Source: Bacteroidota bacterium
GTDB lineage: Bacteria > Bacteroidota > JABWAT01
Assembly (NCBI GenBank): GCA_020161835.1
Contig: JAIUNL010000017.1
Location: 36,634 to 100,633 of the forward strand
Direction of reading: 5' to 3'
Length of the DNA stretch: 64,000 bases
Shown here: piece by piece, positions 1 through 64,000 of the stretch
How the letters are laid out: every line of letters begins with the position of its first letter
Numbering within the stretch: the stretch's first letter is position 1
Notes under the pieces: generated by a model
Databases searched by the model: none
Told to the model about the DNA's origin: nothing
Seen by the model: the letters and a program-made list of their open reading frames with translations, nothing else
Translations under genes and position numbers: made by a program

Positions 1-1366
1 ACCGACCCCAATTTAAAGTCGGATGGGAATAATTGGATTCAAATTCAATATTGACTGCTTTATTTGAGCCATTCACCCTTTGTTTTGAAAGTCCCGTAAC
101 CAACGATTGATCTGCTCCATAGTTTTTCTGAAAACTGGTTTCATCCCGATTCATCGTTTGATTTTCAACTTCAAAATTACTTGTCCATTCCCTGCCCTTG
201 GTTTCAAATGTTTTTTTATGTTCAATTGAGTATTCAATATTGTGGCCGTCCCGTTCGGCAACAGATTCACGGTTAAAAAACCGGGTTGGTAATCCATCTT
301 CAGCGAATGTGGAATTGATATCACCAGAATTATTGAAAGACATATTGCGGGTTCTCAGGCCGATTGACCAGGTATTCCATGCATCCGGTGAATAATCAAT
401 TCCGGTACGCAGTCCGTTCATGTTCATTGCATTTTTATTTCGGTTATCCTGATCAAGCTCCGATCTCGAAGGAAAGGATGATAGTCTGCGGGACGTTCCT
501 TCAGATCCAAAACGGTTCCACCTGGCATCAAAACTTCCGTAAAAATTCCAGTTATTCATCCGGTAATTCAGATTAACACTCCCATTATAACGATCACCTG
601 TTCCTGCATTAACAGTAACTACTGAATTATAACCAATTTCCTGTTTTTTCTTCAGGACGATATTTACAATTCCGGAAGTCCCTTCCGGATCATATTTGGC
701 AGACGGATTGGTAACCAACTCAATGGCTTCCATTGAACTTGCCGGGATTTGTGCAAGAATTTCACCCGAAGAAACACCTTCCATCGCAGAAGGTCTGCCA
801 TCGATCAGAACTGTGACATTTTTATTGCCTCTGAGTTTTATTCCACCTTCAGCATCAACTGTAATTGCCGGGATTGTTTGCATGATATCAACGGCTGAGC
901 CACCGGTAGCTGCCATATTTTTATCAACATTAATAACCTTTTTATCCAGATTATTGATGATCATTTCCTTATCACCGGTAATCACAACTTCTTTAAGATT
1001 TACGGCTGTTAACTGAAGATAGATAACATCAAGATCAACTTCTGGGCTTTTCGGGTTTAGGGCAATCTGTTTGATCACTCTTGTTTCATACCCGATAAAT
1101 GAAAGTTTTAAATAATATCGGCCAAAGGGAATTTTAGGAAGCAGGAATTTACCATCGTTGCCAGAAATGGTTCCTGTCACCATAACTGAATCCTTCACCC
1201 TGAATAGTACAACATTTCCATATTCAATTGCATGGCGGGTTTCGTTGTCCTTTAAAGTACCGGAAATAGATCCACTTCCACCCATTCCGTTGCCAGATTG
1301 GGGTTGTGAGAGAACAGAGGAAAAAGATAGACAGATAAAAGAGACGAGCAATAGCAGGTTTTTCAT
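1..1366 (-). CDS. TonB-dependent outer-membrane receptor (3' end outside the window)
   Basis: Not in ORF track; read manually from ATG at 1366(-): MKNLLLLVSFICLSFSSVLSQ signal peptide, carboxypeptidase-regulatory-like domain (ISGTLKD...YYLKLSFIGY), plug domain (LRGNKNVTVLIDGRPS...IELVTNPSAKYDPEGTSGIVNIVLKK). Confidence 0.85.
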   Translation of the reverse strand, partial: MKNLLLLVSFICLSFSSVLSQPQSGNGMGGSGSISGTLKDNETRHAIEYGNVVLFRVKDSVMVTGTISGNDGKFLLPKIPFGRYYLKLSFIGYETRVIKQIALNPKSPEVDLDVIYLQLTAVNLKEVVITGDKEMIINNLDKKVINVDKNMAATGGSAVDIMQTIPAITVDAEGGIKLRGNKNVTVLIDGRPSAMEGVSSGEILAQIPASSMEAIELVTNPSAKYDPEGTSGIVNIVLKKKQEIGYNSVVTVNAGTGDRYNGSVNLNYRMNNWNFYGSFDARWNRFGSEGTSRRLSSFPSRSELDQDNRNKNAMNMNGLRTGIDYSPDAWNTWSIGLRTRNMSFNNSGDINSTFAEDGLPTRFFNRESVAERDGHNIEYSIEHKKTFETKGREWTSNFEVENQTMNRDETSFQKNYGADQSLVTGLSKQRVNGSNKAVNIEFESNYSHPTLNWGR

Positions 1367-1608
1367 GATTAGCCTGAATAGTATGGATTTGCGATTAATA
1401 GAAGATAGCTTTGTATTTTTATTCTTTACAAAAATACAAGACTTGGATGAGTGTGAGAGGTCGTGAGTTTAGTGCAAGACAGTCAATATTTGTCATTTAA
1501 AGTAACATCTTAATCTGTGGATTTGGTCAATCATTTCTGGGAACAATTTAAACGGAAATAACGAAGGCATCCAAGTCCAGAAAGCAGTGAGGAATTAACC
1601 GCCATAGC

Positions 1609-3027
1609 TTAATAGGTGTAACGGTCGATGGCATGATTGATCGCTTTTGTGCAAACTTTACAAAAATGATCCGGATTCCGTGAGAACATGATACAATCCA
1701 GTTCGGGGCGATAAAGTCCGTGAGATTCGTATCCGGCACCTTCAAAGGCACCTGTTTGGCCATAAAAACGTTCAGCTTTTAAATGGGCTTCTGTTTTATT
1801 TTTATCTTCCCTGAATAATTTATTCATGGTTGAATCTGCCGCCTTATTCGCTGTCAGCTCAGTTCTTCTTTTTTGGATATCAATTGAAATCTGTTCAAAC
1901 TCAGCTTTTTTCCATGGCGTAGGAAGCGGGGTTCCAGGATTTACAAATTCTTTCCATTTGAGTGCTGATTTATCCAAAAGAGCGGTAATATTGGGTTCCT
2001 GAGGTTCATATTTTTGCTGACTGGATAATTCATAAGCAACATCACTGGTGTAATATTCGTCGCCTAAACTGGCAAAAGAATGTCCGAATTCATGCGTGAA
2101 CACATAAGTGGAGGGTTCAGTATCACTTGTAACAGAGGCATAGAGATTATAAATTCCACCGCCACCATATTTTTTAGAATTACAGACTACAATGACGGCG
2201 TCATACGGAACCTGAGCTGCAAGCTCTCTGATAGTTTTATTTTCAAAAGATAAAACATACCGGTCAGAATCAAACGCATTAAAACGAAACCCCAATAGAT
2301 TATTCATCCACTGGTCTTTTCTAGGATTTGAAATCCCTTCCTGCTCGGAAGAAGCAAATATCAGTCTGACATTAAAATCAGTTTTTCTGCTTTTATAAGG
2401 TTCTACCGAAAACATATACCCAGCAAGCCGGTCAACATCGGATTTAAATTTTGAAAGCTGGTCAGCCGTATAACCATCAGCTAAAATAACGATATCAACT
2501 TTTTGATTTTGAGGACCTGAAACCATCCAGTCTATGACTTTTCCTTTTTGAGGAATTATTGAGCGGTTTATAAAGCGGGAATTGGGTTGGATGTCAAATT
2601 CAGCCAATTGGAGAAAGGATGCATCCGGATTTCGTTTTGAAATGATAAGCTTACTATCCGTTTTGGGTTCTGGAAAACGAACAGATTCATGGAATGTTTT
2701 CCATTTTCCGGCTGAAGCTTCACCGGTCGTTTGCCATTCGCCAAAAATGCTTGAAAATCCGGCTGAAAAAAGAAGTTTACCCGATTCTTTTTCTCTCAAC
2801 TCAGCTTTGTACAATCCCAAATCAAAGTTTTCAACGAGAATTGTTTCAGAACCAGCCCAATTCCCTTCCAAACGAATTTCATCCTGACTGATTTTTTCGA
2901 TTCCTGCAGAACCGGAATGAAAAAAATCAAACCGGAAAGTTTTACCGGTTGACCAGTCAGTTAACCCACCAGCTACCAGATTTGAAACCGAAAACAGGAT
3001 TGCAACAAGAGTATATTGTATTTTCAT
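1609..3027 (-). CDS. M64 family (IgA-protease-like) metallopeptidase, secreted
   Basis: Signal peptide; KVDIVILADGYT, YGGGG, HEFGHSFASLGDEY zinc motif, C-terminal YRP..DCIM...FC.VC. Confidence 0.9.
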   Translation of the reverse strand: MKIQYTLVAILFSVSNLVAGGLTDWSTGKTFRFDFFHSGSAGIEKISQDEIRLEGNWAGSETILVENFDLGLYKAELREKESGKLLFSAGFSSIFGEWQTTGEASAGKWKTFHESVRFPEPKTDSKLIISKRNPDASFLQLAEFDIQPNSRFINRSIIPQKGKVIDWMVSGPQNQKVDIVILADGYTADQLSKFKSDVDRLAGYMFSVEPYKSRKTDFNVRLIFASSEQEGISNPRKDQWMNNLLGFRFNAFDSDRYVLSFENKTIRELAAQVPYDAVIVVCNSKKYGGGGIYNLYASVTSDTEPSTYVFTHEFGHSFASLGDEYYTSDVAYELSSQQKYEPQEPNITALLDKSALKWKEFVNPGTPLPTPWKKAEFEQISIDIQKRRTELTANKAADSTMNKLFREDKNKTEAHLKAERFYGQTGAFEGAGYESHGLYRPELDCIMFSRNPDHFCKVCTKAINHAIDRYTY

Positions 3028-3094
3028 TTTTTTAAATCCATTTTTGGCAAATTAAGCCTAAATTCAGAACAACTCAAACAGGAATTATGCAGAT

Positions 3095-3643
3095 ATGTCA
3101 GTTTCTGACTTTTCATTAACCCCTCTTCTTCCGGTTTTTCAGTTTTGTCCACAATGCGGGGAGAAATCATTTAAACCCAATTCAGAAAAATCATTTGGAT
3201 GTACAAATTGTGGTCATTTGTATTACATTAACCCCGGGGGTGCGGTAGCCGGGTTAATAGCCGATCTGGATGGAAGACTTTTGTTAGTGAAACGGGCAGG
3301 AAATCCGGGAAAAGGACTATTGGATTTACCAGGTGGCTTTGTTGACCTGGGTGAACGGGCTGAAGATGCACTTAGACGTGAAATAAAAGAAGAACTCAAC
3401 CTTGAAATAAGGAAAATGGTTTACCTTACTACTTTTCCAAACCGGTATTTTTACAAAAATGTTCAGTATTTCACTCTTGATCTGGCTTTTATTTGCATTC
3501 CCGAATCGATTGAAACAATCAAAGCTGCAGACGATGTTGCTGGTTTTGAATTTTTTCAACCTGATCTGATTCAGTTGAACGAAATTGCCTTTGAATCAAT
3601 CAGGAATATGGTAAAACTTTATATCAACCGGACAAAATCATAA
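3095..3643 (+). CDS. NUDIX hydrolase with N-terminal zinc ribbon
   Basis: CPQCG...CTNCG; Nudix box GGFVDLGERAEDALRREIKEELNL. Confidence 0.9.
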   Translation: MSVSDFSLTPLLPVFQFCPQCGEKSFKPNSEKSFGCTNCGHLYYINPGGAVAGLIADLDGRLLLVKRAGNPGKGLLDLPGGFVDLGERAEDALRREIKEELNLEIRKMVYLTTFPNRYFYKNVQYFTLDLAFICIPESIETIKAADDVAGFEFFQPDLIQLNEIAFESIRNMVKLYINRTKS

Positions 3644-3655
3644 GGGCATTAATTC

Positions 3656-3689
3656 AAACACCGGAATTCAAAGTTGTCATCCGGTGTTT
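3656..3689. terminator. Hairpin between convergent genes, probable intrinsic terminator
   Basis: AAACACCGGA...TCCGGTGTTT inverted repeat between the NUDIX and DUF2892 stops. Confidence 0.55.
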
Positions 3690-3710
3690 AATAAAAAAAA
3701 GCTTGATCAA

Positions 3711-3899
3711 CTATTTTTTCTTTTCAACAGTTGAAATTCCGAAAGGAAGAAATGCCGGACAAAAACCTACGACAGCGGTTAGAATGGGAACAAGACCAAC
3801 TAAGCCCCACCAGCTTTGATAAAATAATCCAGCTGCAATAATAACAACACCCAAAATATATCTGATTACCTTGTCAGTTGATCCAACATTTTTTACCAT
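3711..3899 (-). CDS. DUF2892 / YgaP-like small membrane protein
   Basis: NVGSTDKVIR...GLVPILTAVVGFCP..LPFGIST signature; AGGAG upstream. Confidence 0.85.
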   Translation of the reverse strand: MVKNVGSTDKVIRYILGVVIIAAGLFYQSWWGLVGLVPILTAVVGFCPAFLPFGISTVEKKK

Positions 3900-3993
3900 T
3901 TTCGACTCCTTTTAAGTAGTTTTTGTTTGATGGAAGATAAGAAAAATGGTGTCAGAAATATAGGGACACAACCATTTTTTAATAAAGGAAAAT

Positions 3994-4317
3994 ATGCAAA
4001 CCAGAAAAGAACGCCTTTTAGAATTCCTAGCCAAAGATCCCAATGATTCCTTTACCCGGTATGCATTGGCATTGGAATTGGCTGGTGAAGGTCAAACTGA
4101 AGAGGCAATTCTGACTTTTCAATTGCTTTTGGAAATGAACCCAGAATACGTAGGAACCTATTACCAATTGGCAAAACTGCTTGAAAAAACAGGTCAAAAT
4201 GATAAGGCACTTGGAATTTATAAAGCTGGAATTGCAGTGGCGGGAAAAGCCGGCAATCAACATGCAAAAAGTGAATTGCAATCTGCTTTGGTAAATCTTG
4301 AAATTGGAGATATATAA
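3994..4317 (+). CDS. Tetratricopeptide-repeat protein
   Basis: DPNDSFTRYALALE, PEYVGTYYQLAKLLE TPR helices. Confidence 0.8.
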   Translation: MQTRKERLLEFLAKDPNDSFTRYALALELAGEGQTEEAILTFQLLLEMNPEYVGTYYQLAKLLEKTGQNDKALGIYKAGIAVAGKAGNQHAKSELQSALVNLEIGDI

Positions 4318-4351
4318 ACAAAAAAGGCGGAAAATTCCGCCTTTTTTGTTT
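4316..4351. terminator. Bidirectional intrinsic terminator
   Basis: AAACAAAAAAGGCGGAA-aa-TTCCGCCTTTTTTGTTT between convergent TPR and PPIase genes. Confidence 0.85.
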
Positions 4352-4371
4352 AATCCAATAAAAGTATAAGA

Positions 4372-5301
4372 TTATTTTGAATCTTCCGGGCGGAGAATTT
4401 TATATTCGGCTTTTAATTCTGTTATCAATTTTTCAAATGCTTTTGATTTCGTCAGATTAAGAGCAGCCTTTTTAATTGATTCTTCAGGTACAACAGTCTC
4501 CCGACGATCTTCAACTTTGATGATATGAAGTCCGAATTGAGTACGAAGAATGCCAGAAACCTCCCCTTTGGGTAATGAAAAGGCAACTTCTTCAAATTCA
4601 GGAACCATGGTACCACGTTTGAAATAACCAAGATCACCACCAAACTTTGCTGATCCATCTTCAGAATATTTCTTGGCCATTGCAGCAAAGTTTTTACCGC
4701 CAGCAGCCTTGATTTCTTTTTCAATTCCTTCAAGTTTTATTCCAACTTTTTGAATTTCGGAAGCCGGTGCATCAGGAGTAACTTTTAAAAGAATATGTGA
4801 AGCTTTTACTTCAAAATTTTTCATTACTTTTCTGGCAGAATCCAGAGCTGAAGAATCTGCAACTGTTATTTTCTCATCTAAAGTAGCTTTCAGGTATTTG
4901 CCAATCATCGATTGTTCCTGAACATCACGTTGCCAGTCTTCAAATGTCATACCTGCTTCTTTCAACTTTTTGTTGAGAAGGGAGTCTGAACCAATTTGAC
5001 CTTTGAACATGGTAATGAAACGGTTTACTTCTGTTGAATCAAAAACAAATCCTTCTTTTTGGGCGCGTAAGGCTAAAAGAGCATTTTTAACCATACCATC
5101 AATAATTTGCTCTCTGATCTTGATGCTGTCATCAGCATTGTGGGTGCCCATTTGTTCAAGATAGTTTTTTACAGCCGCGTCAACACGAACTTTCTTAATG
5201 GGAACGGTGTCGACTCTGAGCAATTCCTCATCTTTAAGTTTATCAGAACAGGAATAACCGGTAAGTATTGCAGCTGCAATAATCAAATAAATTCTTTTCA
5301 T
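4372..5301 (-). CDS. Parvulin-type peptidyl-prolyl isomerase lipoprotein (PrsA/SurA-like); start at 5301 rather than 5466
   Basis: MKRIYLIIAAAILTGYSC lipoprotein signal; ASHILLK, FAAMAKKYSED, GGDLGYF..G.MVPEFEEVAF, TQFGLHII. Confidence 0.9.
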   Translation of the reverse strand: MKRIYLIIAAAILTGYSCSDKLKDEELLRVDTVPIKKVRVDAAVKNYLEQMGTHNADDSIKIREQIIDGMVKNALLALRAQKEGFVFDSTEVNRFITMFKGQIGSDSLLNKKLKEAGMTFEDWQRDVQEQSMIGKYLKATLDEKITVADSSALDSARKVMKNFEVKASHILLKVTPDAPASEIQKVGIKLEGIEKEIKAAGGKNFAAMAKKYSEDGSAKFGGDLGYFKRGTMVPEFEEVAFSLPKGEVSGILRTQFGLHIIKVEDRRETVVPEESIKKAALNLTKSKAFEKLITELKAEYKILRPEDSK

Positions 5302-5329
5302 GGAGTGTCCTATTGGTAAAATTGAACGG

Positions 5330-5337
5330 CAAAAATA
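5330..5337 (-). promoter_or_regulatory. Bacteroidota-type -7 box for the PPIase gene
   Basis: TATTTTTG on minus strand (TAnnTTTG consensus) 28 nt upstream of ATG 5301. Confidence 0.55.
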
Positions 5338-5370
5338 GGCAAGTGAATAACGGAATGAAAATAAAAGGGC

Positions 5371-5527
5371 AAAAAAAAGGGGAAGGCGTCCCCATACCTT
5401 CCCCCTGACAGGCGGAATAGAGCGTCCCCACACTCTATTCCTTCGAGCGAAGTAAGGAGTCCCCATTCCTTACTTCTCAATGTGGTCTCCAGAAAGTGGG
5501 TATCTGGTCAGACCAAAACAATTTGTT
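5371..5527 (-). ncRNA. Candidate multi-hairpin small RNA with three UGGGGAC loops and an intrinsic terminator
   Basis: Four hairpins (5483-5515, 5449-5476, 5414-5441, 5379-5404); the last three have perfect, mutually unrelated stems around the same loop core; last stem followed by U8 (5371-5378); promoter upstream. 5' end estimated. Confidence 0.65.
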
Positions 5528-5532
5528 AACAG

Positions 5533-5563
5533 CAAAGTTACAATGGTGCAGAAGTCAAGTCAA
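5533..5563 (-). promoter_or_regulatory. Bacteroidota-type sigma70 promoter for the candidate sRNA
   Basis: TTG (5563-5561), 20-nt spacer, TAACTTTG (5540-5533) on the minus strand. Confidence 0.6.
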
Positions 5564-5608
5564 TAGTGCTGAGATTAGAAATTAATTGATATGAGCCTGT
5601 TTACTAAA

Positions 5609-6019
5609 TTAAAGAGAAACTTCGCCTCTCCAAACTTTATAACCGCCGCCAAGAAAATAAACCTTCGGGAATCCCTTCCTCGCAAGTTTGGTGGCAATTT
5701 TCTTGCTTCTGGAACCCGTTTCACAATAAATAACAATTGGTTTTTCACGGAAGTTTTTAATCAGAATATCATCGGCTTTAAACTTACGGTAATCGACATT
5801 AACACTGCCACCAATTTTGCCGATTTTAAGTTCAACGTCTGTTCTTACATCCAAAAGCAAAAAATCACGGTTTGCTTTATTTGATTTCAGGTATTCTTTT
5901 AATTCTGAAACATTGATTTTTTCGACATGACCACCGATTAATCGGATGTAAATCATATCAGCAGATTTGGAAAGGATAAGAAGCCCAATAACGAGAACAA
6001 GAATCAGGTCAATTGACAT
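5609..6019 (-). CDS. Rhodanese-like domain protein with N-terminal membrane anchor
   Basis: LLDVRT..E...GKI.GS.N; IVIYCETGSRS; LGGGYKVW. Confidence 0.85.
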   Translation of the reverse strand: MSIDLILVLVIGLLILSKSADMIYIRLIGGHVEKINVSELKEYLKSNKANRDFLLLDVRTDVELKIGKIGGSVNVDYRKFKADDILIKNFREKPIVIYCETGSRSKKIATKLARKGFPKVYFLGGGYKVWRGEVSL

Positions 6020-6054
6020 GGTATTTCAATCAGAATGAGTTAATAATAAATGAG

Positions 6055-8952
6055 TCACAAAGATAACGTTTCAGGAGCAAATTTTTTAATAATTGGTTCG
6101 ATAACCTCAATTCTGCGTTTGAATTCCTGCAAAAGATGGGTTTTTCTCAACATAAAATCACTGGTTTCTGCAAGTGTTTTAAAATTATACACGGGCATAT
6201 CAGGAATATTCAGCAGAAACTGCTGGTTTTTTCCGGTGGTAATCCGTGAATCAAGAACGACAACAACACCCAAATCCTTCCGTGCTCTGATGAGCCGGCC
6301 AACTCCCTGTCTGAATTTCAATTTGGCTACGCCGTTATAATAAGACCAAAATGACTGTCCTTCGACAACCTGACGGTGTTTCATTTCAGGATCATCAGCG
6401 GGCACAAACGGAAGTTTAACAATGATGACCTGCGAAAGCGTTGAACCCGGAAAGTCAACACCCGTCCACATGCGATCGACACCAATCAGAACCGAATGTT
6501 CATTTTCGGCAAACTGATTCATGATGTCTACACTTGCACCTTCCTGTTTGAAAACCATAATTCCTGCTGATTCAAGCGGATCAGCAATTTCCCTGAATAT
6601 TGAATCCATCTGATCATAAGATGTACATAAAATCAGTGTACGCCCATTTGCCGCCGCAGAAAGGTAGCCACAAGCTTTTACAACTTCCTGGTTCCAAATA
6701 ATTCGTGCCCGGTAATCGTTGTGATTGTAGGGTGGAATCCAGCCGGCAACCATCAAGGCTGATTGTTCAGGATAGTTAAATGGAGAAGGTATAGTGATTT
6801 CTTCATAATCACCGGCCTTTAATCCCAACTCCTTCGTAAAAAAATCGAATTCCTTATCAAGAGTCATAGTTGCTGAAGTAAATATCCAACAGGGAGAATG
6901 TTCTTCGACCCACTCTTTAAACCGTTCATGAAGATAAACAGCCCTTTTCCCGACAACCCAATCAGTGTCTTTAACTGTTGCAAAATGGCAGTATGTTTTG
7001 CTCAGGTAATCTCTTGAAAATAATGAAAATGAAGCAGCCAGGTTTTCGAGCCGGAAAGAAAAAACTGAAAATAAAGATTGTGCTCTTTGGGGTACCTGAA
7101 ACCCTTCTTCCTGTTTCAGTTCCTGAACAAGTTGGTTCAAGCCCTGAACAGGTTCACTTAACTCGTTGAAAAGCTGTTTTAATTCAAATTCCGAAGATAT
7201 CTCACTTGAATCAGGAAGGTAAAATCCAGGTTTGTTTCTTGCCAGATTCTGCAACTTCCGGGTAACACCTGCAAAACCGACGTCAATCCGCCGGAACAAT
7301 TCGTCAATGTCGAGAAGTTTTGCGTCACTTCCTGCCATTTTCACCTGACTTCTCCAGCCAGGTTTTCCCCTTTTGCCAAGTGCACCGCTAAGGAGTTTTC
7401 GTACTTCCCAGGCATTTATTTCAACCGACAAACTTCCTTTAAAATAAGCGGGAAAAAGGTCAGCTTCATCAATGATAACTGCATGACAGGTATCCATCAA
7501 AAATTGTGGCATATTAAAGAATTTGGCGTGATTCACAATGACGAGCTGACTTCGTTCAGCTTCTCTCACACTCTGATCATAAACACAATTTCCGGCATAG
7601 TCACATGAACCTTTAAAACACACAATGTCGGCCCTGACCTGCTCCAGAAATTCAACTAAATCAGGAAATCTCTGAAATACTTCCTGTGGTATGCTTTCAA
7701 GATCTGCAGAATGTCGGTAAGCAGCCAGATGTACCAAATACAGAGAAAGAAAGTAATCTTCACGTGCATACTGAAATAAATCTTCATCCCAATGCTGAAC
7801 AAGTTTCCTTTTTAAGTGTCCGAGGCAGACATAATTTGACTTCCCTTTCAGCACCGAAACCTGAATTTCTTTGAATGCAGCCGGGAAAAACTGACGCACA
7901 CGATGAATTTCTTTTCCAAAAATCTGATGCTGGAGATTTTTCATTGCTGTCGAAACAATGAGTCGCTTACCTGGGTTTAGACGAAGGAATTCCATTGCCG
8001 GAAGCAAATAACCCAATGTTTTTCCGGTTCCGGTGCCAGCTTCAATTAAAAGTCCTGACCGGTTATTTATCGTATCAGCAATTTTAAGGGCATAATCAAT
8101 TTGTTGCTCCCGCCGGTCAAAAGTTCCTTCTGTTTTTCCCAATTTCCCTGATTCAAAATAATCACGGATGTTAACCGGATTTATTGGTCTAAACGAGTTT
8201 AAATCTGAAGCCTCCGCCGGAATAGTCAAGGGAATACTTTTTAACTTGAGGATAGTTTTGAAATAAAGTTCAATGGCAGATCTTTTTTCAGGAACGGAAA
8301 GAAGCAAATCGGGCTGTTCAATAAGAAGTCCGGGAAACTGTTCTAATCCTGGAATCAGTTTCGAGAAGAAAAACAACAGCGGATCAGGTGAATTTATAGA
8401 TTTACAGTGCGAAATGAAAAACCTGATTTTTTCATCAGATTGAAACCTGAAATAACAGGTTTTAAGAAATTGAATCAGGATATCAAGACAGGATTGCATA
8501 TCAAGTCTTGGATGCGCCTGTATATTTCCTGACAATTTGGTTATGTGACGGAGGGTATATTTTTCGAGATAAGGAAAAAGCAACTGGGCGGCAAGTTTCA
8601 GATTCAGTGTCTTTGCGAATAAATTTGGCGGCAAATGTGTTTTTAAAAAACCGGTTTCTTTCTCATTCCCAAAATAAAAGATAAAATCTGATTCAGAAAG
8701 CAAGCTTAGAATTTCTGGCAATACCTCTTTAAAGGAAAGCTTCCCTGAAAGTTCAAAAGTTGATATTCCCGATTCTTTGCTAAGGATATCACCAATAGGT
8801 CTGGAAACTGAAAAAAGCCAGCCATTGGTTATGATAGATTTCATTTCAGTTGAAAGAGTTCTGATTTCAAACTGAAAACAGTCATCATATCTCTGTGATG
8901 GACCTGTGGTAAACAAATGAAGAATTGAAATCCGGCAGGGGCTGATTGACAT
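6055..8952 (-). CDS. DinG-family ATP-dependent helicase with degenerate N-terminal exonuclease-like domain (start probably ATG 8952)
   Basis: Q motif RREQQ, EAGTGTGKT, LKGKSNYVC plus C..GSC...NC Fe-S cysteines, IIDEAD, TSAT, WTGVDFPG, QGVGRLIR. Confidence 0.9.
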   Translation of the reverse strand: MSISPCRISILHLFTTGPSQRYDDCFQFEIRTLSTEMKSIITNGWLFSVSRPIGDILSKESGISTFELSGKLSFKEVLPEILSLLSESDFIFYFGNEKETGFLKTHLPPNLFAKTLNLKLAAQLLFPYLEKYTLRHITKLSGNIQAHPRLDMQSCLDILIQFLKTCYFRFQSDEKIRFFISHCKSINSPDPLLFFFSKLIPGLEQFPGLLIEQPDLLLSVPEKRSAIELYFKTILKLKSIPLTIPAEASDLNSFRPINPVNIRDYFESGKLGKTEGTFDRREQQIDYALKIADTINNRSGLLIEAGTGTGKTLGYLLPAMEFLRLNPGKRLIVSTAMKNLQHQIFGKEIHRVRQFFPAAFKEIQVSVLKGKSNYVCLGHLKRKLVQHWDEDLFQYAREDYFLSLYLVHLAAYRHSADLESIPQEVFQRFPDLVEFLEQVRADIVCFKGSCDYAGNCVYDQSVREAERSQLVIVNHAKFFNMPQFLMDTCHAVIIDEADLFPAYFKGSLSVEINAWEVRKLLSGALGKRGKPGWRSQVKMAGSDAKLLDIDELFRRIDVGFAGVTRKLQNLARNKPGFYLPDSSEISSEFELKQLFNELSEPVQGLNQLVQELKQEEGFQVPQRAQSLFSVFSFRLENLAASFSLFSRDYLSKTYCHFATVKDTDWVVGKRAVYLHERFKEWVEEHSPCWIFTSATMTLDKEFDFFTKELGLKAGDYEEITIPSPFNYPEQSALMVAGWIPPYNHNDYRARIIWNQEVVKACGYLSAAANGRTLILCTSYDQMDSIFREIADPLESAGIMVFKQEGASVDIMNQFAENEHSVLIGVDRMWTGVDFPGSTLSQVIIVKLPFVPADDPEMKHRQVVEGQSFWSYYNGVAKLKFRQGVGRLIRARKDLGVVVVLDSRITTGKNQQFLLNIPDMPVYNFKTLAETSDFMLRKTHLLQEFKRRIEVIEPIIKKFAPETLSL

Positions 8953-9100
8953 GGTTGATCTGGATCGCTTCAGGTAAATGAATGGCACAAAAATAACATT
9001 TTTAATGCTTAGACGGAATTTACTGCGGGGAAATGGAATTAAATCACGAAAATGGGTAATTTGCAAGAATTAATTTTAACCTTTAAACAACACCTTTCTT

Positions 9101-9637
9101 ATGATGACTCTTCCCCGTCTTCTTTTTCTCATTCTTCTTTTTTCTTTGAATATCATTGTAGATCAAATTTCAAAATGGATTGCAATGACACACCTTGATT
9201 ACAGTGTAGTTCATTCTTTCTGGTATGATACCGTCAGAATAGTTTATGTTGAAAATACGGGTGTAGCTTTTTCACTCGGATCTGACTGGTCGCCTGAAGT
9301 CAGATTTCTTGTTTTTAATCTGGTTGTTCTTGCAGTGTTGCTTGGATTACTTTTTTATCTGATTAAAACCCATAAAGAACAATCTTTTGCTAAATTGATT
9401 GCATTCACCTTGATTCTGGCTGGTGGCTTCGGAAATCTGATTGACAGATTTTTCAGGGAAGGTGCAGTTGTCGATTTCTTAAATGTTGGAATCGGGTTTG
9501 TACGGACGGCTATTTTTAACCATGCAGATATGTGTATCACCACCGGTCTGATTATTCTGATTATCATTTCAATCAGGGAGTCGTTCAGAAAACCGGAAGT
9601 GGTTTTGGAAGAAGCGAAAGAAGAGGTTAATGGTTAA
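9101..9637 (+). CDS. lspA: Lipoprotein signal peptidase II
   Basis: DQISK, NTGVAFS, GGFGNLIDR, VVDF, FNHAD motifs; four TM segments. Confidence 0.92.
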   Translation: MMTLPRLLFLILLFSLNIIVDQISKWIAMTHLDYSVVHSFWYDTVRIVYVENTGVAFSLGSDWSPEVRFLVFNLVVLAVLLGLLFYLIKTHKEQSFAKLIAFTLILAGGFGNLIDRFFREGAVVDFLNVGIGFVRTAIFNHADMCITTGLIILIIISIRESFRKPEVVLEEAKEEVNG

Positions 9638-9696
9638 TGTTCAGTACTTTAAACAGAATAAAAATTAGGTCAAAAATATATTTAGTGTGATTCACA

Positions 9697-10239
9697 ATGA
9701 GAAAACACACGATTTATTTTCTTTTTATTATTCTAATTTCGTGCAATTCGAATAATAATAGCTTTTACGAACAATACTGGCACACCAACAAAGAAAAGTT
9801 ACTTACCTTACCTGCAAATATTTATTTTTCAATAATACCCATCGACAATGCAACCAAGTATAAAATTGCAATACAAGAATATAACAAAGATGTAAAATTC
9901 AGTTTTGAATATTCACTCCGAACAGGAGATTCTCTAAAATATAAAACTGTTCTATTTAGTGATGAACAAACAAGTTATTTTTTAGAAAATCGATTAACCT
10001 TCAATAAATATATACAATCTATTGTAAAGTACTATGAACAATTCAGTTTTTATTATATTCAGCGTTCAGAGCAATATATTCGTTTGGGATATGTAATCGA
10101 TGGAGATATAATTGTTTGCACAGATCCGGATATTGATTTAAATAAATTCTTCAATGAATATAAACACCACCCCTCTTCAATTGAAAAAGGAGTTTATTTC
10201 TATCAGCGACCCTTTGATTTTTTAGAGACAATAGAATAA
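9697..10239 (+). CDS. AT-rich hypothetical lipoprotein
   Basis: MRKHTIYFLFIILISC lipobox; visibly more AT-rich than its neighbours. Confidence 0.65.
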   Translation: MRKHTIYFLFIILISCNSNNNSFYEQYWHTNKEKLLTLPANIYFSIIPIDNATKYKIAIQEYNKDVKFSFEYSLRTGDSLKYKTVLFSDEQTSYFLENRLTFNKYIQSIVKYYEQFSFYYIQRSEQYIRLGYVIDGDIIVCTDPDIDLNKFFNEYKHHPSSIEKGVYFYQRPFDFLETIE

Positions 10240-10305
10240 ATCGAACATTTTATTGTAAGTTAAATCATTTGTTCTCGAAATTTTTAGGATTTTCGCTTCG
10301 CTCGA

Positions 10306-10342
10306 CTTCTACCTTCTACCTTCTATCTTCTATCTTCTAACC
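10306..10342. repeat. 7-bp tandem repeat (CTTCTAY-like x5) abutting the M14 stop, preceded by a REP-like TTCGCTTCGCTCGA
   Basis: cttctac cttctac cttctat cttctat cttctaa. Confidence 0.85.
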
Positions 10343-11821
10343 TCACAGCTCTACTTCCAAGGCTTTTACCCGATTTGGCATCACCCAGGGTTCCCCTTTT
10401 TGCCAACCTGAATCCCTGTTATAAACTTCAAATCCGTTTATCCAAATTGATAAAACTTCCCGGGTTCCAGGATCAAGAATTCTGAAGGAAGCCCGTTCAC
10501 CGGGTAATAATGAAGTTGTATGATGTTCAGAAAAGAAATCCTCCCTGAAAAGGCTTACGGCAATTGCAATCTGTGAACGAAGTCTTTTTGGGTCAGTGGC
10601 AGACGGATAGAAAAAAGTATCATAACCTTCAAGAACCGATCGTCTGATGACATCAGTCGTAACCGGCATTGGCATAAAATTGCCTTTCATGGGTTCAATC
10701 AGGTAGGCAGAAAAATCCATGGTTGCCATTGCTTTCAACGGCGACAAATCACCTATATCAGCAACAACCCCAATCATCCGTTCTACACCGGTAACCCAGT
10801 CGATCATTGGCGGGTAGTTGATAGCGAGATCTACTGAAACCGGAGGATGTGCCCGCCGGTCAAGCATTGGATCAGGAGTCCGCCGGTCACCAAGCCTGAC
10901 ATTTTCAAGTTTCAGTTCAGTCATCAGAGAACCGTTAAACGGAATGGATTCATACGGTTCAGTGGATAGTTCTTCAATTTCATCGGCAGCAATAGCATTA
11001 AAAGCATCAAGAAACATCCGGAAGTTCAACTCCCTGATCAGGGGTTTATCAGGACTTTGATACCAACCGCCAGATTCAATCAAAACAGTTGAAACGCCCC
11101 AACTTTGCATGTTATCACCAAAACATCTCGAACCAAAAGCATCGTCATATCGGCCTACATGTGGACCAATTCTGGCTTCTACTTCCTGTCTTAAGAAACC
11201 TGCAAGTTTTTTTGCACGGTTTCTTACCTGATTATCATTCCGGTCTGAATCAAATGCCGGCGCCAGAAGACTGATAACAGCAACCTTATCGGTTGAACCG
11301 ACAGAGTATCTGGGATTTTGATCATGAAGATTGAAGCCCCAAACCGGATTCACGGCCTCCTTAACAGATTTAAGAAATCTGCTTTCGGGAGAACATAAAT
11401 CAAGTGCATCCCGGTTAAGATCAATTCCCAATGAATTTCTTCTCTGAAACCGTTCAGCCCCATCAGGATTGAGCATGGGTATAAAATGGAGGGTGAGCTT
11501 GGTAGACAACCACTTTAAAAATTCAGATTCCTTTTCAATTTGGATAAAGTTGAAAAAATCGAGGATTGCAAGTGTGGCAGTTGGTTCATTTCCGTGCATC
11601 TGGGACCAAAGCAACACTGAAACAGGTCCGTTTCCCCAAGAAAAATGGAATAGTTCCCGTTTTTCTAAACTCGTGCCGGTTGTAACCTTTTTTACCGGTT
11701 GAATACTCAGTTCAACCAAATACCCCACTAACTCATGGTGTTTGATACGCCTTGAAACAGCTTTACTGAATTGATAACGGGGATAATCAATGGTCTTAAT
11801 CCATCCGGAAAAGCTGCTCAT
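10343..11821 (-). CDS. M14 family zinc carboxypeptidase
   Basis: WSQMHGNE, PMLNPDG, RRN..GIDLNRD, FNLHDQ, LIESGG. Confidence 0.88.
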   Translation of the reverse strand: MSSFSGWIKTIDYPRYQFSKAVSRRIKHHELVGYLVELSIQPVKKVTTGTSLEKRELFHFSWGNGPVSVLLWSQMHGNEPTATLAILDFFNFIQIEKESEFLKWLSTKLTLHFIPMLNPDGAERFQRRNSLGIDLNRDALDLCSPESRFLKSVKEAVNPVWGFNLHDQNPRYSVGSTDKVAVISLLAPAFDSDRNDNQVRNRAKKLAGFLRQEVEARIGPHVGRYDDAFGSRCFGDNMQSWGVSTVLIESGGWYQSPDKPLIRELNFRMFLDAFNAIAADEIEELSTEPYESIPFNGSLMTELKLENVRLGDRRTPDPMLDRRAHPPVSVDLAINYPPMIDWVTGVERMIGVVADIGDLSPLKAMATMDFSAYLIEPMKGNFMPMPVTTDVIRRSVLEGYDTFFYPSATDPKRLRSQIAIAVSLFREDFFSEHHTTSLLPGERASFRILDPGTREVLSIWINGFEVYNRDSGWQKGEPWVMPNRVKALEVEL

Positions 11822-13086
11822 AATAAAAATCCCTCAATTCTGGAACGCTGTATACCGTGAAACCAAACATCCTCAATTGAACCCGGAAAAGTAATGCCTT
11901 CAAATGGAGACCAGCCAGATCTTGACCTGATCATTTCAGATCGAACCTGCTGCGGTTTATTCAGGTTTAAAACCGAAAAACTGGCAGAATAACCTGGCTG
12001 AATTTCACCAAAACCATTTCCAAACCTGACTGGAATGTAGGGTTTCACAAATTTTCCAGGATTCAGAGAACAGACATTCCGGATTGTTTCAATAGAAATA
12101 TGCTGGTATTTGATCAGCCAGGTCACAAAAAGCCCGTAAGTATCAAGGTGGGAAACACCAGAAATTCCCTTTAGTTTTTCTTCTTTTGAATGAGGTGCAT
12201 GGTCAGTGGCAAGATACTCAATATCTCCGTTTTTTAAAGCAGAGAGCAAAACTTTTTTATCTTCCGGATTGCGGAGAGGCGGATTCATCTGAAGCCATTT
12301 ATGGTTTTTCTCAGTAATCATCGTTTTGTCAAAAAACAGATGGGTGGGGGTAATTTCGCAGGTAACACGGATACCACGTTTTTTTGCAGCCAGAATCAGT
12401 GGTAAACCCTCACCTGTTGAGTAATGACACAATTTTCCCGTAAGATTATATTTTTCAATAAGATACAATGCAAATTCCGTAGCCAGAATTTCAGCTTTAG
12501 CCGGCCGCCGTTCTTCATGACTGTTTTTATCCCGATTTTCTTCAAGAACAACCGGGTCTTCGCAATGAAAACTTACATTCTGATTTTTATATCGTGAGAT
12601 GACCTGTTCAAGTTCTTCATTCGTCCGGAAAAATAATTCTCCAATTGATGGACCCATGAAAACTTTGTAGGGAACTGATTCAACAAGCGGATGAGTTGAA
12701 GGACCGATTCCGGCATAAAGTGTGATGTGAACCGGAGATTTTAAAGCAAGTGCCTGCTTGGCAAAATAAGACTCTGAATCAATTGGTGGGACGGGATTAT
12801 TGGGCATATCAGCCACATGGGTAACCCCACCGTTTAAAGCAGCAAAACCAGCACTTGAAAAATTTTCTTTATAAATGTGCTTTTGGGAAACATCTTCCCG
12901 GGCGTGAATATGAATATCACCAAATCCGGGGAAAATAAGACAATCGTCTGAATAAATAACAGAATCAGGTTCTGGTGTATCTGAAAGCCGTGTAATCAGA
13001 CCTGTTTCTTTATTAAAAAATGCAGTCTTGCGTTGAACCCCATCAGCAAAAACCATTAAACCCGATATACTTAATTCTGAACTCAT
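11818..13086 (-). CDS. Dihydroorotase-family amidohydrolase
   Basis: PGFGDIHIHARE, GGVT..ADMPNN.PP, FHCED, CEITPTHL, MNPPLR, ATDHAPH, WSPFEG. Confidence 0.85.
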   Translation of the reverse strand: MSSELSISGLMVFADGVQRKTAFFNKETGLITRLSDTPEPDSVIYSDDCLIFPGFGDIHIHAREDVSQKHIYKENFSSAGFAALNGGVTHVADMPNNPVPPIDSESYFAKQALALKSPVHITLYAGIGPSTHPLVESVPYKVFMGPSIGELFFRTNEELEQVISRYKNQNVSFHCEDPVVLEENRDKNSHEERRPAKAEILATEFALYLIEKYNLTGKLCHYSTGEGLPLILAAKKRGIRVTCEITPTHLFFDKTMITEKNHKWLQMNPPLRNPEDKKVLLSALKNGDIEYLATDHAPHSKEEKLKGISGVSHLDTYGLFVTWLIKYQHISIETIRNVCSLNPGKFVKPYIPVRFGNGFGEIQPGYSASFSVLNLNKPQQVRSEMIRSRSGWSPFEGITFPGSIEDVWFHGIQRSRIEGFLL

Positions 13087-13120
13087 TTTATCATTTATTG
13101 GTTAAGGGCAATTGTTAAAC

Positions 13121-13128
13121 TAACTTTG
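13121..13128 (+). promoter_or_regulatory. Bacteroidota-type -7 box
   Basis: TAACTTTG 21 nt upstream of ATG 13150. Confidence 0.55.
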
Positions 13129-13149
13129 CAGAAAAATACGGAGAAAAAA

Positions 13150-13731
13150 ATGCGAAAACACATCAATTATCTACTTATCCTTACCGGAATAGTTCTATTT
13201 GCATCATGCAAGAAAGAAACAGGTGATTTGCCTCAAACTGTTCCCGGTGAAAATAAGGTTAAAATGGAATATATTTCGGGTCTTGGTGCTCCTGATCTTT
13301 CGCCGGCAACAAATCCAAAAATCGGCAAACCAGTTGAAATGAACTGGCAGTTTAAAAATATGATGGGTGATACCGTTTTATTATCAGATTACAAAGGAAA
13401 AGTAATTTTTCTGAATTTGTGGGCAACATGGTGTCCGCCATGCAAAGCAGAACTTCCTTCGGTTCAAAAACTAATGGAACTTGCTGATAAAGATGTCGTT
13501 TTTCTTCTGGTTTCAAATGAAACCCAGGAGGAAGTTAAATCCTTTTTTCAACCCCTAGATTTTTCAGTGCCGGCATTTACTGCAGAAGGTGAATATCCGG
13601 CAGATTTTGTAACACAAGGAATTCCGGCCACCTATATTATTGATAAAAAAGGGAATCTGGCTGCGTTTCACCTGGGAGCAGCACAATGGGATGATGCCTC
13701 GGTAGTGGATTTTCTGAATTCACTGAAATAA
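13150..13731 (+). CDS. TlpA/ResA-family thiol-disulfide oxidoreductase lipoprotein
   Basis: LFASC lipobox; KGKVIFLNLWATWCPPCKAELP; GIPATYIID. Confidence 0.9.
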   Translation: MRKHINYLLILTGIVLFASCKKETGDLPQTVPGENKVKMEYISGLGAPDLSPATNPKIGKPVEMNWQFKNMMGDTVLLSDYKGKVIFLNLWATWCPPCKAELPSVQKLMELADKDVVFLLVSNETQEEVKSFFQPLDFSVPAFTAEGEYPADFVTQGIPATYIIDKKGNLAAFHLGAAQWDDASVVDFLNSLK

Positions 13732-13738
13732 AGGAACT

Positions 13739-14629
13739 TCAGCGAAAAGTTTGTCCCAGGACGTATTTTGCCGCTTCACGAACCGTTTCATACATTTCTG
13801 GCTGAACAGGTGCAAGTGCATCTGTTCGGTTGAGTTTTTTAATCAATCTCTTCCCTGTTGATGTCACAGAAAAGGCAAGAATGGCCTTTTTCAATTTCTC
13901 TGCATCGGCTTGTCTTCTTGAATAAACATGAGTTGACATCGAAATTACATCACCGGGAATTGGTTTTGTATAAAGAATGGGTCTGATTTTAGCAATTTGT
14001 TCTTTATCCTTCACAAACTGATGCCAGGCATTATCCGTATTTATTGTATCATTGGCAAAACTTGCTGCAGCATCAACATCACCATCCAGAACCGCCTTAA
14101 CTGCTCTGTCATGCCCACCCACGTATTTAATTTCTCTGAAAAATGTTGCCGGATTGATACCTTTTTTCCGAAGTTCATATTCCGGGAAGATCCGGCCGGC
14201 GGTACTTGTCGGATCAGTCCACCCGATACGCTTCCCGTTTAAATCTTCAACACTTCTGATACCTGAATCTGTACGGGTAAAAATAGCTGAATAAAAGAAT
14301 GGTTTCCCTTGTCTCACTGATGTAAGCAAAGGAGTTTGTTTAATTTCAGCCTCTGCTTCGACAAAACTCATGGGTGCCAGCCAGGCAATATCAACATGGC
14401 GGGTACGAATAGCCTCAATCAGCGAAGAGTAATCAGGAGCAACAAACGACCTGATTTCTATTCCTGTTTGTTTGGTTAGTTCAGTACAAAGACTATCAGC
14501 CACAATTTCCACTTCTTCGATTTCACTTGCAGGAATAAAACCGAAAGTAAAAGGCTCAGTTTTCCTGAATTCACAGGAAAGAAAAAAACTGGTAGCAAGA
14601 AAAATCAAACAAAAGTTTATGAGTTTCAT
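13739..14629 (-). CDS. PhnD-like phosphate/phosphite/phosphonate-binding lipoprotein
   Basis: FLSC lipobox; FGFIP, DYSSLIEAI, D..STAG..P, GGHD.AV.AVLDGDVDAAA, IPGD. Confidence 0.85.
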   Translation of the reverse strand: MKLINFCLIFLATSFFLSCEFRKTEPFTFGFIPASEIEEVEIVADSLCTELTKQTGIEIRSFVAPDYSSLIEAIRTRHVDIAWLAPMSFVEAEAEIKQTPLLTSVRQGKPFFYSAIFTRTDSGIRSVEDLNGKRIGWTDPTSTAGRIFPEYELRKKGINPATFFREIKYVGGHDRAVKAVLDGDVDAAASFANDTINTDNAWHQFVKDKEQIAKIRPILYTKPIPGDVISMSTHVYSRRQADAEKLKKAILAFSVTSTGKRLIKKLNRTDALAPVQPEMYETVREAAKYVLGQTFR

Positions 14630-16207
14630 TTATAACTCCGTAATCAAATCAGCAAGGTTTTGCCCGTTTTCCTTTAATTCGGCTGTTTTCGCAGTTAGAC
14701 GGTCAAGGTTTTTACTTAAATCACCCGACTCCATTCTCATTTGATTCATTGAATGGGCAATTTGTGAAAGTGCTGACAACTGCTCTGTAGCTGATTTGGT
14801 AATCGTGTTAACCGATTTCATCGTAACGCCATATTGTTCTTCGAGCAGATGAATTACGTCACTGATCTCATGAAGTCGCTTGGTTCCATCCAAGACAAGC
14901 TGATTGACTGATTTAAACATGTGACCTGATTCCCGGCTTTTTTCAACAATATCAATGAGCTGACTTTTTATTTTTTTAAGTGTGGTTTCAACGTTTACTG
15001 CCAGATCTCTAACTTCAGTAGCCACCACCATAAACCGTTGAGTTTGTTTTTTGTCGCCAACAGCTTCAAGCTGTGCATTAAAACTAATCAGCTTGAGATT
15101 ATCATTGATCTGACTCACCACATCAGTAATTCGGGTAATGGCTTCAATTTCCTCAATATTTTTGTTCAGCATTTCTCTGAAGAGCAATGTATTGGCTTCA
15201 ATTTTATCCATTCTTTCAACAAGATCGTTAACTGACCGGCTTGCTTCAGCAATTTTGGCTTTGTTTTGCTTTGATTGGGTGGTCAGGGTTTTTGCCAGAT
15301 CAGTAATGTGCTCAGATGATCTAGCAATTTGAGTTGAAGAAACACTTACATCAGAAATATTGTGAGTCAATTCGTTAAATGACCGGCTTTGAAGATCGAT
15401 AAAAACACCTAAATGTTTCGATTGATCAATCAATTCATTTCCGGCAGATTCAATTTTTTCAGAAAGGCGGGATTGAGTTTCAAAAGCGGATAAAAGTTCA
15501 GAAGAAAGTCCTCTGACCTGATTAAACCGTGAGGTTTTCAATTCTGTAAAAAGCTGCACTTTAGCAACCGCATCTGATGAAACTGCACGATTCAGTTGCC
15601 CAATTTGTGAAACCAGTGCACCGGTGGTGTATCTGTAAGAGAAAACCACAACCAGGCTAACCAGAAGAAAAAAGACACCCGATGATAGGGAAAAAAGCAA
15701 AACATAATGATCATAATCACCCAGTTCCTGACTCAAAATCAGTTCAATTCTCTTGCCTTCCTTTTGACTCAGAACTGACTTCACAAGCAGGATTGTAGTT
15801 CCCTTTTGCGTTTTCGTTTTTTCCCAGGTAATTGAGTCACCATCGACAAAAATCGGATCATGAAAGTTGACGTTTTGCGGCAATCCTTTCATTTCTGATA
15901 GAGGTGAACGAATGCGAAGAAATTTTTCTCCGTTAAAAAATCCGTAAAAAGAAATCGGGAATTTGATGACGTAGGAGTTGAAGGCTTTTCGGGTGGAAAT
16001 GGGAATATAAGCAAGATCTTTCGAGGTTGCTGCATTCTGATAAACGGGGTCGTTTCTGAGCATGAATGATGCCCAGTTACTTATCCGGCCAAGATGAACA
16101 ACTGCCTGACTGATGTAATTATCTGAGAAAACCCAAACTGAAAGTAACCAAATAAAAACCGGAATGGACGTAAATCCGATCCAACGTCCCCATCGTTCCT
16201 TTTTCAT
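14630..16207 (-). CDS. Methyl-accepting chemotaxis-like transducer with divergent signalling tip
   Basis: Two TM segments flanking a periplasmic domain; coiled coil with LKLISFNAQLEA....RFMVVATEVRDLA. Confidence 0.75.
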   Translation of the reverse strand: MKKERWGRWIGFTSIPVFIWLLSVWVFSDNYISQAVVHLGRISNWASFMLRNDPVYQNAATSKDLAYIPISTRKAFNSYVIKFPISFYGFFNGEKFLRIRSPLSEMKGLPQNVNFHDPIFVDGDSITWEKTKTQKGTTILLVKSVLSQKEGKRIELILSQELGDYDHYVLLFSLSSGVFFLLVSLVVVFSYRYTTGALVSQIGQLNRAVSSDAVAKVQLFTELKTSRFNQVRGLSSELLSAFETQSRLSEKIESAGNELIDQSKHLGVFIDLQSRSFNELTHNISDVSVSSTQIARSSEHITDLAKTLTTQSKQNKAKIAEASRSVNDLVERMDKIEANTLLFREMLNKNIEEIEAITRITDVVSQINDNLKLISFNAQLEAVGDKKQTQRFMVVATEVRDLAVNVETTLKKIKSQLIDIVEKSRESGHMFKSVNQLVLDGTKRLHEISDVIHLLEEQYGVTMKSVNTITKSATEQLSALSQIAHSMNQMRMESGDLSKNLDRLTAKTAELKENGQNLADLITEL

Positions 16208-16221
16208 TTCAGTAATCCATT

Positions 16222-17079
16222 TTAAAGATTTTCGAAAATAATCCGGGTTGCAGCAGATTTATTCAATGTGTAGAAATGAAGGCCGGGAGCACCCTGTTCA
16301 ATCAGTTCACGGCACTGTTTCATGGCATATTCTAACCCCAGCAGGGTAACTTCTGTTGCATCAGTTTCAACTTCAGTAAGAGATTCGACCAAATGATCAG
16401 GAATTTTAGCTCCGCCCATTTCAGAGAATTTTTTTATTTGTCCATAATTGGTGATAGGCATAATCCCCGGAATTATTCTGCAAAAAATACCGGTTTTTGC
16501 TGCATCATCTACAAACCGGAAGTAATCATTATTGTTAAAAAACAATTGGGTAATGACAAAATCGGCACCTTCATCAACTTTTCGTTTCAGGTTTTCAAGA
16601 TCTTTCTGTCTGCTTTCTGCCTGGGGATGAACTTCGGGGTAACCGGCAACACCAATGCAAAAATGTCCGCCAATGCGAATGTGTTTCACCAGGTCGGAGG
16701 CATATTGATATGAATTGGGGGAAGGTTTCCAGTCAGGCTGTCCTTTTGGCGGATCACCACGCAAAGCAAGAATATTGTCAATACCTCTTCTTTTCAGTTC
16801 ATCAAGAGAAGGCTGAAGTTCATCAATTGAGTGACCAACACAAGTAAAGTGAGCCATCACTTCCAGCCCAATTTGATTCTTTATCGTATCAACAATTTCG
16901 AAAGATTTTTCCCGGGTAGAGCCACCGGCACCGTAGGTTACCGAAACAAAATCCGGGTTTAAGGGCTTTAGCTTTTTTAACGTGTTGAAAAGGGTTTGAT
17001 TTCCGGCATCCGTTTTCGGCGGAAAAAATTCAAAGGAAAATGTTTTTCCTTTTTTCTGAAGAATATCTGAAATTCTCAC
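16222..17079 (-). CDS. metF: 5,10-methylenetetrahydrofolate reductase
   Basis: SFEFFPPK, FVSVTYGAGGST, ALRGDPP, AGYPE.HP, ITQLFF, GLHFYTLN. Confidence 0.95.
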   Translation of the reverse strand: MRISDILQKKGKTFSFEFFPPKTDAGNQTLFNTLKKLKPLNPDFVSVTYGAGGSTREKSFEIVDTIKNQIGLEVMAHFTCVGHSIDELQPSLDELKRRGIDNILALRGDPPKGQPDWKPSPNSYQYASDLVKHIRIGGHFCIGVAGYPEVHPQAESRQKDLENLKRKVDEGADFVITQLFFNNNDYFRFVDDAAKTGIFCRIIPGIMPITNYGQIKKFSEMGGAKIPDHLVESLTEVETDATEVTLLGLEYAMKQCRELIEQGAPGLHFYTLNKSAATRIIFENL

Positions 17080-17338
17080 GTTTATCCGTTCAAGAGTTTA
17101 ATATATATAACTGTGCAGAAGTGACTCTGATTTGATAAGTAAGGAAAATGGTGAACAAAATTAAGAAATTCAACATAATTGAGAGTTTGACTATTATTCC
17201 TGACAAATCATAACTATAATTTATTAATTCATGGTTTAATTAGTTTCGAATTAAATTTGAATCAGGTCTTTATTAAAACACCTGCCTGTCGTAAATTGTC
17301 TTCCGACCAGGACCAAACCAAACCAGGAGATCTGACCC

Positions 17339-18544
17339 ATGCGAGTTTTAGTAGCAGACAAATTTGAACAATCCGGGCTAGACGGATTAAAAAGTATCGG
17401 CTGTACAGTAATCTATGATCCTGATGTTAAAGATGATTCTTTAACCGAGTCCATTTCAAAAAACTCACCTGATATTCTGGTTGTTCGTTCAACCAAAGTG
17501 ACAGAAGCCATGATGCCGGCAGGGTCTCTTAAACTGATTGTAAGAGCAGGTGCCGGTTTCAATACTATTGATGTGGCAGCAGCATCTCGAAAAGGAATTT
17601 ATGTTTCAAACTGCCCCGGTAAAAACTCAATTGCAGTGGCAGAATTGGCTTTTGGACTGATTTTATCGCTTGACCGCCGGATTCCCGACAATGTTGCAGA
17701 CCTCCGAAATGGAAAGTGGAATAAAAAAGAATATTCAAAGGCTAAAGGACTTTACGGAAAAACGATAGGCCTTGTCGGACTCGGAAATATAGGGAAGGAA
17801 ATGGTCACCAGGGCCAAATCATTCGGGATGAATGTCATGGTCTGGAGCAGGAGTTTAACTCAGGAAAAAGCCGAAGAACTTGATGTGATTTTTGCTCCGA
17901 CTTTAGGTGAACTAGCCAAACATTCAGATATCGTTTCCCTTCATCTTGCGCTTTCAAAAGATACAAGAGGATTGATTGGTAAATCGTTTTTTGACGGAAT
18001 GAAAAAGGGTGCCAGTTTTATCAATACCTCACGGGGTGAAGTTGTTGATCAGAATGCCCTGCTTCAGGCAATCACAGAAAAAGGATTAAAAGCGGGGTTG
18101 GATGTTTTTGCTGCAGAGCCGGAAGGTGGTGTGGCAGAATTCACAGATCCGATCGGTAAGGAAATCAATGTTTACGGAACTCACCACATTGGTGCATCAA
18201 CCGATCAGGCTCAGGAAGCTATTGCAGCAGAAACAGTGAGAATTGTTAAAGAATTCCGTGAAACCGGCCACGTTCCGAATGTGGTTAACCTTTCAGTTAA
18301 ATCACCGGCAACCTACCGGCTGATCGTAAGACACCTGAATAAACCAGGAGTTCTTGCCTCAGTTCTTGATGGTATTAAAGCAGAAAATATTAACGTTCTC
18401 GAAATGGAAAACATTGTTTTTGCTGATGCAGAAGCTGCAGTTGCCAGAATTAACCTGCAGGATGAACCCCATGCCGGAACAGTTGAAAAAGTTAAATCAA
18501 TGAATCCGAATATCATCGCCATTGATTTGGTAAAATTGGGATAA
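17339..18544 (+). CDS. serA: D-3-phosphoglycerate dehydrogenase family protein with C-terminal ACT domain
   Basis: VRS.TKVT, RAGAGFNTID, GLVGLGNIG, INTSRGEVVD, HIGAST..AQ, H.NKPGVL ACT. Confidence 0.8.
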   Translation: MRVLVADKFEQSGLDGLKSIGCTVIYDPDVKDDSLTESISKNSPDILVVRSTKVTEAMMPAGSLKLIVRAGAGFNTIDVAAASRKGIYVSNCPGKNSIAVAELAFGLILSLDRRIPDNVADLRNGKWNKKEYSKAKGLYGKTIGLVGLGNIGKEMVTRAKSFGMNVMVWSRSLTQEKAEELDVIFAPTLGELAKHSDIVSLHLALSKDTRGLIGKSFFDGMKKGASFINTSRGEVVDQNALLQAITEKGLKAGLDVFAAEPEGGVAEFTDPIGKEINVYGTHHIGASTDQAQEAIAAETVRIVKEFRETGHVPNVVNLSVKSPATYRLIVRHLNKPGVLASVLDGIKAENINVLEMENIVFADAEAAVARINLQDEPHAGTVEKVKSMNPNIIAIDLVKLG

Positions 18545-18555
18545 GTTTTTTTAGT

Positions 18556-18630
18556 TTGGCCATTGAGCACCCTTTTACTTGGTCCCTGAGCGGAGTCGAA
18601 GGGCCGCTCAATGACCAAGTCGAAATGCCC
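18556..18630. repeat. Nested REP-like palindromic element
   Basis: Outer inverted repeat TTGGCCATTGAGC/GCTCAATGACCAA enclosing GGTCCCTGAGCGGAGTCGAAGGG; between convergent serA and ABC permease. Confidence 0.75.
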
Positions 18631-18681
18631 ACTTTGTCCCATGTCCCAAGTCACTGGTTTTTTACCTTCAGCAAAACCCAA

Positions 18682-19770
18682 TCAATGCCACTTGAACAGT
18701 TTTAATCCTGCCGAAAATGTAATCAGACCTATTGTCAGTAATATTCCCACCGGCAGCAAAGTATCACCAAAACCGGCACCTTCAATAAAAATTGCCCTGG
18801 TCGCATCGGCTAATAAGGTTAAAGGCAGAAATTGAATGATTGAAACCACTGTTTCCGGGAAATTATGGTAACTGAAGAAAATGCCGGAAAGAACCATCAT
18901 CGGCATTGATATGGCATTAATGAAACCAATTCCAATATTGGTTTTTTCGACTCTTGCGGCCACTAAAAGTGAAATACCGGTAAAAGCAAAGGCTCCGGTT
19001 AAGAATAGTAAAATCACGCCCATCAAACTTCCCTGCGGATAAATCCCAAAAAAGAAATAGGCAAAAGTGAGTAAAATTCCAGCCTCAATAAATGCCAATA
19101 ATAATCTTGCAACCATTAGCGACAAGATAAATTCGTATCGTTTCATGGGTGTTGCAAGCATTCGTCTGAGCAATTTCTTCATTCTGAATTCAATCAGGGA
19201 AAACCCGATTCCCCACAGAAACGAATTCATCATGCCAAACACAAGTAAACCCGGAATCAGGAAATCAATATACCTCGTCCCGGGCAGAGTTAAGGGTTGA
19301 ATCGTGGTTCCCTTTTCTTCTGCTGAAAGTTGGCCAGGTTCTGATTGGATCATAAAATAGGCAAGTTGAGCTGAAGCGTTTGCTTTGTCAAAATGAAAAG
19401 AAACCGTTGAATCAGATGTTCTGGAAAGGTAAAGGGGAATAATTCCCCGTTTTAAAAAGACAATGGCTGAATCTTCAGTTATCTGTTTCAGATGCAGGAT
19501 CATTTGTCCTGAAGCTGCAGATCCAACTTTAAATTCAATTTGTCCGTGATCATCTTTTGCTCCCGACTTAACCAATTCAGAAAAACTGCCGGTTTTTGGC
19601 AGGCTTCCAACAAACCCTATCGTTTGGTGGATTTCGGTTTTTTCAGAAAAAGCAGCGCCCAATGTTGCAGCAATTGCAACCGGAAAAACGACCGACCAAA
19701 ATAAGATGGCAGGTTCACGGTAAAATTCACGAAACTGAACCAATACAAGTTTCCAGAAAGATGCAGACAT
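18682..19770 (-). CDS. ABC-2 type exporter permease
   Basis: REP..LFW..VFP, RYIDFLIPGL, LRRMLATP, LSGIFF, LPLT. Confidence 0.9.
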   Translation of the reverse strand: MSASFWKLVLVQFREFYREPAILFWSVVFPVAIAATLGAAFSEKTEIHQTIGFVGSLPKTGSFSELVKSGAKDDHGQIEFKVGSAASGQMILHLKQITEDSAIVFLKRGIIPLYLSRTSDSTVSFHFDKANASAQLAYFMIQSEPGQLSAEEKGTTIQPLTLPGTRYIDFLIPGLLVFGMMNSFLWGIGFSLIEFRMKKLLRRMLATPMKRYEFILSLMVARLLLAFIEAGILLTFAYFFFGIYPQGSLMGVILLFLTGAFAFTGISLLVAARVEKTNIGIGFINAISMPMMVLSGIFFSYHNFPETVVSIIQFLPLTLLADATRAIFIEGAGFGDTLLPVGILLTIGLITFSAGLKLFKWH

Positions 19771-20726
19771 CAGGCCTCCTCAGACAGATGCTGACCTGTC
19801 ATTTCAATAAATAAATCATCAAGTGTACGCCGGGTACATTTCAGTGACCGGATTGAATTATCTGTTGCAGTAATTTTAGACAAAAGTAATTGAACCGCAG
19901 CCGGTGTATCAGTTACAGTAAAAGTGTGAACAAGTCTATTTTCGAGCGTATGATAGGTCATAAAAACCGGATTTCCGGCGAGTTCTCCCAGATCAACAGG
20001 CTGATGGGTTTGTATTTCAATTTGCTCACCACCGCCACTTGCACTCAATAATTCTTCCAATGTTCCCTGAGTAAGAATTTCACCTTTATTCATCATTACA
20101 ATCCGGTCACAAAGGTATTCGGCCTCTTCCATGTAATGTGTGGTGAGAATCAGCGTTGTTCCGGTTTCCTTCAGTTTCATCATAATATCCCAAAGATCAC
20201 GCCTTGCTGAAGGATCAAGACCTGTCGTGGGTTCATCAAGTAAAAGCAATTCAGGATAGTTAAGAAGAGCCACGCCAATTGCAAGTCTCTGGCGTTGTCC
20301 GCCCGAAAGATTGGCAGTGTAACTATTTCGTTTTTCTTCGAGCCGAATAAGGGTAAGAATCTCCTCACACCGATCCCTTTTTATTCCGAAAAAAGAAGCA
20401 AAAAGATCGAGGGTTTCCCAAACGGTAATTTTGTCGATGAAATGGGTTTCCTGCAAAGAAAGACCAATTCTTTGTCTGAGGGGCTGTTCATTTCCCTTCC
20501 AGGTTTTACCAAAAAGAAGGATCTCACCCGAATCCGGTTTTTGAATGCCTTCAATCATTTCTACCAAAGTGGTTTTCCCAGCACCATTCGGACCTAAAAG
20601 AGCAACAAATTCACCCTTTTTGATTTGAAGGGACAGATCTTTGACTGCAACAAGTTCTTTGAAAGTTTTCCTGACATGCCGGGCGTCAATGACTGGATTT
20701 TCAATTTGAGGTTGTGTTATCATCAT
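19770..20726 (-). CDS. ABC exporter ATP-binding protein
   Basis: GPNGAGKTT, LSGGQ, LLLLDEPTTGLD, TTHYMEEAE. Confidence 0.95.
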   Translation of the reverse strand: MMITQPQIENPVIDARHVRKTFKELVAVKDLSLQIKKGEFVALLGPNGAGKTTLVEMIEGIQKPDSGEILLFGKTWKGNEQPLRQRIGLSLQETHFIDKITVWETLDLFASFFGIKRDRCEEILTLIRLEEKRNSYTANLSGGQRQRLAIGVALLNYPELLLLDEPTTGLDPSARRDLWDIMMKLKETGTTLILTTHYMEEAEYLCDRIVMMNKGEILTQGTLEELLSASGGGEQIEIQTHQPVDLGELAGNPVFMTYHTLENRLVHTFTVTDTPAAVQLLLSKITATDNSIRSLKCTRRTLDDLFIEMTGQHLSEEA

Positions 20727-20798
20727 AAGTGACCATTAAAATAGTACGGTGGGTAGTTCTACTGAACAACAGAAGTGTTCTTATAATTTCGGACAGAT

Positions 20799-20835
20799 AA
20801 AAAAAATCCAGAACCTGTTTAAAAGCTCTGGATTT
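20799..20835 (-). terminator. Intrinsic terminator
   Basis: AAATCCAGA...TCTGGATTT followed by a U-tract on the minus strand, downstream of 20877-21503. Confidence 0.7.
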
Positions 20836-20876
20836 AACTGTGTTTTTAAGAACGAACTGAAAATTTTGAATCTGAA

Positions 20877-21503
20877 TTATTCGGCAAGAGTTGCTTTTAT
20901 CTTTTTAAAATCAATTGCCTGGGCGTAAGCAGTTACAATTGTTTTATCTTTTACATCAGAACCAGAAATGGTAACAACTACATTATTACCCACCACAAGA
21001 GTAATTTCATGGGAGTTATTCTCAGGTTCAAACTTTTCAAATCCCTTTTCTCCACCAATTTTGACTGATTTTCCCATACTTCCGGCCATCATCGGGTTAT
21101 TGATCATCATCGCCATGGTTGCCATCATCGGCGAATTTACAACGATCGAAATTTTCACTGTTGAAGTAGTATTCAGATCCTCTTCACTTTTGGAAGTAGA
21201 AATCGTGTAGGTTTTTTCAGCCCCGGTTCCACCTCCAAGCATTGCCAGACCCGCTTGATTCATTGCATTTGAGGATTCTTCCGTCCAATCCTTCAGGGGT
21301 GCAGGAAGTGCCTTGCCAAGTTCCTCTGCGATTTTATTATTAATTTCTACAATGGCGGTTTGCAATGCAGTACTTGCTGCAGACCATTTCTGTGATTTAA
21401 CTGCATCCAAAGCTTCTTTGATTGCAGTTTCTGCTTCTGTTTGTGCAAAAACTGAAGTATTGGCAATTATGAATCCGGCGAAAAGAAAAACAATTTTTTT
21501 CAT
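20877..21503 (-). CDS. Secreted hypothetical protein
   Basis: Signal peptide MKKIVFLFAGFIIANTSVFAQ; Met-rich segment; no family recognised. Confidence 0.75.
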   Translation of the reverse strand: MKKIVFLFAGFIIANTSVFAQTEAETAIKEALDAVKSQKWSAASTALQTAIVEINNKIAEELGKALPAPLKDWTEESSNAMNQAGLAMLGGGTGAEKTYTISTSKSEEDLNTTSTVKISIVVNSPMMATMAMMINNPMMAGSMGKSVKIGGEKGFEKFEPENNSHEITLVVGNNVVVTISGSDVKDKTIVTAYAQAIDFKKIKATLAE

Positions 21504-21609
21504 TGATTGACCTTTTTTGGTTAAAAATCAAAACTACATCGTTTGAAAAACCAAATCAACAAGTAAAGACAAAGAAGTCTCATTCTCGTGATTCAGCCAA
21601 CACCCAATT

Positions 21610-22209
21610 TCAAAACAGAGAAAGAAAAACCTGAAAAAATTCGGGATACAACAGTAAAGTAACCACAAACCCGGTAATCGCACCAGTAAAGTGGGCAGAA
21701 TGGTTAATGTTTCCCCAATTGTATTTTGCAGCAAGAGCAGTACCGGCAAGATAAAGAATTGCAAAAATCCAGGCCGGAATTCCAATCGGAATTAAAAAGA
21801 GGTAAATCTCAGTTTGCGGATAGAATAAAATAAAGCTGTACAGAACACCCGAAATTGCCCCTGATGCTCCAAGGCTGGCATAATTTTCATCGTTTTTGTG
21901 TTTGATAAGGGTGGGTATATCTGCAATCACAAGACTCAGAGCATAAATCAGGAAAAAGGATTGTGAACCGATTGTTTTTTCAAGCGGAAAAGCAAAAAAG
22001 TAAAACGTGACCAGATTAAAAAGTAAATGTGCCCAACTGGCATGAACAAATCCACTTGTCACAATGGTAAAATAATCTTTGCCACGGTGAATCGAAAAAG
22101 GATGAAGCATGGTTCTTCCGATGAATGCAGGATTGTACAGAAGTCCGTACAAACTGGGCAGAAGAATCAGAACCAATAAAATTGTTGAAACGGGAGCAGA
22201 ATTGAACAT
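21610..22209 (-). CDS. Rhomboid intramembrane serine protease
   Basis: SGFVHA...HLLFN, GASGAISG, HSAHFTGA. Confidence 0.92.
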   Translation of the reverse strand: MFNSAPVSTILLVLILLPSLYGLLYNPAFIGRTMLHPFSIHRGKDYFTIVTSGFVHASWAHLLFNLVTFYFFAFPLEKTIGSQSFFLIYALSLVIADIPTLIKHKNDENYASLGASGAISGVLYSFILFYPQTEIYLFLIPIGIPAWIFAILYLAGTALAAKYNWGNINHSAHFTGAITGFVVTLLLYPEFFQVFLSLF

Positions 22210-22215
22210 GGAAAT

Positions 22216-22260
22216 AGTTATAAGTTATAAGTTATAAGTTATAAGTTATAAGTGGTAAGT
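22216..22260. repeat. Perfect 7-bp tandem repeat (AGTTATA)x5 plus degenerate copies
   Basis: Read directly; ends 6 nt before the rhomboid start. Confidence 0.9.
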
Positions 22261-22278
22261 GTAAAATAATGAGTTGGC

Positions 22279-22310
22279 TGTCATCCCGGACTTGATCCGG
22301 GATCCATGAC
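22279..22310. repeat. REP-like palindrome TGTCATCCCGGACTTGATCCGGGATCCATGAC
   Basis: ATCCCGGA/TCCGGGAT stem with GTCAT/ATGAC ends, downstream of ilvD. Confidence 0.75.
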
Positions 22311-22358
22311 TTTATGATTCATTTTTTTTAGACAACCCTTTTTCATTCAATAAAAGAA

Positions 22359-24038
22359 TTACAAATCGGTAACGCAACCCAACGAGGCTGATGAAACCAG
22401 TTTTGCATATTTGTAAAGTACACCTTCTGTAGCCGGTAAAGGAGGTTGAATCCAGGATTTTTTTCTTTCCTCAATTTCCTTTTCTGAAACTGCCACTGAA
22501 ATTTCGTTCTTATTAGCATCCAGAGTAATGATATCACCTTCTTTTACAAGACCAATCAGTCCGCCAACGTAGGCTTCCGGAGAAATATGTCCGACAACGA
22601 ATCCGTGAGTTCCACCTGAGAAACGTCCGTCAGTTATGAGTGCAACACTTTTACCCAATCCGGCGCCCATAATTGCTGCCGTAATGGAAAGCATTTCACG
22701 CATTCCGGGTCCGCCTTTCGGACCTTCATACCGGATGACCACAACATCACCCGCCACAACCTTGCCTTGTTCTATTCCAAGAAGTGCAGCTTCTTCACCA
22801 TCATAAACTTTTGCAGGTCCGGTAAACGCCAAACCTTCTTTTCCGGTAATTTTGGCAACTGAACCTTCGGGTGCGAGATTTCCATATAAAATCTGAAGGT
22901 GACCTGATTTTTTAATCGGATTCGACAGAGGAAAAATGACGGGTTGATTGGGTGCCAAGTCCGGGCATTTATCCAGATTTTCTTCAAGGGTATAACCTGT
23001 ACACGTCAGAACATTTCCCTTCAATAACCCATTTTTCAGCAGTAATTTTTGTACGGCAGGAACACCGCCGATTTTATGCAGATCTTCAAAAACATATTTA
23101 CCGGATGGTTTCAGGTCGGCAATAAACGGAACCTGATTTGAAACCATCTGAAAGTCATCAATAGTGAGTTTTACATGTGCTGAATGTGCCATTGCAAGAA
23201 GGTGAAGAACCGCATTGGTTGAACCGCCAAGAGCAATGACAACGGCAATCGCATTCAGAAAAGCATCACGGGTCATGATATCCCGAGGTTTAATATCTTT
23301 TTCAAGCAGATTGAGAATTGCCTTTCCGGCATTCCGGCATTCAGCATATTTCTCTTTTGAATCAGCTGGTAAAGAAGAACTATATGGAAGTGACATTCCC
23401 AATGTTTCAATAGCTGAAGCCATTGTATTTGCAGTGTACATCCCGCCACAAGCTCCCTGTCCCGGACAGGCATGTTTTAAAACATCACACATTTCAAGTT
23501 CTGTTATATTTCCAGAAAGAAATTCTCCATAACTTTCAAATGCTGAAACCACATCGAGTTTTCTATCACCCAAATGTCCTGCTCTGATAGTTCCGCCATA
23601 AATCATGATTGAAGGGCGGTTAATTCTCGCCATTGCAATCAAAGATCCCGGTATATTTTTATCACAACCCGGAAGTGAAATATTTGCATCATACCATTGT
23701 GCACGCATCACGGTTTCGATAGAATCTGCAATCACATCACGTGATGGAAGTGAGGCCTTCATGCCCTGAGTTCCCATTGAAATTCCGTCACTTACTCCAA
23801 TGGTGTGAAAAATAAGCCCAACCAGTCCGGCTTCATTAACACCCTTTTTAACTTCAAGTGCCAGTTCATTTAGGTGCATGTTGCACGGATTTCCATCCCA
23901 ACCCATACTGGCAATTCCAACCTGTGGCTTTTTCATGTCATCATCAGTTAAACCGATGCCATATAACATGGCCTTAGATCCAACCTGACTTTGCTTTTCT
24001 GTAAGTTCTGAACTGAATTTGTTAAGTTTTTCAGACAT
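22359..24038 (-). CDS. ilvD: Dihydroxy-acid dehydratase
   Basis: [50 protein letters not shown]. Confidence 0.97.
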
Positions 24039-24395
24039 GGTAAATTGTTTCTTTTATTTGTTGAAAAATTGTGTGTTAATAAACCTGCAGAAATACCCGA
24101 CCAGTTTATCGATTTATTTCTCAAAATAAGAATTTTATATTTTCCGATGAAACCTCTTTCTTAAAATCTTTAGGTAATATTCAAAAAAACTTCCTTTTGT
24201 TAAGTCTTGAGTGTATCAACTTTTCATCATTCCGCAGATCAATAAACATTCCTTACTTATTATTTTACAAGTACTTAGCTGTAGTTATTCTTCTAATTAT
24301 AATCCGATTAGTTTTCCCGGGAAACCTATTATTTATTGTGAAAATGGGGTAATTTTATGGCAACTAAATTCACTTCATCCACAAGGAGGAAGACA

Positions 24396-25793
24396 ATGCC
24401 AAATTCACGAGAGAACCTTTTACCGGCTGTAGATCCCGCCTATTGTAAAGGGTGTGCCAGGTGCATCGATGCCTGTTTGCATAATTGCATCGAAATGGGA
24501 AATGAAATTAATCCTCTGACCGGTTTGACTCCGGTCATTCTTCATCTTGAAGATTGTACCCATTGCGGATTGTGTGTGACTGCTTGCCCGGAACCGTATG
24601 GACTTCACATGGATTCGATAACAGATGATTACTCTGCAGTTCGTCCTGAAACCTTTGATGGTGTTGTTAAAACCCGTCCAAAAGCAGCTTCAATTCCCTC
24701 AACGAAAATCCCCATCGATCCGGGAAAACCCATTCTGATCAAAGGAACTTATGCATCATCCATTGGTGCAGTATTGGCCGGTTGCCGCCATTTTTACGGT
24801 TACCCGATTACTCCTTCAACTGAAGGAGCTGAATTGATGGCAAAATTGCTCCCGAATCTGGATGGAATTTTCATTCAGGCAGTTTCTGAAGTTGCTGCCA
24901 TCAATATGCTTTACGGTACAGGTGGTGCAGGACTTCCCTGTATGACGTTCACATCCTCACCTGGATTTTCTCTGATGCTTGAGGGAATTTCGTATATGAT
25001 CGGGTCTGAAGTTCCTTCAGTAATTGTTAATATTATGCGTGGCGGACCTGGTCTTGGAAATATTGCACCTGAACAGAGTGATTTAAAATTGGTTTGTCAT
25101 GGTTTGGGTCACGGAAACACACAATGTGTTGTTCTTGCACCGGCAACTCCTCAGGAAATGCTGGATTTAACCATGCTCGCTTTTGACCTGACTTTTAAAT
25201 ACAGAAATCCGGTTATTATTATCGGCGATGGATATCTGGGGCAAATAACAGGAAAAGTTTCTCTTCCCGATTACATGATTCAACCGGGACTTCCTGATTG
25301 GGCCGTTTATGGCGATGCAGGTCATCGTGGGAATCTGATTGCTTCAATTGACATTACCGAACCGGACCTGGAAGCAAGAAACATAAGACTGAATCATAAA
25401 TATGACACGATGATCAAGGCTGAGCAACGGTCTGATTCTTTCTTCTGTGAGGATGCTGAGATTTTATTGGTTGCAATGAATACACCCGCCCAAATGGCAA
25501 AAGGTGCTGTTCAGCAATTAAGGAGTGAAGGTGTAAAAGTAGGCTTATTCCGACCCATCACAGCCTGGCCTTTTCCTGTTGATGCACTTGCAAAACTAAT
25601 TCCACAAATCCGTCAGATTGTTGTGGTTGAAGCCAGTAACGGTCAGTTGGAGGATGAAATCAGACTTTCATTGAGTAAAGCTGGCGTTACCCAATTGCCA
25701 CCTATAAGTTTTGTAAGAAGATTTGGTGGGATTCTTCCGCAGACCCACGAAATTGTTGAGAAAATTCACGCACTGGAAGGAGTTGTAGCATGA
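24396..25793 (+). CDS. vorB: 2-oxoacid:ferredoxin oxidoreductase alpha subunit (VorB-like) with fused N-terminal 2[4Fe-4S] ferredoxin
   Basis: AGGAGG before ATG 24396; CKGCARCIDAC and CTHCGLCVTACP; GYPITPSTE, SSPGFSL, RGGPGLGNI. Confidence 0.8.
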   Translation: MPNSRENLLPAVDPAYCKGCARCIDACLHNCIEMGNEINPLTGLTPVILHLEDCTHCGLCVTACPEPYGLHMDSITDDYSAVRPETFDGVVKTRPKAASIPSTKIPIDPGKPILIKGTYASSIGAVLAGCRHFYGYPITPSTEGAELMAKLLPNLDGIFIQAVSEVAAINMLYGTGGAGLPCMTFTSSPGFSLMLEGISYMIGSEVPSVIVNIMRGGPGLGNIAPEQSDLKLVCHGLGHGNTQCVVLAPATPQEMLDLTMLAFDLTFKYRNPVIIIGDGYLGQITGKVSLPDYMIQPGLPDWAVYGDAGHRGNLIASIDITEPDLEARNIRLNHKYDTMIKAEQRSDSFFCEDAEILLVAMNTPAQMAKGAVQQLRSEGVKVGLFRPITAWPFPVDALAKLIPQIRQIVVVEASNGQLEDEIRLSLSKAGVTQLPPISFVRRFGGILPQTHEIVEKIHALEGVVA

Positions 25794-27214
25794 GCGCATT
25801 TTATAATACCTTTGAACGCCATTCACATGGTGAAGGATTAAAAGGCCACTCAACTCATTACTGTCCGGGTTGTGGTCATGGTTTGGCTCATAAGTTTCTA
25901 GCAGAAAGTATCGATGAACTGGGTATTCAGGACCGCACCATTGCCATTTCTCCGGTAGGATGTTCAGTATTCCTCTATTATTATATGGATGTAGGAAACT
26001 CTCAGGCTGCACATGGCCGTGCTCCGGCAGTTGCAATCGGACACAAAATGGCAAATCCAAATTCTATTGTGGTAAGCTATCAGGGGGATGGAGATTTAGC
26101 TTCAATCGGGCTTGCTGAAATTATTTCCGCTGCACAAATGGGATTGCCCATTTCAGTCATTTTTGTGAATAATGCAATTTACGGTATGACAGGTGGACAA
26201 ATGGCACCAACTACTTTAAAGGGAATGAAAACAATGACTTCCCCTTATGGCCGTAACGAAAACATGGGATCCCCACTCAAAATGGCGGAACTCATTGCCC
26301 AAATGGATTCCCCTATTTATGTTGAACGGGTTGCCCTTTTTGATTCCAAACAAAGAATCCGTGCAAAAAAAGCGATAAAAAAAGCTTTACAGATTCAGGT
26401 TGAAAACAAAGGATTTTCTTTTGTTGAAGTTCTGGCAGAATGTCCGACTCACCTTCATCTTTCACCTTCTGATGCTCAGGATTGGGTAAAAAACTCAATG
26501 CTGCCTGTCTTCCCTCTTGGTGTTAAAAAAGATGTTGAACCGACACATATCTTCAGCTTTGAAAAACCATCATTTGAATCTGCAAAATTACTTAGTCTCA
26601 TTGGGGCAACTGCAGAAGATGTTCCAAAATTTGCTGATACTTTTCCAAAACATATCGATCCGCTTGATATCAGCTTAAAATTGGCAGGTTCTGGCGGGGA
26701 TGGAGCACAAACAGCTGCCCTTCTGATTACAAGAACAGCGATAAATGAAGGTTTTGATTCAACACATATTCCAAGCTACGGTCCTGAATCAAGAGGTGGA
26801 ACGAGTTATGCTGACGTTCATATTGCCGAAATGGAGGTTCTCTCTCCATCAGCACCAGATCCCCATATCCTGATTGCTTTCAATCAGCCAAGTATGGATA
26901 AATTTGCACCAAAGGTTAGAGAAAACGGGATCATTATTGGCGACAGTACCGTTATTCATACAATGCCTGCCATTGACCCTACTGTTAAAATTGTGATGGT
27001 TCCAATGTCAGCAATTGCAACTGAACTTGGCAAAATCATGGTAAAGAATGTAGTTGCACTCGGGGCACTTCAGGCGGCTACCGGATTATTTCCGGAGCAG
27101 TCTTTCCTAACTGCAATTCAACAGGGGTTAAAGGACAAGAAGGAATTATTTCCTCTAAACGTAGAAGCTTTCCATCGGGGTATGGAAGCAGCTCTGAAAT
27201 CTGAAAAAATATAA
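25790..27214 (+). CDS. vorA: 2-oxoacid:ferredoxin oxidoreductase beta-gamma fusion (VorA-like)
   Basis: YCPGCGH, GDGD..N TPP motif, YGMTGGQMAPT; gamma part AGSGGDG, PSYGPESRGGTS. Confidence 0.75.
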   Translation: MSAFYNTFERHSHGEGLKGHSTHYCPGCGHGLAHKFLAESIDELGIQDRTIAISPVGCSVFLYYYMDVGNSQAAHGRAPAVAIGHKMANPNSIVVSYQGDGDLASIGLAEIISAAQMGLPISVIFVNNAIYGMTGGQMAPTTLKGMKTMTSPYGRNENMGSPLKMAELIAQMDSPIYVERVALFDSKQRIRAKKAIKKALQIQVENKGFSFVEVLAECPTHLHLSPSDAQDWVKNSMLPVFPLGVKKDVEPTHIFSFEKPSFESAKLLSLIGATAEDVPKFADTFPKHIDPLDISLKLAGSGGDGAQTAALLITRTAINEGFDSTHIPSYGPESRGGTSYADVHIAEMEVLSPSAPDPHILIAFNQPSMDKFAPKVRENGIIIGDSTVIHTMPAIDPTVKIVMVPMSAIATELGKIMVKNVVALGALQAATGLFPEQSFLTAIQQGLKDKKELFPLNVEAFHRGMEAALKSEKI

Positions 27215-27221
27215 ACGTATA

Positions 27222-27260
27222 TTGAGTCTGTCCGGAATTATTTTGGCCGGACAGACTCAA
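27222..27260. terminator. 14-bp perfect inverted repeat after the vor genes
   Basis: TTGAGTCTGTCCGG-11nt-CCGGACAGACTCAA; no clear U-tract. Confidence 0.45.
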
Positions 27261-27341
27261 CCATTAATCAAAATGATTACAATTGGTCATTTTCTGAGAT
27301 AGAAAGTTTATACCATTTTAAATAATTTATTAGTATTTAGC

Positions 27342-27415
27342 GTACCCGTATCCCTTACCCCACACCCCGATCACATAACACATGCCACTTACCACTTTTC
27401 CCTCGTCCCCTGTCA
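27342..27415. repeat. Degenerate 7-bp tandem repeat run (about 10 units) abutting the fabH stop
   Basis: gtacccg tatccct tacccca caccccg atcacat aacacat gccactt accactt ttccctc gtcccct. Confidence 0.75.
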
Positions 27416-28492
27416 CGGGACTTTGTAAACCATTGCTGAAATACTCATTCCTGATCCAACAGCAGCAAAAACAATAGTGTCACCCGGATTAAATTCATAT
27501 CCCTCTAACTTACCTCTATTAATCAAATCATACAAGGTCGGCACAGAAGCAACAGCATTGTTTCCCAACCATGAAATAATCAAAGGTAAAAATCCATCAG
27601 GATATGTTTCCTGCCCGTCCAGCTTGAATAATCTGGCAGTAATTGCCTCCAGCATTTTGGTATTGGCCTGGTGGATGAGCAGCATCTTGATATCAGAAAG
27701 GGTAAGTCCTGCTTTTTTTATGGTTTGATAAATTGCAGTTGGAACATTGTCCAACGCATATTCATAAAGTTTTGGTCCATCCATTTTCACATACAGATTT
27801 TGTTGATCATGATCCGGATTATATGAAGGACCCATTTTTAAAAGCAAATTGTGCTCAAAACTATCCGTTCGGGTTAGACTGGCCAGAATCCCAACCCCTG
27901 ATTTCCCTTCCAATCTTTCAAGAATGACAGCACCAGCACCATCTGAAAAAATCATTGAATCACGGTCATAGGGGTCTGAAACCCTTGAAAGTGTCTCAAC
28001 ACCAATGACGAGAGCCAATTTCCCATTTTCTGAGTCAAGCCAGTTCTTTGCCTGAATCAAACCTAATATCCAGGCAGGACAGCCAAAATTAATATCATAA
28101 GCAATACAATATGGATTTACAATTCCAAGTTTAGCCTTAATTCTTGATGCAACACTGGGGATCAGATCACCACGATTGGTTCCCTCCTGAATATCACCAA
28201 AGTTTTGAGCACAAATAATCAGGTCTATACTTTCTTTATTTTTCCCACTTTTTTCAAGTGCATCTACCGCTGCAAAAAAACCTAAATCGGAAGTTACATG
28301 TCCAGATTCAATCCATCTTCGCTCATTAATACCGGTAATCTTTGCAAATTTACTAATCACGAGTTCATTTTGTGATTGAATTCTTTTTTTACTCCTGTCA
28401 TAAAAATGTGAGGGTGAAAAGTGCTGATTCGAGATTGAACCTTTAGGGATAAAAGACCCGGAACCGGCGATAATGAATGAATTACTTGTCAT
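27413..28492 (-). CDS. fabH: 3-oxoacyl-ACP synthase III (FabH family)
   Basis: TGI.ERR, FGCPAW (catalytic Cys), FSDGAGA, HQAN, GNN..AS.P. Confidence 0.8.
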   Translation of the reverse strand: MTSNSFIIAGSGSFIPKGSISNQHFSPSHFYDRSKKRIQSQNELVISKFAKITGINERRWIESGHVTSDLGFFAAVDALEKSGKNKESIDLIICAQNFGDIQEGTNRGDLIPSVASRIKAKLGIVNPYCIAYDINFGCPAWILGLIQAKNWLDSENGKLALVIGVETLSRVSDPYDRDSMIFSDGAGAVILERLEGKSGVGILASLTRTDSFEHNLLLKMGPSYNPDHDQQNLYVKMDGPKLYEYALDNVPTAIYQTIKKAGLTLSDIKMLLIHQANTKMLEAITARLFKLDGQETYPDGFLPLIISWLGNNAVASVPTLYDLINRGKLEGYEFNPGDTIVFAAVGSGMSISAMVYKVP

Positions 28493-28555
28493 TTCTGTTT
28501 AAAAACCTATCAAAGAATATAAAGGAAAAAGATAAACCAAAAATAGGAATTGTAT

Positions 28556-28591
28556 AAACAAAAAAGGCAGCCGAGGCTGCCTTTTTTGTTT
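28556..28591 (-). terminator. Intrinsic terminator after the giant T9SS gene
   Basis: AAACAAAAAAGGCAGC-cgag-GCTGCCTTTTTTGTTT. Confidence 0.85.
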
Positions 28592-28606
28592 TCTGTCCCA
28601 GGTATA

Positions 28607-31600
28607 TTACTTGAGCAGAATCATTTTTTGAGTTTTCACATAACCATCTGTAACAATTCGAACAAAATACTGTCCGGTTGCAACGATATTTCCACTACGA
28701 TCACGACCATCCCACACGACATCATAAAAATTAGGTTTCATGATTTCATTTTTGAGTGTTCTGATTTCCTGACCCATAATGTTGTAAATGATCATGCTTA
28801 CACGTTGCTCTTTAGCCACATCAATCGGAATTGTTGTAGATGGGTTGAACGGATTTGGATAGTTATGGTATAAGGAGAATTCTTTAGGAGCTTCAAACAT
28901 AACTGAATTCAAATCCTTCTTATATTCAGTACCATCATAATCGATACTTACAAGGCGGTATTTGTATTGGAATCCAACCATTGCCGATTTATCCATGTAG
29001 GTATATTTACTTCTGCTTGAAGTTGTTCCTGCACCACCGAGTTTGCCAATTTCACCAAAATCAAGACTGTCACTTTCAGTTACAGTAGATCTTTCAATCC
29101 GCCATTGGCTGTTTCCGGTTTCAGACTCAGTTTCCCATTTCACCTCTATACCACCACGTCTTGCTGTAATTGTACTTCCAGCAAATTCGACAGGAAGACT
29201 TGATTCATCAACTGCATTTGAAAGGAACCATGTACCTGCAAGGTTAGCACCCAATGCATTTCTGGTTGCAAGCCGTGTTGTTCCATTTACCGCATTATTT
29301 GCAAATGGGGTATAAACAAGTCCAACTTTTCTCCAGAAGTTCAATGTTGCATCAGCAATTTGTCCATTTTGATCATTAGCACCCCAATATTGGGTCATAG
29401 CAACATTATTTGCAGTACCTGTTGGAGTTACGACATAATAACGTTGAATAACGATTTTTTTGAGAGGATCAAAATAACCGTCAAATAGCTGAACATTCAC
29501 ACTTGTAACTGTACCACGGTCAGTAAAATTCAGAACCAGGTCATTACCGAATGTAAAGCTTGTATTCGCAGCAACAGCTTGAGTTTCGTTAAATAACCAC
29601 CTAACAAAACCTCTTCCATCAGTTCCAACTACATCATTTTCATAACGGGCGCCAGAAAAAGCACCTTTATAATTGTTAACAATATAGCTACCTGTATTCG
29701 CAGAGATATTATATGTTGGTCCTCCTGTGAAATTCATTCCATCAAACTGAAGTGTCTGGTTGTTTTCAAGTCGTAAGTAAGCTAAAGCATCACTCTTACC
29801 ATTGGCAAACTGCACATTGTCCAGTTTATTGCTGGCATTGATTGTTGCACCGCTTCTCACTCTTAAACCATAACCACCAGTTGCCCCAACATAGCTAAAA
29901 ATAGCATTTTTGGCATTAAGAGTTCCACCAGACAAGACATCAACCTGGTAGTAGCTAGATCCGTTTTCACTGGTAACAGTTGCATTTGCTACAGTACTGG
30001 CTCCGACGGCTGTAAGTGTACCACCACTGTTTACCGTAACAACAGTACCATTCGAAAGTCTAACGTCCGTATTTGAATTGACAGTCATGGTGCCAGATAC
30101 CCCAATAACCGCAGATTGGATAGTAGAAAACCCGTTGGTAAAAGATCCGCCGGTAGCAATGTTTAAGTTATAGGTACCAGCAGAAACATAGGTTACAAGT
30201 GCCCTGTTTGAAAGTCCAGTTCCAACAGCACTCAATGAACCGGTTACTGTATTTGTAGTTCCTGGATAGAACTTCATTTGGGAACCTGCATCTACTGAAA
30301 GAGTACCAGATGAACCAACCGATACATTATCAGAAGCATCATTGCCTGAAGAAACTATTTTACCATTAACAAACAGTGTTCCACTCGTTACCGTTAATGC
30401 TCCTGTTAGGGAAAGGTTAGAGTTAAGTGTAATAATATTTGCTGGGTTTGATTTGTTTACAACAAGATTATTAAAGCTTTGATTGTTTGTTGTAAGATTA
30501 AAGTTACCAGAACCACCAAATGTAACCGTTCCGGATCCTGCAGTGAAAGTTGCTGCTGTATTGGTCCAGGTTCCCAACAAGTTAATGTTGAGTGCACCAA
30601 CAGCAAAAGTTCCAGCAGTTAGAGTAAGATTATTACTCAGTGTCAGGTTATTTGTCGTTAAAGTAACTGAACCGCCACCCGTTTTATTGATAACAAGTGC
30701 ATACAATGAACTTGTGCGTGGATCCAGGGTTTTAGTACCGGTTCCATTCATTGTTATAGTCCCAGAACGGCTAGTAAGAAGTCCTGTACCGGTAATGCTA
30801 AGATTTCCACCAATATTAAGAGCATAATTATTAGTAGTTACATCTAAAGTACCTGCACTGATTGTTAAATTATTCGTAACAGTCAAAGCTGCCGAGAGAT
30901 TAAATGTTGATGCACCACTTAGTGTCAGGTTATAAAGTGATGAACCCCCATTCGAAATAGTTTTGGTTCCCGAAGCTGAAGTGAGAACAACCGTTCCCGT
31001 TCCGGCAGTAAAGGTACCCGAGTTTGTAAATGAATTACCAACTGTAATGGTAGACCCACCGGCTATTAGTGTTCCACTATTTGATAGAATATTACTTACT
31101 ACCAGAGTAGCACTACCAGATAGGGTTAATGTGGCACCACCATTGATAGTAACATTTTTGGCAGCCGCATCATCTGCAGCATCAATAGTTGGAGCAAATG
31201 GTGTTCCTGAAGGAATGGTAACAACCAGATTTGCAACATCAACATGCGCGGTACGAGGATAGTCTGCAGGAACGCCAACACCATCAAACCAGTTATTCAC
31301 GTTACCCCAGTCAGTATCAACTGCACCAGTCCAGGTAAAAGTACTACCCGAAGATGACCAACGGATCGCACCAGTTGTAGGACTTTGGGATGTATTATCA
31401 TCCTCATAGAGATAACCACTTAAAGAACCACCAGCATCACGGAATTCCATAATATTGGCACCACTTGTTCTTCTTACATTGTAAAGTGGTCCTGAGTTAA
31501 ATGTAACATCATTAATAGGGTTCCCACCAAATACGTGGTTAGATGCATCACTGAATTCACCAAGGAAATTCAAATAAACTCCCCCAGTAGTTCCATTTGC

Positions 31601-34600
31601 AAAGGTTCCATTATCAAAGTCATTGGTTGCATCAATTAGACCACCGGCATTAATCTGGATTCCATTCACACCCATATACTCAAATGTATAATATGTAGCT
31701 TCAATTGTACCACCATCTGCTACTGTAAAAGAATATGTTCCAGCAGACTGACGGGTAACAGTAGCAACAGCAGATTCACTGGTGCCAACGATCTGAACAC
31801 GGCCACCACTATTGACAGTAAGTGTAGAATTTGCACCCATTTTAAGAAATGAATTACCATTTACATTTAGAGTGCTAGTAATTGACAAAGCATCAACCCC
31901 AGTACCATCTCCATTATTAAAAATGAAACCATTCAGATTGAGTGTACCAGATGACAGTGTGGTGTTTCCGTTTGTAGACAAATTGGAAGTTAATTGATAA
32001 ACAGTGCCAGAACCGGCATTGAAGGTAATATTGTAGAACGCTGAACTTCCTGCTGAAATACTTCCTGTACCACTTGTTTTATTAAATACAACTGTACCCT
32101 GGCGGGCAGTAAAAACACCAGTATTCGTCCAGTCATTTCCAATTGTAAGGATGTAGGCGTTGTTGCTGATATCAAGTGTTCCGGCAGTAATGGTGAGGTT
32201 ATTTGCAATTGTAGTGGAAGCACCCAAATTTACAGTACCAACCGAATTAATGGTCAGATTATAAAAATTGGCAGTCCCGTTGTTAACAGTTTTAGCACCA
32301 CTTGCAACTTCAAATACAACAGTTGATCCACCATTATTAAATGTACCTGTACCACCTTTTGTCCAGTTTCCAGCAGCTGAAATAATATCATCAGCCCCTG
32401 TTACGGTCATAATACCTGTTATGGTGAGATCCCCGGAAATTGAAAGATCATTTGCGGTACCATCGTCAGTTGTATTGATAGTAAGAGTTGCACCTGAATT
32501 GATGGTGATATTATTTGCATTTGCACCTGAGGTAGCTATTAACGGTTGATTGGTAGCCGTTGCAATAATTACATTGGTAGTTGCGTCAGGAGCAATAACC
32601 CCGCCTGAACTTGGTGTCCAGTTTGCAGCAGTGTACCAATCAGTAGAAATGGAACCGTTCCATGTCAGGGTTATTGGAGTTGGCCAGGAGATAAGGCTGA
32701 TTGGATCCTGATCAAAGGACTCTCCACTAAAAGAACCACTTGCAGCGTTAAATGAAACAACACCGGAAAGAGCCTCATTCCGTGTAACGTTGCTTGCTCC
32801 ACCACCTGGATTTACGGGGAAAGAAACATTATTAATGGTCATACCTGCAGTTGAATGTTCCAGTTTCAATAAAGTTGCAGAACCACCCGCAGTTCCGTTT
32901 GTAAAGGTACAGTCACTGAAATTATTGGTTGCATCAATAGTAGCAGCAGACGTTACCTTAATCCCACTTGCATTCATGTATTCAAAAAGTGTATATCTTG
33001 CACTTATTGAACCATTGACTGTAAATCCATAAGTTCCACCAGCATTCGGTCTGGTTACATAAACATTGCTTGAAGGAGTACCTACCAGGTCAAGTGAACC
33101 ACCTGAATTTACAGTAAGATTTGCTGATCCACCTCCCAAACGCAAATATCCACCGGCACCAGCAATATAGCTTCCGGTAATCGAAATTGCATCAGACCCA
33201 TTTCCATCACCCAAAGAAACTATTTTGGAATTTCCATTGAATGTACCTGCAGTGAGAGTAAAAGCTCCAACCAAAGTAAGAGCATCCTGAACAACATAGG
33301 TTGCCCCTGGTGCATTAATTACTAAGTTAGCTAAAGAACTGCCATTTAAATACAAATCCTGAGAACCGGAAGTTGCATTAAGGTTAAGTGTACCACTTTG
33401 AGAAATCAGACCAGTTCCACTCACAACAATATTACCACCTACATAAGAAGTTGTTCCGTTTAGTGTGAACGACCCTTGTGATACCTGAAGGTTATTAGTA
33501 ACAGTTATACCAGATGTTGCCAACTGAACCAATGTACCAGAACTTGTCAATTTGTAAAAATAATTCGGACTTGCATTGGCATCGTTGGTAATGTTTTGAG
33601 TTGCACCACCGTTGAAAATAACTTCACCCAATCTGGCAACAAATGAACCTGTGCTATTATTGGTCCAGTTCCCTGAAATATAGATAGTATAGTTATTTGT
33701 ACTAACATCGAGTGTAGCAACACCAATACTTAAGTTACCAGCCACACTTATATCTCCAGTCAGAGTTTTAGTGTTAGCATTATTCAATGTTAAACTACCG
33801 TATGTAATTCCACCCCTGATTGACTGCGCACTGGAAAAATTATAGTTCGTGTTGGAAGTTGAAACCATTGTATTGGTACCAAATCCAGACGGAAAGTTAT
33901 CAGCACCAGTTACAGTAAGGGTAGTACCATTAAAGGTAAAAGCTTTTGAAACTGTTCCTGTAACCGAATAGGTAACCATATTAAGCGAAATAGAATTATT
34001 TACAGTTAAGTCACCATTAATGGTTAAATTTCCGCCAAGCGTCTTTGTAGAGTTTGTGGTTCCTGCCAAAACCAGATTATTAAAGGTTGATGTATTTATA
34101 GTTTGTGCATTTCCTGTGAAAGTCACAGTACCAGTTCCGGAGTATGTTCCAGAATTAGTCCAGGTTGCACCAGCAAATGTATGCGAGGCTCCACCATCAT
34201 TAAACGTTCCTAAATTGGTAAAGGTACCACCAATTGAAATATTTGCACCTGAAGCTGCGGTTAAAGTATAACCTCCTCCATTGATGACTAAGTTATTAAT
34301 CACAGTCATTGGTGTTAATATATTTTTAACCCCTGAATTATCTACTTTGAAATTATAGAATGTACCATTTGTGATATTCTGGACACCTCCTCCATTAAGG
34401 AATACTTCACCCGTGACACCAGATGGATTAGTGTTAAAGATTCCATTATTAACAAAATTTCCAGAAATTCTAGTTGAATATCCATTAGTGGCATAACTTA
34501 CAGTTGTTCCAACGTCAATTGTTAACGTACCAGCAAAATTAATATTTCCCACAAGGGAATAATTTGCACCACCAGTAAAATCAACAGAATGGAATTGATA

Positions 34601-37600
34601 AGTAGTCCCATTCATATTAATTGATTTTGTACCACTCGAAGCATTAAATATTACTTTTGATCCACCATTGGTGAAAATACCGGTAGCAGTTCTGGTCCAA
34701 GCACCACCAACAATAATATTACTTGTAGAAGATGATACTGCAAGGGTTGCTGTTCCAGTGGATCCAATCACAACATCACCAACAACGGAAAGATCAAAAC
34801 CACTTTTAACTTCAAGTTGACCATTAGAAATTGTGAGGCTTTTGCAGGAAGCATCTGCAGTTTTAATTTGTGGGTAATTTGTTGCTGTTGGGATTGTTAC
34901 ATCATAAGTATTATCAGGAACACCAACTGGGCTCCAATTTGCTCCATCATTCCAGTCATTAATATCAACGCCAAGACCACCAACCCAGGTTTTAGCGGTT
35001 GTAATTGGCCAGGTTAAGAGGTTATTGGCTGCACCGGTTGGATCAGCCTCATAAATTGAATTAGTTGTTGAATTCAATCCAGCCAAAGTTCCATCAATCA
35101 CACCACCAAATGTAATAATACCAATAGCTGTATTTACTCTACCAACGTTAAAGTGGTATAGTGTATTTGGCGTACCAGAAAAATTAAAAGTTACATTGTC
35201 AATTGCAATATCACCTGTATTGGCATCCAATTGAAGGTATCTTCTGTTTCCTGAAGCAGTTGTAGTCAAGTTCGACCAGGAACCATCAGAGAAATTATTA
35301 GTTGCATGAACAGTTGCTCCAGAATTCACTACTAGACCTGCATCTGCCAAATACTCAAATAAATAATATCGGGCTTCAATGTTACCATTAACAGTAATCA
35401 AGGCTCTTGCAGTACCGGCACTTTGAGATACGGTTGCGATATTTGATGAATTTGATCCAACAACTTTAAGGGTACCGCCATTAGCAACCGTAAGTGTAGA
35501 TTGGCCATCTGTATTATCAAATCTCAATGTTGAATTTGCATCTACATCAAGAGTTCCACCTGAAGAAATTGAGTGATTTTCAATAACATCAGGGTTGTCA
35601 TTATTACCCAATACAAGAATTTTGCCGTTTAAATCAAGAGCAGCGTTAAGTCCAACAACCAGGTTACCATTTAAAGTTGTTGTTGCTGATTCCAAGGTAT
35701 AAGTTCTTGCTGATGTACTTCCCTGATTAAATGATACATTATTAAAAGCGGAAGCACCTGCTGTAATTGTCTTAGCAGTTGTATTTGGAGAGTCAAAGGT
35801 AACAGTAGCAGTTCTTGCAGTAAATCCACCGTTATTTGTCCAGTTACCATTAACATTTATGCTGTAATTAGTAACACTTACATCAAGGGTAACACCGGCA
35901 CCAATTGTCAGGTCGTCAACAATCCAATTACCAGAAAGTGTTTTTGTATAATTGGTAACATTCGTTCTGGAAACTGTTACATTCTTTGCTGTTAAACCAG
36001 GTATATTTTGAGTAGCATTTCCGTTGAAATCAAGATTGGAATTGGTTGTAGTCCAGGTACCAAATGCCGTTACAGTAACAACACCACCTAAACTATGTGA
36101 CAATGATCCAAAATCAAGAATAACTTCATTGGTTCCATCACCAACAGTTAATACACCAGAAGTAACAATTCCATTTCCTGTTACAGTTTTTGTATTTCCA
36201 CCAGTGCTTCCATCAGCATCAATAACAGTGACAGCACTAAAGGTACTTCCTGTTCCTGGATTAATGGATTGGTTAGTCAATGCATCAAAAGTAATAGTTC
36301 CACCGGTTGCAGTGAATACTCCTGAATTAGTCCAGGTACTTCCCGTAAAGTTAATGTTACGTGCTGTTGAAACCGTTGACCCGGATGCATTTGTAAAAGA
36401 CCCAAGAATTACGAAACTATCACCACCGTTACCGAATGTTTTAGTTCCAGTTCCTGAAAATCCAATATTATTGAAGGTATAGGTTAACGCAGTTCCACTA
36501 GGATTATTAATGGTTTGCGTTGTTCCGTTAAAGTTAACAGAACTACTTGTTGTTGTAAAAACGCAACCATCATTAATAGAAAAGTTACCACCAACATTAA
36601 GAGTTTTCCCTGTAATATCAAAAGTTACAAATTCAGTTAAAACACCAGCGGTGTATGTGCTGTTTAATGTCAGATTACCAGCCACATTCAGGGTCGAACC
36701 AGAAATTGTTTTGGTGTAAAGACCATTTCCGCTGTAATAAAGGTTCAGGTTTCCGAAGGTAACAGCTCCAGGAATGATCTGACTTTCTGTCTGTGAATAA
36801 AACAGAACGGTAGAGGCTGAATTAAGTGAATAAGAACCAAACGATGGGAAAGCGGCGACCGTGTTAGGTATTGACCAATTAAGAGTAGCACCTGAGGCCA
36901 TTGTAAAAATACCCGCCCCGGAACCTGTGAAATAATTATATACAGGACCAGCTTGTGTATGAGCAGTAACCGTAACACCAGCATTAATGGTTAAGTTATT
37001 ACCAACTGCGAAAATTCCATAAATGGTTTTCGTTCCGGTACCTGCCAAAATAAGATTGTAGAAACCATCAATGTCTGTATCAATATTCCAGTTACCACCA
37101 TTGTGGGTAAGAGTTGATGTTCCGGTATTAAAGTTTGCACCTGCACCTGCAGGGACACCAATATTTCCAGCAACTGAAACAGAATAATTACCAAGGTTCA
37201 ACCGAACTTCTGCATCATTAAGATTTAGGTTCCCGGTAACAATTGTTGTTCCTGTAATGTTTTTGTTGGGAGTTGATGCTGCAACCCTTCCCACTGTTAG
37301 ATTTCCGTAAGTTGTTGCAAAAATATCCTGGTCACTATTGGAAAGATAGTATACAGTTGAATTACTGCTTAGCACCAATGAACTCAATGGCAAGGAAGTT
37401 TGGCGAACTGTAAGGGTTGTACCTCCAGTTAAAGTAAAACTGCCACCGACTGTAAAACTTCCTGTTCCAAGATCAACTCCGCCAACAGTCGAATTGACAG
37501 TTACATTGTTGGTAATATTTCCACCCAACGCACTGAATGTTTTTGTACCAGTTCCGGCTAAAGTCAGATTATAGAATGTAGTTACGCTAGCACTCCCATT

Positions 37601-40600
37601 ATCGATTGTAGCATTACCGCCATCAAAAATCACTGTACTTGTATTTGCAGTAAATGAACCTGAACCTGTTTTAACCCAGGCCGCTCCTGTACTTGCACCT
37701 ACATATATGGTGTTAGTTCCACCAATCAAAGTTGTATTGTCTTGTAAGCTCACCTGATTATTTATATCAATATTGGATAATATAGTACGGGTTGCACCAC
37801 CAGCACCGCTGGAAGTTGTAAAATTATAAAAGGGTCCACCCGTTATATTTTGATTGGTACCACTGCCATTAAAAGTTACGGTTCCGGATCTTGGTACAAA
37901 AACGCCGGTTCCTGTGTTAGACCAATTCCCTGCGACAGTAACTCCCAAATTTCCAGAAGAAACATTTAAAGTTCCATCAGAAATTGTAAGGTTACCACCA
38001 ACAATGATTGCATTCCCAGCTAATGTATAAATTGAATTCGGCGCATTGATGGTTAAATTATAAAAAGAAGATCCACCCGAAGTAATAGTGGCATCTTTAT
38101 CAGAACCGTTAAAAGTAACTGTAGCTGAATTTGCTGTAAAGGTACCAGAGTTAGCCCAGTTACCTGCAACATTCAGTGTAGTACCATTTGATTGAGCCAA
38201 AGTAGTAAGTGCACGAATATTTAAATTTCCTGCAACAGTAAGACTGCTTGTTTGCAAGTTTAATGTAATGGTATTTACACCACCAGCATCCATAATAAGA
38301 TTCGCACATTCAGCTGCTGAATTGATTGAAACCGAATAAACACCACCAACGAACGAATGATCAAGAATCACGTTCTGATCAATTGCAGGGATTTCATCAG
38401 AAATCCAGTTATCAGGATCTTCCCATGTAGTTCCATTTCCACCACCATCCCAATACACAGCAATGTAATTCCATGCAACCAATGCACCCGGATCATTTTC
38501 AGAACCCTGACCTGCTTTTGCTCCAGTAGCATCGTTAAAAGTAATTGCACCAGTAGAGCCTGCAGTCCGTGATACGTTAAAGTCCTGACCAGCATTAAAC
38601 ACAACGTTATTAATCGTTAATCCGGCACCTAAGTTCAATGCCCCAAAATTAATATATTGGGAACCAACAGATCCATCAACGCCATTTGAAAACGTACCAT
38701 CAGAAAAATTATTGGTTGCGTCAATTGTACCACCAGTAAATGAAATACCGGTTGTTCTCAAATATTCAATTTGATAATATCTGGCCTCGAAAGTACCTGA
38801 AGATTGATCAATCGTATATCCAGTAGTATTAGAACGGGTAATTGTAGCAATTGCACCATTTGTTCCAAGTAATTTTACATTTCCACCAGCATTTGTAACA
38901 ACTGCAGAATTTGCGAGCAATAAAGTTGCATCACTATTCATGTAAAATGATGCACTAGCACTTGACAAGTAAACAGAACTACCACTTGTGTAGCCGGAAA
39001 GGGTTATAGTCTTTTTATTGAAGAAAAAGATACCGGATTGAACTTCAATTGTATAATTGGTTCCATTTGCAGCATATGAATTTGTGAATGAGGTTCCAAC
39101 TTTTAATGTGTCAGTTGATCCAATATTTACTGCTACAGGCCCGGTCATGTTTGAAGTGTTCAAGTCAAAATTGATAGTTCCGACACCTGTCGGATCTCCA
39201 TCAAAGGTTAACCGGCAACCCGTGTTAGTGAAGGTACCAGCTCCTGTATTTACAAAATTACCGCCAACTGTAAAGGGTTTTAGTCCGGAGGTATATGAAC
39301 CGGTTGTAAAATTACCCGTTATCATTGTAAAATCATTGTCAACATCAATTGGATTATCAAGAGCAACTGTAAGGGTTTGACCTGCTGTGAGATTAACTTC
39401 AAGGTTATAGAAATTCTTATTGGCCAGGGTTTGGGTATTCAGACCAGGATTAATAGTTCTGCCATTACCCCAAAAATTTACCGTTCCCTGACGGGCTTCA
39501 AATACACCATTGGTTTGGTTATTATTCCAAACACCTGCAATACTTATGGTATAATTGTTATTAGAAACATCCAGAGTTACGTTATCGTTGATGGTTAGTG
39601 CATTTGAAAGTACAATATTTCCATTCAAAGTTTTTGTACCAGAGCCAGCACATACAATTGACCCAAAAGTTGAGGCACCAATAATTTGGTCAGTACCTGC
39701 AAATGTTACAATATAATTACGATTGGTAAATGTGCCCACATTGGTCCAATTACCAAAAAGAGTTAAGTTAGTAATATTGTAAGTATCGAGTGTGGCCCCA
39801 CCTTCAATTGTTAGGTCACCATTGACAGTTGCAGTGGTACCTGATGAAATCAGATATTTTGTGCCTGAATTTCTGAAAATAAGGTTATTGAAGACAGAAC
39901 CACCAGAAACAGTAATATTCTGTTGAGTATTCCCATCAAAAATTACAGTTGAACCGGTTGACGTGAAAGTTGTACCGGCATTTCTTGTCCATGCACCTGA
40001 AACAGTAATGGTTCTATTGGTTGCATCTAAAGTAGCAGCATTCACTGTAAAGTTAAGATTTGAATGAATATCAATATCCGAAACAAGGAATACTGTACCT
40101 GTTGCAGTATTGATTGTAAACACATTGAAATAACTGGAAGAAACTCCGTTATCAATGTTCATAATTCCTGTACCGGTAAAAGTTGTAGTCGAAGCTGTCT
40201 GAACAAAAGTTCCGCCTGCATTATTAAACCAATCTGCACCTGCAAAATCAACATTATTGGCAGTAAGAACATTGGCATCAGAGTCAATAGTCAGTTCACC
40301 ACCATTAGTGATTGCAAACGCCGCTGAAAGTGTTTTTGTACCTGAACCCGTAAACAGAACCCTGTAAAGTGAAACAGTTCCGCCACCATAATTATTTCCA
40401 CCATAAGAAATGGTACCACCGATTGCCTGATCTCCACCAGAAAATACAAGATTACTAGTTACTGTGCTAGCTTGGGTATAAGTAGCATTACCACCACCTT
40501 TATTGAAATTACCATTAACTGTAATTGTAAATCCACCATCATTAAAAATGAGTCCACCAGTATTATTCATTACAAAATTGCCGCCAAAAACAAGGTTTCC

Positions 40601-42499
40601 AGCAGCAGTTTTGGTTCCAGAAGTGGTTAAAAACAAACTACCGTACGATGCAGACGCATTTAAAACAGGAATAGTTACCGCAGCACCATACAAATAAATG
40701 TAGGAGTCGGCAGCAAGGGTGATCGTTGTATAGTCATTGATCATAGAACCAAAATTGGTACCCGTTGCTGAAGATTGGAAAATAACATTCGCACCAAGCG
40801 AAAAAGCTGTTCCGGTTCCAGCTGTATTGGTAATCAGATTGGTGCCCATTGTGATATATAGAACACGATTAACGTCACCACCTGTATTGGTTACGCTGAA
40901 AGTACCCCGGACATCAATATTATTTGTAATGGTTTTGGTTCTTGATGCTGTTGGTGCATTCAGGGTAATATTGAGGTTTTGGAATTGCGCATTGTTGCTT
41001 GTCGTAACAGTCAACGTTTGATTGGCATCATCACTATCAAGAGTGGTTGTACCGGAAGCACCTGACGTAATTTGGGAAGTAGCACCAGCTAAGGTTACCG
41101 CACCGGAGAAATGGTGGGTATGATTTCCTAATGCAAGGGTTACTCCATTATATATATAAAGTGTTCCTGTTACAGTTAAGTTACCGGTTGCTGTTTTTGA
41201 TCCACTATTTACATAAAGATTGAAATAAGGAATTGTACCACCTGTATAAGTACCTGGAACTTCCTGTCCTGCACCATTACCTACATAATAAATAAGGCTG
41301 TTTGTGGCAACTGTCAAAGAAGCAATAGTTGGGAATGGTGTTGCTGTCTTGTAAAGATTCAGCTGACCGTTAATTACTAATGTACCAGCACCACCCATGG
41401 TTGAACCTACCGCAGTAGTACCAAGAGCCAAAGTAGAGCCAGAATTTATAGTTGCAAGTGTAGTTACAGTTAATACTTCACTATCTGAAACAGTTTTAGT
41501 ACCGGTACCTGCAAAAGTTACCGTTGAAAAAGTGATTGCGGTATTGACTGAGTTGGAAATTGTCTGGTTTCCGCCATCAAAGGTCACAGAACCTGTGTTT
41601 GAAAACGGATTTGCAGGATCAGTACTGGCTACGGTCCAGTTACCTGCAACAGTTAAAGCAAATCCACCATCATTAAACAAACCAGCAGTACTGCCGGTGA
41701 TCGTTACATTTCCGTTTATATCCAGATTGGAGTTTGCAGTTTTAATTGCAGTACCAGAGAAGGCGAGGCTGAAAAAATTAGAACCCGAGGCAAGGTCAAC
41801 CGATTGGGCCAAACTGCTGCTGTTTAGAGTGACCGTTCCATTTGTTGCAGAAAACACACTACCTGAGGCAACTGAAAATGATCCGGCAACATTTAAAATA
41901 TTTGCAACTGTAGCACTTACAGTTGAATTGTTTGTAACTGAAAAATTATTATTTACAGTTACAGTACCAGCGCCAAGAGAAAACGAAGAAGATTGAATAT
42001 TTAAGTTGTAAAACGTTCCGGTTGTAAGGGATTGAATACCACCGTTAAACACAACAGTAGAAGTACCCGAGGTAAAGGTACCTGTTGCCGTAAAAACACC
42101 GCCAACATTAAAAGTAGAAGAACCAGCATCAAGCGTTGCAGAGGCAGCGATAGTAACTGCACCTGTAACAGAAAGAGTTTGTGCACCAAGCGCAAGATCA
42201 GTTACTCCAGTTCCATTCTGCACTACCAACGCACCAATTGCATTCGCAGGAGAGAGGTCAAGTGTAACGGTACCTGTCATCGTACCTAGAATGGTAACTG
42301 TACCAGCACCAGTGTTTTGCCCAGGGTAGTCAGGAGAACCAACCCACAACCCACCAACACGTTTCTGCCAACTTGCTGCATTCGACCAGTTGAAAGCACC
42401 AGAACCCAGGGTTTGGTAATCACCATCAACCTGAGCAAAGGAAAGCCCGGATGTGAACAGAATAACAGCAAAAAGAGCCGACGTTAGCAACTTCTTCAT
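28607..42499 (-). CDS. Giant (~4630 aa) Gly/Thr/Asn/Ser-rich beta-helix-repeat protein with T9SS C-terminal domain
   Basis: Signal peptide MKKLLTSALFAVILFTSGLSFAQ at 42499; many GTGTKT.SGN..V.G.LTI beta-helix repeats; LPVEF Ig-like domain and HNYPNPFNPST...WDGRD..G..V..G.YFVRI...KMILLK CTD. Confidence 0.85.
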   Translation of the reverse strand: MKKLLTSALFAVILFTSGLSFAQVDGDYQTLGSGAFNWSNAASWQKRVGGLWVGSPDYPGQNTGAGTVTILGTMTGTVTLDLSPANAIGALVVQNGTGVTDLALGAQTLSVTGAVTIAASATLDAGSSTFNVGGVFTATGTFTSGTSTVVFNGGIQSLTTGTFYNLNIQSSSFSLGAGTVTVNNNFSVTNNSTVSATVANILNVAGSFSVASGSVFSATNGTVTLNSSSLAQSVDLASGSNFFSLAFSGTAIKTANSNLDINGNVTITGSTAGLFNDGGFALTVAGNWTVASTDPANPFSNTGSVTFDGGNQTISNSVNTAITFSTVTFAGTGTKTVSDSEVLTVTTLATINSGSTLALGTTAVGSTMGGAGTLVINGQLNLYKTATPFPTIASLTVATNSLIYYVGNGAGQEVPGTYTGGTIPYFNLYVNSGSKTATGNLTVTGTLYIYNGVTLALGNHTHHFSGAVTLAGATSQITSGASGTTTLDSDDANQTLTVTTSNNAQFQNLNITLNAPTASRTKTITNNIDVRGTFSVTNTGGDVNRVLYITMGTNLITNTAGTGTAFSLGANVIFQSSATGTNFGSMINDYTTITLAADSYIYLYGAAVTIPVLNASASYGSLFLTTSGTKTAAGNLVFGGNFVMNNTGGLIFNDGGFTITVNGNFNKGGGNATYTQASTVTSNLVFSGGDQAIGGTISYGGNNYGGGTVSLYRVLFTGSGTKTLSAAFAITNGGELTIDSDANVLTANNVDFAGADWFNNAGGTFVQTASTTTFTGTGIMNIDNGVSSSYFNVFTINTATGTVFLVSDIDIHSNLNFTVNAATLDATNRTITVSGAWTRNAGTTFTSTGSTVIFDGNTQQNITVSGGSVFNNLIFRNSGTKYLISSGTTATVNGDLTIEGGATLDTYNITNLTLFGNWTNVGTFTNRNYIVTFAGTDQIIGASTFGSIVCAGSGTKTLNGNIVLSNALTINDNVTLDVSNNNYTISIAGVWNNNQTNGVFEARQGTVNFWGNGRTINPGLNTQTLANKNFYNLEVNLTAGQTLTVALDNPIDVDNDFTMITGNFTTGSYTSGLKPFTVGGNFVNTGAGTFTNTGCRLTFDGDPTGVGTINFDLNTSNMTGPVAVNIGSTDTLKVGTSFTNSYAANGTNYTIEVQSGIFFFNKKTITLSGYTSGSSVYLSSASASFYMNSDATLLLANSAVVTNAGGNVKLLGTNGAIATITRSNTTGYTIDQSSGTFEARYYQIEYLRTTGISFTGGTIDATNNFSDGTFSNGVDGSVGSQYINFGALNLGAGLTINNVVFNAGQDFNVSRTAGSTGAITFNDATGAKAGQGSENDPGALVAWNYIAVYWDGGGNGTTWEDPDNWISDEIPAIDQNVILDHSFVGGVYSVSINSAAECANLIMDAGGVNTITLNLQTSSLTVAGNLNIRALTTLAQSNGTTLNVAGNWANSGTFTANSATVTFNGSDKDATITSGGSSFYNLTINAPNSIYTLAGNAIIVGGNLTISDGTLNVSSGNLGVTVAGNWSNTGTGVFVPRSGTVTFNGSGTNQNITGGPFYNFTTSSGAGGATRTILSNIDINNQVSLQDNTTLIGGTNTIYVGASTGAAWVKTGSGSFTANTSTVIFDGGNATIDNGSASVTTFYNLTLAGTGTKTFSALGGNITNNVTVNSTVGGVDLGTGSFTVGGSFTLTGGTTLTVRQTSLPLSSLVLSSNSTVYYLSNSDQDIFATTYGNLTVGRVAASTPNKNITGTTIVTGNLNLNDAEVRLNLGNYSVSVAGNIGVPAGAGANFNTGTSTLTHNGGNWNIDTDIDGFYNLILAGTGTKTIYGIFAVGNNLTINAGVTVTAHTQAGPVYNYFTGSGAGIFTMASGATLNWSIPNTVAAFPSFGSYSLNSASTVLFYSQTESQIIPGAVTFGNLNLYYSGNGLYTKTISGSTLNVAGNLTLNSTYTAGVLTEFVTFDITGKTLNVGGNFSINDGCVFTTTSSSVNFNGTTQTINNPSGTALTYTFNNIGFSGTGTKTFGNGGDSFVILGSFTNASGSTVSTARNINFTGSTWTNSGVFTATGGTITFDALTNQSINPGTGSTFSAVTVIDADGSTGGNTKTVTGNGIVTSGVLTVGDGTNEVILDFGSLSHSLGGVVTVTAFGTWTTTNSNLDFNGNATQNIPGLTAKNVTVSRTNVTNYTKTLSGNWIVDDLTIGAGVTLDVSVTNYSINVNGNWTNNGGFTARTATVTFDSPNTTAKTITAGASAFNNVSFNQGSTSARTYTLESATTTLNGNLVVGLNAALDLNGKILVLGNNDNPDVIENHSISSGGTLDVDANSTLRFDNTDGQSTLTVANGGTLKVVGSNSSNIATVSQSAGTARALITVNGNIEARYYLFEYLADAGLVVNSGATVHATNNFSDGSWSNLTTTASGNRRYLQLDANTGDIAIDNVTFNFSGTPNTLYHFNVGRVNTAIGIITFGGVIDGTLAGLNSTTNSIYEADPTGAANNLLTWPITTAKTWVGGLGVDINDWNDGANWSPVGVPDNTYDVTIPTATNYPQIKTADASCKSLTISNGQLEVKSGFDLSVVGDVVIGSTGTATLAVSSSTSNIIVGGAWTRTATGIFTNGGSKVIFNASSGTKSINMNGTTYQFHSVDFTGGANYSLVGNINFAGTLTIDVGTTVSYATNGYSTRISGNFVNNGIFNTNPSGVTGEVFLNGGGVQNITNGTFYNFKVDNSGVKNILTPMTVINNLVINGGGYTLTAASGANISIGGTFTNLGTFNDGGASHTFAGATWTNSGTYSGTGTVTFTGNAQTINTSTFNNLVLAGTTNSTKTLGGNLTINGDLTVNNSISLNMVTYSVTGTVSKAFTFNGTTLTVTGADNFPSGFGTNTMVSTSNTNYNFSSAQSIRGGITYGSLTLNNANTKTLTGDISVAGNLSIGVATLDVSTNNYTIYISGNWTNNSTGSFVARLGEVIFNGGATQNITNDANASPNYFYKLTSSGTLVQLATSGITVTNNLQVSQGSFTLNGTTSYVGGNIVVSGTGLISQSGTLNLNATSGSQDLYLNGSSLANLVINAPGATYVVQDALTLVGAFTLTAGTFNGNSKIVSLGDGNGSDAISITGSYIAGAGGYLRLGGGSANLTVNSGGSLDLVGTPSSNVYVTRPNAGGTYGFTVNGSISARYTLFEYMNASGIKVTSAATIDATNNFSDCTFTNGTAGGSATLLKLEHSTAGMTINNVSFPVNPGGGASNVTRNEALSGVVSFNAASGSFSGESFDQDPISLISWPTPITLTWNGSISTDWYTAANWTPSSGGVIAPDATTNVIIATATNQPLIATSGANANNITINSGATLTINTTDDGTANDLSISGDLTITGIMTVTGADDIISAAGNWTKGGTGTFNNGGSTVVFEVASGAKTVNNGTANFYNLTINSVGTVNLGASTTIANNLTITAGTLDISNNAYILTIGNDWTNTGVFTARQGTVVFNKTSGTGSISAGSSAFYNITFNAGSGTVYQLTSNLSTNGNTTLSSGTLNLNGFIFNNGDGTGVDALSITSTLNVNGNSFLKMGANSTLTVNSGGRVQIVGTSESAVATVTRQSAGTYSFTVADGGTIEATYYTFEYMGVNGIQINAGGLIDATNDFDNGTFANGTTGGVYLNFLGEFSDASNHVFGGNPINDVTFNSGPLYNVRRTSGANIMEFRDAGGSLSGYLYEDDNTSQSPTTGAIRWSSSGSTFTWTGAVDTDWGNVNNWFDGVGVPADYPRTAHVDVANLVVTIPSGTPFAPTIDAADDAAAKNVTINGGATLTLSGSATLVVSNILSNSGTLIAGGSTITVGNSFTNSGTFTAGTGTVVLTSASGTKTISNGGSSLYNLTLSGASTFNLSAALTVTNNLTISAGTLDVTTNNYALNIGGNLSITGTGLLTSRSGTITMNGTGTKTLDPRTSSLYALVINKTGGGSVTLTTNNLTLSNNLTLTAGTFAVGALNINLLGTWTNTAATFTAGSGTVTFGGSGNFNLTTNNQSFNNLVVNKSNPANIITLNSNLSLTGALTVTSGTLFVNGKIVSSGNDASDNVSVGSSGTLSVDAGSQMKFYPGTTNTVTGSLSAVGTGLSNRALVTYVSAGTYNLNIATGGSFTNGFSTIQSAVIGVSGTMTVNSNTDVRLSNGTVVTVNSGGTLTAVGASTVANATVTSENGSSYYQVDVLSGGTLNAKNAIFSYVGATGGYGLRVRSGATINASNKLDNVQFANGKSDALAYLRLENNQTLQFDGMNFTGGPTYNISANTGSYIVNNYKGAFSGARYENDVVGTDGRGFVRWLFNETQAVAANTSFTFGNDLVLNFTDRGTVTSVNVQLFDGYFDPLKKIVIQRYYVVTPTGTANNVAMTQYWGANDQNGQIADATLNFWRKVGLVYTPFANNAVNGTTRLATRNALGANLAGTWFLSNAVDESSLPVEFAGSTITARRGGIEVKWETESETGNSQWRIERSTVTESDSLDFGEIGKLGGAGTTSSRSKYTYMDKSAMVGFQYKYRLVSIDYDGTEYKKDLNSVMFEAPKEFSLYHNYPNPFNPSTTIPIDVAKEQRVSMIIYNIMGQEIRTLKNEIMKPNFYDVVWDGRDRSGNIVATGQYFVRIVTDGYVKTQKMILLK

Positions 42500-42703
42500 T
42501 GGGTACCTCTTATTTTCCATTTTAACTTTTTTCATATTCAATTTCTTTGGGGAACGCACTATTTTACTTAGTAAACTTAACTGTTTTGGGGAAACCTATT
42601 ACTAAACGATTATAGTTCTTCATTTAAGCAATATAAATATTACCCAATTTAAAACCTAATCAGATTCTAAGAAAGACCGAATTACATGATTTCAAGCACA
42701 AAT

Positions 42704-45700
42704 TTATTTTAAAAGAACCATTTTCCTTACTGAACGATTAACATTTCCGGCAAGGACTTCATAAAAGTAAACTCCAGAAGCAAGATTATCCGCCTTGATT
42801 TTCACTTCATGACTTCCAGCTTTCATAACTTCATTTTTTACAACTGTCACAAGCTGACCCAGGTTATTGTAAACTGAAATTTTGACTTTCATTTCTGCAG
42901 GAATTCTGAATAAAACGATAGTTTCAGGATTAAACGGGTTCGGATAGTTCCCTACTACTTCAAACTTTCTTACAATTCCTTCAAAAGAAACGGTTCCGAG
43001 AAGAGTTACTTTTCCTGAAAAATCGGTTTGACTAAGGCGGTATTGGCAAGCCTGATCTGCCAGCTTATCAATAAATTGATAGTCTTGTTTTTCAGTAGTG
43101 GTTCCTTTTCCTGACACCGAACCAATTACTTCCCAGTTCTTTCCAGTAACCTGTTTTTCAATTGAAAACCCCTGGTTATTTTTTTCAGTCAAGGTTGACC
43201 ATGAAAGGCGGGCACCCATATCATCTTCAATTACTGTAAGCCCGGTAAATTCAACAGGAACAGACTCAGGATCAATTTCACCAATTGTGAACTCACCAAA
43301 CCCTGTCACTCCGACAGCAGTAATCTTATTTGCAGAATAAATAAATGATGTACCGGCAAGCTGCCATTCAGATCCTGAAGCAGATCTCTGAAGAATAACA
43401 TAATTTTCAACTGCGCCTTCAATAATGTAGCTTGAAAGTGCAGAGACATCGAGAGTTAAATCATGTGTACCTGTAAAATTATCACCATCAGTTTCAATAG
43501 CCCAGTTTCCACCCGTCCAATAACTTAATATTCCAGAAGGAAGTAATCCTGCATTACCCGGGTCGCCTGTTACAAATGTACCAAGCAGGTTCGTACCTGC
43601 ATCGGGTATCTGGCTGATTTCTGAAACAAGTTTATAACTTTGAGTTCCACTTCCAACCGGTAAAGAATAAGCACCATTACCATTTAAATTCCTTACAACA
43701 GAATTATCCAGCCAACCTGCCCGATCAACAACTATTGCCAGGTTTTGAATCAGAACTGTTCCATCGCTTATTGACACAATACCGGAATCAAGACCCAGTC
43801 TTGTGTTAACTGTAAACCCAGTTGAGGCAGTTGCATTTCCACCAAACCAAATATCATCATAGGTTTTATTTGCAACAGTAGAACCTGATCCGAAGAAATA
43901 GGAATTACTGTTTCTTATTGAAGACACTTCATCAGCTTCAACTGCAAAATCAGCAGAATTTTGATCGGTATCATTCCCTGCTACCGTCCTTGATAAAGTA
44001 AATCCGGAAGGAAGTGCAACAGCAGCAGATGCTTCAGTTGCAACAGAGACGGTAACATTTCCATACCCTAATCCATCCAACAAACTTGATCCGGAAATAT
44101 TATATAAACCAATCTGTGCTTCTGATGAAATTGCAACTGCAAGATTTCCATCAGATTTAATGGAATCAGAAATTCCTGTTTTAACATAAGCTGAATTTGA
44201 CAATAGCCAGAATCTGTTCGGGAATAAAATTCCGTTTAACACAACAGGTTCTTCAGCTGAAACACCCGACGTACTGTAAAATTCAAGTTTCAATTCTGAA
44301 AGATCATAGTACTTATCAGTTTTGTTGACCAATTCAATAAACCGTGTCCCGGTTTCGTTAAAATTGCCACTAATCTGATTGATTACAATTTCACCTGCGG
44401 CAGGAATTGACTTTGGATAAACCAGGAAGGAATCCGATACCGCATCAGTTAAACCAGCGGAGGAAAATGTCAGTTTTACATTTGGGTTTTCTGCATCAAA
44501 CAGAAGTGAAGGAAAAGAAGCACTTCCAGATTCAGGAGTTGAGACCGTTACGGCAGCTCCACCGAATGCAGTTGATGCCGAAACTGATACAGTAGTGGCA
44601 TAATCCTGATCAAGATTACCGTGAATATCGGTTGCGGTTAAAACGAGAGCCGGTGAAATTGCATGTCCGATTCCGGTTGCACCAGGTTGATTTGCAAGAT
44701 GAAGTTCAGTTGCATCAACACTTACACGGTTTGAAATATTACTTGTAAGTGCAGAAAAGTTTTTGGTTTGGGATGAGGTACCCGATTCACCAACAATTAA
44801 ACCAGACTTAGAAACAGTAAAACCAAATGATTGATTATCTGAATATCCAGTTGATTTCAAAGTGAGTCTGAAGGTGAGGATTGAAGACCCATTATCAGGT
44901 ACAACAAGTTGTTCAGGTAAAGCAAACGTCAGACTGGCAGAACTGATAACGGCATCTGTTAAATAATTACCTTCACCATCAAAAAGACTAACTGCCTGAA
45001 TGGCATTGGTCCAGTCAGAAATCTGGTTATATCCTGAAGCATTTACAATTATAGAATCAACTACCGTTGGAAGAGAATCAAAATCAGCTTCGCCACCACC
45101 ATCTCTGATTTCAAGATCGAAAATACGGGTACCGTCTTCGCTTGAAAGTGGACCAGCAGTATTTACAATTGAACTGATTGATTCAGCTTCAGTTTCTGAA
45201 ATAACAGTAGCATCGCTTAATGATGCAAAAGCAACATTGAGAGTTTGCTGAGAACCGGTCAGACCTGAACCCTGGTAATTTGCAGTCAAGCCCGTTCCGT
45301 TGAATTCAAAAACTTCAAAATAATAGGTTGAATCTGGCTCAAGACCAGTTACAGAGAAGGACGTATCAGATCCGGAAGAAAGGATAAAATTGCCTTCTCC
45401 GAGATTTGTCCCTGTTCCAAAAACTGAATTTCCGGTATAAGATTGTTCATCAGCAGGAGCCTGATTAACGACTTGATTCTTTCTTGCTACAACTAAACGG
45501 GAAGTTCCATTTCCCTTATTGAAAGTCATTTTAAATGACTGGTTTCCAATGGTTGAAAAGGCAAGAACAGAAGCACTAACAGTAGGTTCAGCAGCAACTT
45601 CATAAACATTAATTGAAGAAGACGTTGCCTGAGTTAAACCATCTGAGTTTGCATTCAGGACGGTTTCACTTCCTGTTCCTGAAAAAACCAGATTACTAAA

Positions 45701-48700
45701 TACAGAAACCCCAGCTGTTGCTGGTACTGAGGTGGTAGCTGATCCATCTAAAGTTGTGGCAGATGAAATAACAATTGCAGACGTGAAATCGACATCCAGA
45801 TTTCCATTTGCATCAATGGCACGAACTTCAGGTGAAGGACTTACGACTATTCCCTTTTTATTCAAAGAACCTGGCTCAACCGTAAAAGCAAGAGCAGAAG
45901 CTGTAACTGAAATTATATTGTTTCCAGAAGCAGTTTCAAATGGCGTTATTTCAGTTAACCCTGAGCTCGTTGCATCAGAAAGAACAGAAATATTTTGAGA
46001 AAGAAGTGCAAAACCCAGTTCTTGATTATCACTGAGACCTTCTGATTTGAGAGAAACTCTAACTGAAAATGTTTTGCTCGTTCCATCTGCAATTGATAGC
46101 GGTGTAACTGGAGCAAAAGTAATCTTTGCCGAATCAATCAATCCAGACGAAAGATGGGTTGACCCCTCAAACAAATCAGCAGATTTAATTCTTACTCTCC
46201 AGTCAGAAACCTGATTGGATGTACCATGTGTGAAAACAACTGAATCAACTTTAGTTGGCAATACATCGAAATCCGCAGATCCGCCACCATCACGAACTGT
46301 AAACTGAAGAACCTGAGCACCCTGGGTTGATGTCAATGGTGATACTTCATTTGAAACAGAAGAAATTGTTGCTGATTCAGAGGAAGGAACAAAAATAACA
46401 TCGCTGGAGGTTGCAAAAGCTGAGTTGATTGTTGTTTGAGATCCGGTTAGAACGCTGGTTGTCAGATAATTTGATGAAGCACCTGAACCGTTATAATCAA
46501 CAACAGCAAACTGATAATTCTCTCCCTGTACAAGATTGGTTAACCCCACTGAAGTACCGGTTCCGCTGTACACTACAAAATTACCCGAACCTATTTGAGA
46601 ACCGGAACCAAAGGCTGTATTAGCAGTATAGGGAGTTCCGTCAACAGGAAATGCATCAACTGGTGCATTATTTTTTGCAATCACCATTCTTTTCTGACCA
46701 TCACCATTAACCCAATTGGCAGTTAATGAAATATTAGTCAGATTGGTAACAGAAAAATCTGTAGATGCAGAGGTTGGTTCACCAGCTAAAGGATTGCTTC
46801 CTTTCAAAATAATATCATCCAAACGAATAGCACCGGTGAGAGTTGAATAATCTACTTTAAACCGAAGCCGTAAATTGGATGTAATCGCACCTGATGGTAA
46901 AGGAACATTCGAAACAGTTGACCAACCACTGGAACTTGGCAAATAGGATGAAAGATTTATAGAATTATAACTTACACCGTCAGTTGACCATTCAATAGTA
47001 GTAACGCCTGCAGCAGAAAGAGCAGAAGCCTGATAGTAGCCAAAAGTAACATTCAGATTGGTGTACTGACTTGTATTGATATTGGCAATAGTAAGATTTC
47101 CGGTTCTGCCTGATGTAAAAGGAAAATTCAGATACTTACCGCTGTTTTGCCCGGCTGTGCCATTATAAACAGGGGCAGTACTGCCAAACCCAACTGCAAT
47201 TGTATTTAAGGGAACCGAAGCAACAGTTAACGTATAGGTATAGGTTCCGTTATCATAGGTAGTGGGAGCATTGGTGAAAGTATCTGTGTTTCCGATTTGC
47301 TGAAGAGCTGCCAAAACATTAAATGTATTGGTTAAAACAGAAGTAAGCCCTGGAGAAGAAACAGAAAGCTGAACAGATTCAACCGTATTGTTTGAAAGAG
47401 ATGAAAAAGTGATAACACCCGAAGATGCACTGACCGAATTTCCTGACAAAAGACCTGAACCGTTTGAAGTGGCAGTAACCAATGAATTAAAGTCAGTATC
47501 CAGATTGGCATTGTTATCAAGAGAATTCAGTACAATCGAAGGTGACCAAGCAGTATTGATATAAAAATTACTGTTGTTTGCTGGCTGCGAAACAATCGAG
47601 AGCACTGTAGCAGTGACTTCAATTCTGTTATTATCGCCTGTAACTGAACTGATTGCCCCACTACCATCACTTGCCGCAAACCCTGAACCACCAGCCTGAG
47701 AATTTACATCGACAACCGTAAATTGATTTTGAGTATTATCTGCAACTGTTGTAACGTAACTTACCTTTAGTGTCAGATTTAATGTCGCACCATCGGCTGC
47801 TGAAGCAGTAAATCCTGTAAATACAATTGGTGAACCCGAAACTGTTACTTCAGCAAGTTCCGTGGTACCATCATAAAGAGCAGCCTGACGAAGAATTGAA
47901 GGATTCGAAACTGAAAGACTCAGACCTGTAAGAACTGTTGGATTCGCATCTGGATCGTCAAGTCCGGAGCCACCATCACGAAGGGTCAGTCCGAATACAT
48001 CAACACTATTTGATGAAGAGATATCGGTTGACTGATAATCCTGATAGGCAACATTTGAAGGATACGAAAACCCGGAGGTCTCAACCAGATCAGAAGTTCC
48101 AAGAATGGTACTTTGAACAGTAACTGGAATCGTCCCATCTGTTTTGTAATTATAGGTTGAAGCAAGACTTCCGTCATAACCAAATGGAATAATCTGAAAA
48201 TGGAGATTTGCAGTTGGAAGGCCAGTAATAGAAATTGAACTGCTAGAACCACCCACCACCACTGCACGAACTGTTGCATCGCCAATTGTATTTCCCGCAG
48301 AATAAGAAGTTGCATCGGAAGGAACACCAGTTGGATCTGTATTCACCTTTGAAAGAATGAGATAACCGGCGGCATCAGAAACTGGTGTCCAGTTTAAATC
48401 AACTGCTGAAGAACTAATAACAGTTCCACCAAAGCCAGTCACATGATCAGCAGGTTCAGTAAAAATCACACCATCAGCAGATGTATAGGAGGTGCCATTT
48501 GCATTTATCGCATATCCACGATAGTAAACTTTTGTTCCGGAGGGTAAACCCGTAACAGGAACTGTGAAATTGATTCCTGTTCCGCCTGAAACTTTATTAT
48601 TTGCAGTTGTTGGTGTTGGTGAGGTTGACCAAACAATTCCACGCTCGGTTACAGTGGCATCATTACCAACACTGCTCACCCAGCCGTATGAAGTAAGGGT

Positions 48701-49519
48701 TGCACCAAGCGTTGCAGTTGTTGCAGAAATTAAACTGGCGACAGGGGAGGATAAAGCAGGTGACGCATTAACATTGGAATTGACAGCAGTTGCCCAGTCA
48801 GTAGAAACACGAATACCGTCAATAAGTAAAGTTGAAGCAATTGCGCCACCACCCTGACGTAATAATACACCAGTTATTCCAGATGAAAGCAATTCAGATG
48901 TTAAAGGTGCAGTTGCGGTAGCCGCTGGCTCAATACTCGGAAAGGATCCTACCGGAAAAACAAACAATTCAGCAATATCATTCGACCCACCAGTAATCAT
49001 TTTATATTTGACAACAACCAGATAGTTGGTATTCAAAGAATATACTTCACTACCATAGGCCGGTGGAGCAGTTGCAGCTACCTGGATTCCCAAATTATAA
49101 CCACCACCACTTGTCTTAATAAATACACGACCACCAAAACTTCCACCATTTATAAAGGAAAAGAAATAATCACCAGTTCCACTTGAAGTTGTATTGAGGA
49201 TAAAGGAAGCATAAACAGTAGTGCCAACAGGCTGTGCCGGAGAAAGCAATCTCGAAATATCCTGTCCGGAATTTTTTAATAAAACTGCATTTCCTGTTCC
49301 AGAACCGGTAAAACCAGTAAAAGAAATAAAACCACTTGAATCTGCTCTAGCGATTTTTATGGTATTAACTCCCGCACTTGCCTGGGTCCAGGCAGGGGAA
49401 GCTGCGGTGAGAGCAGTTCCACTCGCAGATGAAAAATCATCATTCAATAACAAAGTTTGCGAAAAACCGGTTAATGAAAATGTAAAAAGTGAAAGTAGGG
49501 ATAGTATCAGATTTTTCAT
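42704..49519 (-). CDS. Large (2271 aa) multidomain T9SS cargo protein (FN3/Ig-like repeats, lamin-tail domain)
   Basis: Signal peptide; ERGIVWST..TPT FN3-like, AEPT...GNG..RLVVA repeats, IVINQI...FIELVN..DLS lamin-tail-like domain, PVEF and NYPNPFNPET...SGVYFY...KMVLLK CTD. Confidence 0.85.
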   Translation of the reverse strand: MKNLILSLLSLFTFSLTGFSQTLLLNDDFSSASGTALTAASPAWTQASAGVNTIKIARADSSGFISFTGFTGSGTGNAVLLKNSGQDISRLLSPAQPVGTTVYASFILNTTSSGTGDYFFSFINGGSFGGRVFIKTSGGGYNLGIQVAATAPPAYGSEVYSLNTNYLVVVKYKMITGGSNDIAELFVFPVGSFPSIEPAATATAPLTSELLSSGITGVLLRQGGGAIASTLLIDGIRVSTDWATAVNSNVNASPALSSPVASLISATTATLGATLTSYGWVSSVGNDATVTERGIVWSTSPTPTTANNKVSGGTGINFTVPVTGLPSGTKVYYRGYAINANGTSYTSADGVIFTEPADHVTGFGGTVISSSAVDLNWTPVSDAAGYLILSKVNTDPTGVPSDATSYSAGNTIGDATVRAVVVGGSSSSISITGLPTANLHFQIIPFGYDGSLASTYNYKTDGTIPVTVQSTILGTSDLVETSGFSYPSNVAYQDYQSTDISSSNSVDVFGLTLRDGGSGLDDPDANPTVLTGLSLSVSNPSILRQAALYDGTTELAEVTVSGSPIVFTGFTASAADGATLNLTLKVSYVTTVADNTQNQFTVVDVNSQAGGSGFAASDGSGAISSVTGDNNRIEVTATVLSIVSQPANNSNFYINTAWSPSIVLNSLDNNANLDTDFNSLVTATSNGSGLLSGNSVSASSGVITFSSLSNNTVESVQLSVSSPGLTSVLTNTFNVLAALQQIGNTDTFTNAPTTYDNGTYTYTLTVASVPLNTIAVGFGSTAPVYNGTAGQNSGKYLNFPFTSGRTGNLTIANINTSQYTNLNVTFGYYQASALSAAGVTTIEWSTDGVSYNSINLSSYLPSSSGWSTVSNVPLPSGAITSNLRLRFKVDYSTLTGAIRLDDIILKGSNPLAGEPTSASTDFSVTNLTNISLTANWVNGDGQKRMVIAKNNAPVDAFPVDGTPYTANTAFGSGSQIGSGNFVVYSGTGTSVGLTNLVQGENYQFAVVDYNGSGASSNYLTTSVLTGSQTTINSAFATSSDVIFVPSSESATISSVSNEVSPLTSTQGAQVLQFTVRDGGGSADFDVLPTKVDSVVFTHGTSNQVSDWRVRIKSADLFEGSTHLSSGLIDSAKITFAPVTPLSIADGTSKTFSVRVSLKSEGLSDNQELGFALLSQNISVLSDATSSGLTEITPFETASGNNIISVTASALAFTVEPGSLNKKGIVVSPSPEVRAIDANGNLDVDFTSAIVISSATTLDGSATTSVPATAGVSVFSNLVFSGTGSETVLNANSDGLTQATSSSINVYEVAAEPTVSASVLAFSTIGNQSFKMTFNKGNGTSRLVVARKNQVVNQAPADEQSYTGNSVFGTGTNLGEGNFILSSGSDTSFSVTGLEPDSTYYFEVFEFNGTGLTANYQGSGLTGSQQTLNVAFASLSDATVISETEAESISSIVNTAGPLSSEDGTRIFDLEIRDGGGEADFDSLPTVVDSIIVNASGYNQISDWTNAIQAVSLFDGEGNYLTDAVISSASLTFALPEQLVVPDNGSSILTFRLTLKSTGYSDNQSFGFTVSKSGLIVGESGTSSQTKNFSALTSNISNRVSVDATELHLANQPGATGIGHAISPALVLTATDIHGNLDQDYATTVSVSASTAFGGAAVTVSTPESGSASFPSLLFDAENPNVKLTFSSAGLTDAVSDSFLVYPKSIPAAGEIVINQISGNFNETGTRFIELVNKTDKYYDLSELKLEFYSTSGVSAEEPVVLNGILFPNRFWLLSNSAYVKTGISDSIKSDGNLAVAISSEAQIGLYNISGSSLLDGLGYGNVTVSVATEASAAVALPSGFTLSRTVAGNDTDQNSADFAVEADEVSSIRNSNSYFFGSGSTVANKTYDDIWFGGNATASTGFTVNTRLGLDSGIVSISDGTVLIQNLAIVVDRAGWLDNSVVRNLNGNGAYSLPVGSGTQSYKLVSEISQIPDAGTNLLGTFVTGDPGNAGLLPSGILSYWTGGNWAIETDGDNFTGTHDLTLDVSALSSYIIEGAVENYVILQRSASGSEWQLAGTSFIYSANKITAVGVTGFGEFTIGEIDPESVPVEFTGLTVIEDDMGARLSWSTLTEKNNQGFSIEKQVTGKNWEVIGSVSGKGTTTEKQDYQFIDKLADQACQYRLSQTDFSGKVTLLGTVSFEGIVRKFEVVGNYPNPFNPETIVLFRIPAEMKVKISVYNNLGQLVTVVKNEVMKAGSHEVKIKADNLASGVYFYEVLAGNVNRSVRKMVLLK

Positions 49520-50583
49520 GTCAGGAGTCCTTTAAATAACGATTGAGACAAACCAAAAGTATCAAAATAAATGGTACCAGAGGGGCTTGATTCGTCCTGT
49601 AGCGCTGAGGAAATGGTTGAGAAAATGTAGTCAGTAGAATAAAACGAGGAAAATGTCTGAAGATAAGAGCAGAAAATCAAATTAAAATCAGCATTTCGAT
49701 CATAAACAGATCCAACAGTCGGCGTCCACCCTGATGCGATGTGATTAATTTCAGGAACATAATTCAACCTGGACGGATTTAAAACCAGTCCGTTGATTCT
49801 GACAAGAGGTGTTACAGAATAATTCCTTAAGAAAGAAAAGGAACCAGATAAAAATCCATCAAAGAGAAAATAAGGACCGGCACGTGTGTGACCCGTAACC
49901 GAAGTTGGTTCAGAAGAGCCAAGAAAATACAAATCAGAAGCAACCCAGCTCAACCCTACCTTTGTAAAGGAGATTTGAATTTCACTTCCAAGTATGACGT
50001 CCATGCGTGAAAGGGAGTTGTCATGAAAAAACACAGAAGTTACTTCAAGAGAAAACTGAAACGGAAAATCTGAGGGCAAATCACTTTTCGCCGAATGATT
50101 AAATTGAGAAGTGACCGAAAAATCTGAACCCAGCTCAAATTCAGTTATTCCAAAACCAGCTGAGTTGGAATTTGTCAGGTCTGCAGGTTGTGAAGTTTCA
50201 ATTGGTTGGGTAAATGCGGAAGTAATTTCTTCAGGTTGTTCTTGCGGAGAAGTAATAACCCAATTCTCACGGGATTGCTCTTTTTTGTAAATCAGTTCCC
50301 CATCTGTAGCATAAAGAACGTTATCAACTTTAATAACAGGTGCAGAAAGAACCGGAACTACATCTAATTGAATTGAAACTGATACTGAAAAATTTTCGGT
50401 ACTTAAAATATTCTGGGTGGCGATTTCAATAGCTTCTTCTTCCTGATTCAATGAAGGATCAGAAACATTGATGGATTGCGAGGGAATGACCAGAACCTGC
50501 TGAGCAAATCCAACCTGAGAAAATACTGCAAGCACTGCCAGTGAAAGGCAGATTTTGAGCAGTTTTTGATTGGTTAATGACAT
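49516..50583 (-). CDS. Signal-peptide hypothetical protein with an internal RAGP motif (candidate translation-arrest leader)
   Basis: Start ATG 50583 (MSLTNQKLLKICLSLAVLAVFSQVGFAQ); HTRAGP at 49873-49890; stop overlaps the next ATG (ATGA). Confidence 0.6.
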   Translation of the reverse strand: MSLTNQKLLKICLSLAVLAVFSQVGFAQQVLVIPSQSINVSDPSLNQEEEAIEIATQNILSTENFSVSVSIQLDVVPVLSAPVIKVDNVLYATDGELIYKKEQSRENWVITSPQEQPEEITSAFTQPIETSQPADLTNSNSAGFGITEFELGSDFSVTSQFNHSAKSDLPSDFPFQFSLEVTSVFFHDNSLSRMDVILGSEIQISFTKVGLSWVASDLYFLGSSEPTSVTGHTRAGPYFLFDGFLSGSFSFLRNYSVTPLVRINGLVLNPSRLNYVPEINHIASGWTPTVGSVYDRNADFNLIFCSYLQTFSSFYSTDYIFSTISSALQDESSPSGTIYFDTFGLSQSLFKGLLT

Positions 50584-50703
50584 TGCACAGTTCCTAAAAT
50601 AAAGAAAGCGTTTTTTCAGTTCTCGTAAAAATACAGGCCTGATATTCTTTAGGCAATAAGTTTTACATTTTTTTTGGGTGAATGTGTCGGTCGGCACAAT
50701 GGA

Positions 50704-50909
50704 AGTTATAAGCTAATAGTGATAGGTGCTAAGTGGTAGGTGGCAAGCTTTTTATAACCAACCCCCGGTTTCATGGTCCCAATTCCTTGGGATGGTCTAG
50801 GCTTATCTTTAAAAAAGTAGTAAATCCCGTTTATTATTGAGGGGGACAACCGTTTATCAGGCCAAGGTTTGATGTTTTTCACTTACCACTGTCCACTTAC
50901 CACTGTCTC
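50704..50909. repeat. Two oppositely oriented 7-bp repeat runs bracketing the lpdA-leader intergenic region
   Basis: 50704-50748 agttata agctaat agtgata ggtgcta agtggta ggtggca; 50880-50907 cacttac cactgtc cacttac cactgtc. Confidence 0.75.
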
Positions 50910-52331
50910 TCAGCTTTTCGGATTCAGGATGTGGACAGCTTCACCTTTTGCGGCTTTGGCAGTTTCCATCATGATTTCACCCAGGGTCGGGTGAGGGTGA
51001 ACTGTTAACTGGATATCATCAAGGGTCGCACCCATTTCGATGGCGAGTGCAGCTTCCGAAATCATATCAGAGGCATTGGTTCCTACAATTTCAACTCCCA
51101 AAACCCGTTCAGTTTCTGCATCTGCTACAATTCTGGCAAAACCTTCAATATCTCCGGTCGATTTTGCTCTTCCAAGAGCTCCATAAGGAAACTTCCCTAC
51201 TTTGATTTTTTTGCCCTGTTTTTTGGCTTCATCTTCTGTAAGTCCGGCAATTCCAACTTCAGGGTCACAGAAAATCACACCGGGGATTACCTGAATGTCT
51301 TTTGTGGAATATTTATGTCCGGCAATATTTTCGGCAGCAATTTCACCTTCTTTTGATGCTTTGTGCGCAAGCATTGGTTGACCAACTACATCGCCAATGG
51401 CGTAGATATTCGGAACGGAAGTTTGAAGTTTGTCATTCACTTCAATGAACCCGCGGTCGGTTAATTTGATACCGATGTTTTCGCCACCGAAACCTTTTGA
51501 GTTCGGGCGACGACCAACTGCAACTGCAATCATCTCACCGGCAACAATCTGATCTTTACCACCAACTTCAAAAGTAAGTTCGGCTTCTTTTCCAACCTGT
51601 TTCCATGATTTTGCTTTTGCAGAAACGAAAATATCAGCTTTGTTCCGCTTCAGTTTACGCTCAACCAATTGGGCAACATCTTTTGATGTTCCAGGTAGAA
51701 CCTGATCCATCATTTCCACAACGGTTAGTTTGGTTCCAAGTTTGGCATAAACGGTTCCGAGTTCAAGTCCGATAACACCGCCACCAATCAAAACCAGTGA
51801 TTTTGGAACTTCCTTCAGTTCTAGCAAATCTGTTGAATCTACAACAAATTTTTTATCAAAAGTAAAACCGGGAATCTGAACAGGTGAGGATCCGGTTGCG
51901 ATAATGCAGTTTTTAAACTGAATGGTGAGTTTCTCGCCCGATTTTTCAACAAAGTCAGCAGTTGTCGAACTGGTCAGGGTTGCAGTTCCAAACCGGTGAT
52001 CGACTCCGTTTCCTTTAAGTAACTGGGCAATTCCGCTGGTAAGAGAATCCACAATACCATTTTTCCACTCCTGGGTTTTTGCCCAGTCAAAAGTTGCACC
52101 CGAAACTTTGATTCCCATTTTCTCTGTGCCGGTCAGGGTTTTCTCGTAGGTCTTGGCCATCTGAATCAGAGATTTGGACGGGATACATCCCCAGTTGAGA
52201 CAAACTCCGCCAAGTGCTTTGTCCTTATCAACAACCAGAGTTTTTATTCCGAGCTGACCGAGACGGATTGCTGCAACATAACCACCTGGACCGGCGCCAA
52301 TAATCAAAGTATCATAAGTTAAAACTGACAT
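50910..52331 (-). CDS. lpdA: Dihydrolipoyl dehydrogenase (E3)
   Basis: GAGPGGY, GGVCLNWGCIPSK, GGGVIGLE, HPHPTLGE. Confidence 0.97.
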   Translation of the reverse strand: MSVLTYDTLIIGAGPGGYVAAIRLGQLGIKTLVVDKDKALGGVCLNWGCIPSKSLIQMAKTYEKTLTGTEKMGIKVSGATFDWAKTQEWKNGIVDSLTSGIAQLLKGNGVDHRFGTATLTSSTTADFVEKSGEKLTIQFKNCIIATGSSPVQIPGFTFDKKFVVDSTDLLELKEVPKSLVLIGGGVIGLELGTVYAKLGTKLTVVEMMDQVLPGTSKDVAQLVERKLKRNKADIFVSAKAKSWKQVGKEAELTFEVGGKDQIVAGEMIAVAVGRRPNSKGFGGENIGIKLTDRGFIEVNDKLQTSVPNIYAIGDVVGQPMLAHKASKEGEIAAENIAGHKYSTKDIQVIPGVIFCDPEVGIAGLTEDEAKKQGKKIKVGKFPYGALGRAKSTGDIEGFARIVADAETERVLGVEIVGTNASDMISEAALAIEMGATLDDIQLTVHPHPTLGEIMMETAKAAKGEAVHILNPKS

Positions 52332-52398
52332 GTTTGTAGAACCCTATATAATATAGTAGAGAAAAAAAATTGGAGATAAATTCCATTATTTAATTTGC

Positions 52399-52529
52399 TG
52401 TCACACTGAGTGATTTTGTCACGGATTCCGGGACAAAATTTTATCGAAGTGTTGCCTTGAGAAAAGGAATAAAAGCCTACCAGTTCATCCTTCGATACAT
52501 CCGTCTTTCGACGGATACTCAGGATGACA
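52399..52529. repeat. Composite REP/MITE-like element (inverted pair with internal hairpins)
   Basis: TGTCACACTGAGTG-[hairpin]-TATCGAAGTG ... CATCCTTCGATAC-[hairpin]-ACTCAGGATGACA. Confidence 0.75.
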
Positions 52530-52577
52530 ACAGGATTTCACCCCGTGATCCGTGACCAGTAATTTGTAACCAATTCC

Positions 52578-54170
52578 TCACCTTAAATTGACAAGCAACC
52601 ATTCAGGTTGTGAGAGAAAACGGGTAAAATCATTTCCGCAACGAACTGCATCAGCGCCATCAACAACACGGTGATCACAGCTCCAGGAATGATACATCAT
52701 CCATCTGATTTCCAGCTTTCCGTCAATTACTACCGGTCGTTGCTGAATTTTTCCCGGCGCCATAATGGCAACTTCCGGGAAATTGATAACAGGAGTTGCC
52801 ATCAGACCGCCTACAGCACCCACATTTGAAATCGTAAAGGTACTGTCACGTAATTCATCCGGGCGGATTTGTCCGGATTTGGTGCGGTCTGCCAAATCTT
52901 TAAGTTCTCTGGCAATCTCGAAAATGGATTTTTTATCCAGATCTTTTAACACGGCTACGATAAGTCCGTTAGGCGTATCCATCCCGATACCAATGTTGTA
53001 ATACTTTTTCACCCGGATGACTTTTGCTGCTTCATCCAAAGTTGCATTACAAATCGGATTTCTTTTCAGGGATTCAACCAAAGCCTTCAACATAAAAGGC
53101 ATGTAAGTAAGTTTCAAACCTTCTTTTTCTGCAAGTGGTTTCAGCTTTTCACGCATTTCAACCAAAGCCGTGACATCCACTTCATCCATGTAAGTGAAGT
53201 GCGGGGCCGTAAAAACAGACTGAACCATTTTGTCGGCAATTTTTTTACGGATGCCGGCAAACGGAATTTCTTCAATCAAACCTGAAACAGATTGAGATGA
53301 AACCGGTGGTTGAATCGATTTAGGATTCGAAACGGCATGAACGGCAACAGCAGGTTTTTGAATTCCTGACTGAGCATTTTTCACATCCTCATCTGTGATC
53401 CGGCCATTTTTTCCGGAACCTGCAACCAAAGTCAGATCCACATTTAAATTTCTGGCCAATTTACGGGTTGCCGGAGTTGCCAGAACACTTCCACCATTTT
53501 TAACCGATGTTGTAACCGGAGAGGAAATGACTTTGGATTCAGGTTGACTTTCCTTCGCAGATGGTTTGCCATTTTTTACAGGTTCAGATAAAATCTGAAT
53601 GGAAAGCAAAGGTTTATGCACTTCAATCAGAGTTCCAACCGGACCATAAAGACGGGTAACTTTTCCTTTTTTGGGCGATGGAATCACAACTGTTGCCTTA
53701 TCAGTCATAACTTCAACCATCGGCTGATCTTCTACAATCAGATCACCTTCCTGAACGTACCATTTTACAATTTCACCTTCGGCAGTTCCTTCGCCAATAT
53801 CTGGCAGAAGAAATTCAAAGGATTCACTGTCTGATTCCGGTGATTTTTCGAAAAGCGGAGAAAACGATTCAAGTTCCATTTCAGCTTCAGAAACGGCTTC
53901 TGCATTTACTTCAGAATCCGCCAAATTAATTTCAAGCAAAGGAGAATGAACGGCTATGATATCGCCAATTTTGCCAAATAACCGGGAAACTTTTCCATTT
54001 TTGGGGGATGGAATGACAACAGTTGCCTTATCAGTCATGACTTCTACCATGGGCTGATCTTCGGTGATGGAATCCCCTTCCTTCACATACCATTTCACGA
54101 TCTCGCCTTCTGCGGTTCCTTCACCAATATCCGGAAGCAAAAACTGCCAGGATTTCATGTTTTTCTCCAT
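52578..54170 (-). CDS. 2-oxoacid dehydrogenase E2 acyltransferase with two lipoyl domains
   Basis: Two LPDIGEG...EVMTDKA lipoyl domains; ATPATRKLAR E3-binding; DHRVVDG. Confidence 0.95.
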   Translation of the reverse strand: MEKNMKSWQFLLPDIGEGTAEGEIVKWYVKEGDSITEDQPMVEVMTDKATVVIPSPKNGKVSRLFGKIGDIIAVHSPLLEINLADSEVNAEAVSEAEMELESFSPLFEKSPESDSESFEFLLPDIGEGTAEGEIVKWYVQEGDLIVEDQPMVEVMTDKATVVIPSPKKGKVTRLYGPVGTLIEVHKPLLSIQILSEPVKNGKPSAKESQPESKVISSPVTTSVKNGGSVLATPATRKLARNLNVDLTLVAGSGKNGRITDEDVKNAQSGIQKPAVAVHAVSNPKSIQPPVSSQSVSGLIEEIPFAGIRKKIADKMVQSVFTAPHFTYMDEVDVTALVEMREKLKPLAEKEGLKLTYMPFMLKALVESLKRNPICNATLDEAAKVIRVKKYYNIGIGMDTPNGLIVAVLKDLDKKSIFEIARELKDLADRTKSGQIRPDELRDSTFTISNVGAVGGLMATPVINFPEVAIMAPGKIQQRPVVIDGKLEIRWMMYHSWSCDHRVVDGADAVRCGNDFTRFLSQPEWLLVNLR

Positions 54171-55144
54171 CAGAATTCAAGTGTTTGTTTAATGGCCCAG
54201 AGAATCCTTTTCGGATTCGGGTAATATTCATAATCAAAGGAAAACGGGTAATGCGTATCCCAGCCGGTCATTCTTTGAATCGGGGCGTGGAGGTGAAGCA
54301 TATTCCGTTCATGCAAAGTTGCAGAAAGTTCTGCACCAAATCCGGAGGTTCTGGGTGCTTCATGAACAATCACACAACGACCGGTTTTCTTGACGGAAGC
54401 ATCCAGGGTTTCAATATCGTAAGGAATTATCGTTCTCAAATCGATTACTTCAACTGAAATTCCTTCTTTTTCAGCAAGCTTTGCAGCATCCATATTCACA
54501 TGATGGATTGCTCCCCAGCCAATTAAAGTAACCTGACTTCCCTCTTTTGCAATTCTCGCTTTTGAGATTGGAATTTCGTAATAATCAGTTGGTACATCAG
54601 CTTTTGATGACCGGTAGATTTTCTTCGGCTCGAAAAACAGAACCGGATTCTGGTCTTTTATTGACGCAAGCAACAATCCCTTTGCTTCGTACGGATCGGA
54701 TGGAATAACTATTTTAATTCCGGGAGCATGTGTATAAAAACTTTCAGGTGACTGTGAATGGTACAAACCACCGTTGATACCACCTCCGTAAGGGGTTCTG
54801 ATCACCATCGGCACCGGCCACTGTCCGCCTGAACGGTAACGGGATTTTGCAATTTCATTGACAATCTGGTCAAAAGCCGGGTACATATAATCTGAAAACT
54901 GGATTTCAGCAACGGGTTTTAACCCGTACAAAGCGAGGCCAAAAGCAAATCCGGCAATTCCCTGTTCACAAATCGGCGCATCGAAGCAACGTTCCGTTCC
55001 GTACTTTTCCTGAAGTCCTTTTGTTGCTCTGAAAACCCCGCCGTAATATCCGGAATCTTCACCGAATGCAACCACATCAGGGTCACGTTCAAACGAAAGA
55101 TGAAGTGCATTATTGATGGCTTCAATCATGTTCATAATTGGCAT
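54170..55144 (-). CDS. 2-oxoacid dehydrogenase E1 beta (branched-chain type)
   Basis: GEDSG..GGVFRAT, EIQFSDY, GGLYHSQSPE, EVIDLRT. Confidence 0.92.
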   Translation of the reverse strand: MPIMNMIEAINNALHLSFERDPDVVAFGEDSGYYGGVFRATKGLQEKYGTERCFDAPICEQGIAGFAFGLALYGLKPVAEIQFSDYMYPAFDQIVNEIAKSRYRSGGQWPVPMVIRTPYGGGINGGLYHSQSPESFYTHAPGIKIVIPSDPYEAKGLLLASIKDQNPVLFFEPKKIYRSSKADVPTDYYEIPISKARIAKEGSQVTLIGWGAIHHVNMDAAKLAEKEGISVEVIDLRTIIPYDIETLDASVKKTGRCVIVHEAPRTSGFGAELSATLHERNMLHLHAPIQRMTGWDTHYPFSFDYEYYPNPKRILWAIKQTLEF

Positions 55145-55145
55145 A

Positions 55146-56252
55146 TCAGCGTTTCCCTTCATTTTTCAAAAAGGTGATCAACTGATTTTTCTGTTCCCTG
55201 AGGTTCCAGGGTAATTCATCAAAAATATCTTCAAAAAGAGCATCCATTTCAGGTTTTGGCGTATTTTCAGCAACTTTTATGGCATCAAGCAGTTCTTTTT
55301 CACAGGCCTTTTCCCAATCCTGTTCTTCCTTCATTGACCAAAGTCCCTGATTTCCAAGAAATTTCCTGAGTCTGACAGCAGGTTCCTTCAATTTCCAGGG
55401 GCCGTCATCTTTTTCTTCACTTCTGTAGGCAGACGGATCGTCGGAAGTTGAATGTGAACTTAACCGGTAAGTCAAGGCCTCAATTAAGGTGGGTCCGTTG
55501 CCTTTTACAGCACGTTCCCGGGCCTGACGAACAATGTCGATAACAGCGAATAAATCATTTCCATCCACACGAACGCCTTCAATTCCATATGCAACAGCTT
55601 TTACTGCAATATTTTCGGCAGCGGTCTGACGGTGAAACGGTGTTGAAATGGCCCAGCCATTATTCCGGCAAAAGAAAATGGCAGGTGCTTTATACACACC
55701 GGCAAAGTTTAATCCGGCATGGAAATCACCTTCAGATGTGGTTCCTTCACCGAAGAAAGCAAGGGCTACGGAATCTTTCTTTTTGATTTTCATGGCATAA
55801 GCGGCACCGGCACATTGCGGAATCTGAGTTCCGAGCGGAGAAGAAATCGTAACCAGATTCAGGTTTCGGCTTCCCCAATGCATGGGCATTTGGCGGCCTT
55901 TGTTCAAGTCACCTGAATTGCCAAAAATCTGATTGATAAATTGCTGGAGGGTTAATCCTCTTACGAAGGCAGCACCGTGCTCCCGGTATTGCGGAAACAT
56001 CCAATCCTGAGGTTTCAAGGCATAGGCTGTTCCCACGTGAGTGGCTTCTTCACCCTGAGTTGCCATATAAAAGGCAATTCTGCCCTGTCTCTGCATTTTA
56101 AACATCCGGGAATCGATGACCCTGACTTTTAATATGGTTTTGAACAGATCGACGATATCTTCCTTTGGCATATCAGGAACTGATGCACCTTTCAGAAGTT
56201 CGCCGTTTTCATCAAGTATCTGGTGAACTGGCAGTTTTGGCGCTTTGGCCAT
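55146..56252 (-). CDS. 2-oxoacid dehydrogenase E1 alpha (branched-chain type)
   Basis: QRQGRI.FY, KGRQMPMH, FGEGTTSEGDFH, NNGWAIST, HSTSDD. Confidence 0.92.
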   Translation of the reverse strand: MAKAPKLPVHQILDENGELLKGASVPDMPKEDIVDLFKTILKVRVIDSRMFKMQRQGRIAFYMATQGEEATHVGTAYALKPQDWMFPQYREHGAAFVRGLTLQQFINQIFGNSGDLNKGRQMPMHWGSRNLNLVTISSPLGTQIPQCAGAAYAMKIKKKDSVALAFFGEGTTSEGDFHAGLNFAGVYKAPAIFFCRNNGWAISTPFHRQTAAENIAVKAVAYGIEGVRVDGNDLFAVIDIVRQARERAVKGNGPTLIEALTYRLSSHSTSDDPSAYRSEEKDDGPWKLKEPAVRLRKFLGNQGLWSMKEEQDWEKACEKELLDAIKVAENTPKPEMDALFEDIFDELPWNLREQKNQLITFLKNEGKR

Positions 56253-56393
56253 GGACTCTCTCCTGATTAACAGATTTATTGTGTGCGAAAATACAAGTCA
56301 GAGTTTAAAATGCAAAGAGTGTATTTGCATATTCAGGTACATTAATTTGGGTAATAAGTTAATGGCACTTTTCCGATTCTTTTGGGGCGCGGA

Positions 56394-56494
56394 ATTCTTC
56401 GATACACCAAATCCGTAAAACAGATTTGGCACTCAGAATGACAAATTTTTTAATCTTGTTTTACCACTTATCACTTGTCTCTTGTCCCAAGTCA
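56394..56494. repeat. REP-like half element plus 7-bp repeat run abutting the lipA stop
   Basis: ATTCTTCGATACA-CCAAATC..GATTTGG-CACTCAGAATGACA (56394-56443); ttaccac ttatcac ttgtctc ttgtccc aagtcac (from 56461). Confidence 0.75.
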
Positions 56495-57406
56495 CCTGAC
56501 CATTCGTCGCTCTTCAATCATTCCTTTGACAAATAACTCCCCTGCCCGGTAAGAAGTTCTTACCAACGGACCGGATGCAACATATAAAAATCCCATTTCA
56601 CGACCTAATTTTTCGTATTCTTTGAAAACATCAGGGTGAACATATTCCTGGACTTCAAGATGCCAGGATGTTGGCTGCAGATACTGACCAATGGTCAGAA
56701 TATCAACGTGATTGGCTCTTAAATCCTGCATCGTTTGAATAACTTCTTCTTTTGTCTCACCAAGGCCAACCATGATGGAAGATTTGGTAAACTGATGCGG
56801 GTAATTTGTTTTCACCCAGTTTAATATAGAAAGTGACTGATCGTAACTGCAGCGGACATCCCTGACTTTTGGAGTCAAAGCACGGGTTGTTTCGACATTA
56901 TGAGCATAAACTTCCGGGTTGGCATCTGCGACAATTTTTACCTGATCGAAATTTCCACGAAAATCACCGGCGAGAATTTCAATCATTTTTTTCGGATCCT
57001 GCCTGCGGATAGCCGAAATAGTTGCTGCAACCTGACCGGCGCCGCCATCTTCAAGATCATCACGGTCAACCATGGTTAAAACCACATATTCCAGTTTCAT
57101 CACAGCAGCAGAATGTGCAATTTTTGAGGGTTCAAGAGGATCAACATCCTCACCCTGCTTTGCCGTATTGATGTGGCAGAACCGGCAGCCCCGGGTACAG
57201 GTTTTACCCAGAATGATAAAAGTAGCCGTACCGCCACCCCAGCATTCAGACATGTTGGGGCATTTGGCTTCCTGGCAAACTGTTGATAATTTATTATCGT
57301 TTACCAACCCTTTTATCTGCTGATAACGTTCACCACCCGGTGGGGTAATTTTAAGCCAATCCGGCTTTTTAATACTGACTGGTTTATCCTGAATCATAAC
57401 TTCCAA
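56492..57406 (-). CDS. lipA: Lipoyl synthase
   Basis: TVCQEAKCPN..ECW, CTRGCRFC, HNVET, GPLVRTSY. Confidence 0.97.
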   Translation of the reverse strand: MEVMIQDKPVSIKKPDWLKITPPGGERYQQIKGLVNDNKLSTVCQEAKCPNMSECWGGGTATFIILGKTCTRGCRFCHINTAKQGEDVDPLEPSKIAHSAAVMKLEYVVLTMVDRDDLEDGGAGQVAATISAIRRQDPKKMIEILAGDFRGNFDQVKIVADANPEVYAHNVETTRALTPKVRDVRCSYDQSLSILNWVKTNYPHQFTKSSIMVGLGETKEEVIQTMQDLRANHVDILTIGQYLQPTSWHLEVQEYVHPDVFKEYEKLGREMGFLYVASGPLVRTSYRAGELFVKGMIEERRMVR

Positions 57407-57707
57407 TATAGATGCGGTAAAGATACAAAAAAAGACCCGAACCGGAAACCTGGAACGCTTTACGGGGTAAGTTGTACGTTTTACGATGTAAGAGGTGATA
57501 AAAAGTCACGTCACCTTGGTCACATATCCTTTTAAAGACTCTACTAAGCTTTTGTTTTTATCGCTGCAAAACCATTAACAAAGATTTTTTTCTAAAAGTT
57601 GTAAAAAGACGTGAAAAGTTCATTTTGAGAAGGATGTCCTGTTTCAAAGCACAACAAAGTCAGAAATCATCACTTATCTTTGTTAACAAATTAAATCGCA
57701 GTCAATT

Positions 57708-60536
57708 TTGAAACCCACATTTCTCCTTCTTGCCTGCCTGCTTTCCGGAATTTCTGTTTCCTTTTCGCAGGTCACTCTATCCACAAAAACCATTGGATTT
57801 GGTTCAAAACCAGCCAATGTTAAAGACAGTCTGTTTGTTACAGTAAACAATCCGACTACAACTGCTGTCACGATCGGTTCACTTTCCAGTTCAGATTCTG
57901 CTTTTACCCTACGGGCTGAGGCATCAGTTATTCCTGCTAATTCATCAAAAAAAGTCTGGATCCGAATAAAAGCGCCAAACAATATCAATTACAGTGAACG
58001 TGTTTTTATTACGGTTCCCACAACCCTGCAATCTTTTATTCTTACCGTTACCGCTTCAGTTTATTATACTGACAACGGAACTTACTATTCTACAACCCAA
58101 AATTTGTGGGATAATCAGCTCAGAGATACCCTTCAGGCTATAACCGGAAGGGGCTACAATGCACACTCAACGAGTGCAAGTTCTTCCTACGATCAGATGC
58201 GGGAATACATGTACGCCACAGCGGATGATTATGACTCTCAGGACACCATCGAATGTGTTTACACAGGTATAAAAGGACACGTAACCGGGCGGGCAGATGC
58301 TTTTGTTGCACCCTATAATTTCAATGCAGAACACACCTGGCCTCAGTCGATGTTTGATGATGTAAACGGAAATCCGGTTTTGCCGATGTACTCAGACATG
58401 CACCATCTTTTCCCGGCAAATGCAACGGCAAATCAGGTAAGAAGCAATTATCCTTTCGGAATTGTTACCGGAACACCAACCTGGGCTGTCGGCGGATCAC
58501 AACGGGGAACGTTAACGACTGGCGGAACCGGATTTGAACCCCGTGATGTCCATAAAGGAAATGCAACACGGGCCATGTTTTATTTTATTACCCGGTATCA
58601 GAATTACTCGAACTTCATGACAACTGCTTTTGAAGGAACGCTGAGAAAATGGGCGAAATCTGATCCGGTTGACGCCAATGAAAAAACCCGGAATTCACGA
58701 ACCCAAACCTGGCAGGGGAACCGGAATCCATTCATTGATCACCCGGAATTTATTGACCGGATTTATGATTTTGTGAACCGGCTTGTAAGACCAGATCAGC
58801 CAAAACTGGCCATTGCTTCAACCAATGTTGTTTTCGGTGCAAAACCGTCTGGAACAACCACAAGTTTTTATCTGAAATTTACCAATACCGGACCCAAAGT
58901 CACCAACCTTGAATCTGCAAGTATCACCGGAACCGGCTTCTCAGTTGGCTACAAACCTGCGACAAATAAAACCATTGCAAAGGGAATTGCCGACTCTATT
59001 GAGATCAGATATACATCTTCAAATTCATCGTTAATTCCAACAGGAAGCCTCACAATTTCACTGGCACTTGCAACCTCAAGTCAGGTTTTCACTATTCAGT
59101 TAAATGGTTCAGGAAACGGTAACTTCAATAATTCTGGCGGAACCGTTACCGGCACAACACCAACTGGAAGTACAAGTGCTGTTACCGGGTTAACAACTTC
59201 CGGAATTTCACAATCCAGTGCCACCTTGTCCTGGTCACTTCCTTCTGATTATGATGCAGGATTAAATGATGTGATTGTACTCATGAAACAGAGATCAAGT
59301 CCTTCTGCTGCTTCCGGAAATATTTCTTCAGTTGTCGCAAATTCTGATTTCTCCCTTGCAACAAGCCAGCTCAATTCTGACGGGAAATTGATTTATCGTG
59401 GGGATGGAAGTTCGGTCAGTGTGACAGGTTTACTACCTTCAACTACCTATTTTGCCGATGTTTATGTTGTTCTTTCTTCGATTTCCTATTCATCAGTTAC
59501 TGAAGGTACTCTTACCACCAGCACACCGGTTTCAACTGATTTGATAAACGAGGGATTTGCATCCGGGTCAACAGCTCCATCAGGTTGGACATTTACTGGT
59601 GTTGGAACCTATACAACTTCCGGAAATTTTGGTGCTTTATCACCTTCTCTTCGGTTCGATAACACAGGCGATCAGATTATTTCACCTGTATTTTCTTCAC
59701 CTTCTCAGCTTTCTTTCTGGTATAAAGGTCAATCTACTTCCGGATCATCATTTAAAGTTGAAGAATTAAACGGATCTTCAGGTTTATGGACGGAAGTTGT
59801 TACCATTACCAACTTTGCAACTACGGGAACGACGGTTTCTTTTCCGCTTCTGACAACTTCAACGCAGCTCAAATTCACCTACACAAAAAACCTGGGAAAT
59901 CTTTCTTTTGATGATGTAAAAGTCACCGGAATTTCTCTTCCTGTTGAATTGATGAATTTCACGGGATCCATTTCAAATGGAAAACTTAGCCTTAATTGGC
60001 AAACCGCTACGGAAACAAATAATTATGGGTGGGAAATGGAATATCTGGAGTCTGAAGTCAGCCCTTCGACTCCGCTCAGGGACCAAAGTGAGAAGAAAGA
60101 ATGGGAAACCATTGGCTTTGTGGCAGGAAAAGGTACCACAACTGAAACCCAGTCTTATGCATTTGCATTACCCGTTACCCGTAATATGTCACTCTTAACC
60201 CTAAGACTAAAGCAAATTGATCTCGACGGAACGGTTTCCTACTCACCTGAAATTGAATTAAGTCACTTACCTGATGGATTTGTGTTGATTAAGGCTTACC
60301 CGAATCCTTTTAATCCGGAGACCAAACTTGAAATCAATCTGCCTGAAAAAAGTGAAATAAACCTTGTTTTGTATAATTCATTGGGACAGCAAATTAAAAT
60401 CATTGATTCCGGTAAAAAAGAGTCAGGATTGCACTTTTACACTATTTCCGGCAATCAATTAAGTTCAGGTATTTATTTTGTCACTTTATCAGCCGGAAAG
60501 CAAAAAAAATCAGTTAAACTTGTTTTACTGAAATAA
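57708..60536 (+). CDS. Endonuclease I (His-Me) family nuclease with Ig/FN3 domains and T9SS CTD
   Basis: TTG start and signal peptide; NAEHTWPQS, DMHHLFP...N..RSN.PFG, KGNATRAMFY, QGNRNPFIDHPE; LPVEL and AYPNPFNP CTD. Confidence 0.9.
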   Translation: MKPTFLLLACLLSGISVSFSQVTLSTKTIGFGSKPANVKDSLFVTVNNPTTTAVTIGSLSSSDSAFTLRAEASVIPANSSKKVWIRIKAPNNINYSERVFITVPTTLQSFILTVTASVYYTDNGTYYSTTQNLWDNQLRDTLQAITGRGYNAHSTSASSSYDQMREYMYATADDYDSQDTIECVYTGIKGHVTGRADAFVAPYNFNAEHTWPQSMFDDVNGNPVLPMYSDMHHLFPANATANQVRSNYPFGIVTGTPTWAVGGSQRGTLTTGGTGFEPRDVHKGNATRAMFYFITRYQNYSNFMTTAFEGTLRKWAKSDPVDANEKTRNSRTQTWQGNRNPFIDHPEFIDRIYDFVNRLVRPDQPKLAIASTNVVFGAKPSGTTTSFYLKFTNTGPKVTNLESASITGTGFSVGYKPATNKTIAKGIADSIEIRYTSSNSSLIPTGSLTISLALATSSQVFTIQLNGSGNGNFNNSGGTVTGTTPTGSTSAVTGLTTSGISQSSATLSWSLPSDYDAGLNDVIVLMKQRSSPSAASGNISSVVANSDFSLATSQLNSDGKLIYRGDGSSVSVTGLLPSTTYFADVYVVLSSISYSSVTEGTLTTSTPVSTDLINEGFASGSTAPSGWTFTGVGTYTTSGNFGALSPSLRFDNTGDQIISPVFSSPSQLSFWYKGQSTSGSSFKVEELNGSSGLWTEVVTITNFATTGTTVSFPLLTTSTQLKFTYTKNLGNLSFDDVKVTGISLPVELMNFTGSISNGKLSLNWQTATETNNYGWEMEYLESEVSPSTPLRDQSEKKEWETIGFVAGKGTTTETQSYAFALPVTRNMSLLTLRLKQIDLDGTVSYSPEIELSHLPDGFVLIKAYPNPFNPETKLEINLPEKSEINLVLYNSLGQQIKIIDSGKKESGLHFYTISGNQLSSGIYFVTLSAGKQKKSVKLVLLK
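60061..60086. repeat. REP-like element inside the nuclease CDS
   Basis: 26/26 reverse-complement identity to intergenic 18579-18604. Confidence 0.85.
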
Positions 60537-62211
60537 CGCCATTTGGTGCACTTTCTGCATTAAAATAATTATTCCGGATTGCCTGAATCCACATTTCTTT
60601 ACTTGCAAATTCAGACGGAAACAGGAATTTAAGACTTTTCCGGTTTTTGTAAGTCCAATTCAAAACAATTCTGATTTCATCCACTGCATCAGTTCTGATC
60701 CAGGGCATTTCTTTAACGGTTTTTCCCATTTCATAAAAAGAAGAAATTTCATCCCAAAAGCCTGACTGATCACCATCCTGTACCAAAACGCCATGAGTTA
60801 CCAGCATTCCGAATCTGACCAGATAATAATCAATTTCCCCCTCTTTTACCCTGACCATCAGAAACGTATTTTCATTCAAACTTCCACCTGACGTAACATG
60901 CTTAAAAGTCAGTTTTTCAATTTCTCTAAGCTTGTCACGCAATTTGGCTGCCTGTTCAAATTGTTCAGCCTCAGCAAAATCAGACATTTTCCCTTCCATA
61001 AACAACAGTAATTCCTTCCCGCGACCAGAAAGCAATCTCCTGATGAGTTCAATTCCCTTCTGATAGTCCTCTTTTGAAACCTCACCGGCACATGGACCCG
61101 AACACTTTTTCATTCCATAAAAACTGCACAATTTTCCCCGTGAAAACGTGACGTCATCACACGGTCTGATTAAGCCTGAGTGCTCTGCAACATCCATTAA
61201 AAGCGAGGTCACAGCCTTCCCGTTAAACGGACCAAAATAATCAGCTCCATCTTCCCTGATTTCTTTTAAAACAGAAAGGGTTGGATACGGATGGATTCTG
61301 TTGAGACGGATAAACGGATATTGTCTGAGTTTAAGCTGTACGGTGTTAAACTGGGGCTTAAATCGCTTGATGAGACGTGATTCGATCACCAATGCATGAA
61401 GTTCGTCACCGGTTTCAAGAAATCTTATTTCAGACGTCTGCTGGAGCATTTTGGGCCATTTTTTAGCTTTTGCATGAAAACCGGAGAAATAAGTAAGAAT
61501 TCTTTCTTTGAGATTGGCTGATTTTCCAACGTATAAAACCTGTTCATCCTTGCCGATAAACTGATAAATTCCGGGTCTTTCAGGAAACGAACTTGCAACA
61601 GAATCCCTCAGTTTTTTAATTTTTTCAAGATTCATTTTCGGCAATTTGACCGGTAAATACTGGAAGGCCAGAATTTCTTCTGCTGATGTGCGATTTTCTT
61701 CTTCTTCAAGTTTTGCCAGCATTCTGATCAGCAACAATGCAGTTGCCTCTGCATCACCTGCTGCCCTGTGAGCATTCACAAGACGGATTCCGAGACTTTT
61801 AACAAGATTCCCGAGAGAATGTGACTTCAGTGTCCGGTGAAGTCTTCTTGATAATCTGACGGTACACAATGCCTGTCCGGTCATTTCAGAAAAGCCGGTT
61901 CGTCTGAGTTCCTGATTCAGTATGGAGACATCAAAATGTGCATTGTGAGCAACAACAATTGTCCCTTTCATGTAATCAAGATACTCTTTTGCAACTTCAG
62001 AGAAACCAGGAGCATCCCACACCATTCGGTCAGATATTCCGGTCAGCTCGGTGATAAACGATGGAATATGAATCCCTGGATTGATCAGCGTATTTTTTCT
62101 TTCAGTTATTGCGCCATTTTCAACCCTTACGCAGGCGATTTCGATAATTCTTGCTGACGGACCCATTCCTGTCGTTTCAAGATCCACAACAGTAAAAATT
62201 GGATTATTCAT
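60514..62211 (-). CDS. DEDDh (DnaQ-like) exonuclease fused to a UvrC/Cho-like GIY-YIG nuclease and UVR domain
   Basis: [20 protein letters not shown]; PGIYQF......LYVGKS.NL.ER; FEQAAKLRD. Confidence 0.9.
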
Positions 62212-63176
62212 GCAAAATCCAACGGACTTCTAACCCCACCGGCGCCTTTATTGAGTACGTGAGTGTAAATCATTGTTGTTCTGACGTCAGCGTGACCAAG
62301 TAACTCCTGAACTGTTCTGATGTCATATCCGTTGGCAAGCAAATGTGTTGCGAACGAGTGTCTGAACGTGTGACAACTGGCTTTTTTCACAATACCGGCT
62401 GCTTCAATTGCCTTTTGGGTTTCAGACTGCATTCTTGTTGGAAGGATGTGATGGCGGTGGACTTTACCAGTTCTTGGATCTTCTGACCGTGTTCTCATCG
62501 GGAACACATGTTGCCATTTCCATTCTTTCAGGTTTGATCCGAGTACGAGTTGCTGAGCGGAGTTCAGATTCGCTTCACCAAACCCTTCCGCCAGATCCAA
62601 TTCATGAATTTTCTTCACTCTTTCAAGGTGATCTTTCAGCGGTTGGATCAGTGCGCCCGGAAGCATGGTTCTGCGGTCTTTGTTTCCCTTTCCGGCATGA
62701 ACAGTAATTTGCTGGTAACCGAAATCAATATCCATCACCCTGATTCTGAGTGCTTCGAGAAGACGGAGACCAGAGCCATATAATAATGAGGCGATGAGGA
62801 AATAATCCCCCTGAAGAAAGTGGAGCACTTTTTTAACTTCATCGGGGGTAAAGACAACAGGAATCCGGTTGGTTCTTTTTGCCCAGACAATGGAGTCAAT
62901 AGGAGAAAGTTCGCGTTTCAGTACATTTCTATAGAGGAAAATAAGTGCTGCCAGGGCCTGATTTTGGGTGGATGCGGCAACCAATCTTTCAACCGCCAGA
63001 AAGTTAAGAAAGCCCGTAATTTCATTTGCTCCCATTTCATTAGGATGTTTTTTATTGTGAAAATGGATGTATTCTTTAATCCAATGAATATAAGCTTCCT
63101 CAGTTCTCAAACTCAGGTGCCTGATTCTTATTGCTTCGATAACCTGATTCATAAATGGGGATGACGATTTTGCCAC
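62208..63176 (-). CDS. intI: Integron integrase (tyrosine recombinase with IntI insertion)
   Basis: [32 protein letters not shown], IntI patch W.WQ.VFP....[42 protein letters not shown]. Confidence 0.95.
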
Positions 63177-63185
63177 GGGACACTC

Positions 63186-63201
63186 CTGTCTTTATGTACA
63201 G
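63186..63201. promoter_or_regulatory. LexA (SOS) box of the CTGT-N8-ACAG type upstream of intI
   Basis: CTGT-CTTTATGT-ACAG with flanking TA, 9 nt from the GTG start. Confidence 0.65.
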
Positions 63202-63469
63202 TAAAGATACAAAATAATCCCAGAAATGGAACATTACATTCAATTATTTTGAAAGCTTTTTCTTATGAAAGCGAGATTTAAAATTAACTCAGTCATTAAA
63301 AACATCATTATTGTACTTTTATATTCATTAGAAAAGGGATAGAACGAATAAAAGAACAGCTAAAACGGGACACTCGATTGACAATTAGAATAACTTTATC
63401 GTACTTCAATAAAAGACCGATCACGAAAAGTTTAAGAAAGTTTTTACAAAATATAATCCATTTTTCGTG

Positions 63470-63508
63470 GATTAAACCAAGAGAAACCAATCGAAGACGA
63501 GTTAGAAC
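63470..63508 (+). mobile_element. Candidate attI recombination site (crossover G/TT at 63501)
   Basis: ...AAACCAA-gag-AAACCAA-tcgaagacga-GTTAGAAC; divergent from intI and 25 nt before an AT-rich ORF. Confidence 0.4.
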
Positions 63509-63525
63509 ATATTGGAATCAAAAGT

Positions 63526-64000
63526 ATGCTTTTTTCAGTAATTCAAATTTTGTCGTTATTCTTATCATTGTTAGGCAATCCTGGTTTTATGTGTATTGCT
63601 TACAAAAAATTTTCGATAGCTGAAATTGCAAAAAAGGCAAGGTTAAATGCTGAGTATCAAGTTAAGTTCGATGTGATTGGTTTTCAACCTGTTAATATTT
63701 TTGTTGAGCCAATTGATAGTATTTCCGCAAATTATTTTTCCATGTATGAGTTTTACACCATAAAAAACATAGAGAATATTACCTATCTGAATGATACAAC
63801 GAATTACATTCTGAATGTGAAATATGTTATAAAGACTTTTTCAGAACTAACAAATGATTATGCTGTTCTTAGAGGGAATCATGATCTTGAATTAGGATTT
63901 GTAATTAAATACGAGAAAACGGCTGATCCAAGTATTAGATTAAATCATGAATTTGAAGATACCTTGTGGGTTAACTCCTATATTGAAGCACCAAAAGGTA
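63526..64000 (+). CDS. AT-rich hypothetical protein, probable first gene cassette (truncated by the window end)
   Basis: Not in ORF track; open from ATG 63526 (MLFSVIQILSLFLSLLGNPGFMCIAYKKF...) to 64000; hydrophobic N-terminus. Confidence 0.6.
   Translation, partial: MLFSVIQILSLFLSLLGNPGFMCIAYKKFSIAEIAKKARLNAEYQVKFDVIGFQPVNIFVEPIDSISANYFSMYEFYTIKNIENITYLNDTTNYILNVKYVIKTFSELTNDYAVLRGNHDLELGFVIKYEKTADPSIRLNHEFEDTLWVNSYIEAPKG

Follow-up and report, generated by a model that had tools for sequence, protein, structure and literature searches.

A predicted stand-alone small RNA with three phased GGGGAC-loop hairpins, conserved between rhodanese and parvulin genes in one small class of Bacteroidota-type bacteria

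The window, that is, the whole stretch of 64,000 nucleotides analysed here, carries a rhodanese-domain gene followed on the same strand by a gene for a SurA-like parvulin lipoprotein, and the region between the two genes holds a promoter, four hairpins and a U-tract in close succession (Table 1). The Pfam matches of the downstream protein were Rotamase_3 (8e-28), Rotamase (5.6e-26) and SurA_N_3 (4.4e-11), with no others. The promoter is of the Bacteroidota type and near the housekeeping consensus. A preliminary description made from the letters of this DNA (the sequence-only reading) had listed a TTG promoter, the hairpin D, three stems with shared loops spaced 35-36 nt apart and a terminal U8, and all of these were confirmed by the sequence, by folding and by a terminator scan. 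The stems of hairpins A, B and C are 9-11 bp long (in B extra U.G and G-C pairs are possible beyond 9 bp), UGGGGAC stands in every one of their loops, and the start-to-start spacing of GGGGAC is 35 and 36 nt. The MFE fold of 5371-5535 consists of exactly these four hairpins, in the order D, A, B and C, at -66.2 kcal/mol (z = -4.3), and none of 200 shuffled sequences was as stable. The terminator scan recovered hairpin C with its T-run; a U-tract stands behind hairpin C only and behind none of the other hairpins.

Table 1. Positions of the features at the predicted sRNA locus, numbered along the window
Feature	Position	Strand	Details
Rhodanese-domain protein, upstream neighbour	5609..6019	minus	136 aa; Pfam Rhodanese 9.1e-18
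sRNA promoter TTGAC-N18-TAACTTTG	5563-5533	minus	From sequence; TTGAC 5563-5559, 18-nt spacer, -7 box 5540-5533
Predicted sRNA	5526-5371	minus	About 156 nt; 5' end inferred from the -7 box, 3' end taken as the U8 tract
5' hairpin D	5515-5483	minus	Loop with ACCCAC; sequence and predicted fold
Hairpin A	5476-5449	minus	GAAGUAAGGA / AUGGGGAC / UCCUUACUUC; 10-bp stem; loop AUGGGGAC at 5466-5459
Hairpin B	5441-5414	minus	GGAAUAGAG / UGUGGGGACG / CUCUAUUCC; 9-bp stem; loop UGUGGGGACG at 5432-5423
Hairpin C	5406-5377	minus	GGGGAAGG / UAUGGGGACG / CCUUCCCC; loop UAUGGGGACG at 5396-5387
Hairpin C with U8, intrinsic terminator bearing the loop motif	5406-5371	minus	U8 at 5378-5371
-7 box of the parvulin gene, TATTTTTG	5337-5330	minus	29 nt before the ATG (5301-5299)
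Lipoprotein with SurA-like N-terminal and PPIC-type (parvulin) PPIase domains, downstream neighbour	4372..5301	minus	309 aa

Of the four occurrences of TGGGGAC in the window, three are the loops of hairpins A-C. Hairpins with GGGGAC in the loop and a stem of at least 7 bp number 13 in the whole 4.4-Mb genome; three of them lie here within 110 nt and the others are unrelated. Permuted control hexamers gave between 4 and 103 such loop hairpins genome-wide. These control counts, together with the clustering of three of the 13 hairpins, indicate that GGGGAC is not common in loops and that the cluster is unique. BLAST places the sRNA stretch only once in its own genome (4.4 Mb, 36 contigs), and the covariance model described below finds one match above chance there. 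The sequence-only reading had named a repeat dispersed over the genome as the observation that would tell against it; the search returned a single locus. A dispersed repeat of the REP, MITE or heptamer-array kind was accordingly considered and ruled out by the single BLAST place, the single model match and the unique hairpin cluster.

The family, the order and the class of the window's genome (G000) all hold the same four species-level genomes, distributed over three genera: G003 is of the same genus, and G001 and G002 belong to other genera. The promoter-to-terminator unit was found between the rhodanese and the parvulin/SurA-like genes in all four genomes of the class and always on the strand of both genes, with a recognisable rhodanese C-terminus upstream of the RNA and the parvulin gene as downstream neighbour in each of them. 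The covariance model R1, which was built from the four sequences, scores each of them at 117-128 bits. The check by covariance model that had been suggested for the interval between these two genes therefore gave homologues throughout the class, and their stems covary. The promoter TTGAC-N18-TAnnTWWG stands at the same relative place in 4/4 homologues, the intrinsic terminator is kept in 4/4 genomes, and the earlier view that the unit is discrete, having a promoter and a terminator of its own, is upheld by the constant place of both elements. The predicted RNAs of the four genomes are 154-183 nt long and follow a common plan of a 5' hairpin, three hairpins and a U-run on the last one. The sequence of hairpin D is unconserved, yet a hairpin is predicted there in each of the four homologues. 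The sequence-only reading had further supposed that CCCAC in loop D could pair with GUGGG in loop B; this pairing is not conserved, CCCAC being absent from the 5' parts of two of the four homologues, and it was given up. The loop motif behaves otherwise: all 12 loops keep GGGGAC unchanged, with U as the preceding base in ten and C in two, it lies flush with the 3' arm of the loop, and its phase and the stem length are constant across the homologues.

The promoter type was also surveyed along the genome. The strict motif occurs 29 times, 16 of them upstream of ORFs, and the looser form TTG-N19-21-TAnnTTTG stands within 150 nt upstream of crude ORF starts in 77 of 298 cases, against 7 of 368 in the reversed control; this enrichment before ORFs indicates that the promoter type is valid and in use in this genome. 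A terminator-like hairpin belonging to the rhodanese gene itself, with a T-run, precedes the sRNA promoter in G003.

Outside the class, a search of 150 genomes of the phylum with the covariance model gave hits at 18-30 bits in eight genomes, none of them with a GGGGAC loop. A pattern of three GGGGAC motifs run over 400 genomes of the phylum hit 15 genomes outside the class, where the matched strings were, judged by eye and among the matches listed, tandem or CRISPR-like repeats or coding sequence. Pattern scans of a genome collection and of a metagenome collection gave 7 and 14 loci respectively, and the model confirmed two of these 21, which were G003 and G001 again. As far as searched, the sRNA is restricted to one small class of the Bacteroidota-type phylum.

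In the alignment of the four sequences, 99.1% of the pair cells form standard pairs, compared with 50-64% when the partners are slid. Compensatory double changes were counted at 7 of the 27 pairs (four of ten in hairpin A, three of nine in hairpin B and none in hairpin C, whose stem is nearly invariant) against 0 or 1 in the slid controls, in a set of four related sequences from three genera that rests on few events. RNAalifold independently predicts the same three helices. A loop held fixed on changing stems had been taken in the sequence-only reading as a sign of selection on RNA structure, and the seven double changes and the 12 intact loop cores speak for it. The covariation thus supports, though it does not prove, a structure whose stems would vary with compensation about a fixed loop core. 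Read from the opposite strand, six G.U cells would turn into A.C mismatches, and for this reason the minus strand is considered the functional one. One-base indels separate the homologues and stops fall in all frames in G001 and G002, which excludes a conserved small ORF. A small ORF starting at the AUG of loop A was likewise tried and rejected: only in G000 does it share the frame of the parvulin gene, and elsewhere its frame is stopped or the AUG is missing, so the frame into the parvulin gene appears to be an accident of G000. Two of the features usually looked for in a stand-alone bacterial sRNA were found here, namely an own promoter and terminator conserved in 4/4 genomes and covariation at 7/27 pairs (four related sequences), and we consider it probable that the locus is a real, selected, stand-alone structured RNA gene.

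The origin of the three hairpins becomes visible only when the genomes are compared. Within G000 the units have 56-58% mutual identity, against a shuffled background of 53 +/- 6%, and Tandem Repeats Finder did not report these units of the window as an array. Units A and B of G001 share 86% identity, and there the same program gives a period of 35 with 2.5 copies and 85% matches. Units also match across genomes; unit B of G001, for example, is 69-78% identical to all three units of G000. The unit consensus is GGRRUAAGG(U)-UGGGGAC-(A)CCUUAYYCC-GCCUGUCA, in which GCCUGUCA is the linker. From the cross-genome identities and the tandem array of G001 it follows that the hairpins are diverged copies of one unit of 35-36 nt. 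By this comparison hairpins A-C would represent a triplicated unit whose stems have drifted with compensation and whose loop core has stayed fixed, and not independent inventions. The stems had been called unrelated in the sequence-only reading, and on this point it has to be corrected: they are diverged tandem copies, although the units of G000 taken by themselves look like shuffled background.

The comparison with known RNA families was done at two levels. With Rfam 15 the whole window at gathering score gave no match, and positions 5200-5750 at E <= 10 gave five weak irrelevant matches, none of them on the hairpins on the right strand. The Rfam scan that had been proposed thus bears out the earlier remark that the family is not a recognised one. 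The literature on UGGGGAC held nothing on bacterial sRNAs among the matches listed, and that on sRNAs of Bacteroidota, Chlorobi and Ignavibacteria held nothing relevant among the matches listed. We rate the sRNA as a family that is new, though of a general kind already known, in an uncultured lineage.

The closest general likeness is to the CsrB, RsmY and RsmZ sponges, which are also stand-alone multi-hairpin sRNAs with the same purine-rich loop motif repeated, a terminator and a multivalent design, and GGGGAC contains GGA. They differ from the present RNA in that CsrA (PF02599) was found in 0/4 genomes of the class (92-99% complete; three control genomes were positive), that the loops here are YGGGGAC and not A(N)GGA, and that there are only three sites. 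The Rfam models of the Csr/Rsm group gave no match at gathering score or at E <= 10, and the earlier statement that the loops are not of the ANGGA type stands, for the three YGGGGAC loops have GGA and lack A(N)GGA. A CsrA-type partner for the sRNA is unlikely. The cuckoo/CcsR, RsaE/RoxS and LhrC RNAs are similar in carrying repeated identical short loop motifs as redundant seeds in one small RNA. Their motifs, rich in C and U, pair with ribosome-binding sites that are rich in G, whereas the motif here is itself G-rich, enriched or conserved complementary sites were not found for it, and there is no Rfam match. Cuckoo/CcsR RNA as such was tried and rejected, since its CCUCCUCCC loop motif is lacking (the loops are G-rich) and Rfam gives no match.

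Type III toxin-antitoxin RNA of the ToxI kind, as it is generally known, shares a promoter, tandem direct repeats of about 36 nt, a terminator and a gene on the same strand. The ToxI-type order of tandem direct repeats and then a terminator is indeed present (the array of G001, and the three units and U8 of the window), but the downstream gene codes for a SurA-like parvulin lipoprotein and not for an endoribonuclease of the ToxN/AbiQ type, and the repeats here are diverged hairpins. The guanidine-II riboswitch (mini-ykkC), again as generally known, is alike in its tandem small hairpins with identical conserved loops and covarying stems, and GGGGACG resembles its G-rich stem and ACGR loop. Here, however, GGGGAC lies in a loop of 8-10 nt and not in a stem with a tetraloop, the hairpins are three, no Rfam match was obtained at E <= 10, and no transporter or carboxylase gene follows downstream. 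GibS and FopS of Bacteroides, which are associated with RbpB, share, according to PMC11697453, with the present RNA a sigma-A promoter of the Bacteroidota type, a Rho-independent terminator and a host which is without Hfq and CsrA and has single-RRM proteins. The same text describes FopS RNAs as having one single-stranded 5' seed and then a terminator hairpin, with many copies per genome, and their structure as deposited in Rfam; the RNA here differs in being single-copy, in its three looped motifs and in having no Rfam match.

We tentatively read the locus as a stand-alone trans-acting sRNA of about 155 nt that belongs to a new family and most likely serves as a multivalent platform for protein binding. 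Protein titration as its mechanism is a possibility that we hold more cautiously still, and it is ranked above seed pairing, then a cis attenuator and then a relic or other readings. In the proposed mechanism the near-consensus housekeeping promoter would give an RNA with a variable hairpin towards its 5' end and then three hairpins in tandem, the last of which would serve as the terminator too; every hairpin would present a single-stranded YGGGGAC at the 3' side of its loop and in a fixed phase of 35-36 nt, and the sRNA would act in trans as a sponge or decoy, its partner being an RNA-binding protein that is specific for single strands and is neither CsrA nor Hfq. We infer that the RNA is transcribed, acts in trans and binds a protein, the three equivalent loops presumably being its working parts. 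The fixed phase, the constant stem length, the position of the motif flush with the 3' arm and its retention in the terminator loop somewhat favour a protein over seeds, and so do the complementary sites, which are not enriched at gene starts and of which the best is kept in one of the three other genomes.

Possible partners were searched among the proteins of the four genomes. Hfq (PF17209) was found in 0/4 of them, with the control genomes positive. The only partner that could be named is a single-RRM protein of about 100 aa, present with one or two genes per genome in 4/4 genomes. RRM proteins also occur well outside the class, as the control genomes show, and for this reason they do not explain the narrow distribution of the sRNA; GGGGAC and GUCCCC are both absent from the RRM gene leaders. 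RbpB of B. thetaiotaomicron binds single-stranded regions of sRNAs according to PMC11697453, and it bound the triple G/U/A-rich probe GUAGGAUA with a Kd of 5.1 uM according to 10.1101/2021.04.27.441718; the binding preferences published for it are broad. The RRM protein may be regarded as a candidate partner and nothing more.

A side observation concerns sequences complementary to the loops. G000 contains dispersed tandem heptamers of the form (GTCMCYN)3-4, and their unit GTCCCCN is exactly complementary to the loops. The three-unit heptamer pattern occurs 124 times in G000, 0 times in G003, 0 times in G001 and five times in G002, all five being of the GTCAC type, and such arrays are found sporadically in other families of the phylum. 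The arrays were considered as a conserved target and rejected because the sRNA is conserved where they are absent. GUCCCC was also looked for in tRNAs and was present in two of 42, inside stems and at chance level.

The main rival to protein titration is an sRNA that base-pairs through three G-rich and mutually redundant seeds, in which the YGGGGAC loops would kiss GUCCCC(R) in target RNAs. It shares the anatomy and the conservation on which the protein reading is built, the invariant single-stranded core of 6-7 nt is of seed size, and complementary sites of 8-10 nt lie near a few starts: CGUCCCCAUG runs across the start codon of one gene, which we take to be 2-phosphosulfolactate-phosphatase-like (ComB-like), and another site stands 35 nt before a gene that is presumably EPSP-synthase-like. 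GUCCCC was found between -80 and +40 of 37 crude starts, where its frequency in the genome predicts about 26, and some ten of the 37 belong to the heptamer arrays specific to G000; on this crude, ORF-based search of one genome (G000) the sites show no enrichment at gene starts. The best site, CGUCCCCAUG, is kept in G003 of the same genus and lost in G001 and G002, and as a conserved target it was rejected, not being kept beyond the genus. The heptamer arrays complementary to the loops are absent in G003 and G001, and neither the fixed phase nor the fixed position in the loop is necessary for seeds. Seed pairing is therefore regarded as rather unlikely. Far less probable, to the point of being hardly credible, is a mimic of the anticodon loop of tRNA-Pro(GGG) that would titrate or report on the protein reading this tRNA, e.g. 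TrmD or prolyl-tRNA synthetase. TrmD is the G37 methyltransferase, and the reading, which is a bolder variant of the sponge idea, would have a parallel in the thrS operator, which mimics tRNA-Thr. The anticodon loop of the genome's tRNA-Pro(GGG) is UUGGGGU and that of tRNA-Pro(CGG) is UUCGGGA followed by C, to be compared with N-U-GGGG-A-C in the sRNA; but the sRNA loops have 8 nt (6 in B if its stem is extended) and not 7, the stems have 9-11 bp and not 5, and any G-rich loop resembles a Pro anticodon.

The place of the RNA, directly upstream of the parvulin/SurA-like gene and on the same strand in 4/4 genomes, would also suit a cis leader or attenuator of this gene, with a factor bound to the loops deciding between termination at hairpin C and read-through. 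The sequence-only reading had argued that the RNA is not simply the leader of the PPIase gene and had pointed to an own -7 box of that gene at 5330-5337. The box is present in G000 as a perfect TAnnTTTG, and its distance of 29 nt from the ATG is typical for the genome, where the distance from -7 box to ATG has a median of 40 nt and 10th-90th percentiles of 14-122 nt; the sRNA promoter, in contrast, lies 232 nt from the parvulin ATG with the terminator between, beyond the 90th percentile of 122 nt. RNA contigs from four metatranscriptome runs of two studies cover the parvulin gene and end at 5301, 5305, 5311 and 5325, none of them entering the terminator, which is a weak hint since contigs cannot show transcript starts or ends. 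The same Logan contigs (runs X9, X14, X15 and X18) cover part of the rhodanese gene and leave 5337-5640 uncovered, and assembled contigs from size-selected libraries are uninformative for a structured RNA of 155 nt and speak neither for nor against its expression. There is thus a weak hint that the parvulin mRNA begins downstream of the terminator, the gene appears to have its own start, and the earlier argument against a simple leader is supported to that degree. In G002 the U-tract is only about 30 nt from the ATG with no clear -7 box between, and read-through or a role in cis may matter there; the repeats of G001, by reading of the sequence, would permit the 3' strand of hairpin B to pair out of register with the 5' strand of hairpin C. 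Such a register-shifted antiterminator is unavailable in G000 and G003, and the known attenuator families gave no match, which leaves the attenuator as an improbable reading. It is very improbable indeed that the locus has no function of its own and is either a relic of tandem repeats or a series of stacked terminator-like hairpins closing the rhodanese gene at its 3' end. This reading would agree with the tandem copies of one unit in the G001 array, with a genome rich in short tandem repeats and with an expression that is itself predicted; but over the three genera the 5' part and the stems have changed, with compensation, around a promoter, three loops, a phase and a terminator that stay the same, 12/12 loop cores would not survive in a neutral repeat, and the U-tract stands at hairpin C alone.

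The distribution over four species-level genomes is narrow, the host is not in culture and the transcript is predicted only, and these points limit the value of the finding. The host lineage is an uncultured one of wastewater and sludge. To our knowledge, Bacteroidota-type bacteria are without Hfq, CsrA and ProQ-style hubs, and post-transcriptional control in them is poorly understood because such hubs are lacking. The three phased identical loops are easily tested and could lead to a new RNA-binding protein or target class. The sRNA also shows a route to a multi-loop RNA: one hairpin is triplicated in tandem, and the stems of its copies then drift with compensation. It is conceivable, if doubtful, that this is the first protein-titrating sRNA of a Bacteroidota-type lineage, in which the three phased YGGGGAC loops would draw off an RNA-binding protein of global action, of the RRM type or another. 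If this is true, the sponge would be an independently evolved analogue of Csr/Rsm in organisms without CsrA, Hfq or any known sponge.

Window positions 4300-6100, which surround the predicted minus-strand RNA of about 156 nt (three hairpins A, B and C with GGGGAC loops), were compared with the sludge metatranscriptome runs X9 and X15. Across ~940 nt of the parvulin gene, the SurA-like/PPIC-type lipoprotein gene directly downstream, the strain in these two runs has 15 differences from the window. Near-identical DNA is present in runs of 14 studies, which sampled wastewater, activated sludge, lakes and groundwater. Translation of the parvulin gene truly starts with the ATG at 5301-5299, the first codon of a lipoprotein signal peptide. 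A 364-aa frame was also listed by the ORF lister at window 4372-5466 (-), because the AUG of loop A shares the reading frame of the parvulin gene and no stop codon intervenes; this frame was rejected as an artefact, and its N-terminal extension is not conserved.

The RNA adjoins this prolyl isomerase gene. The anticodon loops of tRNA-Pro(GGG), UUGGGGU, and of tRNA-Pro(CGG), UUCGGGA followed by C, in the window's own genome (G000) are both similar to the N-U-GGGG-A-C loops of the RNA, and the combination of this likeness with the prolyl isomerase neighbour is probably a coincidence, though a possible lead.

The product of the RRM gene is a glycine-rich, single-RRM protein of ~100 aa, and the ~200-nt region 5′ of the gene has long blocks common to G000 and to G003, a genome of the same genus. 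The region may act as a cis-regulatory RNA for this gene, perhaps comparable to the Chlorobi-RRM motif.

Tandem heptamer arrays, (GTCMCYN)3-4, form a family dispersed over the whole G000 genome, with 67 arrays of at least three units. They are often followed by GGCNTTTA and often adjoined by a second heptamer class, CCGTAAY/CTGTGAC. Some arrays immediately precede the coding motif ..VYRLKQ(L/I)DLDGT, apparently in the same reading frame. The motif looks like a type IX secretion C-terminal sorting domain, and so these repeats seem to be within the coding sequence of several paralogues.

Coordinates of heptamer arrays, tRNA-Pro genes and the leader-like region of the RRM gene (C, contigs of G000)
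Feature	Position	Strand or genome
(GTCMCYN)3-4 array	window ~18636-18654 = C32:55269-55287	+
Array before ..VYRLKQ(L/I)DLDGT	C9:76862	G000
Same	C9:80276	G000
Same	C15:190031	G000
Same	C29:8711	G000
Same	C29:19428	G000
Same	C29:21862	G000
Same	C30:48143	G000
Same	C26:146636	G000
tRNA-Pro(GGG)	C3:32279-32353	G000
tRNA-Pro(CGG)	C1:190813-190887	G000
Leader-like region before RRM gene, ~200 nt	L044, C10, upstream of 20479	G000
Leader-like region before RRM gene, ~200 nt	L045	G003

The array pattern was matched 124 times in G000 and 5 times in G002, another genome of the class, with 0 matches in the congeneric G003 and 0 in G001, the remaining genome of the class. Elsewhere in the phylum, similar arrays of GTCAC or GGGGACT type turn up sporadically in further families, and those of G000 are, in our view, reminiscent of the cyanobacterial STRR heptamers. 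The heptamer arrays are gained or lost rapidly between congeners.
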